Source: Promethearchaeia archaeon (GTDB taxonomy: Archaea; Asgardarchaeota; Lokiarchaeia; Sigyniarchaeales; SOKP01). From it: a stretch of 64,000 nucleotides of DNA. Each line of letters opens with the position of its first letter. Positions within the stretch are counted from its first letter, which is position 1. The stretch covers positions 64,001 to 128,000 of the forward strand of contig JAHQWK010000004.1 in assembly GCA_029856145.1 (NCBI GenBank), given 5' to 3'. This document shows positions 1 through 64,000 of this stretch, piece by piece. The notes under the pieces are model-generated. The model did not search any database. It was not told where the DNA came from and saw only the letters and a program-made list of their open reading frames with translations. The translations under genes and the position numbers were made by a program.

Positions 1-312
1 TCCCCATATTTTCTCACTAGTCCAATCCCAAATACTAAAATTTATTCTAGATAATGATTGATTTACTTCAACACTATTAATTTTCCATTTCATTCTTTTT
101 CCTATACTTAAATTTTTAAAAACTCCAGAATCTTTCCAGTCACTACCAAAAATTATATCCATTTCCATTTGATTACAAACATTACATTTCCATATTAGCT
201 CTTGATCTTCATGAACTCCTACTCCATAATCGAGGGCATTTACAGTTGATGCTATATTACCTACTAATAAGAAAAATAATATAAAATTGAAAATATGTAT
301 TTTCTTCCTCAA
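1..312 (-). CDS. Secreted/surface hypothetical protein, partial (runs off window start)
   Basis: Not in ORF track. Manual translation from TTG at 312 gives MRKKIHIFNFILFFLLVGNIASTVNALDYGVGVHEDQELIWKCNVC..., open to position 1, with a signal-peptide-like N-terminus. Confidence 0.75.
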   Translation of the reverse strand, partial: MRKKIHIFNFILFFLLVGNIASTVNALDYGVGVHEDQELIWKCNVCNQMEMDIIFGSDWKDSGVFKNLSIGKRMKWKINSVEVNQSLSRINFSIWDWTSEKIWG

Positions 313-316
313 TTTC

Positions 317-1570
317 TTAAACTTCCTCCCTTTTTTTTTTTTTTTGCAAGCAATATTTACCTATCCCATAGAAAGCTAATATTAGAAAGAATGTACATCC
401 AAAATTATATGGAAACAATGGATAAATTAAATACCAAACACCTACAAAAGCAAGATCGAAAAAGCTAAAGAAAAACAAACTCAGCTTAATAGGTTCTGTA
501 ATTTTAGAGCGTCGTGGCAAATTAAACATAATTATTATTAAAATTGGTGTTAAATTGAGTAAATGATGATCCCACGAATCAAAATATGCAAGCAACATGA
601 TAATGATACCAAAAGCATAACCATATATTATTGAATTTTTCTCAAATCTCCCAATTAAGAAGGTTATAAATCCTAATCCTCCAATAATAGCAATAACTCC
701 TAAAAAAAGAATAAGTTGATTAAAAGGGATATTATAAAAATAACAGAAATTCGTTATTAGCTTAGTAATACTGAAAGAAAAATTTAAAGCAACTGGATTA
801 CTTCCTGTAAAATTAGTGTCCAAAAAACCTTCCCATAAGGTTGGATATAAGAAGAAAAGAATAAAATTTAACAAAACAGGTATTAGCACTCCAATTATGC
901 GTGTCAAACTTCTTAAAAACTCAATTTTAAACTTTTTTTTCACTAAATTGAAATTGATTATGATTAGAAAAGGTATTAAAAAAAAAGCTGTAGGTTTAAT
1001 GATGATGCTTATGCCTAAAATTAGACTGCCAATAAATTGCCATTTAAGGTTTTTATATTTAAGGAAAATGTAAAGAGATAAAACAATAAAAAATGTAATA
1101 TATAAATTAATTTGACCATATATATAATTAAGTACATGGGGTAATCCCATTAAGTAAATACATAAATATAAAATAACTCTTTTATCATCTTTTTCATGAT
1201 CATCGTTTCTAACTAAGATTATAATTTTATAGAGATAATTACAAATCAAAATATTAAGGAATATGTTAAAAATATTGAAAATTATAAAAGCGGACTCAAA
1301 ATTCAAGATAGAAAATGGGATAAAAAATAAAGCCGATAATGGAAAATATCTAAAATCCCATAAATAATATGTTTGATTATAAAGATTTTCAATATCGTTT
1401 AGAAATATATCTCCAACTTTATAAAAAATGATAAAATCATTTTTGTCTCGATAAATTATGAAAAATAATACTATTGAAAGTATAAAATAGAAGAGATGTA
1501 GAATTAGAGCATACCTAAATATATTATGTTTCCATAGCTCTCTAGCCCTCTTGATAAATTTGAATTTCAT
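317..1570 (-). CDS. GT-C fold membrane glycosyltransferase (GT87/DUF2029-like)
   Basis: Polytopic membrane protein with NDFxIFY, FRYFPLSALFF, YGQIN, IIIKP and SWDHH motifs typical of GT87. Confidence 0.75.
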   Translation of the reverse strand: MKFKFIKRARELWKHNIFRYALILHLFYFILSIVLFFIIYRDKNDFIIFYKVGDIFLNDIENLYNQTYYLWDFRYFPLSALFFIPFSILNFESAFIIFNIFNIFLNILICNYLYKIIILVRNDDHEKDDKRVILYLCIYLMGLPHVLNYIYGQINLYITFFIVLSLYIFLKYKNLKWQFIGSLILGISIIIKPTAFFLIPFLIIINFNLVKKKFKIEFLRSLTRIIGVLIPVLLNFILFFLYPTLWEGFLDTNFTGSNPVALNFSFSITKLITNFCYFYNIPFNQLILFLGVIAIIGGLGFITFLIGRFEKNSIIYGYAFGIIIMLLAYFDSWDHHLLNLTPILIIIMFNLPRRSKITEPIKLSLFFFSFFDLAFVGVWYLIYPLFPYNFGCTFFLILAFYGIGKYCLQKKKKREEV

Positions 1571-1662
1571 TGAATATTTAACAAATTTTTATTTTAGTTT
1601 TAAATTCTTAAATTAAATTACTAAAATTAAATTTTTTAATATTTATTATCAAGGTAAATAGA

Positions 1663-3099
1663 ATGTTAATTCTCACCAACAAATTTGAAAGAGTGACATA
1701 TGGAGTAATAATTGGTAACCGAGATGTTTTTCCAGATAACCTTGCCAAAGAAGGAAGACTTGAAACTATTGAAGTTTTAAATGAATTGGGATACGACTAC
1801 GTTATTTTGAATGAAGAAGATTCTAAATTTGGGGTCGTAGAAACTTACCAAGACGCAAAAAAATGTGCGGATTTATTTAAAAATAACAAAGATAAGATTT
1901 TTGGCATATTAGTGATTCTACCAAATTTTGGAGATGAGAAAGGGATTGCTAATACAATAAAGCTATCAGATCTTAATGTTCCTGTTTTAGTTTATGCTTC
2001 TGCAGACGAAATCGATAAGATGGATAGAAAACATCGAAGAGATGCATTTTGTGGAAAAATATCTGTCACTAGTGTATTATACCAGCATGGAATTCCTTTT
2101 ACATTAACCAAATACCATACATGCCCAATAAAATCTGATGCTTTTAAAGAAGATCTAAAGAGATTTGAAAAAATATGCAGAATAGTAAAAAAACTTAGAG
2201 GTGCTCGATTAGGACAAATAGGAACGAGACCCAATGCTTTTGAAACCGTTAGGTATAGTGAAAAAATATTAGAATTTAATGGGATAAGTATTGAACCAAT
2301 AGATCTATCCGAAATTCTTGGAGATATAGATCAATTAAAGACTGATGATCCGCAAGTAATAGAAAAAATTGAATTCATAAAGAATTATACATCTACTAAA
2401 GTAATTCCTGAAGATAGCTTAATTAAACTAGCAAAATTAGCAGTTGTAATTAAAAATTGGATAATAGAAAATGACTTAGATGGATTTGCTTTTCAATGTT
2501 GGCCTAGTATTCAAGATAATTTTGGAATCGTACCATGTGCAGTAATGAGTATGTTCAGCGAAGGCCTTGTTCCTGCTGCTTGTGAAGTTGATATTTCTGG
2601 TTTAATAGGAATGCTAATATTGCAAATCGCTTCTGGGAGTCCTTCAGCGATACTTGATTGGAACAATAATTATGGTGATAATCCTAACAAAATGGTTTTA
2701 TTTCATTGTAGTAATCTGCCTAAATCGTTCTTTCAAGACACTAAAATGACAATTCATCCAATAATTTCAGACCAAAAAGGTGGAGATGTAAGTTTTGGCG
2801 CAATTCAAGGCCGTATTAAAACTAAACCCTGTACTCTACTGAGAATTGAAACGGATGATCTTTTTGGAGAGATAAAAGCAATTTTAGCAGAAGGGAGTTA
2901 CACTAAAGATCCATTAGACACATTTGGGGGATATGGAGTAGTAAATATTCCTAATTTACCGGAATTGCTAAAAAAGCTATGTCTTGGTGGTTTTGCTCAT
3001 CATGTTGCAGCAACATTAAATCAAGTAGGGGATATTGTAGAAGAAGCATTAACTAAATATTTAGGTTATAACTTTGAATTTCATAATAAAGAAATTTAA
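1663..3099 (+). CDS. L-fucose/L-arabinose isomerase family protein
   Basis: Motifs PNFGDE, RRDAFCGKIS, FQCWP, ACEVD, FHCSN and GFAHHVA. Confidence 0.85.
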   Translation: MLILTNKFERVTYGVIIGNRDVFPDNLAKEGRLETIEVLNELGYDYVILNEEDSKFGVVETYQDAKKCADLFKNNKDKIFGILVILPNFGDEKGIANTIKLSDLNVPVLVYASADEIDKMDRKHRRDAFCGKISVTSVLYQHGIPFTLTKYHTCPIKSDAFKEDLKRFEKICRIVKKLRGARLGQIGTRPNAFETVRYSEKILEFNGISIEPIDLSEILGDIDQLKTDDPQVIEKIEFIKNYTSTKVIPEDSLIKLAKLAVVIKNWIIENDLDGFAFQCWPSIQDNFGIVPCAVMSMFSEGLVPAACEVDISGLIGMLILQIASGSPSAILDWNNNYGDNPNKMVLFHCSNLPKSFFQDTKMTIHPIISDQKGGDVSFGAIQGRIKTKPCTLLRIETDDLFGEIKAILAEGSYTKDPLDTFGGYGVVNIPNLPELLKKLCLGGFAHHVAATLNQVGDIVEEALTKYLGYNFEFHNKEI

Positions 3100-3101
3100 A
3101 C

Positions 3102-4196
3102 TTATTTTTTTCTTTTTATTGAAATCTCTTTTTGAAAAAATCCCGATTCGATTATACCACTTTTATTTGTGTCAAGATTTGTAAGAATTTCATATGGATA
3201 AAATTTTTCTGCCGCATTTTGGTAATCTAATATCCTATTTCTAGTCAAATATATTGAATACTCTGAAATATCACATCCAATCCATCTCCTCCCCAATTTT
3301 TCAGCTACTACTAAAGATGTTCCAGAACCACAGAAAAAATCAGCAATTAAATCTCCTTCATTAGAACCTAATCTAATAATTCTATCAAGTAATTTATGAT
3401 GTTTTTGTGTAGGAAACCCTGTCCATTCTTTTGATGCGGGTTGCATACAGGGTATTTTCCAAACATCATCCATCTTTTTGTCATTAACGATTCTATATAT
3501 TGTATGTCCGTTCTCATCTTTCACATTTTTTAAAACACCATTCACCATCTCTCTCTTCAATTGTTTTTGAGGTTTTTTTCGGGGAATTCTTACTTGATTG
3601 AAAGTATAGTTATTAGATTTTGAGTACACTAAAATCGTATCATGAGCTCTTGGTAAATTTTTCTTTCCCGCAGAAAATTTGTTATAATAATACCAAATAA
3701 TATTATTAACAAACCTTTTTTCTCCGAAAATTTCATCCAAAATTAACCGAATATAGTGGTTTGCATGCCAATCTGAATGAATGAAAATTAAACCTGTTTT
3801 TGAGAGAATTTTATTAAATAGTATTATCCTATCGTATAACATTTGTAAATAGGAGCTCAAATCTCTATTCCAATGATCATAATATGCAATAGAATCATAA
3901 AATTTATCACTTTCTTTTATTTTGATTTGATAATTGGTACCAGAAAAGAAAGGTGGATCTATGTAAATTAAATCTATTTTTTCATCAAAATTATTTAATA
4001 AAAAAAGTAAAACTTCTAAATTATCACCCCAGAATAGTTTATTCATCCAAGGTTTAGAGTTATTTATAGTCTTTCTTTCTTTATTACTATTAATTGAATG
4101 AGACTCAAAAGAATTAAAAAAATCAGGAGGGAAATCTTTTAGATCTTCCAATTTAGAATAAATATCTTTTTTGTTTTTCCAGATTAATTTAACCAT
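3102..4196 (-). CDS. Orphan beta-class N6/N4 DNA methyltransferase
   Basis: IDLIYIDPPF catalytic motif precedes FPTQKH and ADFFCGSGT (SAM binding). No adjacent endonuclease. Confidence 0.9.
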   Translation of the reverse strand: MVKLIWKNKKDIYSKLEDLKDFPPDFFNSFESHSINSNKERKTINNSKPWMNKLFWGDNLEVLLFLLNNFDEKIDLIYIDPPFFSGTNYQIKIKESDKFYDSIAYYDHWNRDLSSYLQMLYDRIILFNKILSKTGLIFIHSDWHANHYIRLILDEIFGEKRFVNNIIWYYYNKFSAGKKNLPRAHDTILVYSKSNNYTFNQVRIPRKKPQKQLKREMVNGVLKNVKDENGHTIYRIVNDKKMDDVWKIPCMQPASKEWTGFPTQKHHKLLDRIIRLGSNEGDLIADFFCGSGTSLVVAEKLGRRWIGCDISEYSIYLTRNRILDYQNAAEKFYPYEILTNLDTNKSGIIESGFFQKEISIKRKK

Positions 4197-4218
4197 TCTA
4201 ATAATAAAAGAATTTAAT

Positions 4219-4920
4219 TTACTGAATTTCTTTGTTTTCTAAGAGACCGTCAAATTCTCTGTCACTCAGGAAACCCTTGGTAATCATAATATCTTTGATA
4301 CCTTCAATGAGTTGTGGTGCTCCTTTAGCTTCTGCTATTGCTTCTTCTAACGATACTATTTTTTGATTTAATGCTATAATTTCTTTTTCTTTATTTTCTT
4401 TTTCCTCTTTGAGACTTTCAGTTTCTACGTACGTATCTGAAATGGATTTTTGTAACTCACTTTTTAGACCTTCGATTTCATTTTCTTTTTGTTGAACATT
4501 TTCTCTGAGATCTTCATTCTCTTTTTTTAAATTGGCGATTGCATTATCAATTTTTGCAGATGATTCTTTTAATTTGTTTTCTAATTCAGTAACCATAGAG
4601 TTAGATTCAGATAATTTAGTTTCCAAATCTGATTTTGCTGTTCTTAGTTTATTTATCTCTGCATCAGCGTATAGCTTCTCCTCTTTTATTCTCTCAAAAT
4701 TCTTAGTTTTTTCTTTAAAATCTTCAAATTTCTTCTTAGATTCTGATAGATCTTCTTTAGTTGTCTTAAGCTTGGATGAAGTTTTTTCTAACTCCCTTTT
4801 ATTTTGAGTTAATTGTTTTTCTAAAGTATTAATCTTGGATCTGAGATCTAATAAAACCTTTCCCTCAACCGATAGCTTCTTTTCAGGTTTTGCTTCGGCC
4901 TTAACCCAATCGATTGAAAT
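4219..4920 (-). CDS. Coiled-coil protein, paralog A (233 aa, ATT start proposed)
   Basis: Frame stays open far upstream of the ORF-track TTG at 4626. Its N-terminus (I)SIDWVKAEAKPEKKLSVEGKVLLDLRSKI aligns with paralog B. GGTGA SD lies 7 nt before ATT at 4920. C-terminal KGFLSDREF. Confidence 0.8.
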   Translation of the reverse strand: MSIDWVKAEAKPEKKLSVEGKVLLDLRSKINTLEKQLTQNKRELEKTSSKLKTTKEDLSESKKKFEDFKEKTKNFERIKEEKLYADAEINKLRTAKSDLETKLSESNSMVTELENKLKESSAKIDNAIANLKKENEDLRENVQQKENEIEGLKSELQKSISDTYVETESLKEEKENKEKEIIALNQKIVSLEEAIAEAKGAPQLIEGIKDIMITKGFLSDREFDGLLENKEIQ

Positions 4921-5078
4921 TTTCCTTTCACCTTTTCTGTATTTTTATAAATTTAATTTTTTAACATATTTAATTTTATGTTGCTATATATTTATTTTCT
5001 TAAAGTTGATTATTTATAAACTTTACATTAAAGTATTTGTAAATATAAAAAACCAATAATATAAGTGAACTTAGTCTT

Positions 5079-5807
5079 TCATTCTTCCATTTCATTTAGT
5101 AATGATTCAAGCTCCTTGTCGGACAAAAAACCTTTTAATTCCATCAACTTCTTAATTTTTTCAATTATCTCAGTTGATATTACTGCTTTAGACACTTGAG
5201 TTTCAAAGTCTTTAAATTTTTTAATTTGATTATCAGTGAATTTTTTTTCATCCTTTAATTTCTCTTTTAAAGTTTCAATTTCTTCATCTTTATGATTAAT
5301 TTCAGATTTCAGATTTTGAATTTCTTTATCTTTATTTAAGAGTTCTTTTACTTTCTCTAACCTCTCTTCTTCTTTAGTGTGAATTTCTTTATTTCTAGAC
5401 AGGAATTTTTCTTCCATTTCATTTGATTTTGTGGCAAATTTATTTAATTGGTTTTCAAGGTTCGTAATTTTAGCTACTGCTTCGGTTAATTTTTTTTCTA
5501 AATTTGATTTGTTTAAGGCTAATTTGGCTATTTCAATATCACCATGCAATTTCTCTTCCTTAATCTGACTTAATGATTTTCTAGCCGTAGATTTTCTTTC
5601 TGTAAGTTCCGTTAAACTTCTTTCACGCCCTGTTAGCTTTTCTTTGGTTGTTTTCAGTTCACTTGTTTTATTTTTTATATTCTTTTGCTCTTTTCTTAAT
5701 TCCTGTTCTAAATCTTTTATTTTAGCCCTAAGTTCTAGTAGGAATGTTCCTTCAACAGATACTTTTTTATTAGGTTTTGCTTCCACCTTATCCCATTCAA
5801 GACTAAT
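5079..5807 (-). CDS. Coiled-coil protein, paralog B (242 aa, ATT start proposed)
   Basis: N-terminus (I)SLEWDKVEAKPNKKVSVEGTFLLELRAKI. GGTGA SD lies 6 nt before ATT at 5807. C-terminal KGFLSDKEL. ORF track starts at GTG 5786. Confidence 0.8.
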   Translation of the reverse strand: MSLEWDKVEAKPNKKVSVEGTFLLELRAKIKDLEQELRKEQKNIKNKTSELKTTKEKLTGRERSLTELTERKSTARKSLSQIKEEKLHGDIEIAKLALNKSNLEKKLTEAVAKITNLENQLNKFATKSNEMEEKFLSRNKEIHTKEEERLEKVKELLNKDKEIQNLKSEINHKDEEIETLKEKLKDEKKFTDNQIKKFKDFETQVSKAVISTEIIEKIKKLMELKGFLSDKELESLLNEMEE

Positions 5808-5935
5808 TTCATTTCACCATTTCATCGCTTTTTTGAAAATATATAAAGTTACAATAATTTTATATAAAAATTAATTATTTCAGTTTAAAAAAATATTGAA
5901 TTATTAAAATAATATAATCTTTAAATTTTAATTAA

Positions 5936-6739
5936 ATGGTAAAACTATCAATTGGAACTGCTGGTTTTTTTTATAAGGATTGGATTGGCCCTTTTTATCC
6001 AAAAAATTTACAAAAAGCCCAATATCTAGAATATTTTTCCAAATTCTTTAATCTAGTTGAAATAAATTCAACTTTCTATAATTTACCCTCTGAAGATATG
6101 GTGATTAATTGGAATCATCGTGTTCCAGAAAATTTCCGGTTTATAGTTAAAGTTTGGCAACAAATTTCCCATAATTTAGATGACCAGGATTTAGACTCGC
6201 ATATTATCGAATTCTTTTCAAGATTGAATGAATTAAAACCTAAGATTATTAGATTTTTATTACAATTTCCTCCTTGGTTTAAATATTCAGAGAGTCATTT
6301 ACAAAAATTGGAGTTGCTTCTTAAAAGGGTTCCTTCAGGGTATAAATACATTATTGAATTACGGGATAATTCATGGTATGATTCTGAGATTCTTTCTAAA
6401 TTTATTGATGGTGAAAATGTAATACTTGGAACAACATATATGCCGAAAATTATCCCCTATTATATGCCAAATCAAAATAAATATTATATTAGGATGATTG
6501 GAGATAGAGAACTTAGTGTTTTTAACCAAATTCAAAGAGATCAAAATGATGCTCTAGACGACCTATATACAAATGTTCAGAAACTAATGAAAACACCCAA
6601 TATATACGAAATCTTTATTATTGTGAATAATCACTTCCAAGGTTATGCTCCTGAATCAGTTAATACGATAAAAAAGAAATTTGGATTGTCATATCGTAGC
6701 TTTAGTAATCAAACAAACTTAATTGATTTCATCTCTTAA
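5936..6739 (+). CDS. DUF72 (YecE-like) TIM-barrel protein
   Basis: Motifs IGTAGFFYKDW, VEINSTFY, LLQFPPWF, IELRDNSW and VNNHFQG. Confidence 0.9.
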   Translation: MVKLSIGTAGFFYKDWIGPFYPKNLQKAQYLEYFSKFFNLVEINSTFYNLPSEDMVINWNHRVPENFRFIVKVWQQISHNLDDQDLDSHIIEFFSRLNELKPKIIRFLLQFPPWFKYSESHLQKLELLLKRVPSGYKYIIELRDNSWYDSEILSKFIDGENVILGTTYMPKIIPYYMPNQNKYYIRMIGDRELSVFNQIQRDQNDALDDLYTNVQKLMKTPNIYEIFIIVNNHFQGYAPESVNTIKKKFGLSYRSFSNQTNLIDFIS

Positions 6740-6811
6740 TCAATTTTTATTCAAGAAATTCTCGATTTTGAATAAGTAAATTTTAAATACATCTTATTTA
6801 ACTATAATTTT

Positions 6812-8059
6812 ATGGAAATCACTGATAATTTAAAGAAACTATTTAAGAAAGATAATTGGAAATTAGCTGTTCTTGTCTTATGGCTTCTCGTTGGTGTAAG
6901 TATAATTCAATTTCTTCCATTAGTAGGTATAATTATTTTTTTACCTTACCTTACGTTTTTGATGTTTCTATTTTTACTTTCGCTTGGTACGAAAAAAAAT
7001 ATTATGGAATATCAATTATGGAAAATAGCTTTATTGTTAGTAGTGTCCTTACCCCTTTTATTATTACTCGCAATTATTCTCATTGTTTTATTCGCTTTTT
7101 CGATAATATCATATTTTTTCTTTACTTCTTGGTTTATTTTATACGCATGTTATTTAATGGGGATTGGTATAGAAAAAAAATTATTCAAATATCCAAGATC
7201 AAGAACCTTTATTAGAACACTCCTATTTTTTGGAGGTATAGCAGGTTCATTATTATTATTATATTTATTCATAATTGGCCCAACATTATTTGATTTTTCT
7301 CTTATCTCAACAGTGGAAGTTCCTCTTTTTCTAAACCTTGCTTATGTAGTGGTAGGGAGTGTGATTATTGGACTAGCAATTTTTGGCATAATTCTCATGT
7401 TTAAAAAAATTTTTAATGCGTGGTTGGGTATATTTTTTATTCTTGTTGCGGGTTACACTCTATTTTTAGTTGTGAAGATATTTCTAGGTCTTGATGAGGA
7501 AATAAATACTATCCCTTCAATTTGGACTAATATTGGGATGTTAATAGTAGATTTAGTTATTATACTTTACTCTTTAAGCACCCTTATGGGAAAAAACGCC
7601 GAATTTCTAGCAAAAAGGTTTAAACGTATGGGAATCGATACAGCAATAATTTGGCTAATTTTCTCGAAAGTTTCATATGAATTCATTCATCACTTTCCTT
7701 ACACTGTATTTGAGCAAATAAACATTCCATGGATCCAAGCTCTTACTGATTTAAATAATGATATTATTAATCTCGCTAAAAATGTAGCAGTTCTGGCGTT
7801 TTTTATAGTCCTTTTATTAGTGATAGGAATATATGAGATTAGAAAATATACTAGACAACAGAAAGAGTTGATAAAAGATGTCCATTATGAAGTAAAAGAA
7901 CTTATATCGCCACAACCTACGTTTGAAAAACCTCAACCGATTACTGAAGAACCTCATCCTGTTATTGAGGAACCTAAAATAACAGAAGACGACGACGTAA
8001 TAACATATCAAGAAGAAGAAATTAATGAAGACAATAATAAGGAAACAGATTTAGGTTAA
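6812..8059 (+). CDS. Polytopic membrane protein with acidic/Pro-rich C-terminal tail
   Basis: About 9-10 hydrophobic segments; tail PQPTFEKPQPITEEPHPVIEE... Confidence 0.7.
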   Translation: MEITDNLKKLFKKDNWKLAVLVLWLLVGVSIIQFLPLVGIIIFLPYLTFLMFLFLLSLGTKKNIMEYQLWKIALLLVVSLPLLLLLAIILIVLFAFSIISYFFFTSWFILYACYLMGIGIEKKLFKYPRSRTFIRTLLFFGGIAGSLLLLYLFIIGPTLFDFSLISTVEVPLFLNLAYVVVGSVIIGLAIFGIILMFKKIFNAWLGIFFILVAGYTLFLVVKIFLGLDEEINTIPSIWTNIGMLIVDLVIILYSLSTLMGKNAEFLAKRFKRMGIDTAIIWLIFSKVSYEFIHHFPYTVFEQINIPWIQALTDLNNDIINLAKNVAVLAFFIVLLLVIGIYEIRKYTRQQKELIKDVHYEVKELISPQPTFEKPQPITEEPHPVIEEPKITEDDDVITYQEEEINEDNNKETDLG

Positions 8060-8212
8060 TTAAATAATTAAATCTCTTTATTATTTTCAAAAACTCTTTT
8101 TTTGTATTTGAAGTAGAATTTCAACATAAATTAAAAATTTCTCATAGATTAATAGTTTAATAATTAGTTTTATTAACCAATAATTCAAAAAGTGTCATAC
8201 TTAATCTAATTA

Positions 8213-8740
8213 GTGTTTGATATGAGTAATTATGAAACCAGCTCTGAAGAAATCTTTCTTAAGAAATTTGAAAAATTATCGTTAAAGATTGAACAGTTAA
8301 CAGATGAAATTTCAAAAATGAAAACAAAATTAGATAAGAATTATAAGGTTAATCGAACATTTGGATTGAAATCTGTTAGAAATTCTGAACCATTAGAATT
8401 CGCTAAGGATGTCATGGGGATCGGAAGTCCTACTAAAAGATATTTATTATCTCTAAGAGCAATTACCGAAGAATGGAAAGGAAGAAAAAATGATATCTTA
8501 ATTACAATAAGACAACAAGAAAAAGAAACACAAATGGATTTAAAATCTCTTGGAATTAGGATTCCAATTAATGATATTAAAAATATTCGTGTTCTTGCAA
8601 AACAAATTCTCTCATTATTGTATATATCATGCGAATTACGTGGATTGGCCATCAATGAGATTCTAAGGGAAATAATAACTGAGATAAATAATGACGGACA
8701 CAAAATGGTTCAAGAGATAAAACAAAAAATGGTATTTTAA
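8213..8740 (+). CDS. Hypothetical protein: N-terminal coiled coil plus possible PC4-like domain
   Basis: Heptad-rich N-terminus. The segment LRAITEEWKGRKNDILITIRQ...LGIRIP followed by a helix resembles the PC4/YdbC pattern (by eye). Confidence 0.5.
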   Translation: MFDMSNYETSSEEIFLKKFEKLSLKIEQLTDEISKMKTKLDKNYKVNRTFGLKSVRNSEPLEFAKDVMGIGSPTKRYLLSLRAITEEWKGRKNDILITIRQQEKETQMDLKSLGIRIPINDIKNIRVLAKQILSLLYISCELRGLAINEILREIITEINNDGHKMVQEIKQKMVF

Positions 8741-8968
8741 GATTTCTTCAGTATTTTATTACGTATTCATCTTTCCTGCTAAAGAAAAACTAAAACAACC
8801 TCTATAAATTTTATGAAAAATTTCGTGAAACAAGAATTTCACGATCTAAAAATTTAGTATGTGAGCTCTTTAGATTTAGAGTTTTAAAAACCAAAAATAA
8901 TATATTTAGTTCAATTTAAATGATCAATCATTAGAAATTAAATTAAAAAAATACCAGAGTTAGAAAAA

Positions 8969-9760
8969 ATGGAATATGAAGAAATAATTTTTGAGAAAAA
9001 AGATAAAATTGCCCGTATAACAATCAATCGCCCTCAACGTTATAACGCTTGTAATTTACGCGCAGTCCATGAATTAATTGACGCGTTCGACCAATGTTGG
9101 GATAATAAAATTGGTGTTGTTGTTTTTACAGGATTAGGAGAAAAGGCTTTTTGTACCGGCGGTGATCAAAGTACACGAGAAGTAGGAGGTTACACAGGAG
9201 AGTATATGTTACCATTGGAAGTCGGTTGGCAACGAGTGACTCTTCTAATCCGTACTTTACCTAAACCTGTTATTGCTAGAGTAAATGGATATGCAATTGG
9301 AGGAGGACATGTATGGCATGTTAATTGCGATTTAAGTATCGCTGCGGAACATGCACAATTTGGACAAGCAGGACCCCGCGTTGGGTCATTTGATCCGGGA
9401 TATGGAACAGGAGATTTAATGCGTGCCGTAGGTGTGAAACGTGCTAAAGAAATATGGTATCTATGCCGTAGATACACAGCTCAACAAGCTTTACAAATGG
9501 GGCTTGTAAATGCTGTTGTCCCGTATGAGAAGTTAGATGAAGAAATAGATCAATGGTGTCAAGAATTGTTAGAAAAGAGTCCAACTGCTCTTAAAATGTT
9601 GAAATATGCATTTTTAGCCGAAACTGATGGAGTAACGGGCATTACACAATTAGGAGTTGGTGGTTTATCTATGTATTATGGCACCGAGGAAGCAGTTGAA
9701 GGAAAGAATGCATTTATCGAAAAGCGAAAACCAAATTTTAATCAATTTAGGGAAGAATGA
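8969..9760 (+). CDS. Crotonase superfamily enzyme, MenB/BadI subfamily
   Basis: Motifs AFCTGGDQ, GYAIGGGHV, FGQAGPRVGSFDPGYG, EIWYLCRRY and YYGTEEAVEGKNAFIEKRKP. Confidence 0.85.
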   Translation: MEYEEIIFEKKDKIARITINRPQRYNACNLRAVHELIDAFDQCWDNKIGVVVFTGLGEKAFCTGGDQSTREVGGYTGEYMLPLEVGWQRVTLLIRTLPKPVIARVNGYAIGGGHVWHVNCDLSIAAEHAQFGQAGPRVGSFDPGYGTGDLMRAVGVKRAKEIWYLCRRYTAQQALQMGLVNAVVPYEKLDEEIDQWCQELLEKSPTALKMLKYAFLAETDGVTGITQLGVGGLSMYYGTEEAVEGKNAFIEKRKPNFNQFREE

Positions 9761-9764
9761 GGAT

Positions 9765-11537
9765 TTAGTGAGGATTAAGTAAATTTTCTCTTTTATTTAC
9801 TAAAATTAACTTATCCTCTTCAAGGATTATTCTATCTTTATTTAAAGGGCTAAAATTATAAGTGATTTTCATTACATTAACAATAAAATTTCCAAAGAGT
9901 TTTAATTTCAACGTGTTAAATAAGTCATTAATCATTTGTAGGTCTTCAGGAATTGAAACCCCCAAAAATGGATTTAAGAATAAATATAATGCTGCACTTA
10001 ATATTATACCAATAATCATGCTTATAGTGCTATTATAGGGAAATCCCCACATAATTAAAAAGAGAATTACTAAGTTTGGGATTAATCTATAGATTTTAAA
10101 ATTATAATTAATTTCAAGCTTTCTTTTGAGTTGAATTAAAATATATGGTAAAAGAAATAGTGAAGAAATTAACATTACAATTCCAATACCTAAGATTCCG
10201 TAAAAAAAGATAAAAAGTGGAGAAGTTGCTATTATTATTAGGAGAGTTATTGTGAAGCCTTTTGCTGCTAAACCAGCATTTCCTGATCCAATTAAAGCAT
10301 TACCAAATAAAGTGGAGTACCCATAAAGAAATTGACCTGTAATAATCAAGATAAATAAGATTTGAGCCATAACAAAAAAATCCCAATTAAAAACTGTACC
10401 CTCTATAAAAAAATCCTTGTGTAAATAAAATAATAATTCCCCTGATAAAGCTACCATTGCTGTTAAGAATCCTAATGCTAAAATGCTTGAGATTCGTGTA
10501 GAAGCGTTGATTGATTCTTCAACAGTTTCATGACATTCCTTAACACATGCCTCAGCAATTTCAATATTCAGGGGAGCTGAATAATATAGAATAACAGATT
10601 TAACCGCTCCATAAGCCATTAAAACAGTCAATAAACTCAAGCTTAATGCTTGATATGAAGGATCACTAAAAATAGCTAAATATATAGCAGCAATAAAGAA
10701 TAAGATATCTTCAAAAAATTTTGAATTTTGAATATTTGTTATCATAGAATATAAAGAATTTTTCATATATATCAGAATTTGATGATCTTCAATAAGTTCT
10801 CTAATTTCAGGAGAAGCTTTTTTTCTCATATTACGAGATCTCAAACTAGATTTAATTATCCCATAGATTGAATAAGGAGCTAACCTTTTAAAGAAATATA
10901 TTAACAGAATTAATGTAATAATATTAAAAAATGGATAAAACGCAAACCAAAATGGATTTAGACTATTTGAGATAAAAATGAACGCGAAAAGTAAAATAAA
11001 TATTCCATTAAAAATTGATGTGAAAGCAATTATATCGTATCTATTTTTAATTTCTAATCCAATTTGAAAAACAAAAGTACTATATATCAAAAATGAAGAA
11101 AAACCAGAAGCAAAAATGCATTCTCTTAATAAAGTATTTGTTAAAAAAAACCCAAACACAAAAGGAGTAGCTATCATCCCCAAACCTAATCCAATTCCAA
11201 TTAAGAATAATAACTTTGAATATGTCGTGGCTTTTAATTGTCCAAGTTCTTCATTAATAACAAATGCTGCTTTAATTTCTGCTATAAAGTATCGAGAAAT
11301 CCCAATTCCTATTAGTCCTACGATCCCATTTATTGCAGTTGTTAAACCAAAATATTTTAATCCCTCCCAACTTGTCCCTAAAATGATAAAAATCCAAATA
11401 CAACTAGCATTTATTAATGAGAAAAACATATAGAGAGACCCGGATGTGACTACACGTGAACTGCCCTCATGTTCAAAAAATTTCTGATCTCGTTTAAAAT
11501 CAATTTGGACCTTTTCTTTTTCTGGTGAATTTCCCAT
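9765..11537 (-). CDS. MATE/MOP superfamily flippase-like membrane protein
   Basis: About 14 hydrophobic segments in two halves; C-terminal GVSIPEDL pattern like polysaccharide exporters. Confidence 0.6.
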   Translation of the reverse strand: MGNSPEKEKVQIDFKRDQKFFEHEGSSRVVTSGSLYMFFSLINASCIWIFIILGTSWEGLKYFGLTTAINGIVGLIGIGISRYFIAEIKAAFVINEELGQLKATTYSKLLFLIGIGLGLGMIATPFVFGFFLTNTLLRECIFASGFSSFLIYSTFVFQIGLEIKNRYDIIAFTSIFNGIFILLFAFIFISNSLNPFWFAFYPFFNIITLILLIYFFKRLAPYSIYGIIKSSLRSRNMRKKASPEIRELIEDHQILIYMKNSLYSMITNIQNSKFFEDILFFIAAIYLAIFSDPSYQALSLSLLTVLMAYGAVKSVILYYSAPLNIEIAEACVKECHETVEESINASTRISSILALGFLTAMVALSGELLFYLHKDFFIEGTVFNWDFFVMAQILFILIITGQFLYGYSTLFGNALIGSGNAGLAAKGFTITLLIIIATSPLFIFFYGILGIGIVMLISSLFLLPYILIQLKRKLEINYNFKIYRLIPNLVILFLIMWGFPYNSTISMIIGIILSAALYLFLNPFLGVSIPEDLQMINDLFNTLKLKLFGNFIVNVMKITYNFSPLNKDRIILEEDKLILVNKRENLLNPH

Positions 11538-11723
11538 AAATCACGAGCTTTCTCAAAAATGATTATAGATATTGAATTAAAGAATTATAAAAAAGTTTTA
11601 GTTAATAAAATAACAATCGAAAAGTAAAGAGCTATACTAATTTATTCATCACATAATAATAGACATTTTTATGATTAATTATATATTCAACATAATTAAT
11701 TGAAAGTAATTTAATATGTTAAA

Positions 11724-11897
11724 ATGAGTGAAGAAGAACTTATTTGCGAGAATTGTGGGGAAAATACATCAGGAAAGATATATGAATGTGTGGATTGCTA
11801 TAATCCATTATGCGATGAGTGCGCTAACATTTGTAAAAATTGCGGAGAATATTTATGTGATGGGTGTTACCACGATCATAAGAATAACTGCAGTTAA
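11724..11897 (+). CDS. 57-aa Cys-rich multi-zinc-finger protein
   Basis: Missed by ORF track. MSEEELICENCGENTSGKIYECVDCYNPLCDECANICKNCGEYLCDGCYHDHKNNCS has 5 CxxC plus HxxxC. Its stop abuts the next ATG. Confidence 0.85.
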   Translation: MSEEELICENCGENTSGKIYECVDCYNPLCDECANICKNCGEYLCDGCYHDHKNNCS

Positions 11898-12308
11898 ATG
11901 AAAGGATCTTATATTTTAGTTGTTTTTATAGAAAATGATATTCAACTCATAGTTGGGGCTCTCGGGAAAATTATATTCAATAAAGGATTCTATTTTTATG
12001 TAGGATCGGCTATGGGAAATTATGGTTCATCAACATTATTGAACCGAGCAAAAAGACATCTTTTAAGTAAGAAAGAAAAAAGTATTCATTGGCATATAGA
12101 TTATCTGCTTGCAAGTATTCACTCCTTGATAATAAAAATTTATTTAATTCCTTCAATTGAAACATTAGAATGTACAATTGCTCAAGAATTATCTAAAATT
12201 AGTGATAATTCTATGAACAACTTTGGCTCCTCAGATTGTCAGTGTATAAGCCATTTATTCTATTTTAAAAATTTAGATTACTTTGATGAGAATTTATCAA
12301 ACATATAA
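11898..12308 (+). CDS. GIY-YIG nuclease family protein (DUF123)
   Basis: Motifs KGSYIL, GFYFYVGSA, HWHIDYL and FGSSDCQCISHL. Confidence 0.85.
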   Translation: MKGSYILVVFIENDIQLIVGALGKIIFNKGFYFYVGSAMGNYGSSTLLNRAKRHLLSKKEKSIHWHIDYLLASIHSLIIKIYLIPSIETLECTIAQELSKISDNSMNNFGSSDCQCISHLFYFKNLDYFDENLSNI

Positions 12309-12797
12309 ACAAATCAAAAAGGATAAAACTCCTATTATTATTAATTCATTTATTACTCCATATTTTTTATATGTGAAATCTGGAAGCCAAAAAAATATAT
12401 TATTCCGAATCCAATCCGCAATTTTATGGAAAAGATACTTTTTATTCCATTCGGATCCGGGATTCTTTCTTTTTTTCCTATTTTGAATAGGTCTTAAAAT
12501 AAACCAATCTATTATATCTGGTAAATTTACAGCTAACATCGCTAGCCAGAATGGAATAAAAAATATAATAACTATTGCTATGGACGCAGAATATATAATT
12601 ACATGCCAAATAATCCAAAATTTATCCTTCTTCATTGCTTCTGGTGTGTGGTATGTTAATTTAGATAAAGCATCTGAGAGGAAATGAGAAAAGAAAGCAA
12701 AAACAATTGTAAATATCACATTTATTGGATATAAAAAATAACTGAAACATAGTATCTGAATAAGAATCGCCGTAAGATTATGAGTAATTGATTCCAT
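12297..12797 (-). CDS. Membrane protein, possible membrane-bound metal-dependent hydrolase
   Basis: TH, SHFLSD, NLPD and LFH motifs among transmembrane segments. Confidence 0.55.
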   Translation of the reverse strand: MESITHNLTAILIQILCFSYFLYPINVIFTIVFAFFSHFLSDALSKLTYHTPEAMKKDKFWIIWHVIIYSASIAIVIIFFIPFWLAMLAVNLPDIIDWFILRPIQNRKKRKNPGSEWNKKYLFHKIADWIRNNIFFWLPDFTYKKYGVINELIIIGVLSFLICLYV

Positions 12798-12961
12798 GCA
12801 TATCCCCTATAAATTCAATGAAAATATCATATACTTTACAAGAAAATAATAAATATAAAAATCCTTAAGTTTAGAAATAATTTTTTATTAGTACATATTA
12901 TTTAGCACATAAAATATAGAACTAAAAAAAAAAATTATAATTTATAAGAGGGAAAAATATT

Positions 12962-13906
12962 ATGGGAATGTTAGATGGTAAAGTAGCAATAATTACTGGA
13001 GCTGGTCGGGGTTTAGGGCGGGAAGAAGCTTTAGCATTGGCCAGAGAAGGATGTAATTTAATAATTAACGATTTGGGGGCTGGATTTGATGGTAGTGGGC
13101 AACCCACTAAGATTGCTGATGAAGTAGCTGAAGAATGTAAAAAATTGGGAGTTAAGGCTGTTGGAAATTATGATTCTGTTACGGATTTCAATAAAGCTAA
13201 GGCAATTATTGATCAAGCAGTTTCTGAATTTGGGAAACTAGACATTTTAGTGAATAATGCAGGAATTCTCCGAGATCGAATGCTTTTTAACATGACAGAA
13301 AAAGAATTTGATGATGTTATAGCAGTACATCTAAAAGGTACTTTTAACATGACTCGTCATGCATCTGCATATTTTAGAGAACAAGGAAAGGCAGATCCAA
13401 GCTTGAAAAATTTTGGAACTATAATCAATACTGCTTCAGATGCTGGTTTACTAGGAAATGTGGGTCAATCAAATTATGGTGCTGCTAAAGCAGGAATTGC
13501 GGCATTTAGCGTCATCTCAGCGATGGAATTAAAAAAATATGCCACAGTTAATTGCGTAGTACCTATTGCTCGAACACGACTTACAACTGATGCTACTCCA
13601 AAAATGGCGGACACCATGAGTAAAACAGATGAATCTGGTTTTGATGTTTTTAATCCTGCGAATTTTGCTCCAATGATAGTATTTTTGGCATCAGATAAAG
13701 CAAGAAGAATAACAGGGGAAGTATTTAGAATTGCTGGAGATAAATGTTGGGTTTACCAAGGATGGCACGCAGTTAATATGGTCGATAACGGTGGTAAACG
13801 ATGGACTCCTCAAATCCTAGCTGAAAGAGTTAAAAGCGAATTAATGAAAGGATTGCCTCGAAAAGAAACCCTTATGGATGCAGTTGGGCTCTTAATTAAA
13901 ATGTAA
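12962..13906 (+). CDS. SDR family oxidoreductase (MFE-2/hydroxyacyl-CoA dehydrogenase-like)
   Basis: Motifs TGAGRGLG, INDLG, NNAGILRD and NYGAAKAG. Confidence 0.9.
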   Translation: MGMLDGKVAIITGAGRGLGREEALALAREGCNLIINDLGAGFDGSGQPTKIADEVAEECKKLGVKAVGNYDSVTDFNKAKAIIDQAVSEFGKLDILVNNAGILRDRMLFNMTEKEFDDVIAVHLKGTFNMTRHASAYFREQGKADPSLKNFGTIINTASDAGLLGNVGQSNYGAAKAGIAAFSVISAMELKKYATVNCVVPIARTRLTTDATPKMADTMSKTDESGFDVFNPANFAPMIVFLASDKARRITGEVFRIAGDKCWVYQGWHAVNMVDNGGKRWTPQILAERVKSELMKGLPRKETLMDAVGLLIKM

Positions 13907-14076
13907 TCTTATTTTATTTTTTTTATCTTTTTTTAAATAACTTGTCTAATAGTTCTAAAAAGTTTTTAATAATTTAAGTAGAATTTAAGATATAAAGGAA
14001 GAAATTTGCATTGTAAATGCAATTATATTAGCTTTGGGAACATTAGAAGAATTTAATGCTTATTTGCTTTAATTTC

Positions 14077-14355
14077 TCACTCAAGGCTATCAGCAATATC
14101 CTTAAAAATTTGATAAATTAGCATAACTATTTTATCAAAATCCTCTTCAGGCATATCAGAACTGTTGTTTTTCAACATATTTAAGAGATATTCTAATTTA
14201 TCTAAAGCTTTTTTAAGATGATCCATTTCATCCCTGTTTTTTGCTTCTTTAAAACGTTTCCTTAGAAAAATTATCTCACTAATTAACATACTTGTTAATT
14301 TCTCTTTTCTTGATTGAATGAACTCATTATATTGCCATATAATTGATTTACTCAT
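14077..14355 (-). CDS. Small helical hypothetical protein
   Basis: 92-aa ORF with an AGGT SD-like element upstream and coding-like composition. Confidence 0.6.
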   Translation of the reverse strand: MSKSIIWQYNEFIQSRKEKLTSMLISEIIFLRKRFKEAKNRDEMDHLKKALDKLEYLLNMLKNNSSDMPEEDFDKIVMLIYQIFKDIADSLE

Positions 14356-14521
14356 TTTATTAACCTCAATTATTTATTTTAATTCTAATTAGAATGAGAA
14401 ATTCAAGAAATTAATTTCTTTTAGAGTCCAATTGTTGAGTAAAATATCAGTTCCCAAAAAAAAAGAAGTTAAATTAACCCCAAATCACTTGAAAGCATAG
14501 ATTAAATGAATTTTATAAAAT

Positions 14522-14989
14522 TTAATCTTCAATTAAATCTTTAAAGAAATCATCGTCATAATGCTTTTCTGGACGTTCTTCTTTTACCTCTTTATACATG
14601 AAGTAAACACATATAATTACTCCAATCAAGAACCCAACAAACACTCCAGAAATAAGACCGCCTAGGAGATATCCCAAGAAATAAGAAGAATCCAGGAGTA
14701 AAATCTGATATAAGCTAATAAAAAATGCAGATATAATTCCTCCAACAATCCCTATTATTACACCATATTTTAAAATTGATTGATCTGGTTGTCGTGTTTT
14801 TATAAAATAATATACACCAAAAACAGTTCCTAATGAAAATTGCAGATCAGCAAAAAGAAAGAAACCTGGCCAAATAAACCCTAATACTATAACTGATATA
14901 ATAGAAATTATTATATAAGCTATTACAGTAACCACAACAGAAATCGTTATACCTCTAAAGATATTCTTATATTTTGCTTCTTCTAACAA
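14522..14989 (-). CDS. Four-TM Gly-rich membrane protein
   Basis: Hydrophobic helices with GxxxG patterns and an acidic tail. Confidence 0.7.
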   Translation of the reverse strand: MLEEAKYKNIFRGITISVVVTVIAYIIISIISVIVLGFIWPGFFLFADLQFSLGTVFGVYYFIKTRQPDQSILKYGVIIGIVGGIISAFFISLYQILLLDSSYFLGYLLGGLISGVFVGFLIGVIICVYFMYKEVKEERPEKHYDDDFFKDLIED

Positions 14990-15020
14990 ATTATTTTCCT
15001 CTATAAAAATCGAAATAAAT

Positions 15021-15334
15021 TTAGATAATAAAAATCCAATAACTTAAGAAAGTTATTGTTCTTTTTTTAATTTGTTTGTCTCGGGTAAATCTTTTCCTTT
15101 TGTTATAGCTTTTGTAATAATTTTTTTTTGCAATGAAATAATCACTAAGAACTTCAAAAGATTCTTTAATTACTTTCTTGGCTTTATCGACCTCTTTACC
15201 CATAAAACTCACACTTAAATAAGACATATTTTAAATAAATTTCCTCATAATTTCGGCTGAAAAGCTATAATAAATAAATTAACAATTTGTCTATCATCAC
15301 CTTCTTTATAATGCCAAGATATGATATTTTCCAT
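15021..15334 (-). pseudogene. Degraded gene remnant, possibly a GNAT-like N-terminus
   Basis: ATG at 15334 gives MENIISWHYKEGDDRQIVNLFIIAFQPKL*. A separate 68-aa ORF (15021-15227) follows in another frame. Confidence 0.3.
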
Positions 15335-15450
15335 TAGATCATATCTTCTTTTTCATTTTTTTTTATTATTACAAATTAGGAAAAATTAGCTTTTTTAAGC
15401 AAGATTACTATACTTAAATAGATAAATAATATAAAAATAGATTGAGTTAG

Positions 15451-15804
15451 ATGAGTGAAAGAATAACTGAAATTCTCGATAGTTTGAAGGCGATAAAAGG
15501 GGTTCATGGAGCAGCCCTAATTGAGAAATTTGGATTAATAAAAGGAAGTGCATTACCAGGATGGGTAGATCCTGAGGCAGTGGCGGCGATGGTTACTCTG
15601 ATTCTTAAAGCTAGCCAAAGAGCAACTAAAGAGTTAGAACAAGGTCAATTTTACAGTGCAATTATCGAATCTGAAAAAGGTAAAATACTTTTTAGTGAAA
15701 TTAAAGGAAATATTTTGACTATAATCACAACTCGTGAAGCAAAATTAGGCATAATTAATTTAAAATTAGACGCTGCTAGTACAGCACTTGATACATTGAT
15801 TTAA
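15451..15804 (+). CDS. Roadblock/LC7 (MglB-like) protein
   Basis: GVHGAALIEKFGLI, EAVAAM, ELEQGQF..AIIESEKGKI and AKLGII motifs. Confidence 0.9.
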   Translation: MSERITEILDSLKAIKGVHGAALIEKFGLIKGSALPGWVDPEAVAAMVTLILKASQRATKELEQGQFYSAIIESEKGKILFSEIKGNILTIITTREAKLGIINLKLDAASTALDTLI

Positions 15805-15834
15805 TTTTTTTATTCTTTTTTAAAAACATTCTTA

Positions 15835-17331
15835 TTAAATTATTCCTTTTTCTTTTAGAAGATGAACCATTATTGCTCGAGTTATATGAGGGTCAGCTTG
15901 TCCCCTCGTCTTACCCATAACTCTTCCTATTAGTGCTTCTATTGCTTTTGGATTTTCTCGACAATCTTTTACAATCTTAGGATTTGCATCAATTACTTCA
16001 TTACTGAAATTTACAAGGAGTTTTTCATCAGAAATTCTTTTTTTACCCTTCTTTTCAAGAATCTCATGAATTGAAAATCCATTCATCATATCGTTTATAA
16101 TACTTTTAGCAATTTTGGTTGTAATTTTTCCTTCATTAATATATTTAATTAAATCAACTATTTGGTGTGTGTGAAGTTTTGTATCTTTTAATACTTTGTT
16201 ATGCTCGTTTAACCATCTTAAAATATCATTCATTAACCAATTACAATATTGTTTATACTCATTCGGGCCGAATAAAGCCTCAGAATTTACACCATCTTCG
16301 TAGAAATCTGCAATGTCTTTCTCTAAAACTAAATTATCAGAATCAAATTCAGATAAATAGTAATCTCTACGAAGTCTTACAGATCTTTCATTTGGCATTT
16401 CAGGTAATTCATTTTTAACTTTCTGAATAAAATCATTATCAATTTCTATTGGAACTAAATCCTGTTCCGGAAAATAACGATAATCTGCTTCAAATTCCTT
16501 TGTTCGTAGGGAAATTGTGATTCTTCTTTTATCATCCCAATGTCTCGTTTCTTGAATTAGCGGTTTTCCTCTTTTGAGTAGATTTTTTTGCCTGATAATT
16601 TCATGCCTTAAAGCTCGTTCAACTTCCTTAAAACTATTAATGTTTTTTACTTCACTACGTTCATATCCCTTTATTGATATATTTGCATCTACTCTAACTG
16701 AACCTTCAAGATCAAGATTTGAAATCCCTGAATACTGAACAATTGATTTTAGCTGTTTTAACAATTCTCGAGCTTCTTCTGGTGAGCTAATTACTGGTTC
16801 AGTGACAATTTCTATTAAACAAACTCCTGATCTATTATAATCTACAAGGGTATAAGGTGAAGTTGCGATACTTCCTTTGTGAACTAATCTTGCTGGATCT
16901 TCTTCTAAATGAATTCGATTAAGAATTATATCTTTTTTGTGAGAATTTAATTTAATGGTAATTTTCCCCCCATCTGCAAAAGCTCTTCCTCCCGCTTTAT
17001 TGTATTGGCTTATTTGAAAGCCTTTAGCTAAGTCTACGTAGAAATACTGTTTTCTGAAGAACCAAAACTTTTGATTTATTTTACAATTTAATACTATTGC
17101 CAATCTTGTAGCAAATTCAATTACTTTTTTATTAACTACAGGAAGCGATCCTGGCAGCCCTATGCAAATAGGACATACATATGAATTTGGTACTGCACCT
17201 CGATAATCATTACTACAGCTACAAAAAAGTTTTGTTTTGAGATTGGACAATTGAATATGAACTTCTAATCCAATCATCACTTCATTACTCTCACTACTCA
17301 AATCATTTACCTCCTTTTGTAACTGGGGCAA
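15835..17331 (-). CDS. gatB: Asp/Glu-tRNA amidotransferase subunit B
   Basis: Motifs IGLEVHIQL, GLPGSLP, RIHLEED, RVDANIS, EVKNINS and DYRYFPEQD. True start is probably about 10 codons downstream. Confidence 0.97.
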   Translation of the reverse strand: MPQLQKEVNDLSSESNEVMIGLEVHIQLSNLKTKLFCSCSNDYRGAVPNSYVCPICIGLPGSLPVVNKKVIEFATRLAIVLNCKINQKFWFFRKQYFYVDLAKGFQISQYNKAGGRAFADGGKITIKLNSHKKDIILNRIHLEEDPARLVHKGSIATSPYTLVDYNRSGVCLIEIVTEPVISSPEEARELLKQLKSIVQYSGISNLDLEGSVRVDANISIKGYERSEVKNINSFKEVERALRHEIIRQKNLLKRGKPLIQETRHWDDKRRITISLRTKEFEADYRYFPEQDLVPIEIDNDFIQKVKNELPEMPNERSVRLRRDYYLSEFDSDNLVLEKDIADFYEDGVNSEALFGPNEYKQYCNWLMNDILRWLNEHNKVLKDTKLHTHQIVDLIKYINEGKITTKIAKSIINDMMNGFSIHEILEKKGKKRISDEKLLVNFSNEVIDANPKIVKDCRENPKAIEALIGRVMGKTRGQADPHITRAIMVHLLKEKGII

Positions 17332-18784
17332 TTTTACGATAAATGTTTAGATCTTGTTCTAATTGGTATCCAATATTAAGGATTCCCTTCTCATCAAAAT
17401 AATCTCCAATAATTTGAAACCCGATAGGTAAATCATTACTATCAAAACCACATGGGATTGACAATGCAGGGATACCAGCTAAGTTAACAGGACATGTTAA
17501 AATGTCTGCTATATACATCTGTAAAGGATCATCAATAAATTCTCCAATTTGAAAAGCTGTGGAAGGCATTGTTGGACAAACAATAGAGTCACATTTTTTA
17601 AAAGCCTCAACAAAATCATTCTTTATTAACGATCGAACTTTAAGAGCCTTGATATAGAACATATTGTAATACCCTGCAGATAACGCAAAGGTACCTAAAA
17701 AAATTCTTCTTCGTACTTCTGGTCCAAATTTCTCACCCCTTGTTCTACTAAAGACATCATATACATCGCCAGAAAGATTATCACTCATATTACCATATCT
17801 TAAACCATCATATCTCGCTAAATTTGAGCTTGCTTCACTCATGCACAATAAATAGTAAGTAGCTACAGTATATTCAAGATGAGGTATTGAGATGTCTATA
17901 GTTTTTGCTCCTAAACGCTCTAATTTATCAATAGCTTTTCTTACGGCACTCTCTACCTCATTATCAATACCTTCGCCAAAAAATTCCATTGGCACTCCTA
18001 TAATCTTTTTATCAATTGGTTTTTTTAATTCTTCAGTATAATTATCTATTTTCATATCTACTGAAGTAGAATCAAGTAGATCTTTTCCTGATATAATCTC
18101 AAGCATTAATGCTGAATCGTAAACACATTTAGTAATTGTACCAATCTGATCTAATGAATTAGCGAAGGCTACCAATCCATACCTAGATACTCTTCCATAT
18201 GTGGGCTTCAATCCAACGGTTCCACAAAATGCAGCAGGGCATCGAATACTTCCCCCAGTGTCACTCCCCAAAGATAATATAGCTTGTCCTGATGCGATAC
18301 TGGCTGCAGAACCACCACTAGATCCCCCCGGAACTCTTGAAATATCCCATGGATTATAAGTAGGGCCATAACAGCTATTTTCTGTAGAACTCCCCATTGC
18401 AAATTCATCCATATTAGTATTACCTATATGAATTGCTCCTTCATGTTTAACTAAGCGATCAATCACAAATGCATTATAAGGAGGGTGATAGTCATGTAAA
18501 ATTTTTGAACCGCAAGTTGTTGGAAAATTTTTAACGCAAATAAGATCCTTATTTGCTAACGGTAGTCCATAAAGGCGACCTATTTTTTTATCTTCTTTTA
18601 AATCTTTATCAAGTGATTTGGCTTCTTCCAAAGCTTTTTCTTTAGATAAATTAACAAATGAATGTAAAATAAGCTCAGTTTCTTCTATTCTCTCAAAACA
18701 AGTTTCAGCTAATTCTAGAATTGAAATTTCTTTATTTCTAATCTTTTCAATTAATTCATATGCCATGAATTCATAGAGTTTCAT
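17303..18784 (-). CDS. gatA: Asp/Glu-tRNA amidotransferase subunit A
   Basis: Amidase signature TNMDEFAMGSS, PGGSSGGS, LGSDTGGSIR, EASSNLARYDG and FGPEVRRRI. Confidence 0.97.
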   Translation of the reverse strand: MKLYEFMAYELIEKIRNKEISILELAETCFERIEETELILHSFVNLSKEKALEEAKSLDKDLKEDKKIGRLYGLPLANKDLICVKNFPTTCGSKILHDYHPPYNAFVIDRLVKHEGAIHIGNTNMDEFAMGSSTENSCYGPTYNPWDISRVPGGSSGGSAASIASGQAILSLGSDTGGSIRCPAAFCGTVGLKPTYGRVSRYGLVAFANSLDQIGTITKCVYDSALMLEIISGKDLLDSTSVDMKIDNYTEELKKPIDKKIIGVPMEFFGEGIDNEVESAVRKAIDKLERLGAKTIDISIPHLEYTVATYYLLCMSEASSNLARYDGLRYGNMSDNLSGDVYDVFSRTRGEKFGPEVRRRIFLGTFALSAGYYNMFYIKALKVRSLIKNDFVEAFKKCDSIVCPTMPSTAFQIGEFIDDPLQMYIADILTCPVNLAGIPALSIPCGFDSNDLPIGFQIIGDYFDEKGILNIGYQLEQDLNIYRKIAPVTKGGK

Positions 18785-18937
18785 AAGAACCGAGCTAAAA
18801 ATGTGAATTTATTTAAGAGAAATCATTGCTAATTTCTTAATTCAATTAAAGGCTTGACTTCTAAAAAATCTCACTATAATTATCTTATGTTTATCGAAAT
18901 ATTAAGAATAAAAGCCTTAAAAATCTTAATTTCTTTC

Positions 18938-20239
18938 TTAAGGTGCTTTTCTTAGCATAGTCCTAGGGAAAGGAATGGCATCTTTTATGTTATCTATTCC
19001 ACATAGCCACATAATAACTCTTTCAACACCAACACCATAACCTGAATGAGGAACACTGCCATACTTTCTTAATTCAAAATACCAATCATAATTTTTTGGG
19101 TCTTCTCCATCAGCTTCTAATCTTTTTATCATATCATCAACTAACAGACTTCTTTCTGACCCACCAATAATCTCACAATATCCCTCTGGAGCTAACATGT
19201 CAAAACATAATGCCTCTTTAGGATTTTCTTCACTGGGTGGTTTATAAAAACCCATAATTTCTGTAGGATAATGAGTTACCACTACCGGAACTTTGAAATG
19301 ATCTGCTATTTTTGCTTCTTCAATAGTCCTTAAATCCTTACCCCAAGGCACATTCATTTTATATTTAGTATTGAGTATTTCTAAAGCTTCTGAGTATTTT
19401 ATTGTAGGATATTCTGCTTCTGCATAATGCTCTATTAAATTAATTTCTCTCTCTAAGATTCCAAGTTCTTTTCTATTATATTTTAAAACCTGTTTGACAA
19501 TAAATCTGATTTCATTTTTAGCAACTTCAGTCACTTCATCCAATTTAATCCATGCCGCTTCCATTTCAGCCATCCAGAATTCTGATAAATGTCTTGATGT
19601 TTTTGATTTTTCTGCTCTAAACGTTGGCCCCATATTGTAAATTTTACCTAATGAAAAAATACCTGCTTCAGCATATAATTGCCATGTTTGACTAAGATAC
19701 GTTATATCGTCAAAATATTTCACCTCAAATAGGGTAGCTCCACCTTCGGATTGGCTGGGTTGGAAAATAGGTGCATCAAATTCATAATAACCATGACTTC
19801 TAAAAAATTCATGTATCGCTCCAACAACTGTATGCCGGATTTTTAGAATTGCATTTAATTTTCTTGATCTTATCCATAGATGTCTATTATCATATAAAAG
19901 CTCTGGTGATTGATGTTCTGTAATTGGAAACGGTTCAGCTATTTGAACGATTTGTAAATCTGACACAGAAACCTCATAACCAGTTGGAGCTCTTTCATCC
20001 TCCTTTAGATCCCCTGAAACTTTAACTGAAGATTCAATTGTTAACTTTTCAGCTTTCTCAAAGATCTCTGGGTTCTTATCGTTAGATATTACGCATTGTA
20101 TTATGTCAGATTCATCCCTCAACACAATAAATACAAATTTATTGGATTTTCTTTCTCGATATACCCAACCTCTTAAATTTACATTAGTAGAACCACTCTT
20201 GAGAGCCTCTTCAATTGTTGTATATTTTGATTCCTTCAT
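18938..20239 (-). CDS. asnS: Asparagine--tRNA ligase
   Basis: N-terminal OB fold. YLSQTWQLYAE, FRAEKSKTSRHLSEFWMAEME and EIIGGSER are AsnRS-type rather than AspRS (QLYKQ). Confidence 0.9.
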   Translation of the reverse strand: MKESKYTTIEEALKSGSTNVNLRGWVYRERKSNKFVFIVLRDESDIIQCVISNDKNPEIFEKAEKLTIESSVKVSGDLKEDERAPTGYEVSVSDLQIVQIAEPFPITEHQSPELLYDNRHLWIRSRKLNAILKIRHTVVGAIHEFFRSHGYYEFDAPIFQPSQSEGGATLFEVKYFDDITYLSQTWQLYAEAGIFSLGKIYNMGPTFRAEKSKTSRHLSEFWMAEMEAAWIKLDEVTEVAKNEIRFIVKQVLKYNRKELGILEREINLIEHYAEAEYPTIKYSEALEILNTKYKMNVPWGKDLRTIEEAKIADHFKVPVVVTHYPTEIMGFYKPPSEENPKEALCFDMLAPEGYCEIIGGSERSLLVDDMIKRLEADGEDPKNYDWYFELRKYGSVPHSGYGVGVERVIMWLCGIDNIKDAIPFPRTMLRKAP

Positions 20240-20379
20240 TTTCTAATAAAAAGCATAGTTTACAATTAATATGTTTTAGTTAGTTATTGAATTCTAAAAA
20301 ATTTGACTGAATTATTATATACTGAGATATGATTTTAAATAATAAAAGAAGATTATGTTCATAAAATGGATGTTTTGAA

Positions 20380-21144
20380 ATGAAAAAAAAAATAGATGTT
20401 TTAGAATATCTAGATGGTCGACACTATGATAGCAAGGTTAAAAGTAGGAAGAGATACGACGACATCACTTTTTATATAAATAAAGTGATAGATTATGGGG
20501 AACCCGTCCTTGAACTAGCGTGTGGAACAGGAAGGGTTACAATTCCAATAGCAAAAAAAGGGATATCAATAACCGGATTAGATCTTTTAAATACAATGCT
20601 AACAGAAGCAAAAAGAAAATCAAAAGAAACTGGAGTAGAAATTGAATGGATAGAAGCAGATATGACTAATTTTAATCTAAATAAAAAATTTAATCTTATT
20701 CTAATGCCGGGATGTGCATTTAATTGGTTTTTAGATTTAAAAAGCGTCGAAAAATATCTAATCTGTGTAAAAAGGCATCTAAATCCTAATGGTGGTTTAA
20801 TTTTTGATGCATTTAACCCTGACTTAAATCTATTAGTAAGAGATCCATCAAAAACTTACCCCAACGCAAAATATCAAGACCCTGATGGAGGGGGGTTAAT
20901 TATTGTAAGTGAGAATACCAAATATGATAAAGCTACTCAAATCAATAAAGTTAGATTATCGTATTCTATATCAGATAAAACGATCACTAACGAACTAAAA
21001 TTGAGAATATTTTTTCCACAAGAGTTAGATGCTATACTCAAATATAATGGATTTGAAATCAATGCAAAATATGGTGATTTTGATCAAACTCCTTTCATTT
21101 CAGATTCAAGACGTCAGATTCTTGTTTGTCAGGTAAAACAATAA
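20380..21144 (+). CDS. Class I SAM-dependent methyltransferase
   Basis: Motifs VLELACGTGR, GLDL, ADM and HLNPNGG. Confidence 0.9.
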   Translation: MKKKIDVLEYLDGRHYDSKVKSRKRYDDITFYINKVIDYGEPVLELACGTGRVTIPIAKKGISITGLDLLNTMLTEAKRKSKETGVEIEWIEADMTNFNLNKKFNLILMPGCAFNWFLDLKSVEKYLICVKRHLNPNGGLIFDAFNPDLNLLVRDPSKTYPNAKYQDPDGGGLIIVSENTKYDKATQINKVRLSYSISDKTITNELKLRIFFPQELDAILKYNGFEINAKYGDFDQTPFISDSRRQILVCQVKQ

Positions 21145-21159
21145 AAAAGAAATTAAAAA

Positions 21160-21945
21160 CTAATCTTCTTCTTGTTTTTTAAGAAGATATTTGGAGAAGA
21201 TATTCATATAAAGACACTCTTCTGGGGCCATTTCGGGAGTTAATTGAGGGCTTTCTGTAAACTCAACATTACTATTCCTTATTATAACTACTGGAGTTTG
21301 TTGATCAGCTTCACTTAATAGAAATTGAGCAGCACTCGCAAGATCATCTGCTACTGCTCTCATTGTTATCTCCATTGGTCTTTTAAAAAGATCTGGTTGA
21401 CCCCGCAGATCTTCGATGGGCTCAAATCCCGCAGTAGCTATAGCTATTCCAATAGTACCTTTTCTTAGAGGTTGAACTCTTGAATCAGCCATAATCACTC
21501 CAAAATTTTCTATTCCAAACTCTTTTCTTAATTCTTTCCAATAATTCCAAACGACTTCTTTTAGGTTATTTGGCAAGAGAACAACGTTTCCAATACCCGC
21601 ATTAGATTGATCGATTCCAGCATTAGCTATAAGAAAATCATTAACTTTTGCTAATATAACGTGTCTCATTCCTCCAAGAATCATAGAAGCTTCTTGTAAT
21701 ATCAATTCTATATACCTTTCATCCATATCATATTCTTTTGCTAACTTTTTAGCTCGATCCGAGATTTTTTTAATTTCGGACAGACTTATTACTCTTCCTT
21801 GAGACGTAGCAACTACTTTTTCAGCAATAACAATGATATCTCTCTCATTCAAGGATTTTCCTTGATCCTTAATAGTTTGAATAATAATCTCTAATAATGG
21901 ATCATTTTTCTTGATGAGAGGAAGTTTAATCGAAAATAACTCCAT
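21160..21945 (-). CDS. cofE: CofE-family gamma-glutamyl ligase
   Basis: Motifs IAEKVVATSQGR, ANAGIDQSN, ADSRVQPLRKG, DLRGQPDLF and AVADDLASAA. Start moved to MELF at 21945 to remove the overlap with folP. Confidence 0.85.
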   Translation of the reverse strand: MELFSIKLPLIKKNDPLLEIIIQTIKDQGKSLNERDIIVIAEKVVATSQGRVISLSEIKKISDRAKKLAKEYDMDERYIELILQEASMILGGMRHVILAKVNDFLIANAGIDQSNAGIGNVVLLPNNLKEVVWNYWKELRKEFGIENFGVIMADSRVQPLRKGTIGIAIATAGFEPIEDLRGQPDLFKRPMEITMRAVADDLASAAQFLLSEADQQTPVVIIRNSNVEFTESPQLTPEMAPEECLYMNIFSKYLLKKQEED

Positions 21946-21998
21946 AGCACATAATAGAATAATACTTATTTGATATATTTTTTTTTTATAAATAAGCA

Positions 21999-22862
21999 AT
22001 GAAGAAGATTTACACAAATTTATTTGATTTTTTAGAAATTGGTGATGAATTTCCCACTGTTATTATGGGAGTTATAAATCTGAGTCCAGAATCATTTTAT
22101 AAAGGCTCTGTTTATGAAAGTCCTAAAAAGATCAGAGAAGCTGTTTCTGAAATGATAAAAAATGGAGCTCAGATTTTGGATATTGGTGGTCGCTCTACTG
22201 CTCCGTGGTCTGAAAAGATCTCAATAGAAGAAGAAGTAAATCGCTTGAAAATTGCTATGGAAAATGTATGTGAAATCATTTCAGATAATATAATAATATC
22301 TGTGGATACGCAATATCGTAAGGTTGCAGAAGTTGCATTTGAAATAGCTACTAGAGCAAACAGAAAAATTATTATTAATGATGTAAGTTGCTTAAAAACA
22401 GATCCTTCTTTAGCAGATTTTATAACTGAAGAGGATCTTCCAATTATTATTATGGCTTCAAAAAAAGTTCCAGGAGATCTATGTACTATAGATGAAATTA
22501 TTGAGGAGTTTAATAATACTATTAAACATCTGAAAAAGAAAGGTTATGATGAAAATAAAATTATTTTAGACCCAGGAATAGGTCATTGGGTTGAGGAAAA
22601 GACGCATATATATGATTTAAAGATAATCGGGAATCTCCAGAAACTCAAAAAATTAAATAAAGCAATATTGGTAGCTATTTCAAGAAAATCCTTCATCGGC
22701 ACAACATTAAATATCCCCGATCCTGAAGATAGACTCAGCGGAACTCTTTCCGCAACAGCGATAGCAGTTTTTAATGGAGCTCATTTAGTTCGAACTCATG
22801 ATGTGAACAAAAGATTGATAGAAATATTAAAAATGGCTGAAGAAGTTCGAAGAAACAGATAA
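21999..22862 (+). CDS. folP: Dihydropteroate synthase
   Basis: Motifs IMGVINLSPESF, LDIGGRST, SVDT, INDVS, LDPGIG, ISRKSFIG and VRTHDV. Confidence 0.92.
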   Translation: MKKIYTNLFDFLEIGDEFPTVIMGVINLSPESFYKGSVYESPKKIREAVSEMIKNGAQILDIGGRSTAPWSEKISIEEEVNRLKIAMENVCEIISDNIIISVDTQYRKVAEVAFEIATRANRKIIINDVSCLKTDPSLADFITEEDLPIIIMASKKVPGDLCTIDEIIEEFNNTIKHLKKKGYDENKIILDPGIGHWVEEKTHIYDLKIIGNLQKLKKLNKAILVAISRKSFIGTTLNIPDPEDRLSGTLSATAIAVFNGAHLVRTHDVNKRLIEILKMAEEVRRNR

Positions 22863-23148
22863 AAGTCGATTTTTTTGTATAAAAATTAGTATTAAAATTA
22901 GAGCCGATAAATTTAAAAAGAAAAAGAATTTGGATGTAATTCAAGAATCCGTTCATTTAATATACTAGTTCTTTCAAATAATCTAATTAAAATAAGAGTT
23001 TCCATTTTTGAAGGTCGAAAAAGTGGTGAAAAAGTCCACATATATTTAAATGTGTTAATTTCCTTCTTATATATGTATATCGATAAAATATCATGGTATT
23101 TTGAATATTTTTATGATAACAAACTAAAATATAAAAGCTTGTTCTCTC

Positions 23149-25173
23149 ATGGTTGATAACCCCTCTAATCAAGATTCTTATGATGCTGACGATATTAAGG
23201 TTTTGAAAGGTCTCGAAGGAGTAAGGAAGAGACCCGCAATGTACATAGGCTCAACCGGCAAAACAGGACTTCATCACCTTATTTTCGAAGTCTTAGATAA
23301 TTCTGTTGACGAAGCGATAGGAGGTTATGCAGATGAGATAAAAGTTACACTTTATAAAGATAACACAGTTCAAGTATTCGATAATGGACGCGGGATTCCA
23401 ATTGATATACACCCAGAATTTAAGAAACCTGCTGTAGAAGTAATCATGGAACATTTACATTCTGGTGGTAAGTTTGACAGTAAAAGTTATAAAATTTCAG
23501 GTGGTTTACATGGTGTTGGATTATCCGTTGTTAATGCTTTAGCAGATTGGATGAAAGTAGAAATTTGTCGAGACGGGAAAAACTACACACAGAAATTTTC
23601 AAAGGGGAAAAAAGCTTCAGAGCCAACAGTAGTAGAATCTAACACAAAGGAGTCATATACTAAGATACAATTTTACCCAGATAAAGAGATTTTTGAATTT
23701 GAGACAGAAGCTCCTATTTTTAATGCCCATACCATTAGTAATAGAATGCGTGAACTAGCCTTTCTTACACCTCATACTAGGTTTGAACTTCATGACAAAT
23801 TCAACGATGAAAAGGAAGAATTTCACTATGAAGGTGGCCTTAAAGAATTTATCTCGTATTTGAATAAAGATAGGCAGCCACTTCACAATGATATCATATT
23901 TATAAGTGATTCAAGTAAAGATCCGGATGGAAAAGATGTTTTTCTGGACCTCTCAATGCAATATACTCAAGGATACCAAACAAATATTTTAACATATGCA
24001 AATACGATCAACACTATTGAAGGCGGAGTACATCTCACTGGATTTAAATCTGCTCTAACAAGAACTTTTAATTCATATGTAGAAAATTTTATGGAAAAAA
24101 AGTATAAAGGACACGTTTTAAGTGGAGCTGATACAAGAGAAGGCTTATCAGCTGTCATCTCCGTTAAACTTCCTGATCCTCAATTTGAAAGTCAAACTAA
24201 AATTAAGTTAGGTAATCCTGAAATTAGACAGATTATAAGCCAAATTGTCACTGATCGATTGAATCAGTATTTAGAGGAGCATCCACAGACCGCTAAAAAA
24301 ATTATATTAAAAACAATCAATGCAAAAATAGCGAGAGAAGCAGCTCAAAAAGCAAGGTCGCTAATTCGAAGGAAATCAATATTAGATAGTGCTAGGATGC
24401 CTGGAAAACTAGCCGATTGTTCATCAAATGAACCAGAAAAAGTAGAAATTTTCATTGTGGAAGGTGATTCAGCAGGGGGACCTGCAAAACAAGGTAGAGA
24501 TAGAACTTATCAAGCGATCCTTCCCATTAGAGGCAAAATTCTCAATGTTGAAAAAGCTAGAATAGATAAAGTATTACAAAACAACGAAATTCAAGCTATT
24601 ATAAAAGCTTTGGGAGTCGGATTTCAAGATTCCAGTCAAATGAATGGAACAAATGGTGAATTAGAAGAAAATGGAGAAGAAACTGAAGAAAACTTCAATT
24701 TAAGTAAACTACGATATCATAAAGTAATAATCATGTGCGATGCAGACATTGACGGTTTTCACATTGAAACGTTATTACTTACTTTCTTTTTTAGATACTT
24801 AAGACCTTTAATAGACGCGGGTCATTTATATATTGCTGTACCTCCTTTATTTAAAGTTTCTTATAAAACGACAAAAGAATATGTGTATTCAGATAATCAG
24901 AAAGAGAATTTACTTAAAAGTATCAAGGAAAAATACAAATTAAAGAATATGGATTCTATTAAAACTCAGCGCTATAAAGGGCTTGGGGAAATGAATGCAG
25001 ATGAACTTTATGATAATACAATGAAAAAAGACTCAAGAAGATTGAAAAAAGTAACATATGAAAACTATCTCGAAAATGATTTAATCTTTACAAAATTAAT
25101 GGGTAAAGAAGTAAAAGCCCGCAAAAAGTTCATTATTAGTAATTTTGATGAAGTTAAAACATTAGATATTTAA
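23149..25173 (+). CDS. gyrB: DNA gyrase subunit B
   Basis: Motifs VRKRPAMYIG, SGGLHGVG, EGDSAGG, PIRGKILN, DADIDG and RYKGLGEM. Confidence 0.98.
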   Translation: MVDNPSNQDSYDADDIKVLKGLEGVRKRPAMYIGSTGKTGLHHLIFEVLDNSVDEAIGGYADEIKVTLYKDNTVQVFDNGRGIPIDIHPEFKKPAVEVIMEHLHSGGKFDSKSYKISGGLHGVGLSVVNALADWMKVEICRDGKNYTQKFSKGKKASEPTVVESNTKESYTKIQFYPDKEIFEFETEAPIFNAHTISNRMRELAFLTPHTRFELHDKFNDEKEEFHYEGGLKEFISYLNKDRQPLHNDIIFISDSSKDPDGKDVFLDLSMQYTQGYQTNILTYANTINTIEGGVHLTGFKSALTRTFNSYVENFMEKKYKGHVLSGADTREGLSAVISVKLPDPQFESQTKIKLGNPEIRQIISQIVTDRLNQYLEEHPQTAKKIILKTINAKIAREAAQKARSLIRRKSILDSARMPGKLADCSSNEPEKVEIFIVEGDSAGGPAKQGRDRTYQAILPIRGKILNVEKARIDKVLQNNEIQAIIKALGVGFQDSSQMNGTNGELEENGEETEENFNLSKLRYHKVIIMCDADIDGFHIETLLLTFFFRYLRPLIDAGHLYIAVPPLFKVSYKTTKEYVYSDNQKENLLKSIKEKYKLKNMDSIKTQRYKGLGEMNADELYDNTMKKDSRRLKKVTYENYLENDLIFTKLMGKEVKARKKFIISNFDEVKTLDI

Positions 25174-25208
25174 TTCTTACCTATTAAATTATAATAATTG
25201 AAATATAA

Positions 25209-27659
25209 ATGGTGTCATATTTGACTTCAGAACAAATAGAAGAAATTTTATTAAAAGATGAAATGCAAAGCAGCTACATCGACTATGCTATGTCTGTGGT
25301 CGTTGGGCGTGCAATCCCGGATGTTAGGGATGGTTTGAAACCTGTACATCGAAGGATCATATATGCTATGGCAGCAAATAATTGGTATTATACAAGTTCT
25401 CATGTTAAATGTGCCAAAATTGTGGGTGAAACTCTCGGTAACTATCACCCTCACGGTGATATGTCTGTTTATAATGCACTTGTTAGAATGGGACAGGATT
25501 TCTCCTTAAGATATCCTTTAATCCATCCACAGGGGAATTTCGGATCTATAGATGGGGATCCTCCAGCAGCCTATAGATATACAGAAGCAAGATTATCTCA
25601 AATCTCAAATGAATTGATTGAAGATCTTGATAAAGAGACTGTAGAGTTTCAACCTAATTTTGATAATAGTACCTCTGAACCATTATGTTTACCAGCAAAA
25701 CTTCCGAATATTTTATTGAATGGTACTAAGGGAATCGCTGTAGGAATGGCAACGTCTATGGCACCACATAATTTAACGGAAGTTTGTAATGGGATAATAG
25801 CAACAATAGATGATCCTGATATTTCAATAGAAGAATTAATGGAAATCATAAAAGGTCCTGATTTTCCAACAGGAGGAATTATTACTGACACAAATGGAAT
25901 CTACAATGCATATCATACTGGAAATGGGGCTATAAATATTAGTGGTAAAATAGAGACTGAAACAACAACAAAAAAGACCAGTTTAATCATTACTGAAATT
26001 CCCTATTTAGTTAATAAAACAGCTTTAATTGAATCTATCGCTAAATTAATAAAGGATGGAGTAATTAAGGATATTAGAGATTTGCGTGATGAATCAGATA
26101 GAAAAGGAATGCGCATTGTATTAGATTTATCTAAAAAAGCTCAACCTGTTATAATAAAGAATATTCTCTTTAAAAGGACTAGACTTCTAACAACATTTAA
26201 TATAACTAATCTAGTTCTGGTTAATGATGGTAAGCAACCAAAAATTCTCAATCTAAAAGAAATTATTATTGAATATATTGAACATCGATTAGTTATCATT
26301 CAAAAAAGAACCGAATATCTCCTAAAAAAGGCAAAAGATCGACTTCATAGAGTTGAAGGTCTTTTAATTGCGTTAAATGATATTGATAATGTAGTGAATA
26401 TAATCAAAAGTTCGAAAGACACTAAAGAAGCTAAAAATAAGTTAAAAGTAACTTATAAATTAAGTGATATTCAAGTTCAATCTATTTTAAGTATGCCTCT
26501 ATCTCGATTAACAAATTTAGAGCAACAAAAGTTAGTAGATGAACAAAAATCGTTACATACTAGTATTGAAGATTATAATAAAATTCTGAAAGAACAACAG
26601 GTTCGTTTAGATATAATTAAAAACGATTTAATCGAATTAAACAAAAAGTACGGAGATGAAAGAAGGACTGAAATTAAAATGGTGGAATATCATGAAATCA
26701 AAGAAATTGAAAAGATAGATTTAGTTAAAAAAGAAACCACCATTGTTATTTTTACTAAAAATCAGTATATCAAAAGAATCTCTTTACAGGAATATCAAGC
26801 TCAAAGACGTGGAGGTCGCGGGAAAAGAGGCATGACTGTTCGCGAAGAAGATTTTATTACAGATTTATTTGTATGTACAACTCATGATACAATTTTGATA
26901 TTTACTTCGAAAGGAAGGGTATATTCGATTAGATGCTTTCAGATACCACTACAAAAACGAACTGCTCGAGGAAAACCAATTATTAACTTTATACCTTTGC
27001 AATCAGGTGAAAATATTTCTGCTATGATACCAATTAATAATTTCAATACTAATGAAATGTTGATTATGACTACAAAAAAGGGAATTATCAAAAAGACTCC
27101 ATTAAAACTATTCTCAAAATTTAGGAGTACAGGAGTAAGGGCTCAAAGAATTAGACCTAATGACGCATTAATAAGCGTTAAAAGACTCTCAAATGAACTT
27201 CAAGATATCTTTATAGCCACCAAATTAGGATATGCTGTTAGGTTTGATGAATCAGAATTAAGAGAATTAGGCCGTAATTCTATGGGAGTAAAAGGAGCAG
27301 AGTTAAGAGAGAATGATGAAGTGATTGATACCCTTCTTGTATCTGATGATAAAATAATATTAACTATCACTCAAAGTGCTTATGGTCAAAGAACATACGT
27401 TAAGGAATATCGTAAAACTGGCAGGGGTGCTAAGGGTGTCAAGAATATCTCATTGAATAAAGCTAAAAATGATGAGGTTATTGCTATTAAAATTGCTAAA
27501 CATATGGATTTATTAATTGGAACTGAACAAGGACAAATGATAAGGGTACCTGTTGATTCAATAAGAATTACACATAGGACTGCTAAAGGTGTTAGAGTTA
27601 TCAAATTATATGAAAAAGATTTCGTTGTAGCAATTGGAAAGTGTAAACAAGAACCTTAA
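25209..27659 (+). CDS. gyrA: DNA gyrase subunit A
   Basis: DGLKPVHRR, YHPHGD, AAYRYTE, GyrA-box QRRGGRG and C-terminal pinwheel repeats. Confidence 0.98.
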   Translation: MVSYLTSEQIEEILLKDEMQSSYIDYAMSVVVGRAIPDVRDGLKPVHRRIIYAMAANNWYYTSSHVKCAKIVGETLGNYHPHGDMSVYNALVRMGQDFSLRYPLIHPQGNFGSIDGDPPAAYRYTEARLSQISNELIEDLDKETVEFQPNFDNSTSEPLCLPAKLPNILLNGTKGIAVGMATSMAPHNLTEVCNGIIATIDDPDISIEELMEIIKGPDFPTGGIITDTNGIYNAYHTGNGAINISGKIETETTTKKTSLIITEIPYLVNKTALIESIAKLIKDGVIKDIRDLRDESDRKGMRIVLDLSKKAQPVIIKNILFKRTRLLTTFNITNLVLVNDGKQPKILNLKEIIIEYIEHRLVIIQKRTEYLLKKAKDRLHRVEGLLIALNDIDNVVNIIKSSKDTKEAKNKLKVTYKLSDIQVQSILSMPLSRLTNLEQQKLVDEQKSLHTSIEDYNKILKEQQVRLDIIKNDLIELNKKYGDERRTEIKMVEYHEIKEIEKIDLVKKETTIVIFTKNQYIKRISLQEYQAQRRGGRGKRGMTVREEDFITDLFVCTTHDTILIFTSKGRVYSIRCFQIPLQKRTARGKPIINFIPLQSGENISAMIPINNFNTNEMLIMTTKKGIIKKTPLKLFSKFRSTGVRAQRIRPNDALISVKRLSNELQDIFIATKLGYAVRFDESELRELGRNSMGVKGAELRENDEVIDTLLVSDDKIILTITQSAYGQRTYVKEYRKTGRGAKGVKNISLNKAKNDEVIAIKIAKHMDLLIGTEQGQMIRVPVDSIRITHRTAKGVRVIKLYEKDFVVAIGKCKQEP

Positions 27660-27664
27660 TAAAT

Positions 27665-28030
27665 TCAATTCTTATTCTTAAGATATGGAATAAGACACAG
27701 AAAAATAAGACTACCTTTTCCAATATTATCTATCCCATGCTTTTCATTAGGTGGAATATAGATAAAATCTCCTTCACTTGTAATTTCAACTTTTCCTTTA
27801 TCATTATAAAATTTTCCGTTTCCCTCTAATATATAAATTTCATGCTCTTCGGGATGATTATGGAGGGGAACACCTAAATCCCCTGGTTTAACTTCAATTC
27901 GTCTCATTGCGAAATTCTTAGCACCTATATTTTCATCAATTAGCCATCTAATGTAAATCCCATCTACTTTTGTACCATCAGTTAGTACCGCTTCCTTTTC
28001 TTCTACATCCTTATAATTCTTTTTTAACAT
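27665..28030 (-). CDS. Cupin domain protein
   Basis: HNHPEEHEIYILEG and PPNEKHG metal-binding motifs. Confidence 0.9.
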   Translation of the reverse strand: MLKKNYKDVEEKEAVLTDGTKVDGIYIRWLIDENIGAKNFAMRRIEVKPGDLGVPLHNHPEEHEIYILEGNGKFYNDKGKVEITSEGDFIYIPPNEKHGIDNIGKGSLIFLCLIPYLKNKN

Positions 28031-28164
28031 AAATAAATTAAATTTCTTACAATATTAAAAGTATAGCTTGTCGTTTTTTATATGAAAGTTTTATATAGAA
28101 AAGAAAATTAATTTCTTTTATTAAATTATAAGCGAATTTCACTCAATTTTGGACGGTCAATAAA

Positions 28165-29535
28165 ATGGACCTTAAAGAAATTTTAGATCAGATCCCAGAA
28201 TATCAAGAATTCATGACTATTGCTGAACTGGATGCTTCTAGTAAGAATTTAGCAAGGGAATTTGAAAATGTTGAACTGAAAGAAATTGGAAAATCACGAG
28301 AGAGCCGAACAATTTATTGTCTAAAAATCGGAGCAGGAGAAAAAAATGCGCTTCTCTTTGCATTTCCACATCCTAATGAACCAATAGGCAGTATGAGTTT
28401 AGAGTTTTTATCATGTTTTTTAGCAAAGAATCCTGATTTTACAAAAGAAACAGGGTATACCTGGTATTTAATCAAAGCAATCGACATCGATGGTGCGATT
28501 CTTAATGAAGGATGGTTTAAAGGAGAATACAATCCATTAAAATATGCTAAGAATTATTATAGACCTGCGACCTTCGAACAAGTTGAATGGACATTTCCAG
28601 TTAAATACAAAAAACTTAGCTTTAACTCCCCCTTACCAGAAACGAGAGTCTTAATGGAATTATTGAATAATTTAAAGCCTAAATTTATGTACAGTCTTCA
28701 CAATTCTAGTTTTGGCGGAGTTTACTTCTTAATATCACACGAAAAAGGAAATTTGTATATCGATTTAGTTAATTTTGTTACCAGAGAAAATTTACCTTTG
28801 CATTTAGGAGAACCTGAATTATCCTCTATGAAAAAATTACATGATGGGATCTTTCAATCAACTGGAATTCAAGAGTTATATGATTCTTTAGAAGCTGAAG
28901 GTATAGAAAATCCTCAACAGGTCCTTAAGATGGGAACAAGTTCGTTTGATTACCTTAAAAATTTTACAGACGAAGAACATTTTTCTTTCACTTGTGAAAT
29001 TCCTTATTTCTATGATAACCGTATAGGAGATAGATCTCTAACTGAATTAGAAAGGAAAGATCTGCGTTTAGAATCATTAGAATACATAAAAAAAATTTAT
29101 ATACATTCAAAGAAGATATTTAGATCAATAAGAAAATATTGTAATAAGAATACACGAATTTATACAGTTGTAGAGAATTACCTTTGGAGAAGAGGATCAG
29201 CACTTAACCTTCAAATTCATGAAGCAAAAACCTCCTCTTATTATGATGGGAAAGCCACAGTAGCTCAAACATTTGACTTAAATGTATCAAAAAGGTGGTA
29301 TGATTTGCTGTATTGTTCAATGATTTCGAGATTATGCAATGAAGCAATTTCGAATCATCCAGAAAATGAAGTGGAACTTACTATAGTTAAAAAGAACTTC
29401 GAGAGCTGGATTGAACAAAATATTAAAGAATTATTAAGTAAAACTAAATTTGAGGTTATTCCCATCCAAAAATTAGTCCGCATTCAAATCGGAAGTGCAT
29501 TTATTACTTTAGAAAACTTATCACTGAATAAATAG
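28165..29535 (+). CDS. M14 zinc carboxypeptidase-like protein
   Basis: HPNEPIG (HxxE), DIDGA and SLHNS motifs. Confidence 0.85.
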   Translation: MDLKEILDQIPEYQEFMTIAELDASSKNLAREFENVELKEIGKSRESRTIYCLKIGAGEKNALLFAFPHPNEPIGSMSLEFLSCFLAKNPDFTKETGYTWYLIKAIDIDGAILNEGWFKGEYNPLKYAKNYYRPATFEQVEWTFPVKYKKLSFNSPLPETRVLMELLNNLKPKFMYSLHNSSFGGVYFLISHEKGNLYIDLVNFVTRENLPLHLGEPELSSMKKLHDGIFQSTGIQELYDSLEAEGIENPQQVLKMGTSSFDYLKNFTDEEHFSFTCEIPYFYDNRIGDRSLTELERKDLRLESLEYIKKIYIHSKKIFRSIRKYCNKNTRIYTVVENYLWRRGSALNLQIHEAKTSSYYDGKATVAQTFDLNVSKRWYDLLYCSMISRLCNEAISNHPENEVELTIVKKNFESWIEQNIKELLSKTKFEVIPIQKLVRIQIGSAFITLENLSLNK

Positions 29536-29585
29536 TAAAGATTATTACTTAGATGATTAAATAATTAGATATTAATAAATCAATA

Positions 29586-30530
29586 ATGTTTAATAAAAAA
29601 ATGGCTTTAAAAAAAATAGGGTTAGATCACTCCCATAATAATAAACTAACCATTGAAAATAATGCGTTCACTGATTTTATTCAATATTTCTTTGATTCAG
29701 ACTTTAAATTGGGAAAAATTGAAGCAGGGGTAACACATGATAAGCTAAAGAAGTATGATCTTTTTATAATCGGAGTTCCTCATTTAGGGCCAGATTTAGA
29801 TTCAGATGAAATTGAGGATTTAGTTAGATATGTTAAGGATGGGGGAAGCCTCCTTATAATAAATGATGGAGGTGGCGACTATGAAAATAAGAATAACCTA
29901 TCTGAATTAACCAAGAATTTTGGGTTCCAATTTAATTCTGATAAATTATTTGATAATAAAGATTTCTCAAAAGACAATTCCCATCCAATTATCAAGGATT
30001 TTAAAAGTCACTTTATTACAAGAGACATTTCAAAAATTATTCATTCTAATGGTTGTACTTTAACAGTAGATAAATCTATCGAAAATGATAAAATTGATGT
30101 TAACAGTATAGCATTTTCATCTGAAAATACTTCATGGCATACCTATTTTAATGGAGAAGAGTGGCAGGATAAATCAGAACAGCACCTTCCAATCATAGGT
30201 GCTATACATTATGAATTAGGAAAAGTTGTCGTCATTGGTAATCTCTCTATATTTTCAAGTTTAAGTAAATCTTATGGTATAAGGTCTGCTGAAAATTTTA
30301 AACTAGTTACAAATATAATTTCCTGGCTATTAAATAAGGTTGGTTCAGAAGAGGAACAATCATTAAAACCAATTTTTACATCTATTGCTATTGAGCAAGA
30401 TCTATTTTATTGGATACAAGAAATATTGAAAAAAGGAAAATGGAAAAATCTGAATGACCTTATTAATTTTGCCTTAAAAGTGACTAAGATTAGATTGAAA
30501 GAAGCTGAAAAGGATGATCAAGACCAATAA
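29586..30530 (+). CDS. GIFT/DUF4350 (IFT52-N-like) domain with C-terminal ribbon-helix-helix-like segment
   Basis: IGLDHSHN, YDLFIIGVP, EIEDLVRYVKDGGSLLII..GG, HFIT and GKVVVIGN motifs. Tail IAIEQDLFYWI...WKNLNDLINFAL. Confidence 0.7.
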   Translation: MFNKKMALKKIGLDHSHNNKLTIENNAFTDFIQYFFDSDFKLGKIEAGVTHDKLKKYDLFIIGVPHLGPDLDSDEIEDLVRYVKDGGSLLIINDGGGDYENKNNLSELTKNFGFQFNSDKLFDNKDFSKDNSHPIIKDFKSHFITRDISKIIHSNGCTLTVDKSIENDKIDVNSIAFSSENTSWHTYFNGEEWQDKSEQHLPIIGAIHYELGKVVVIGNLSIFSSLSKSYGIRSAENFKLVTNIISWLLNKVGSEEEQSLKPIFTSIAIEQDLFYWIQEILKKGKWKNLNDLINFALKVTKIRLKEAEKDDQDQ

Positions 30531-31044
30531 AGAAGAATTATTAATTGGGCTTATCGGAGATACTCATATTCCATCACGAGGACCAAACATCCCACAAATC
30601 ATAATAAATGAATTTCAAGAAAAGAAAATTGATTATCTATTTCATGTGGGAGATTTTACAAGCTATAAAGTATATGAAAAACTTCAAAACATTTTTGGAC
30701 AGGAGAAGGTTATTGGAATTGTTGGGAATATGGATGACTCAAAAATTTCTAAAAAATTACCAAATAAAATAGAATTAGATTTATACGGACATAAAATCTT
30801 TATAACACATGGAGCCGGTGGACCGGACGATATTATTGAACGCTTAAACAGAAGATTTGATTTATCCAAATATGATATCATAATTTTTGGCCATGTTCAC
30901 AAGCCTTTCAATGAAAAATGGAGAGATGGAAAGTTATATATTAGCCCAGGCACGCCTACCGACAAAAGATTTACTGATATTAACTCTTATGGATACCTAA
31001 AAATATCTCAAGATAAAGTAGAGCCGAAAATTATTTTTTTATAA
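30514..31044 (+). CDS. YfcE/MJ0936/Vps29-family metallophosphoesterase
   Basis: Motifs IGDTHIPSR, HVGDF, GNMD, THG, FGHVH and SPG. Confidence 0.9.
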   Translation: MIKTNKEELLIGLIGDTHIPSRGPNIPQIIINEFQEKKIDYLFHVGDFTSYKVYEKLQNIFGQEKVIGIVGNMDDSKISKKLPNKIELDLYGHKIFITHGAGGPDDIIERLNRRFDLSKYDIIIFGHVHKPFNEKWRDGKLYISPGTPTDKRFTDINSYGYLKISQDKVEPKIIFL

Positions 31045-31075
31045 CTGAAAAATTATTTAAAAGTCTTATTAAAGT

Positions 31076-31507
31076 ATGAATTCTGTAAAATCTTCTTTTA
31101 AAATGAAGTATAGTGATATTCAACCCAGTCAATTATACATTAGTAAGAAAAAACTATCAAAAATAAAAGAGAAATTCAATTCAAAAGATCTTTCAACATT
31201 AGAAGCAATCCCTATTAAAAAAATTGGAAAAGAGATTTTTTATACAGATGGACATACAAGGGCGTTTGCTGCATATCAGGCAGGTTTTAAAGAAATTCCT
31301 GTAATTTGGGAGGATGAAGAATTAGATTGGGAAATGTATCAAATTTGTATAAAGTGGTGTAAAGATGCAGGAATATCTTCTATTGCAGATTTAAGTGAAA
31401 GAATAATTGATCAAAAAGAGTATGAAATTCTATGGTACAAGCGGTGTGATGATCTACATAAAGATTTAAAAATAAAGCGAGCTAAGAAAAAGAATTTCAA
31501 AACTTAA
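31076..31507 (+). CDS. ParB/sulfiredoxin-like N-terminal domain protein
   Basis: Motifs IQPSQLYIS, IPI and TDGHTRAFAA. Confidence 0.65.
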   Translation: MNSVKSSFKMKYSDIQPSQLYISKKKLSKIKEKFNSKDLSTLEAIPIKKIGKEIFYTDGHTRAFAAYQAGFKEIPVIWEDEELDWEMYQICIKWCKDAGISSIADLSERIIDQKEYEILWYKRCDDLHKDLKIKRAKKKNFKT

Positions 31508-31543
31508 CAAAAATACTAGTAAAATTTATTTAAAAAGGTTAGA

Positions 31544-32167
31544 TTAAGCAGTTTCTATCGTCTTTCCTGAAAGCTTCTTGTAATGATTGAGAACTGCTTG
31601 ACGAGCTGCATATACGAAAGCTCTCTTGACATTTACTCCTTGTATTGCTATTGTCTCGTAAATTAACACATGATTCAATTTTGCTGTATCTAATGTTTGA
31701 CGTATTTTTGAGATTTCCACAATATCCTCTAAATCGCGCTTATTAGCAAGAGCTACTGTTGGTACTTCTGGAGGGGCAAAAGCTTCTGGAGGTATGAGTT
31801 TATCACCATAAAATCGGAGTAATTCTTTAAGAGACCAAATATTCTCGCTCCACTGGTCTATCAATGAATCCCATGTAAAAATAATAGCATCCGTGCCTCT
31901 GAGAACAGTCTGACGTTGGAATTTATGACGTCTCTGACCAGCGACCGTATAAACTTGAAAAACTACATTAGAAACGCGGGCAACGACTCGGTCAAAAAAC
32001 AATGTTCGCCCTGTTGGGTCTTGGATTTGTTGCATATCTCCTGTAGCCAACCCTTCTTTCTTATAGACCCAATCAAGTGCCGTTGTTTTTCCACCTAGGC
32101 TTGGGCCGTAGAAACAGATCTTAAATACAAGGGTCCCATCTCCTCGACGACTTGGCAAATATATCAA
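31544..32167 (-). CDS. MglA-type small GTPase
   Basis: Motifs GPSLGGKTT, RTLFFD, YTVAGQ, ANKRD and ETIA. Confidence 0.9.
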   Translation of the reverse strand: MIYLPSRRGDGTLVFKICFYGPSLGGKTTALDWVYKKEGLATGDMQQIQDPTGRTLFFDRVVARVSNVVFQVYTVAGQRRHKFQRQTVLRGTDAIIFTWDSLIDQWSENIWSLKELLRFYGDKLIPPEAFAPPEVPTVALANKRDLEDIVEISKIRQTLDTAKLNHVLIYETIAIQGVNVKRAFVYAARQAVLNHYKKLSGKTIETA

Positions 32168-32427
32168 TCCTCACTTTTAAATAATCAAAAAATATAAATT
32201 AAATCTTATTAAATCTATAAAACTCTTGTAATATAAAAATTTACAAAAGAAAAGTTTTGCTATTTTTAAGTATTGAAAGTAGCAATCTCATATGTATTTA
32301 GCTCTAATATCTAAATATTATGCATGCTATTACTAATAATCTATCTTTTTAACTTTGCCACTCTTATATTTCTGTTTGTAGACATTCCGGTGATTAACCT
32401 TAAAAGTCCCAAATAATGTCTTTAGGC

Positions 32428-33306
32428 CTATAAGATTTTACCACACCATACACATTCTTCGTGCTTGAGTTTACGTGACAAAGCACACTTAGGGCAATCT
32501 TCTTTTACACTTGGTTCTTGTTCGGTTTCCGGGGGAATAGTGATAAGAATTTTCTCCGGTTCTAATTCAATTGCAGAGGATTTACTTTCAATTTGGATAT
32601 CTTGTTTGGTTTCAGGTGCAACACTTTCAAATTGTTCTCCACAATTAACACAATATCGCGGATCTGTTTTCATCATCTTATAACCGCACATAGGGCAGAA
32701 TTTAAATGAAGATTGTGCTAAATCTGTAGCTACTGGGCTTGGTTCAGTATGTGCTTGTTCAGGGCTCATAAATTGTTTTTTCATAGGGACAATTACCTCT
32801 TTTGGTTGTACAGGACTCATTTTTGAGACTCCATACCCTATTAATGATAAAATACCACCTAAAAACATTCCGATTACACCAAAACCTGGGTTTAAATTTG
32901 CCCACATACTTAGATCATAGAACATTTGAGTATTAATTTCCAATCCCACTATCCATACTATTGTTCCAATCATTAGCATTACCGATGCTCCAGCCCAAGA
33001 TCTACTATCGTTATAAGCAGTTGCTCTTTTAAATTTCCTCGTATTATTGCCTTTATAAATGATAATACCAATACTTATAAGCACTATTAAAGAACCTATT
33101 AAAGAAACAAAAATTTCACCAGGATCTTGAGTAAATCGGGTAATAGTCCCATATCCGTAAACCTGTAATGAAAATAATCCCCACATCCAAACATACATAG
33201 AACTAGCATAGTTACTAATATAACCCGCTGGTGTCAAAAAAGCAATAAGAGCAATAGCGCCTCCAACTAGTGAAAATGCCCAATCATATTCTCTAACATC
33301 TCCCAT
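32428..33306 (-). CDS. Four-TM membrane protein with C-terminal zinc ribbons
   Basis: TM region followed by CPMC..CVNC and CPKC..CVWC. Confidence 0.8.
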   Translation of the reverse strand: MGDVREYDWAFSLVGGAIALIAFLTPAGYISNYASSMYVWMWGLFSLQVYGYGTITRFTQDPGEIFVSLIGSLIVLISIGIIIYKGNNTRKFKRATAYNDSRSWAGASVMLMIGTIVWIVGLEINTQMFYDLSMWANLNPGFGVIGMFLGGILSLIGYGVSKMSPVQPKEVIVPMKKQFMSPEQAHTEPSPVATDLAQSSFKFCPMCGYKMMKTDPRYCVNCGEQFESVAPETKQDIQIESKSSAIELEPEKILITIPPETEQEPSVKEDCPKCALSRKLKHEECVWCGKIL

Positions 33307-33599
33307 TTTTCATATAACCTCTACTTTCTATAAATTATTATTTTTAATATAATTCTTGTCTTATTTCTCAATAAGATATTTTGTATTATAAATCCATATT
33401 TTTTTTGTGGACAAGCAAGTAGAGAAAATATGATAGAAAATGGATTTAATCTTTTCTTTTAAAGAAAGGCAATTTAATGTAAACAAAATTGAGTATTTTG
33501 ATTGGATTTTTCTTTTGCAGAATATTAAAAATAAGTTCTTTTATGAAATAATAAGTAAATTAAATTCACTACATTAAATACATAATTTAGGTTTTTAAA

Positions 33600-36590
33600 T
33601 TGAAGGCTCTTTTAAAATCTTTTAATCTTTCTGATGATGCGATTAGCATTTACATTAAGGGGTTAGGGAAATTTCCATATACTCTTAGTGAAATTCAAAG
33701 TATTGTACCTAATGTCTCAGAAAAGGAGATTAAGCAAGTAATTGACGAGCTTATTGAAAAAAAACTAATTTTACTTATTAATCCTAGATATTCAGAATCA
33801 GTACCACACTATATAATTATTCCTCCATTTGCAGCAATGTTGAATAATATAACTGATTTAACTGAGGTTTCTGATGAAAGGAATATAAAAGAATCAGAAA
33901 AAAATCCTATGATAGAAAAATTTCAGGAGGCAATATATCAAGATTTGGAAAATATTAGTGGAGATTTGGTTGAAATACTTAGTAATAAAGACAATTCTGG
34001 TCAAACAATGGAAATTTTATCCGAAGTTGAGGAAAACGTAAAAAAACTTGCTCGTGTGATATTAGATGATGTTATTGGGATGATTTCACCTCTTAGAATG
34101 CAATCTGCTGTTGATGCTCGCGATTTTAGCAAACTTATCACCTCAGTAAAACAAAAAATGTCAGAATCAGAAGAAATAGTTGTTAATATGTTTTCTCAAT
34201 TTAGAGATATTGTTCAAAAATTGGGTTCTCCTGACGTACCCGCCGAATTAGACGCATTCAAAACATTCATAAGAAAATTAGGAGAATTAATTGACAAAAG
34301 AGTTCAGGAATTATCGTTAGGTGCTGGTACTCCCTCTTCAGAAAAAATTCAAGCTCTTGAAAACTCGTTATATAACCTTCTAACAAATTATATTAGCATT
34401 AATAAGGTTTCAATAGAAAAGTTTTGGATTATAAATAGTTATGAAAAGATTAAAGAAATCCTCTCTGTTCTATTAGAAAAATGCAAAAAAGAAATAACCA
34501 TTATCGTTCCTACTATCGAAGATTTTATTCCCTTAGAGAAATTTGACTTGGATTACTCCGGTTTAAAACAGGGTGTTACACAGAAAAAACCTACGCAAAA
34601 AAAACAAGTAAGTACCAGACCATCTAATACTAAAAAACAAAAAAAAGAAATCGTGGAAAAAATTGATCTTACAGCTAAAAAAGTTGCAGAACTTAAAGGA
34701 TTTGAATTAAGTCATGATATTGCTGATGTATTAACATTAATTTCGGAGATTAATGCAGAATCTGTTGTTATTGACAGTGTACAAGGTTGGCTGAACAGGC
34801 TTTTAGTTATTAGAAAACATCTAGACTCAAATACTCAATATCTACTTTTAAAAGACATGGAAAAATGGAAAAAAGATTACCCTAAAGTTAAGAAAATTGA
34901 AGAAAAACTAGAACAAGAAGTAGTAGATGAGTTAAAATCAAGGCTCTCTGAAGGAAAATCTAAAGACGAAATCCAACCTATAGGAGTAAACATAAAAATA
35001 ATTTCATCAGATTCTCATGAAAGTAAACATGCACTTGCTTTTGCTAAAAAAGCGAATATTGAGTATTTACAACTTAAAAGGAATAATATTTTTGCTATTA
35101 TGGCCGACAATTCGTCTTTTATTTTTGGAGTTTATCAAAAAATTAGAAGTAAAACTCGATTTGAGATAAGTGGTTTCTTTACCACCTATAAACCTATAAT
35201 TGAGATAATGGCTCCAGTAATAGTTGAGATTAGAAGTAAAGCGAGATATCCTAAAGCGGTTGAAATCAATAGAGTATTTAATGAAGTTATTGAAAATATT
35301 AATGATTATACTGGTAAAAAAATTGGAAAAAAGTTAAAAAGCTCATTAGATGTTGTATTTGAAAAGGATGGAATTTCTCTTGACATTTTAGAACTTAAAT
35401 TATTAATTGGGAAATTAGAAAAATTATATCATCCGTTAGATAATGAAATGAAAGAATATGTTATTAATGAGCTTAATACACTGAATAAAAAATTCTCTCC
35501 CTTCGAATTAACTTATCCCCCTGAATTTAGCCCCCCAATTTCCAAAGAAGAAGGTAAAAGTGAATTAGAGGCAGAGATTACACCACCTAAGATTGAACCA
35601 CTCGATCCAGAGAAACTTGATAATTTATTTGAATTATTCCTCGAAAAGATTAGTGATCTTAAAGGAGTAGAAATTGGAGAACAAATTGATAAATTTATTG
35701 AAGTAGTATTAAAATTGCAAGGATATTCAAACATTATTGAATGGAAAAACAGCTTGCGTAACGTCGATGAAAAACTGGAAGAACCATTTAAAGAAAAAAT
35801 TAAAGAAGATCTTTTAAGTTGGAAATTAGGGATATTGCAACAAACTATAGCACCACCCATACCGCTAAAAGAAGAATCCACTGAAGTTCTTGGATATTCA
35901 ACACAAGAAAGTGCTTCATCAATTTTTGAAGAAGATTACGTTAGTCCTGGATTAGCACAATCTCAATTTGGAGCTGAAGAAGAATCTTCATCAAACGAAG
36001 ATGAAAATAAAATTGAATCTAAAACAGAAATGAAAGAACTGTTCAATAAAATCCAAGCAAAACTAGGCGAACTAAGTGGAATTGAAATAAGTAAATTAAT
36101 GCAAAATATTGTTGATATTATATTAGAAACTGAAGGGTATTCAATGGTGCTTAAAGCTGTAAAAGATTGGATAAGTAAACTCCGGAAAATTAAAGGGCCG
36201 CTTGAAAGTGAAGTTAAAGACGACTTTCAACTAGAATTTCTAAAATTGAAAGAAAAGTATTCTGGCGAAGATGACGAAACCACCTTAGATTTTAGCCCTT
36301 CTTTTGAGATGATAGACAAATCTGACGAAATAGGTGGAAGCGGAAATGGTGGAACCTTGAACGATAAATTTAATGGTTTAATAGGGGGCGCTCAAACCTT
36401 AAAAGGGAATGAATTAAGTAATGATTTACAAAGTATCGCTGATATTCTTTTGCAATCTCAAGGAGCAGTTGCAGTAAATGTTATAAGACAATGGATTAGT
36501 AAATTGCGGTCTATAAAAGAGCCTTTAGAAGATGATATTAAAGATGAATTTTTAGCTGAATTAGAAAATTGGAAAGAAAAGTTTACTTAA
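33600..36590 (+). CDS. TrmB-like wHTH, coiled coil, PLD-like domain and five helical repeats
   Basis: N-terminal LKSFNLSD..IY..TLSEI..IKQVIDELIEKKLI..YIIIPP; CKKEITIIVP; a repeated ~78-aa unit. Confidence 0.7.
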   Translation: MKALLKSFNLSDDAISIYIKGLGKFPYTLSEIQSIVPNVSEKEIKQVIDELIEKKLILLINPRYSESVPHYIIIPPFAAMLNNITDLTEVSDERNIKESEKNPMIEKFQEAIYQDLENISGDLVEILSNKDNSGQTMEILSEVEENVKKLARVILDDVIGMISPLRMQSAVDARDFSKLITSVKQKMSESEEIVVNMFSQFRDIVQKLGSPDVPAELDAFKTFIRKLGELIDKRVQELSLGAGTPSSEKIQALENSLYNLLTNYISINKVSIEKFWIINSYEKIKEILSVLLEKCKKEITIIVPTIEDFIPLEKFDLDYSGLKQGVTQKKPTQKKQVSTRPSNTKKQKKEIVEKIDLTAKKVAELKGFELSHDIADVLTLISEINAESVVIDSVQGWLNRLLVIRKHLDSNTQYLLLKDMEKWKKDYPKVKKIEEKLEQEVVDELKSRLSEGKSKDEIQPIGVNIKIISSDSHESKHALAFAKKANIEYLQLKRNNIFAIMADNSSFIFGVYQKIRSKTRFEISGFFTTYKPIIEIMAPVIVEIRSKARYPKAVEINRVFNEVIENINDYTGKKIGKKLKSSLDVVFEKDGISLDILELKLLIGKLEKLYHPLDNEMKEYVINELNTLNKKFSPFELTYPPEFSPPISKEEGKSELEAEITPPKIEPLDPEKLDNLFELFLEKISDLKGVEIGEQIDKFIEVVLKLQGYSNIIEWKNSLRNVDEKLEEPFKEKIKEDLLSWKLGILQQTIAPPIPLKEESTEVLGYSTQESASSIFEEDYVSPGLAQSQFGAEEESSSNEDENKIESKTEMKELFNKIQAKLGELSGIEISKLMQNIVDIILETEGYSMVLKAVKDWISKLRKIKGPLESEVKDDFQLEFLKLKEKYSGEDDETTLDFSPSFEMIDKSDEIGGSGNGGTLNDKFNGLIGGAQTLKGNELSNDLQSIADILLQSQGAVAVNVIRQWISKLRSIKEPLEDDIKDEFLAELENWKEKFT

Positions 36591-36598
36591 TATCATTA

Positions 36599-37747
36599 TT
36601 AATAAAAAGGATTATGATAATTTACCTTATCTTTATTATAAAGTGTTCTTAATTTAATTTCTTTATCAATTAGACCTTCAATATGACATAAATATTCATA
36701 TTCATCTTTTAAACACAGAGTAATAGCAACACCTTTCTTACTCATTCGCGATGTGCGCCCTATTCGATGAACATAATTATCGGGAAACTTTGGTACATCG
36801 TAATTAAAGACATGAGAAATACTATCGATATCGAGACCTCGCGCTGCTACATCCGTAGCAATGAGTAAATTAATTTTATGTGTTCTAAATTCATGCAGTA
36901 TTTTTTCTCTTTGAAATTGCGATAAATTTCCTGAAATTATACCTACCCTGAAATTTGTGCCTCTATATGATTTTAATCTCTTTTCTAACCACGCTGCTGT
37001 TTTCTTTGTATTTACAAACACTAACGCATGGTTTGGTCTTTCAATCTTTAAAACTTGAATAAAGGTTTTGAATTTCTCTTCAAATCTTTCAATTAAATAA
37101 TAAACTTGAGTTGTATTTCCAACAGTTAAACTATCTCTACTTAAATTTAAAAACTTAAATTTATTACTTGTATATTTTTGGACCAATTTCCTCATATCAG
37201 AATCTAAAGTTGCTGAAAAAAGCATAAATTGGTAATCTGTTCGAATCTTGCTAAGTATGTATTTCACATCTGGAGCAAAACCCATATCCCAAAGGCGATC
37301 TCCTTCATCCAAAATTACGAATCGAGTATTATGGAAGGATAGTTCCTTTCTTTTATAAAGATCGATAATTCTCCCGGGAGTTCCGACAATGATATTAACA
37401 CCATTCTTCAATTTGTTAATTTGATTATTTATAGAAACACCACCATAAATAGTCATTGACTTGATTCTAGGATTTCCCAGATCCTTTATAACACTGTTTA
37501 TTTGTTTTGCGAGCTCCCTTGTTGGAACTAAAACTAAAGCTTCATTGTTTATATATTTTAACTGCTCGACAATAGGCAGAATAAAAGCCAATGTCTTTCC
37601 AGTACCCGTTTTAGATTGAGTCATTAAATGATGACCCTCAATAATTAAGGGTATCGCTTCTTTTTGGACAGGAGTAGGATAAATTATATTATTTCTTTTT
37701 AAAGCGATAATATTTTTTTCGCTAATTCCTAAATCTTCAAAATTCAA
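36599..37747 (-). CDS. DEAD-box RNA helicase (DEGD variant)
   Basis: Q motif PTPVQ, plus KTGTGKT, PTRELA, TPGR, DEGD, SAT, ARGLD and HRIGRTSR. Confidence 0.95.
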   Translation of the reverse strand: MNFEDLGISEKNIIALKRNNIIYPTPVQKEAIPLIIEGHHLMTQSKTGTGKTLAFILPIVEQLKYINNEALVLVPTRELAKQINSVIKDLGNPRIKSMTIYGGVSINNQINKLKNGVNIIVGTPGRIIDLYKRKELSFHNTRFVILDEGDRLWDMGFAPDVKYILSKIRTDYQFMLFSATLDSDMRKLVQKYTSNKFKFLNLSRDSLTVGNTTQVYYLIERFEEKFKTFIQVLKIERPNHALVFVNTKKTAAWLEKRLKSYRGTNFRVGIISGNLSQFQREKILHEFRTHKINLLIATDVAARGLDIDSISHVFNYDVPKFPDNYVHRIGRTSRMSKKGVAITLCLKDEYEYLCHIEGLIDKEIKLRTLYNKDKVNYHNPFY

Positions 37748-37950
37748 TTTTAATTTTCACTAATTACTTACTTTTTTACGCTCTTCTTCAATTATGAAAA
37801 ATTAATTATGAAAGATAAAGTTTTGCATTAAGAAAAATTAGTATCTGATTAAAAATAAATTCTAAAAAAATTACTAACTAATTTTTGGTGAGAATTTTCT
37901 GTATATCAATAAAATATGTAGAGAAGAACTTAACTAAATTTTAGATTAAT

Positions 37951-40134
37951 TTAATCAAAAATTATTTGTTTTGATAATCGATCCAGTTTCATTAATTTGT
38001 AGTTAATTATCAGTCTAACTTTATTACTTTTAATTTTTGGATTATTCAAAAATAAATCCTGTGCTATAGAATGATATTTTTTTCCTTTTTTAGCAAGTCT
38101 CCTATGAATTATATTTTCTTTATCATAAAGGGGAATTGGAAACATAAAGGGTCTTTTATGGATGTGTCTTGAACTCTTTACTAGCTTAATATATTTAGAT
38201 AAAATTGGAGTGTTTAAAACCGCTGAAAGATAATAGGCTTCATTTTCTGAGTCAGTAGAATAATAATAATTTTCAGATCCTATGATTAACTTCTGTTTTT
38301 GGTTATCAATCACAGCAGATTTCAAACTGGAACCACTAGCATTATATACAACAATATAGGACTTGTTATTAATTTGTTTTTTAAGTTTATTCCAGTAATT
38401 TAAATTCGCATATAAAGTATTAATTCTACTTGTTTTCTTCTTATTTTTTTGATAAATTGCATCCATATCCTGATAAAATTTCAAAGCTTTGGGATAATCT
38501 TTAAGAAAATCAAGATCAAAATCAAGTTGGTCATTTACAGGAAGAAACACATTTTTTTTATGTTTGATGTGGAATGGAAGCAGATCCATGTTTAAAAACG
38601 TTTTAAATTGGAACCTTTCTTCGATTTCTTTATTTTTAAAGGGAAATTTCCATTGTTTTTTTGATCGAGACATAATCTCTGAATCAGATGAAATAATTAA
38701 ATAATTATTTCTTTTCTGGTTTTTATTGAAGAAAACTAAAGTTCGTGGAACCAAAGTAGCACCTTGAAAAAATTTTTCTTTATAAGGACTTTTTTCTAAT
38801 TTAGTAATAACTTCTAGTTCTTGTAAAGGTAAAAGTAATTTCGCACCATTATTTTCAATTTTCAAACTTGAATAAAATGTTTTTTCTGCTAATTCTAGGT
38901 TAGTATTATATAGTTTTGTTTTAATTGGATATTTCTCATGAATTGAAACATCATTATCTTTGCCGATGTATTCCGCTTTTAAGCAAATATGATTAACATT
39001 AAAAAAATAGTGTTTTGGAAAATCCCAAATTTCTAATTTTTTATTAAACAAAGAGAAAGATCTAAATTTATGGCAATGATCTCCGTTTAAGACACTTTTT
39101 GGCATTACAAAAAAAATTTTTCCATTTTGGGCTAAAAATTTTAAAGGTATGGCATAAAAAAAAATAGCAGCCAATTCTATATGTGTAATATATTGACTCG
39201 GTGGCTTAATCCCTAACTTATTTGCTAAATTTCGAATTTTAATCTGATAAGGTTTATTTTGCAAGTCCTTATACGTTAGCCATGGAGGATTTCCAATCAC
39301 TACATCAAAAGAATTATATAAATTATTAAAATCAATATCTTTTTCATAAAGCTCAGGAAATAATGAATCAATTAAAAAAATGTTAAAATTTGATATGTTA
39401 TAGTTATCTTTATAAAAATATTCCAAGAGCAAGAGGATTATATTAACTTTTACGGTCATAACAGCCAAAGGATTAATATCAAAGCCAAAAACTTTAGATA
39501 TAGCTTTCTCTCTTGATTTTATTGACTCTTTAGAATCAATTATTTTAATTAATATATTAATTATAAAATTCCCTGAACCACAAGAGGGATCGAGAACTTT
39601 TAATCCTATTTTATAAACATCTTTCACCATCTTTTGAACTAAATTTGATGGGGTGAAGAATTCACCTATTCTATGTCTAATTTCAGGAAGAAAAACTTGC
39701 TGGTATAAAGAATTAAATAAATCTTCCTTTGCAAATTTAAAATTTTGAAATTCATTATAGATTTTTCTGACTAATTCCTTGTTAAATTTTGTCCAAAAAA
39801 AATAATCACATTCGAATATATCTTTCAAGTTATTTTCATTATATTCTTTATAGATTTCCTCAAAATCGAGATTTTTATTTGTGGATAATCTAGAACTTAC
39901 AATAACTTTTAAGACATGCGTAAAATAAGTATGATTTAAAAACAATTCAGATGTTATTTCATATCCATAGAAATTGCAGAAGATTTCTTTCCATTTTAAA
40001 AATTTTTCTTCATATAATTTTTCTTTTTTTAATTGCTCTTTAAGATGATTAATAGACTGGATGTAAATATTAGATCTTAATCCTAAAAATTCAGTAATAG
40101 CTTTTGAGTTTATTAATTCTTTATCTACATCCAT
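37951..40134 (-). CDS. Gamma-class N6-adenine DNA methyltransferase with TRD (type IIG/Eco57I-like, no visible nuclease domain)
   Basis: Motifs GEFFTP, LDPSCGSG, GFDINP, VIGNPPW and EAYYLSAVLN. Confidence 0.85.
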   Translation of the reverse strand: MDVDKELINSKAITEFLGLRSNIYIQSINHLKEQLKKEKLYEEKFLKWKEIFCNFYGYEITSELFLNHTYFTHVLKVIVSSRLSTNKNLDFEEIYKEYNENNLKDIFECDYFFWTKFNKELVRKIYNEFQNFKFAKEDLFNSLYQQVFLPEIRHRIGEFFTPSNLVQKMVKDVYKIGLKVLDPSCGSGNFIINILIKIIDSKESIKSREKAISKVFGFDINPLAVMTVKVNIILLLLEYFYKDNYNISNFNIFLIDSLFPELYEKDIDFNNLYNSFDVVIGNPPWLTYKDLQNKPYQIKIRNLANKLGIKPPSQYITHIELAAIFFYAIPLKFLAQNGKIFFVMPKSVLNGDHCHKFRSFSLFNKKLEIWDFPKHYFFNVNHICLKAEYIGKDNDVSIHEKYPIKTKLYNTNLELAEKTFYSSLKIENNGAKLLLPLQELEVITKLEKSPYKEKFFQGATLVPRTLVFFNKNQKRNNYLIISSDSEIMSRSKKQWKFPFKNKEIEERFQFKTFLNMDLLPFHIKHKKNVFLPVNDQLDFDLDFLKDYPKALKFYQDMDAIYQKNKKKTSRINTLYANLNYWNKLKKQINNKSYIVVYNASGSSLKSAVIDNQKQKLIIGSENYYYSTDSENEAYYLSAVLNTPILSKYIKLVKSSRHIHKRPFMFPIPLYDKENIIHRRLAKKGKKYHSIAQDLFLNNPKIKSNKVRLIINYKLMKLDRLSKQIIFD

Positions 40135-40237
40135 TTTATATCATATATATGAATTGATATCATAAATTTTAATCGTTTAATTAATTTAAATAAAAAAAAA
40201 GGGGTCTGTGAAAAATGAAAGTATTAAAAAGATAACT

Positions 40238-40762
40238 TTATTTTCTCATAAATGTAGGAAGCATTAAGGAAAAAATTTCTGCAATCATTCTTAATTTCGT
40301 TTTCTCCTGAATTTTTGTAACAATTAAAATCGATTTTGACAACTCTTCTTTATCTAAAGATCCTCCCGCATAAACTGCTTGGTCAGTATTAAATACTAAT
40401 AGAAATTTTACATTAGGATTGTTTATAACGCTTATTCCTTGAGTAAGTTTTAAATCATCATAAATTGGCATATAGCTTTTAGGGATATCGCTTCTGTCAT
40501 TAGTAATTAGAAGCACTGGAATCCCTCGTTCAACAGCTCTTTTAAGTTCTTTTGCATAAAAGCTATCGATACGTGGAGTTATAATATTCAATTGATCATT
40601 TGTTGAATTAATCAAATTAATCAAAAGATCATTCAAGACATTTTTCTTTTCCGCTCCTCCAGAAGATTCTATATCTACCATTCCTACTAAAGTCATTATC
40701 TTCTTTTCTAGGTCAGTTATCTGTGCTCGTAATTTCTTATTCTCAATCCTCAACTGTAGCAT
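40238..40762 (-). CDS. Short coiled coil plus PLD/TrmB-effector-like domain lacking HKD
   Basis: LINLINSTNDQLNIITP, LKRAVERGIPVLLIT and AVYAGGSL match the PLD-like fold. No HxK catalytic motif. Confidence 0.6.
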   Translation of the reverse strand: MLQLRIENKKLRAQITDLEKKIMTLVGMVDIESSGGAEKKNVLNDLLINLINSTNDQLNIITPRIDSFYAKELKRAVERGIPVLLITNDRSDIPKSYMPIYDDLKLTQGISVINNPNVKFLLVFNTDQAVYAGGSLDKEELSKSILIVTKIQEKTKLRMIAEIFSLMLPTFMRK

Positions 40763-40876
40763 TCGATCATTCGATATTCGATATCAACTCTTTTTTTGTA
40801 TTAATAATGAATGATTTAAATTATAATTATATTAATATTTTTTATTTATTGATTTTTGCTAAAGGAAAAATTGAAT

Positions 40877-50296: not shown

Positions 50297-51868
50297 TTAA
50301 AAATTAAGAACACTTCGTAGAGCATTATTAATATTTTTTGTCATATCTAATGCTGTAAAGCGGTCTCCAACATTTAGTTTACAATATTCTCCTATTATGC
50401 CATTAAGAAATGCTGCGGAGCATGCTGACTTGAAAAGATCATTTTTAGTTGAAATAAAGCAATTACATAGTCCTGCTAATACATCACCAGTCCCACCAAT
50501 ACTCATTTCAGCACAACCAGTTTTATTTACCTTAATTTGCTTTCCATTAGAGATATAATCAAATGGACCTTTCACCAGTAGAGTTAAATCTAAATCTTTA
50601 GCCAAATCTAATATTACTTTGCTGCGATCCACAATATTCTCATAAGAGGGTAGTACTACATTCATCATTATCTTTAATTCCCCCTCATGAGGTGTTAGTA
50701 TAGTAGGTAAGCCTTTTATTAATTCAAGGTGATCTTTAACTAGTTTTAAAGCATCAGCATCAAGAATAAATGGTTTTTTATATTGTTTTAAATTCTTTAG
50801 TAATTCTACTAAGAGATTTTCAGTTTCTTTTTTTATTCCCAAACCAGGGCCAATTAATATTGAATCTGCCCATTTTATTAATTCAGTTAATTCTTCTAAA
50901 GCATCTATATCCAACCAATTACCTTTTTTTGTTCTTACGATCATATTTGGAGAATAACTTCTAAGAGGTGTTGCAATAACTTCTGGTACATAAGTTATTA
51001 CTAAATCAATTCCAAAATTAATCCCCGTCAAAGAAGAATAAGCGGGAGCTCCAGAATAATTCTTCGAACCACCTATTATTAAAATTTTCCCAAAGTCCCC
51101 TTTATGAGCATCACTTTTTCTTTTTTTTAAAGTAGATATTAAATCTCCTCTTCCAATGAATAAACTTGCTTCAGGAGGAATACCAATAGATTTCTCTAAG
51201 ATTTCCTCTATATATTCATTGTTACAAGACAATCCTTTTTTCCTTCTATGAAAGGTAATTACTAAATCTGCTTTGACCGCCTTATCAGTGACATCCCCAG
51301 TATTGGGATCTAATCCTGATGGTATATCAATGGAAACTACTGTAATCCTTTCATTCTCTACTTTTTTAATATTATTTATTAAATCTATTGCAGAAGCTAT
51401 AGGTTCTCTGATTTTTCCTTCTATTCCAGTTCCTAACAATCCATCAACAATTACATGATAACTTTTATCTTCTTTAATACGATTTCCTATATTAATTAAG
51501 TCTGTGGAATCTTTTACTATTTCTACATCAATAGAATAATTAAGGTTATTAAAAATTATATTCCAGTTTAATTGAGCCTCTTTAGTTCGAATTTTACCTG
51601 GATCACCAACTAAAATAACCAAAACTTTAACGCCATAAGAACTCAAGTGCCTAGCAACAACAAATCCATCTCCTCCATTATTTCCCGTTCCACAAAAAAT
51701 TACTGTTTTATTGTTTTTCTCTAAATAACCACGATTCATAATTTTTGTTGCGAAAGAATAACCAGCACATTCCATTAAGTGACTTTTTGGTATTCCGAGC
51801 CACTCTGAGTTATTATCTAAAATTGCCATCTCTTCAGAACTAATCTTTTCAGAATTAAATGGTTTCAT
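50297..51868 (-). CDS. nnr: Bifunctional NAD(P)H-hydrate epimerase/dehydratase
   Basis: LMECAG, GTGNNGGDG, DGLLGTG, DIPSG, HKGDFG, GPGLG, DADA, TPHEGE and GGTGDVLAG. Confidence 0.95.
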   Translation of the reverse strand: MKPFNSEKISSEEMAILDNNSEWLGIPKSHLMECAGYSFATKIMNRGYLEKNNKTVIFCGTGNNGGDGFVVARHLSSYGVKVLVILVGDPGKIRTKEAQLNWNIIFNNLNYSIDVEIVKDSTDLINIGNRIKEDKSYHVIVDGLLGTGIEGKIREPIASAIDLINNIKKVENERITVVSIDIPSGLDPNTGDVTDKAVKADLVITFHRRKKGLSCNNEYIEEILEKSIGIPPEASLFIGRGDLISTLKKRKSDAHKGDFGKILIIGGSKNYSGAPAYSSLTGINFGIDLVITYVPEVIATPLRSYSPNMIVRTKKGNWLDIDALEELTELIKWADSILIGPGLGIKKETENLLVELLKNLKQYKKPFILDADALKLVKDHLELIKGLPTILTPHEGELKIMMNVVLPSYENIVDRSKVILDLAKDLDLTLLVKGPFDYISNGKQIKVNKTGCAEMSIGGTGDVLAGLCNCFISTKNDLFKSACSAAFLNGIIGEYCKLNVGDRFTALDMTKNINNALRSVLNF

Positions 51869-51998
51869 AACAATTTTATTTAAGAATTAGATATAAAAAA
51901 TCTTTTAGTTTCAGACGATTTTTTATTTGGAAAAATATTTCATTATTCGAATATTATTGAATCAAAAGACCATTCAAAATAATTAGGAAATAAGGAAA

Positions 51999-52811
51999 AT
52001 GAGTGAAAAACTACAAATATATCAAGATTACGGTAAAAAAATTGAAGAACTTCTAAGACCTTTAACATTTCCAATTGCGATAAAAGTTATAAAAGATGAA
52101 TCTGACATTCCTCTTAACCATAAAAAACCTAAATCTAATTTAAATGTACAAATTTTTTTATGTCAAGCATTTAAAATGGTTCGTAGCTATGGATGGACCA
52201 TGTTTATAACGGAAGAGGATTGTATATGCAAGTTGGCTAGGTTTATTTATGGCTGGGATCCAATGACAGAAGAAGCTGAAAATTTCGCCAATCAGTTCAG
52301 TAATGGACTTTATGCTAAAGACCTTGACACAGCAAGAAAATGGCAAGATCATATCTATTTATTGAAAGACAAATTTTTAGGTGTAGCAATTTCACCTTTA
52401 ACAAGAACTAAAATAGAGCCTGATATTGTTCAAATTTATTGTAATCCTGCACAAGCTATGAGATTGATTCAAGCTTATCTTTATATTAAGGGTGGTGTTC
52501 TTAATTTCACATCCGCAGGGAGAGGGGCTTCCTGCCATGAAGGAGTAATTAAAAGTATTCAGACTAATGAGCCTCAGCTAGTGATCTTAGGAAATGGTGA
52601 TAGAGTTTGGGGAGGAGCAGAAGATACAGAAGTAATGTTTTCAATTCCAAAAGAAAAATTAGGTATTATTGTAAAAGGATTAGAGGCTACACACAAGGCA
52701 GGTTTGAGATATCCAATCCCAAAATATATGAATTATAATCCCGGCTTCCAAGCAGCATTTAAAGAAAAAGCTAAAGTTAGAGCTGGAGGCACTGTAATTA
52801 AAGAAAACTAA
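51999..52811 (+). CDS. DUF169 family protein
   Basis: LTFPIAIK, LCQA...R, C.L...G, PDIVQIYCNPAQAMRL, GDRVWG and EVMFSIP motifs. Confidence 0.85.
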   Translation: MSEKLQIYQDYGKKIEELLRPLTFPIAIKVIKDESDIPLNHKKPKSNLNVQIFLCQAFKMVRSYGWTMFITEEDCICKLARFIYGWDPMTEEAENFANQFSNGLYAKDLDTARKWQDHIYLLKDKFLGVAISPLTRTKIEPDIVQIYCNPAQAMRLIQAYLYIKGGVLNFTSAGRGASCHEGVIKSIQTNEPQLVILGNGDRVWGGAEDTEVMFSIPKEKLGIIVKGLEATHKAGLRYPIPKYMNYNPGFQAAFKEKAKVRAGGTVIKEN

Positions 52812-52854
52812 TTTAGATTTAAAAATTGTTAAAGTTAAAAATGAGAGTATTAAA

Positions 52855-53853
52855 ATGACTAATTTGCAAAAAATGATAATTTCGGCTCAAAAAGCAATGA
52901 TTCATGTAATGAATTTGAATAAGGATGATGCTGTATTAGTTATTTCCGATGAAGATACTAAGAGTGTAGGGGAAGCTTTTTATAATGCAGCTATTGAGTA
53001 TGATTGTTCGGCACAATTATATTTGCTACCTGAAAAAGATCGCCCATTAACAGAAATACCCCCAGAAATGGATGAGTTAGCAAAAGGAAAAACGATAGTG
53101 ATTAACGCATTTAAGGGATTAGGAGATGAAACTCCATTTCGAGTTAAATGGGTAAAAAAAATTCTTGCTACCAAATCAATTCGATTGGGGCATGGTGCAG
53201 GTATTACGAAAACCATGATGATTGAAGGTCCAATGAATATTGATTATGAACCTATGGTAAATACTGCAGATAAAATGATTAAAATATTAGAAAATGCTAA
53301 AATAGCGCATATTTCAGCACCAGGTGGAACAGATATCGTTTTATACATTGAAGATCGTGGATTCTCTACAGATGTTCGAATTACCAAAGAACCCTATTTT
53401 GCTAATCTTCCTTGTGGTGAAATATGGTGTGGTCCTATTGAAACACAAGGTGATGGTATTATTGTATGTGATGGTTCAATTGGTGATATTGGTAAAGTAA
53501 AGAAACCCTTGAAAATAACAGTAAAAAATGGTAAAATTCTTAATATTGAAAGTAAGGATAAAAATTTAGTTAAAGAAGTCGAAAAATTAATTAGTTTAGA
53601 TGAAGAAGCAAGTATTATCGGAGAATTGGGAATAGGTTTAAATCCTGGCGCTAAATTAAGTGGAATTCTACTTGAGGATGAAAAAGCCCTTCAAACAGCC
53701 CATATTGCATTTGGTAATAATACTGATATGCAGGGTGGGCAAAATACATCAAAAACCCATAGAGATTTCTTATTCTATAATCCAACAATAAAGATTACCT
53801 ATAAAGATGGTTCAACCAAGATTTTAATGAGAAATGGGAAATTTTCTTTTTGA
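52855..53853 (+). CDS. M29-type thermophilic aminopeptidase
   Basis: Motifs GGTD, ANLPCGE, IGELGIGLNP, LEDEK, HIAFGNN and HRD. Confidence 0.88.
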   Translation: MTNLQKMIISAQKAMIHVMNLNKDDAVLVISDEDTKSVGEAFYNAAIEYDCSAQLYLLPEKDRPLTEIPPEMDELAKGKTIVINAFKGLGDETPFRVKWVKKILATKSIRLGHGAGITKTMMIEGPMNIDYEPMVNTADKMIKILENAKIAHISAPGGTDIVLYIEDRGFSTDVRITKEPYFANLPCGEIWCGPIETQGDGIIVCDGSIGDIGKVKKPLKITVKNGKILNIESKDKNLVKEVEKLISLDEEASIIGELGIGLNPGAKLSGILLEDEKALQTAHIAFGNNTDMQGGQNTSKTHRDFLFYNPTIKITYKDGSTKILMRNGKFSF

Positions 53854-53996
53854 GTGTTAACAATTCGAGTAATTAAAACATCTTTCTAATCTAATAGAAT
53901 ATAAATTTTTATTAAACCATTTTATTTAATTCTAAATAATAAAATCAAAATTGACAATTAAAAATTAGAATTATTATAAATAATCGAGGTGTTGAT

Positions 53997-54419
53997 ATGA
54001 GTCCTAGACCTGGACCAATGCGTCGTCGTATGGTTCGCAGAGCTGTTCGCCGTCCTATACGACGTAATATATGGAGAGCCCGAAGAATACTATGGCGTAC
54101 CACCAGACGGTTGATCTTGGGAACTTCAGTATTATTAATGATTGGGGGTAGCTATGCTGTTTACAAACTTACTAAACACGATGTTGAAAGAATTGAACAA
54201 GAGACTGGTAAATCTGCGGAAAATATGACTGAAGATGAATTAAAAACTGCTATGAGAAATTTAGGCATTCAAAAAATGGAACTTACTCCTGACGACGGGA
54301 TACACATCGATAAGGTTGCGAATGAAGCTGAAACTGAAATAAAAAAGTTTTGTACATATTGCGGAGGTCAACTAGACTCTAATGCTCATTTTTGCCCTAG
54401 TTGTGGACAAAAGGTTTAA
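53997..54419 (+). CDS. Arg-rich N-terminus, hydrophobic segment, helical domain, zinc ribbon
   Basis: 16 Arg in the first 38 aa; CTYC..CPSC at the C-terminus; GAGGTG SD. Confidence 0.8.
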   Translation: MSPRPGPMRRRMVRRAVRRPIRRNIWRARRILWRTTRRLILGTSVLLMIGGSYAVYKLTKHDVERIEQETGKSAENMTEDELKTAMRNLGIQKMELTPDDGIHIDKVANEAETEIKKFCTYCGGQLDSNAHFCPSCGQKV

Positions 54420-54481
54420 ACTTTTTTAATTTTTTTTCTGATTGCTAGACTTATTTAAGTAGAAATCTTCTATATAAAAGT

Positions 54482-54790
54482 TTATAAGAAAATCTTATAT
54501 TCCAGATTTTTTAGATGATCTAAAGCTCTTTCATATATATTATTATCATTAATCCAGAGCTTCTTTAAATTCCGAAGCTCTTCTATTTCTTTAGTTTCTG
54601 TTAATTGATTATGTTGAAGATATAAAGTTTGTAAATTTTGGAGCTTTTCTCAATCTTTCAAATCTTTCAACTGATTATAACTCAGGTTTAATTCTTTTAA
54701 ATTTATGAAACATCCAAAATCTCTAACTTTTAATTCCAGTTGATAATTTCTAATAAGAATGGAATTTCTAAATAGGTTAGCCAGTTTCTT
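54482..54790 (-). pseudogene. Leucine-rich repeat (SDS22-like) gene remnant
   Basis: Manual translation gives ...INLKELNLSYNQLKDLKD*EKLQNLQTLYLQHNQLTETKEIEELRNLKKLWINDNNI..., with TGA at 54650-54652 and no clear start. Confidence 0.8.
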
Positions 54791-54954
54791 ATTTCTATTG
54801 AAGTTAATTTAAGAGGTTAATATGGAAAATTTTATATTCATAAATTCAGAACACTAATCATCTTTAAATATTATCCTAAATAAAATCATATACAAATCCA
54901 ATTTTTACCTCTAAATAGGAAAAAATGGACGAAATCTAATTATAAATTTAAAAG

Positions 54955-57582
54955 ATGAAAAAAATGAATAAAAAAGACAAATTTTTGGTTTTTGCTGCTT
55001 CAATTCTATTTATTTCTGTGTTTATATCTGGAGGAATGCCGCTTTTCTCAAATACATTCATTTTCTCAGCAGAAAGTAACCCTAGACTCAGTGCTTCTGG
55101 ATTAACTATAAATTCTCCAGTAGAAGGTAAAATATATACACCACAAATGGAAGGATATTATCCTGGTACATATGGATTCGAAAATGATGAGGATGGAAAT
55201 ATACCATCGGGATGGGTGAGTTATTCTACAGGTAGCTGTTATACTAAAGTTTTTTCAGAATTTCAAGGACATAAGAAAGTGTTAAGATGTTATGATAAAT
55301 ATTATGGAACAGGAAAATGGGATCTAAGAAATTCTTTTGAAGACCAAAGTTATGGTACAATAGAATTCTGGATGGCTACAAGTTCAACATCAAAAAGACA
55401 TACAGTATATATAGATGGAGATATATCATCCTCAATGACAGCAATTCGAATGGATGATGGGTATTTGCAATACTATACAAGTACAGGATACCATAATTTA
55501 AGTTCAATTACAGCTAATACATGGTATCATATAAGTATAGATTTCCGATGTAATGGTGCTCCTGCTTATGAAGGTTTAGATGAAAAGAAATTTCAAATAT
55601 CTGTGAATGGTGGTGATGAAAGTGGACCTTATACGTTAGATGGAAATGATGATGTCTGTCAAGTGAGATTGGCAAGTACTGGTCTTGAGGAAGATTTTTA
55701 TGGATACTATGATGCGTTTGGTTTTTCTTGGGATCCATCTTATGAAATTGGAGATAATCTACCGATGGAGGGGTACTATCCCGCGACCTATGGGTTCGAA
55801 AGTGATGAGGATGATTCCTTTCCAGATGAATGGACAGATGATAAAATAAATGGTTATGCGAAGATCATTTCAGAGAAAGGAGAGCATAAAAAGGTGCTTG
55901 ACTTGTACGATAATGTGGCAGCAAGTGGAAAACCAACAAAAGTATATAATAATCTTGGTCAAAGAGATTCTGGGACGATTGAGCTATGGATTCGACAGTC
56001 TGGCTTAGGAGATACAGATAAACGAGGACAGATTACAGGGGCGGGAGATAGCGGTAATGTGTTTCATATTAGGATGGTTGGTGGAAGCCCCGCTAAATGG
56101 GTTGTCCTAAATGGTGAGAGTTATGTTGATATAAGTGGAGCACCAACTCCAGTAGTAGATATGTGGTATCATATTCGAATTGATTTTGACCTTGGTGAAG
56201 AAGAATATTATATTTCTATTGACGGACACTCCCCTTATGGTCCATATAATTTTGGTGTTAATGAGCAATTAGAAAGGCTATACTTACATACTTATAGCTA
56301 TGGAGCTTATTATCATGTCTATTTTGATGCCATAGGCTACTCATGGGATCCTACTTATTTCGAAGGCAACAATAGAGAGGAAGGCTTTTTACTTGACTAT
56401 ACAAGTGATATTGAATTATCAGATGTGAAATATGAATTAAATGGTCATGAAAAAGCTATTGACGGTGATACTTACCTCCCTACATACCCATTTACAGAAT
56501 ATACGGTTAAAGTAACCGGTTATGGACCTGATAGTACCTACTATGAATCAGAACTTATAACATATTCTACAGCACCAATAGAACATTTTGACAACCATTG
56601 GGGGCTTACGGAAATTCGAGCTGATGATGTATGGTATGGATTTGGTGTTAAAGGTGCTGGTGTGAAGGTTTTAGTTATAGATTCCGGAATAGCCCTTAAC
56701 CATCCAGATTTAAAAGCGAATTATAAGGGTGGGTATGATTTTTTTAATGGAGATACTATTCCTGAACCTCCATATAACGATGCAAGTCTCGCTCATGGAA
56801 CGAAATGTTCTGGTATAATAGCAGCCGTAGATAATAATTTTGGAGGCATTGGTGTAGCTCCTGAAGTGGAACTTTATATGGCGCGTATTTCTAATGATGA
56901 TGGTGGCACGTGCTGGGAATATATTCACGAAGCGATCTTATGGGGTATAGATCAGCATACGTCCATAGATAATCCGTATGGTCCGATGGATGTAATTTCT
57001 ATGAGCTTTGTTTATTGGACTGAGGGAACATATGCCAGTGACATTATAGATGCATGTGAAGCAGCTCGTGATGCAGGTACTATTCTTGTTGCATGTTCTG
57101 GGAATGCTATTTATAACGATCCTTCTCCGTATAACGATCCCTCTTGGGTAAGATTTCCTGCTAGCCTCAACGATTATGTAATTGCTGTAGGGGCGATAAA
57201 TGAGGATCTAGAAAGAGGATCATACGAAAATAATAACTATAAGTGGGCAAGTTGCTATGGTACTGAGCTAGATTTAGTTGCTCCAGGAAAAAAAATTTAT
57301 ACTACTGCGAAGATTACAGAAATATATGAGGAAGAATATGCATACTTTAAAATGACATCTGCTGCTTGTCCGTTCGTTGCCGGAGTTTGTGCTCTAATTT
57401 TGAGTGCTTCAAGCTATATTCGAGAAACTCTTACAGGAGCAGCCCGTGTTAATGCTGTAAGGAATTGCTTATATTATGATCCAATCTGGAATTCAGCATG
57501 GGGGAGTGATCCCAATAATGAATATGGACACGGATTAGTTGATGCTTATACTGCGGTTGAATACGCTTTAGCTTATTCCTAA
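54955..57582 (+). CDS. Secreted S8 subtilase with two N-terminal ConA/LamG-like repeats
   Basis: Signal peptide; two MEGYYPxTYGFE...YxDAxGxSWDPxY units; catalytic triad VIDSG / HGTKCSG / TSAACP. Confidence 0.88.
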   Translation: MKKMNKKDKFLVFAASILFISVFISGGMPLFSNTFIFSAESNPRLSASGLTINSPVEGKIYTPQMEGYYPGTYGFENDEDGNIPSGWVSYSTGSCYTKVFSEFQGHKKVLRCYDKYYGTGKWDLRNSFEDQSYGTIEFWMATSSTSKRHTVYIDGDISSSMTAIRMDDGYLQYYTSTGYHNLSSITANTWYHISIDFRCNGAPAYEGLDEKKFQISVNGGDESGPYTLDGNDDVCQVRLASTGLEEDFYGYYDAFGFSWDPSYEIGDNLPMEGYYPATYGFESDEDDSFPDEWTDDKINGYAKIISEKGEHKKVLDLYDNVAASGKPTKVYNNLGQRDSGTIELWIRQSGLGDTDKRGQITGAGDSGNVFHIRMVGGSPAKWVVLNGESYVDISGAPTPVVDMWYHIRIDFDLGEEEYYISIDGHSPYGPYNFGVNEQLERLYLHTYSYGAYYHVYFDAIGYSWDPTYFEGNNREEGFLLDYTSDIELSDVKYELNGHEKAIDGDTYLPTYPFTEYTVKVTGYGPDSTYYESELITYSTAPIEHFDNHWGLTEIRADDVWYGFGVKGAGVKVLVIDSGIALNHPDLKANYKGGYDFFNGDTIPEPPYNDASLAHGTKCSGIIAAVDNNFGGIGVAPEVELYMARISNDDGGTCWEYIHEAILWGIDQHTSIDNPYGPMDVISMSFVYWTEGTYASDIIDACEAARDAGTILVACSGNAIYNDPSPYNDPSWVRFPASLNDYVIAVGAINEDLERGSYENNNYKWASCYGTELDLVAPGKKIYTTAKITEIYEEEYAYFKMTSAACPFVAGVCALILSASSYIRETLTGAARVNAVRNCLYYDPIWNSAWGSDPNNEYGHGLVDAYTAVEYALAYS

Positions 57583-57693
57583 CCTCCTAAATATAATTAA
57601 ACTTTTTTTTTTTTTTAGTGTGGAATAGTTCTAAAGTTTTTTTATTTATAATCTACAACTCTCTTATTCTTTAAATTATGTGAAAAGCATTTT

Positions 57694-57948
57694 ATGAAGT
57701 TGATGATAAAGGAAAGTAAAATTGAAAAAGCTAGAAGGGCGTTAATTCAGCAAGCATTAGACGAGATTTGTAATGTTCCAAATTATAATACTTCATATTG
57801 CAGCACTTTCTGCGTAATCGCAAAACTCGGCTTGCAAATGAAAGTAAAGGAAGAAAAACTATTCGAGATGGGAGATTGGAATAATCCAGAATGTCATGAT
57901 GAGCTAATAGAGAAAGAAAAGATATTTTTAGTTAAGCAAATTCGATAA
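57694..57948 (+). CDS. Small hypothetical protein
   Basis: 84-aa ORF with helical, protein-like sequence. Confidence 0.6.
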   Translation: MKLMIKESKIEKARRALIQQALDEICNVPNYNTSYCSTFCVIAKLGLQMKVKEEKLFEMGDWNNPECHDELIEKEKIFLVKQIR

Positions 57949-58136
57949 GTAAGATATTCAGAGTCTAAGATTGTGTACAGAAATCTATAATTCTATGGAT
58001 AAATATCTTTTTAATACTTAGCTTCTTTAATTAAACTTTATTTATTTGAATTGTAAAATCGTTAGAATTAAGCCCTTCGATAAAAGTTAATAAAAGACTT
58101 CCTATTATCAAACAATCTATATTAGGTCAATCTTGG

Positions 58137-58349
58137 ATGGAGGGAATAATAATTATATTCCACAACAAAGAGGTTCAATTCTTGGATGAGCGTAGGAAAA
58201 AGAAACGATATCCATGGATAATAAATCCATATAAAGTAATGAGTACAGCTCAAGCTCGCGTTAGACAAGCAATAAAAAATAAGGAACAAAAAAAAGTAAA
58301 AGAACCTATTTCAGAAACCAACGAAATAGAATTAGAAAAGGTTCCTTAA
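58137..58349 (+). CDS. Small hypothetical protein or gene fragment
   Basis: 70-aa ORF with no recognisable motif. Confidence 0.35.
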   Translation: MEGIIIIFHNKEVQFLDERRKKKRYPWIINPYKVMSTAQARVRQAIKNKEQKKVKEPISETNEIELEKVP

Positions 58350-58802
58350 TGTGAATTAAAAAGACCTAAGGTTCAAGGTCGTGAGAGACTAGAAGGAAAA
58401 GATCTAAAATGAATAAGAATAAGAAAATTATTATCGAAGATCTTAAATTTTGTTAAGTTAAAATTATAAAAAAAATTATAAAAAAATCAATTGATTTGCT
58501 AGGTTCAATTGGAAATTTAAGAAAAAATTTCATATCCCCCAAGGTAGAATTACGCAAACTTGCCATTTACGTAAACGTGATGGATAGGATTTCGGATTTG
58601 AGATTAACTCTCTTCTGATTTTTTCATTTAAATATTCTCATTATAAGAACTAGTTATAAAGGAAAAGAGGAAAAATTTGTCGAAATATATATAATAAAAT
58701 TGAGTCTACTTTTTTGTAAAAGCAGCGATGAATTTAAATAATACTCTTGTCAAAATGTGCTTAATCAATAATAATCTAGAAAAAAAATTGGGATGAAATC
58801 AA

Positions 58803-59990
58803 ATGAAAATCAAAGCAAAATTTATAATATTATATTATAGTTTGATCCTTATTGGATTTTTAATAGTAAATACTGGCTTAAATTCTCAGAGCTTTAGGTT
58901 ATTTGATAATCTAAAAGAAGAAGAGATAACTTCTATTATACCTAGTCAGGGTACAGTAACTATGTACGAATGGACTCCATATGGAAGCATAAGTGCATCT
59001 AGCCCAATACCAGATCCTGATGAACAGGATTATTTTGAATGGAGCATTTCTACTCTTTATGGTCCAGGATTTTCATGGTATATGATGAATAATACAGATT
59101 TTTTGGCATTGATTACTTTGCAAAATGAATGGCGTACTCGTGGAAATTTCTCCTATACCGCACTTTTATCAGATGAGGAGGAATCCGCCTCGGGGACTTT
59201 TTATCCTTCTTATTTAGATACATGGTGGTTCGTAACAATTAACCATTATACTGGTATTAACTGTTCGGTTGCTCATACAGATGATTGGCTTGATGACTTT
59301 ATTACTGTTGATGAACCTACAAATTCTAATTCTTGGGCAGATGATATGTCTCATTATATTAATTGGACGTGGGGTGGTGATTTTGCATATGTTGATATTG
59401 ATTTGTATTATGATGGTGATTTATTAAGCAATATTGCCACAAATACTCAGAATAATGGTTCTTATCTATGGGAGATTCCTGTAGAGACCTTTCTATTTAA
59501 CGATCTATATCAAGTGAATATATCTAATAGCGAATTTAATGCTACTTGGGGCATGAGTGATGCTTATTTTGAGATCGAGGAGAAAAAATCCATTTTAGTT
59601 TATACCCCTTCTGCAACCGATTCTTGGAAAAAAGGAACAGCTCAAGAAATTAAATGGAATTCAACTGGCATTATTGAAAACGTGGACATTGAACTTTTTA
59701 AGAATGGAGTATTTGAGATGGAGCTTGCTTCAAATGAAATAAACACCGGCTCATTGATTCCTTCTTGGGCAATCCCTTCAGATCTCGAAGACTCTACCCA
59801 ATATCAAATAAAAATTACAGATTCATCTGATCCTTCCATATATGATTTTAGCGACTACTTTGAAATATACACCCCTATACCTGATATTCCAGGGTATGAT
59901 GTAATCATAGTACTAGGTATATCTATTGCTAGCATAATAGGCTTAAGTTGGAAATTAATATTAAAAAGAGACGAGCGAATTAACTCATAA
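58803..59990 (+). CDS. Cell-surface protein with two Kre9/KNH-like Ig-type repeats and a Loki-CTERM-like anchor
   Basis: Signal peptide; repeats I.V..P....W......I.W......VDI.L...G...Y.W.IP...YQ..I...SD.YFEI; C-terminal IPGYD, TM helix and basic tail. Confidence 0.8.
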   Translation: MKIKAKFIILYYSLILIGFLIVNTGLNSQSFRLFDNLKEEEITSIIPSQGTVTMYEWTPYGSISASSPIPDPDEQDYFEWSISTLYGPGFSWYMMNNTDFLALITLQNEWRTRGNFSYTALLSDEEESASGTFYPSYLDTWWFVTINHYTGINCSVAHTDDWLDDFITVDEPTNSNSWADDMSHYINWTWGGDFAYVDIDLYYDGDLLSNIATNTQNNGSYLWEIPVETFLFNDLYQVNISNSEFNATWGMSDAYFEIEEKKSILVYTPSATDSWKKGTAQEIKWNSTGIIENVDIELFKNGVFEMELASNEINTGSLIPSWAIPSDLEDSTQYQIKITDSSDPSIYDFSDYFEIYTPIPDIPGYDVIIVLGISIASIIGLSWKLILKRDERINS

Positions 59991-60218
59991 AATTAAACAA
60001 ATTTTTTTTTTAAAATTGTACACTGTTATAGAAGGAGTTTAGGTGATAAGTTAAGAATAAAGTAATCCATTTATTCCTCCATGTCATCATATATATTTTT
60101 TCTGTAATTTTCATACACCTGTTGAATATAATACTTACTAATTATCTAATTCTATTTAAACAAAAAATAACTATTTAAACCAATATCATGATATCTAATT
60201 AGTAAGGGTGATAAATAA

Positions 60219-60410
60219 ATGGAAAAAAAAAGTGTCAGCATTATCATAATAATTATTGGAATAATTTTTGTGGTTATTGGTAGTGGTCTTCTATGGACAT
60301 CATTTACCATGGCCGAAGGAGGATTGGTACGGGCTCCTGCAATTTTCTTTCTATTAATCGGCTTTGTTTTATGTATTTTTGGTATCATAAAGTATCATAA
60401 AAATTCATAA
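60219..60410 (+). CDS. Two-TM small membrane protein
   Basis: GGTGA SD upstream and two hydrophobic helices. Confidence 0.65.
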   Translation: MEKKSVSIIIIIIGIIFVVIGSGLLWTSFTMAEGGLVRAPAIFFLLIGFVLCIFGIIKYHKNS

Positions 60411-60542
60411 ATTAGAGCAGGAAATGACAGGATTAAAAGGAATTATTAAAAATCTCAAATTAAAAATTTGATTTATCAAATTTTTTTATTCTTTTGTTTT
60501 GATTTAAGTGAGATATAAGAATGAGAAAAAATAACTATCTAT

Positions 60543-61877
60543 GTGAATTATCAACATGATCCCATTCTAACGCGGGTCATTGATGACTTAATTGGTCGAT
60601 ATTCTGACAATATCATTGCGATATTTGGAATTGGGAGTTATTTTGATGATTCTCTCCCTCCTAATTGGGTTAAGAATGATATTGATATCATTGTTATTGT
60701 AAAATCATTAGAAAAAATCCCAAAACCAGATTGGACGGATGTTCGTTACAAGAAAAGGCAGATAACTGGGATTCAGGTTTGGATTGGCTTTAATACAATT
60801 CACGGATATCAAGACAGATATAGTTTTAGTAAAGAATCATATTCGAATTATGAATGGAGTCTAATAGAGCTTAAACATTCGGAAAACTCCATATTACTAC
60901 ATGGAAGAGATATTCGAGATCAATTTCCTAGTACTGTTGATCTTCAATTTGATTATGATGATATATTAGCGCGAGGCTTGTACCACATTGATAAATCAAT
61001 GAAAGAACAAGATTTGTCTAAGGCAATGAAAGAACTTTCGAAAGGGATATTTAAATTAGCATTTAATTTCTCTATCTTTTTTACTCCTCATTTTCGAAAT
61101 ACCTCTATAATAGAGATTGGAAATAAATTAAAAAAAATGGGAGAAACAAATGAGGATATAGAAAAGATGGATGGATTTTTCGAAGAGGCATTAATCTTTA
61201 GGATCACAGGACAATATAAATCCAACTTCATAGAATTGCGTGAAAATTTAATAGTATTCATTTTTACAATGTTAGAGAACGGAAATCTACATAAAGAGAT
61301 GAATTATCTGGATATGGTTAAATATCTTACTACCACTTTTAGTGGATTTTCCGAGTTACTTCGACATGTCCAAAACTCTAATTTATTTAACGATAAGAAA
61401 ATTAGAATAGAAACTATTACATTTGGTATGCGAAACATCATTATTTCAGGATGGATAAAACAGATTTATGGTACGTATAAATTTGATAGAGAAGAAGGGA
61501 CAAAAGGTAAAGTTGGCTCTTTCTTACTTTCTGATCCTACAGGAGAAATACGGGTGGTACTTTGGGATGATCAAGTAAAATATTTTAGAAGTAATGACTT
61601 TAATGTAGGTAGAAGTATTTACATTATCAATGGATATACGAAAGAAAGCCGAGATCGCGGGATAGAGATTCATGTGAGCTCATATGGGAATATTTATTTA
61701 TTACCCGAAGATCAAAAAGCAAAGAAAGTAAGACAGATTACTAAAAATGAGGTTGCTAAAAGGTTAGAGTTCATAAAAGATGCGAAATCTATTAGAATTC
61801 CGTGCCCATTTTGTGGTTTTTTATGTCCTCCTGATATAAAAATGTGTAGAAAATGTGGCGAGCCATTACCAAAATAA
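60543..61877 (+). CDS. Pol-beta-like nucleotidyltransferase, helical bundle, RPA-type OB fold and zinc ribbon
   Basis: FGIGSYFD...NDIDIIV (NTase); GKVGSFLLSDPTGEIRVVLWDD (RPA OB); CPFC..CRKC. Confidence 0.75.
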   Translation: MNYQHDPILTRVIDDLIGRYSDNIIAIFGIGSYFDDSLPPNWVKNDIDIIVIVKSLEKIPKPDWTDVRYKKRQITGIQVWIGFNTIHGYQDRYSFSKESYSNYEWSLIELKHSENSILLHGRDIRDQFPSTVDLQFDYDDILARGLYHIDKSMKEQDLSKAMKELSKGIFKLAFNFSIFFTPHFRNTSIIEIGNKLKKMGETNEDIEKMDGFFEEALIFRITGQYKSNFIELRENLIVFIFTMLENGNLHKEMNYLDMVKYLTTTFSGFSELLRHVQNSNLFNDKKIRIETITFGMRNIIISGWIKQIYGTYKFDREEGTKGKVGSFLLSDPTGEIRVVLWDDQVKYFRSNDFNVGRSIYIINGYTKESRDRGIEIHVSSYGNIYLLPEDQKAKKVRQITKNEVAKRLEFIKDAKSIRIPCPFCGFLCPPDIKMCRKCGEPLPK

Positions 61878-61983
61878 TATCAATTGGCTTATTATTGAAT
61901 TTAAAATTTACGCAATAAAATATCTGAAATGATTACTTCGGATTGTTGTCTTTTTTTAATTTCATAAGAATAAAGAGTAAGAG

Positions 61984-62100
61984 TGCCGGTGGAGGGATTT
62001 GAGCCCTCGACCTCCAGATTATGAGTCCAGCACATTCAGTCTGACCCAAATTTCAGAATGTATGCGTGTCTGGCGCTATAACCAGCTAAGCCACACCGGC
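61984..62100 (-). tRNA. tRNA-Met(CAT), probably elongator, with 43-nt intron at 32/33 (62025-62067)
   Basis: Acceptor stem GCCGGTG/CACCGGC plus A73; anticodon arm CCAGA-CTCATAA-TCTGG after splicing; BHB helix CCAG/CTGG. Lacks the initiator A1-U72 pair and GGG/CCC stem. Confidence 0.9.
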
Positions 62101-62112
62101 GTTTTATTACAA

Positions 62113-62243
62113 TGGAGCCTCAAGGGGGTTTATCATTTTCGAGCTAAATGCTCGATTATTATGATCCCCCGACCTTTGCCTTTTTGCATAAAATTATATA
62201 ATTTAATACCAAGGCAACGCTCTACCAACTGAGCTATTGAGGC
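62113..62243 (-). tRNA. tRNA-Thr(GGT) with two introns (37/38: 62182-62206; T-loop 59/60: 62130-62159), CCA encoded
   Basis: GCCTCAA/TTGAGGC acceptor plus U73 and CCA; TTGCC/GGCAA anticodon stem; GGGGG/CCCCC T stem. Removing the 25-nt and 30-nt introns gives 76 nt. Confidence 0.9.
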
Positions 62244-62699
62244 ACTTTTTTTCAAAACCTATGCTACTATCATTAAATAATTGCTAAATTAAAAATTTTT
62301 TTACAATACAGAAATTAAGATATTTTAATGTATAATAATTTTATATTTTATACCCTAATCTTAAATTTATTATTTTGAAATAAAAAAAACATTTAATTTG
62401 ATTTAGGATCACTTTAACTATCATTAAATTTTAGAATAATTATGAGTTAGGATGAAAGGACACTTAAGAATTTGGAAAGAAATTTAAAAGAAACTGAAGA
62501 ATGTTGTCAAATAAGTAGTATAAATTTGGAAAAATAAACTATAAAATTAAAGATTTTTGAAGCAAATTATTTTTATTTATAAATTCCTATATTTTACTAT
62601 CTAATATAATTATTAAATGTAGCTTAGATATAAAAATCCAAATTTATTGATTTCTCTAAAATTCATTGAAAAAAAACATAAAAAGTTAAAGTGGGAAAA

Positions 62700-64000
62700 A
62701 TGTTTTCTCGTAAGCGCTATAAAATATCAGATCTCCGATATTCAATAAAAAATTTTAAACCAATTAATAATGAATCATCTATGAATGTCAAGCTTATTAC
62801 TGTTTATTGTGGTGTAAATAGTTCTGGGAAAAGCTCAATTATTCAAAGCTTATTACTAGTTTCTCAATCTATTTTTCGACAATATTTAAGTATAGGAGAA
62901 GAAAGAATAAAAATACCACAAATTTTTATATTTGAGGGAAATAAATGCCACCTACAGGATTATAAAAATATTATCTATGAAAATAATCTTCAAAACAAAT
63001 TAGAGTTTAAGTGGGATTTTAAACATAAAAATAAAAGAATTAGACTCGAAATAACATGTTGTTTTTTACCTCAGGAAACAAACATTTCAAGGGGTTTTCC
63101 TTTTGTTGAAAGTGTTGTAATAAGAGAAAATGAAAATGAAATAGAACAAATAATAAAATTTAACCTAATGAAAAAATTGGTTCCACTTTATGAGTTAAAT
63201 ACTTCAAATTTAAAGTTAAAGTTTGATAAATATGTTTCCGAAAAATTCTATTTTCCATATTTATTTTTGGAAGATCTCGAAAGTGAAGATGAAGAAGAAC
63301 AAAAATCTATTGAATTAGATATAATTAGTGAAAAACTTGTAAAATTATCAGATAACTATAGAAAAATAATTTATCACCTTGAAAAATTATTAGAGAATTT
63401 AACTCTAAAAAATGTTCGTATCGAATTTAGAAGTATCTTTCCAGTTTTTACTCATTTTCAAAAATCTCAAATTAATGAATTAATTAATAGTTCAAAATTT
63501 GATGAATTATGGAGTATTTTTGATGAAATACCTAAAGAGGAACAAATTGAAATCTCCAAATTTAAAAAAATCCTCATTGATATTATAAATAATCAACTAT
63601 CAAGATATTTAAATGACATTCTTCGTACGTGTGTGAGACCATTAGATTATCTTTACTCTCGAATTAGATATATTGGACCGTTAAGAGAGGAACCTAAAAG
63701 ATTCTATACTTTTTCTGATTTAAGATTATTAGATCTTGGATTAAAAGGGGAAAACACAACTCAAGTTTTAACAATTCAACGAGATATGAAAATTCCGTTT
63801 ATTAGAATTAAAGAAGAAAAAGATAAAATTAGTTTTATAGAAAGAAAAGCGGTATCATTGTTGTCTGGTTTAAACGAGTGGCTTGAAATTATGAATTTAC
63901 AGAAAATTATACCTACTCGATCAATGAAATTAATAACTAGAATGTTGGTTTTATATTCAAAAAATCAACCAAAAGATTCACCAACTTCTCTTCCTGATGT
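62700..64000 (+). CDS. ABC-like ATPase (AAA_15/AAA_21, DUF3696-type), partial (runs off window end)
   Basis: Not in ORF track. MFSRKRYK...IKNFK...TVYCGVNSSGKSSIIQSLLL (Walker A), later YIGPLREEP..Y, LGLKGENT and SLPDV at the window edge. Confidence 0.8.
   Translation, partial: MFSRKRYKISDLRYSIKNFKPINNESSMNVKLITVYCGVNSSGKSSIIQSLLLVSQSIFRQYLSIGEERIKIPQIFIFEGNKCHLQDYKNIIYENNLQNKLEFKWDFKHKNKRIRLEITCCFLPQETNISRGFPFVESVVIRENENEIEQIIKFNLMKKLVPLYELNTSNLKLKFDKYVSEKFYFPYLFLEDLESEDEEEQKSIELDIISEKLVKLSDNYRKIIYHLEKLLENLTLKNVRIEFRSIFPVFTHFQKSQINELINSSKFDELWSIFDEIPKEEQIEISKFKKILIDIINNQLSRYLNDILRTCVRPLDYLYSRIRYIGPLREEPKRFYTFSDLRLLDLGLKGENTTQVLTIQRDMKIPFIRIKEEKDKISFIERKAVSLLSGLNEWLEIMNLQKIIPTRSMKLITRMLVLYSKNQPKDSPTSLPD

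What the first reader, a model, noticed from the sequence alone, without database searches (positions are those of the whole stretch)
4219..5820. Two tandem paralogs both appear to initiate at a non-canonical ATT codon
Seen: homology between the paralogs starts exactly at an ATT in each (ATT-SIDWVKAEAKP at 4920, ATT-SLEWDKVEAKP at 5807). Each ATT is 6-7 nt downstream of GGTGA, and an in-frame stop lies just upstream. Paralog A has no in-frame ATG/GTG/TTG for 98 codons, so the homologous head cannot be made from a canonical start. Established: GGTGA pairs with the archaeal anti-SD, and AUU starts are used for translational control (e.g. bacterial infC). Inference: conserved AUU initiation that standard annotation truncates.
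Basis: partly seen in the sequence, partly recalled or inferred. Interest (0 to 1): 0.7.

Follow-up and report, generated by a model that had tools for sequence, protein, structure and literature searches.

The report
Coiled-coil paralogs that start at ATT
Two neighbouring genes of an uncultured Loki-type Asgard archaeon almost certainly begin translation at ATT instead of ATG, just behind a ribosome-binding site. This is one clean example of a habit used across this genome, and it makes standard gene finders cut the proteins short.

Summary

**The two genes**
- Both lie on the minus strand and are 37% identical. Each encodes a rod-like coiled-coil protein with a conserved head (S-I-D-W..K.E.KP) and tail (KGFLSD.E).
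- In each, homology begins exactly at an ATT: 4920-4918, and 5807-5805.
- Each ATT sits 7 or 6 nt behind GGTGA and below an in-frame stop.

**Evidence that ATT is the start**
- Across 72 family members from 25 genomes of the genus, that codon is ATT 40, ATA 3, ATC 2, TTG 12, ATG 11 and GTG 2. Leu is always TTG and Val always GTG.
- Codons 2-5 keep their amino acids through many synonymous changes.
- The start class (ATT/ATA/ATC versus ATG/GTG/TTG) switched at least 9-15 times on the family tree.
- Two independent metagenome assemblies carry the same ATT, so it is not a sequencing error.

**Wider context**
- In this genome ATT and ATA starts are about as common as canonical starts among genes with a GGTG(A) site. 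Pfam domains confirm many of them.
- In sister genomes the aIF1 gene itself starts at ATT.
- The ATT is therefore better read as part of a lineage-wide, ribosome-binding-site-dependent tolerance of near-cognate starts than as a strictly conserved, gene-specific switch.
- This scan has already reported the same habit on other DNA of this genome and of related genomes.

The parts
4219..4920 (-). Paralog A coding sequence: 233 codons from ATT 4920-4918 to stop TAA 4221-4219. Coiled-coil rod protein with a conserved head and tail.
   Evidence: Orthologs are full length from this codon.
4918..4920 (-). ATT start codon of paralog A.
   Evidence: Homologous codon in 72 genus genes is ATT 40, ATA 3, ATC 2, TTG 12, ATG 11, GTG 2. 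The same ATT is present in JGI and ENA assemblies.
4928..4933 (-). Shine-Dalgarno site AGGTGA of A, 7 nt before the ATT.
   Evidence: Complementary to the 16S tail GGATCACCTCC of sister genomes. Predicted duplex -8.5 kcal/mol.
4945..4947 (-). In-frame TAA that closes the frame upstream of A. No ATG/GTG/TTG lies between it and the ATT.
4624..4626 (-). TTG, the first canonical in-frame start of A (codon 99). Default gene finders start here or further downstream.
   Evidence: Public orthologs are called at 131-155 aa.
5011..5030 (-). Conserved promoter-like block of A-type genes (taatgtaaag + TTTATAAATA), about 100-91 nt before the ATT. It implies an mRNA with a leader that contains the ribosome-binding site.
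   Evidence: The block is conserved at this distance in most A-type orthologs. The promoter role is inferred.
5079..5807 (-). Paralog B coding sequence: 242 codons from ATT 5807-5805 to stop TGA 5081-5079.
   Evidence: The AlphaFold2 model is one helix over residues 18-225.
5805..5807 (-). ATT start codon of paralog B.
   Evidence: B-type orthologs carry ATT, ATC, ATA, ATG or GTG at this codon.
5814..5818 (-). Shine-Dalgarno site GGTGA of B, 6 nt before the ATT. Its TGA (5816-5814) is the in-frame upstream stop.
   Evidence: Predicted duplex -7.4 kcal/mol.
5784..5786 (-). GTG at codon 8 of B, the canonical start used by public gene calls. It is not conserved as a start.
   Evidence: Codon 8 is GTG in only 2 of 68 aligned genus genes.
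5814..5825 (-). Mini upstream ORF ATG AAA TGG TGA that overlaps B's ribosome-binding site. Role unknown.
   Evidence: Similar 3-4 codon upstream ORFs occur in B-type orthologs of G005, G008 and G021 but not in others.
5858..5870 (-). Conserved TATA-like element TTTTTATATAAAA of B-type genes, about 63-51 nt before the ATT.
   Evidence: Conserved in B-type orthologs. The promoter role is inferred.

Best explanation
Both genes are intact and expressed from their own promoters as mRNAs with a leader. Translation starts at AUU. The GGUGA upstream pairs with the 3' tail of 16S rRNA and places the AUU, 6-7 nt downstream, in the ribosomal P site. Initiator tRNA then accepts this near-cognate codon, which matches at two of its three positions. 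The products are 233 and 242 residues long and begin with the conserved head (Met/Ile)-S-I/L-D/E-W.

The proteins are rod-shaped coiled coils: about 208 residues of continuous helix with a short head and tail. They are probably structural or scaffolding proteins, and that function is only inferred.

The ATT is not peculiar to these genes. In this genome and genus, ATT/ATA/ATC starts are tolerated widely wherever a strong, well-spaced ribosome-binding site is present. Within this family the start codon and the strength of that site change together. By analogy with bacteria, AUU probably lowers the yield compared with AUG, and the strong site partly compensates.

Shown: the sequence anatomy, the codon exchange among orthologs, purifying selection on the head, the complementarity to 16S rRNA, the genome-wide recurrence and the truncated public calls. 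Inferred: actual initiation at AUU, decoding by Met-tRNAi, the effect on expression and the protein's function.
For: 1. Anatomy: see the observation check.
2. All four paralogs of this genome put a start-type codon at the same aligned position: ATT three times and TTG once.
3. Genus-wide codon counts at that position are given in the summary. Leu there is TTG 12 of 12 and Val is GTG 2 of 2, in a genome of 30% G+C.
4. Homologs in other families of the order mostly have ATG (10 of 17, plus 3 with ATG one codon on).
5. Codons 2-5 (S, I, D, W) keep their amino acids through many synonymous changes, including both serine codon boxes: AGT 25, TCA 23, AGC 8, TCT 4. The head is therefore translated.
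6. The family tree of 87 proteins needs 15 switches between ATT/ATA/ATC and canonical starts, at least 9 of them on well-supported branches.
7. 43 of 45 ATT/ATA/ATC-start members have GGTGA at 5-7 nt, against 4 of 25 canonical-start members (Fisher 7e-12). Mean predicted duplex energy with the 16S tail is -9.0 kcal/mol, against -6.3 for ATG and -7.3 for TTG starts.
8. The 16S 3' end is GGATCACCTCC in three genomes of the genus.
9. DNA near-identical to paralog A, including the ATT, occurs in separate JGI and ENA assemblies.
10. Genome-wide: behind GGTGA, long ORFs with no upstream canonical start begin at ATG 22, ATT 16, ATA 15, TTG 14 and GTG 6. Control codons give far fewer, for example AAA 7 of 754 and TTT 3 of 577.
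11. In 13 of 20 such candidates a Pfam domain starts at residues 2-25, upstream of the first canonical start. Examples are RagA/Arf, Ras, AFOR_N, response-regulator receiver, DsrE, DUF134, TetR_N and Fer4.
12. aIF1 in 11 of 11 readable loci of the genus has no canonical start and begins at ATT.
13. Conserved TATA-like blocks lie 50-100 nt upstream, which implies leaders that contain the ribosome-binding site.
Against: - There is no direct evidence of initiation: no ribosome profiling, N-terminal peptide or transcript start is available.
- For paralog B, GTG seven codons downstream could be used as well or instead. It would remove only 7 residues.
- The link between start class and ribosome-binding-site strength is not corrected for shared ancestry. 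The independent-pairs test on the tree was underpowered (about 4 pairs with, 1 against, 4 unchanged; median p 0.38).
- The 16S 3' end, aIF1 and any tRNA-Met were not found in this genome's own assembly. Those statements rest on sister genomes.
- Three ATT/ATA/ATC-start orthologs also have an in-frame canonical start shortly upstream: the A-type gene in L007, the B-type gene in L011 and the gene in L049.
Confidence: 0.88

Rival explanations
1. Gene-specific translational control. The ATT is kept by selection in this family to hold these abundant-type structural proteins at a low or factor-sensitive level. This would resemble infC, with aIF1 as the discriminating factor. It is an added layer on the best explanation, not an alternative start site.
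For: - The family is strongly enriched for such starts: 45 of 72 genus members and 3 of 4 paralogs in this genome. Genome-wide the figure is about 1.5% of long ORFs.
- One subfamily (the C19 type) uses ATT, ATA or ATC in 8 of 8 species.
- ATT was kept across paralogs that are only 25-40% identical.
- aIF1 in the genus itself starts at ATT.
Against: - At least 9-15 switches to and from ATG/TTG/GTG occurred within one genus.
- In two species pairs (G013/G015 and G002/G003) both tandem genes have canonical starts.
- Paralogs may simply have inherited ATT and GGTGA through duplication.
- AT-biased mutation (30% G+C) favours ATG changing to ATT or ATA.
- No expression data exist.
Confidence: 0.25
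2. The annotated canonical starts are the real ones (TTG 4626 for A, GTG 5786 for B). On this view the upstream homology is untranslated sequence.
For: Default ORF calling and public databases use these starts or later ones.
Against: - A would lose 98 codons, including the family's most conserved block. W5, P12, G20, L23 and L24 are invariant in 46 sequences.
- That block evolves by synonymous change.
- TTG 4626 has no conserved counterpart. Orthologs with ATG or TTG at the head codon are called full length.
- Codon 8 of B is GTG in only 2 of 68 genes.
Confidence: 0.04
3. For paralog B only: the AUU is reached by re-initiation after the three-codon upstream ORF (ATG AAA TGG TGA, 5825-5814). 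That ORF ends 6 nt before the AUU. Direct ribosome loading at the binding site would then not be needed.
For: The upstream ORF exists. Similar 3-4 codon ORFs that end in the TGA of GGTGA occur in B-type orthologs of G005, G008 and G021.
Against: - The upstream ORF is absent in other ATT-start B-type orthologs (G010, G023, G004) and in all A-type, C19-type and C2-type genes.
- GGTGA at 6-7 nt is the shared feature, present in 43 of 45.
Confidence: 0.05
4. Artefact or decay: a sequencing or assembly error of ATG to ATT, or two pseudogenes that have lost their start codons.
For: None beyond the missing canonical start. The genome is a metagenome-type assembly of 32 contigs with 5.4% estimated contamination.
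Against: - The same ATT is present in independent JGI and ENA assemblies.
- ATT/ATA/ATC occurs at this codon in 45 genes from 24 genomes.
- The frames are intact and under purifying selection.
Confidence: 0.01

Closest known systems
Bacterial AUU/AUA starts behind strong Shine-Dalgarno sites: E. coli infC and pcnB (own knowledge; infC reviewed in PMC4705826), and S. aureus infC, cvfC1, ccpN and citZ (PMC13009471)
   Same: A near-cognate AUU or AUA sits at optimal spacing behind a strong or extended Shine-Dalgarno site. It is conserved among relatives and missed by annotation. In S. aureus reporters such starts gave roughly 10-30% of the AUG output.
   Different: - In bacteria these are a handful of genes proofread by IF3. 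Here the machinery is archaeal and of eukaryotic type (aIF1, aIF1A, aIF2).
- Here such starts are about as frequent as canonical ones among strong-site genes of this genome.
- Here the codon is freely exchanged with canonical starts among close species.
'Rare ATT start codon' proposed for the tubulin gene atubA of an Asgard (Kariarchaeaceae) genome (PMC13394414)
   Same: [quoted passage not shown] An upstream ATT restores the conserved N terminus and puts a likely ribosome-binding site at a plausible distance.
   Different: That is a single gene, mentioned in the methods as a rarity. Here the evidence comes from 72 homologs plus genome-wide statistics.
Autoregulation of start-codon proofreading factors through their own poor start: bacterial infC (AUU), and eukaryotic eIF1 with its weak start context (own knowledge)
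   Same: In this genus the aIF1 gene has no canonical start and begins at ATT. In other genera of the order it begins at ATA, TTG or ATG.
   Different: No functional test exists. aIF1 was not found in this genome's own assembly. The two genes of this finding are not initiation factors.
Coiled-coil-rich cytoskeletal proteins of prokaryotes (crescentin and other intermediate-filament-like proteins)
   Same: A long uninterrupted helical rod flanked by a short head and tail. Weak matches to the Filament, Rod_CreS and similar Pfam models.
   Different: All these matches fall below the Pfam cut-offs and are typical of any coiled coil. No filament data exist. The conserved head and tail motifs match no described family.

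Membership tests
Shine-Dalgarno-led near-cognate (AUU/AUA/AUC) translation starts | A near-cognate codon sits exactly where homologs have a canonical start. | tested here: met
   See the genus codon counts in the summary. The fourth paralog of this genome has TTG at this codon.
Shine-Dalgarno-led near-cognate (AUU/AUA/AUC) translation starts | No usable canonical start lies between the upstream in-frame stop and the conserved N terminus. | tested here: met
   A: TAA at 4947, then 8 codons with no ATG/GTG/TTG. B: TGA at 5816, then 2 such codons.
Shine-Dalgarno-led near-cognate (AUU/AUA/AUC) translation starts | A strong Shine-Dalgarno site, complementary to the 16S 3' tail, at optimal spacing. 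| tested here: met
   GGTGA lies at 7 nt (A) and 6 nt (B). The 16S tail GGATCACCTCC was read in three sister genomes; the tail was not found in this assembly. 43 of 45 ATT/ATA/ATC-start members have GGTGA at 5-7 nt.
Shine-Dalgarno-led near-cognate (AUU/AUA/AUC) translation starts | The codons directly after the proposed start are translated, that is, under purifying selection. | tested here: met
   S-I-D-W is conserved through many synonymous changes, and W5 and P12 are invariant.
Shine-Dalgarno-led near-cognate (AUU/AUA/AUC) translation starts | Direct evidence of initiation at the codon (ribosome profiling, toeprint or N-terminal peptide). | not testable with these tools
   No expression or proteome data are held for this organism.
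infC-type autoregulated or translationally controlled genes | Output from the AUU start responds to the level of the proofreading factor. | not testable with these tools
   The only related fact is that aIF1 of the genus itself starts at ATT.
infC-type autoregulated or translationally controlled genes | The near-cognate start is strictly conserved among orthologs. | tested here: not met
   At least 9-15 switches between ATT/ATA/ATC and canonical starts occurred within the genus.
Intermediate-filament-like / crescentin-type coiled-coil proteins | A long continuous helical rod with a short head and tail. | tested here: met
   AlphaFold2 on 46 sequences: helix over residues 18-225, mean pLDDT 88.
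Intermediate-filament-like / crescentin-type coiled-coil proteins | A match to the family profile above its curated cut-off (PF00038 Filament, PF19220 Rod_CreS). | tested here: not met
   The best matches score 10-27 bits against cut-offs of 40 and 100.
SMC / 'chromosome segregation ATPase' (the name JGI gives to some homologs) | An ATPase head domain with Walker motifs. | tested here: not met
   The proteins are 233-242 residues long and almost entirely one helix. No ATPase family was found.

The most novel reading that the evidence does not exclude
Start-codon choice is relaxed across this Lokiarchaeial lineage. When the ribosome-binding-site duplex anchors the mRNA, the eukaryote-type initiation machinery accepts AUU, AUA or AUC nearly as a normal start. 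aIF1, which itself starts at AUU, would set the stringency through a feedback loop like that of infC. Start codon and ribosome-binding-site strength would then co-evolve as a dial for protein output. This four-paralog coiled-coil family, with at least 9-15 switches in one genus, would be a natural experiment that shows the dial in action.
Probability: 0.45. Interest if true: 0.8.

Novelty: new variant of a known kind. Interest (0 to 1): 0.6.

Why it matters
- **Annotation.** Standard gene finders allow only ATG, GTG and TTG. They remove the conserved head of these proteins, or more than 40% of paralog A, and do the same to many other Asgard proteins. This distorts the protein families used to argue about the origin of eukaryotes.
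- **Mechanism.** Archaea use eukaryote-type initiation factors. The reviews read here list only AUG, GUG and UUG as archaeal starts (PMC7531240). Frequent AUU/AUA initiation that depends on a ribosome-binding site, in the closest relatives of eukaryotes, would bear on how start-codon stringency evolved. An AUU-started aIF1 gene in the genus adds to this.
- **Value of this family.** Its four paralogs and repeated switches between start classes make it an unusually clean comparative data set for the phenomenon.

Tried and rejected
- **Function of the proteins.** Pfam gave only sub-threshold coiled-coil matches. The ESM Atlas gave only unnamed archaeal clusters and meaningless structural matches with TM at most 0.25. 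The AlphaFold2 model is a single long helix, so no fold search was run. A literature search for Asgard coiled-coil or intermediate-filament proteins found nothing on this family.
- **A dedicated initiator tRNA reading AUH.** This could not be tested. ARAGORN and Rfam find only 23-25 tRNAs in this assembly, many with introns, and none with a CAT anticodon that looks like an initiator. The one intron-containing 'tRNA-Met' from ARAGORN lies in the window, but default ARAGORN and Rfam do not support it. Anticodon-arm pattern searches hit only coding DNA.
- **16S 3' end and aIF1 in this genome.** Neither was found, so sister genomes were used instead.
- **Ancestry-corrected test of the link between start class and ribosome-binding site.** It was underpowered.
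- **A leaderless transcript starting at the ATT.** Considered because of a TATA-like run at 4950-4941. Rejected because that run is not conserved, whereas GGTGA and a TATA block further upstream are.
- **First regular-expression scan for the head motif.** It missed some members and was replaced by an HMM search.
- **No complex prediction was run.** No binding claim is made.
Full report
**1. The observation**

Reading the minus strand confirms every stated detail.

Paralog A:
- It runs from ATT 4920-4918 to the stop at 4221-4219 (233 codons).
- The ATT is preceded by AGGTGA (4933-4928) and a 7-nt spacer.
- The frame is closed by TAA at 4947-4945, and none of the eight codons in between is ATG, GTG or TTG.
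- The first canonical in-frame start is TTG 4626, at codon 99. Mechanical ORF calling starts there and gives 135 aa.

Paralog B:
- It runs from ATT 5807-5805 to the stop at 5081-5079 (242 codons).
- The ATT lies 6 nt behind GGTGA (5818-5814).
- The TGA inside that GGTGA is the in-frame upstream stop. This follows automatically from a 6-nt spacing.
- GTG 5786 is codon 8.

The two proteins align over their whole length from the ATT codon (37% identity, E 7e-34). The upstream DNA is alignable only from the ribosome-binding-site region onward.

**2. More paralogs in the same genome**

The genome (3.55 Mb, 32 contigs) holds two further paralogs.
- One (contig 19) reads GAGGTGA, 6 nt, then ATT AGT ATT GAT TGG, with the SD's TGA in frame.
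- The other (contig 2, with a C-terminal CxxC...CxxC tail) reads GAGGT, 8 nt, then TTG CCA ATC GAC TGG.

All four paralogs therefore place a start-type codon at the same aligned position: three ATT and one TTG.

**3. Orthologs**

The family was found in 39 of 41 related genomes, including all 24 of the same genus. It usually occurs as the tandem pair plus one or two dispersed copies. After more regions were fetched, an HMM of the head located 89 genes.

The codon aligned to the window's ATT:
- In 72 genes of the genus it is ATT 40, TTG 12, ATG 11, ATA 3, ATC 2 and GTG 2.
- Two further genes have a start shifted by a few codons. One has ATG five codons upstream; the other has TTG one codon downstream.
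- In 17 genes from other families of the order it is mostly ATG: 10, plus 3 with ATG at the next codon. The rest are TTG 2, GTG 1 and ACG 1.

At this position Leu is always TTG and Val always GTG, although the genome has 30% G+C. The only codons seen there are those that can act as starts.

The next four codons keep Ser-Ile-Asp-Trp through heavy synonymous change: Ser is AGT 25, TCA 23, AGC 8, TCT 4; Ile is ATT 27, ATC 19, ATA 19; Asp is GAT 36, GAC 27. W5, P12, G20, L23 and L24 are invariant in a 46-sequence alignment. The head is therefore translated, and translation begins at this codon.

**4. Dynamics on the tree**

A maximum-likelihood tree of 87 proteins, built without the first residue, resolves four subfamilies in the genus: A type, B type, contig-19 type and contig-2 type.
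- It needs 15 changes between ATT/ATA/ATC and canonical starts.
- At least 9 of these are forced by well-supported branches. The shuffled mean is 27.7, and no shuffle of 500 was as low.
- The contig-19 subfamily uses ATT, ATA or ATC in 8 of 8 species. The other three subfamilies are mixed.

So ATT has persisted for a long time and across deep paralogs, but it is not strictly conserved.

**5. Ribosome-binding site**

The 16S 3' end reads GGATCACCTCC in three genomes of the genus. It is not in this assembly.

Within the genus, 43 of 45 ATT/ATA/ATC-start members have GGTGA at 5-7 nt, against 4 of 25 canonical-start members (Fisher 7e-12). Predicted duplex energies average -9.0 kcal/mol, against -6.3 for ATG and -7.3 for TTG starts (Mann-Whitney 2e-7).

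These tests ignore shared ancestry. The independent-pairs test on the tree points the same way but lacks power (median p 0.38).

**6. Transcription units**

Upstream alignments show conserved TATA-like blocks:
- A type: taatgtaaag + TTTATAAATA, about 100-91 nt before the start (window 5030-5011).
- B type: TTTTTATA(T/A)AAAA, about 63-51 nt before the start (window 5870-5858).
- The contig-2 type has a third such block.

This suggests separate promoters and leaders that include the ribosome-binding site. It is an inference from conservation only. A T-run follows B's stop.

**7. Not an error, and annotation does truncate**

- Two independent public assemblies (JGI 3300032170 and ENA ERZ6006181) carry DNA near-identical to paralog A, including GGTGA, the spacer and the ATT. 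Their gene call there is 131 aa.
- An NCBI genome record (GCA_054388735.1) has GGTGA + 6 nt + ATT AGT ATT GAC TGG, but its protein starts 22 codons later.
- Of 27 database homologs, about a dozen are 5'-truncated calls and the rest start with M-S-I-D-W.
- The ESM Atlas holds paralog B only from residue 8.

**8. Genome-wide context**

This scan was run before the scan's earlier notes were consulted.
- Behind GGTGA at 5-8 nt, ORFs of at least 100 codons with no upstream canonical start begin at ATG 22, ATT 16, ATA 15, TTG 14, GTG 6, ACG 4 and ATC 3. AT-rich control codons give 0.5-0.9% (AAA 7 of 754, AAT 5 of 568, TTT 3 of 577).
- Requiring in addition no canonical start in the next 10 codons leaves ATG 16, ATA 13, ATT 12, TTG 9 and GTG 5, with controls at 2 or fewer. 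These counts include the three family genes.
- Among 2718 ORFs of at least 150 codons, most have no GGTG site. [quoted passage not shown] Where a site is present, the first in-frame codon it leads is ATG 35, ATA 20, ATT 20, TTG 9 or GTG 4.
- Twenty candidates were scanned against Pfam. In 13, a domain starts at residues 2-25, ahead of the first canonical start. Examples: Gtr1/RagA and Arf at residues 4-7 with the next canonical start at codon 55; Ras at 2; AFOR_N at 6; DsrE at 6; DUF134 at 2; TetR_N at 18; the rubredoxin-like domain of rubrerythrin at 6; receiver domains at 4 and 8; and Fer4 at 3 behind a CTG.

**9. Initiation factor aIF1**

- aIF1 (PF01253) was not found in this assembly but is present in 23 of 24 sister genomes.
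- In all 11 readable loci the frame opens after TGA TAA, has no canonical start before the zinc knuckle, and carries a conserved ATT as its third codon.
- In other genera of the order the homologous start is ATA (one), TTG (two) or ATG (one).
- This reproduces a lead from earlier notes of this scan. It parallels infC, but nothing functional is shown.

**10. What the proteins are**

- There are no Pfam matches above cut-off.
- AlphaFold2 on the 46-sequence alignment gives one helix over residues 18-225, a low-confidence head and a short C-terminal helix after the invariant G226-F227 (mean pLDDT 88).
- They are best described as a Lokiarchaeial family of coiled-coil rod proteins with a conserved head and tail, probably structural. 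JGI's name 'chromosome segregation ATPase' is not supported, because no ATPase domain is present.
- Neighbours: a DNA methylase (PF01555) directly downstream on the same strand. This B, A, methylase order is kept in public contigs. DUF72 lies upstream on the other strand.

**11. Literature**

In the library searched, archaeal reviews list AUG, GUG and UUG as starts (PMC7531240). The only Asgard ATT start found is a single 'rare ATT start codon' proposed for a tubulin gene (PMC13394414). The best mechanistic analogues are bacterial: infC and pcnB, and the S. aureus AUU/AUA starts with extended Shine-Dalgarno motifs that give about 10-30% of the AUG output (PMC13009471).

Earlier reports of this scan describe the same genome-wide habit on other pieces of this genome and in related genomes. 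They were treated as leads, and the claims used here were re-tested.

**12. Verdict**

AUU initiation at both genes is the only reading that fits the comparative data (confidence about 0.9 for A, slightly lower for B because of the nearby GTG). It belongs to a lineage-wide use of near-cognate starts that depends on a ribosome-binding site, rather than being a gene-specific device. Gene-specific tuning remains possible. Direct proof (proteomics, ribosome profiling, transcript start mapping) is missing.

Noticed in passing
window 5814-5825 (- strand): A three-codon upstream ORF, ATG AAA TGG TGA, ends in the TGA of paralog B's GGTGA, 6 nt before the ATT. Similar 3-4 codon upstream ORFs occur in B-type orthologs of G005, G008 and G021 but not in others.
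   Followed up: partly
window 3102-4196 (- strand): An N6/N4 DNA methylase (PF01555, E 2e-48) starts 23 nt after paralog A's stop on the same strand. The gene order B, A, methylase is kept in public contigs L109-L111.
   Followed up: partly
L094-L105 (aIF1 loci of sister genomes); L115-L118 (other genera): The aIF1 (SUI1) gene of the genus has no canonical start and begins at a conserved ATT after TGA TAA. In other genera of the order the same codon is ATA, TTG or ATG. aIF1 was not found in this genome's own assembly (97% complete).
   Followed up: partly
L003:1072-1917 (- strand; genome contig 2): The fourth paralog starts at TTG behind GAGGT. It carries a C-terminal CxxC...CxxC zinc-ribbon-like tail that the tandem pair lacks. 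This long subfamily is present across the genus.
   Followed up: partly
L071 (genome G029, another family of the order): A family member has ACG at the start position, 6 nt behind GAGGTGA, with the site's own TGA in frame. This is a possible ACG start.
   Followed up: no
genome contigs outside the window: C2:47503, C7:148193, C19:30234, C19:4609, C28:64857, C30:66845 and others: Many other genes of this genome appear to start at ATT, ATA, ATC or CTG, 6-7 nt behind GGTGA. Their Pfam domains begin ahead of the first canonical start. Examples are a RagA/Arf-like GTPase, a Ras-like GTPase, aldehyde:ferredoxin oxidoreductase, an ETF-alpha with an N-terminal ferredoxin domain, rubrerythrin and DsrE.
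   Followed up: partly
whole genome G000: The assembly lacks a detectable 16S 3' end. It yields only 23-25 tRNA matches, many 85-113 nt long and therefore probably intron-containing. No tRNA with a CAT anticodon was recognised.
   Followed up: partly
window 5011-5030 and 5858-5870 (- strand): TATA-like blocks upstream of the A-type and B-type genes are conserved in position across the genus. They may be useful as promoter models for this lineage.
   Followed up: partly
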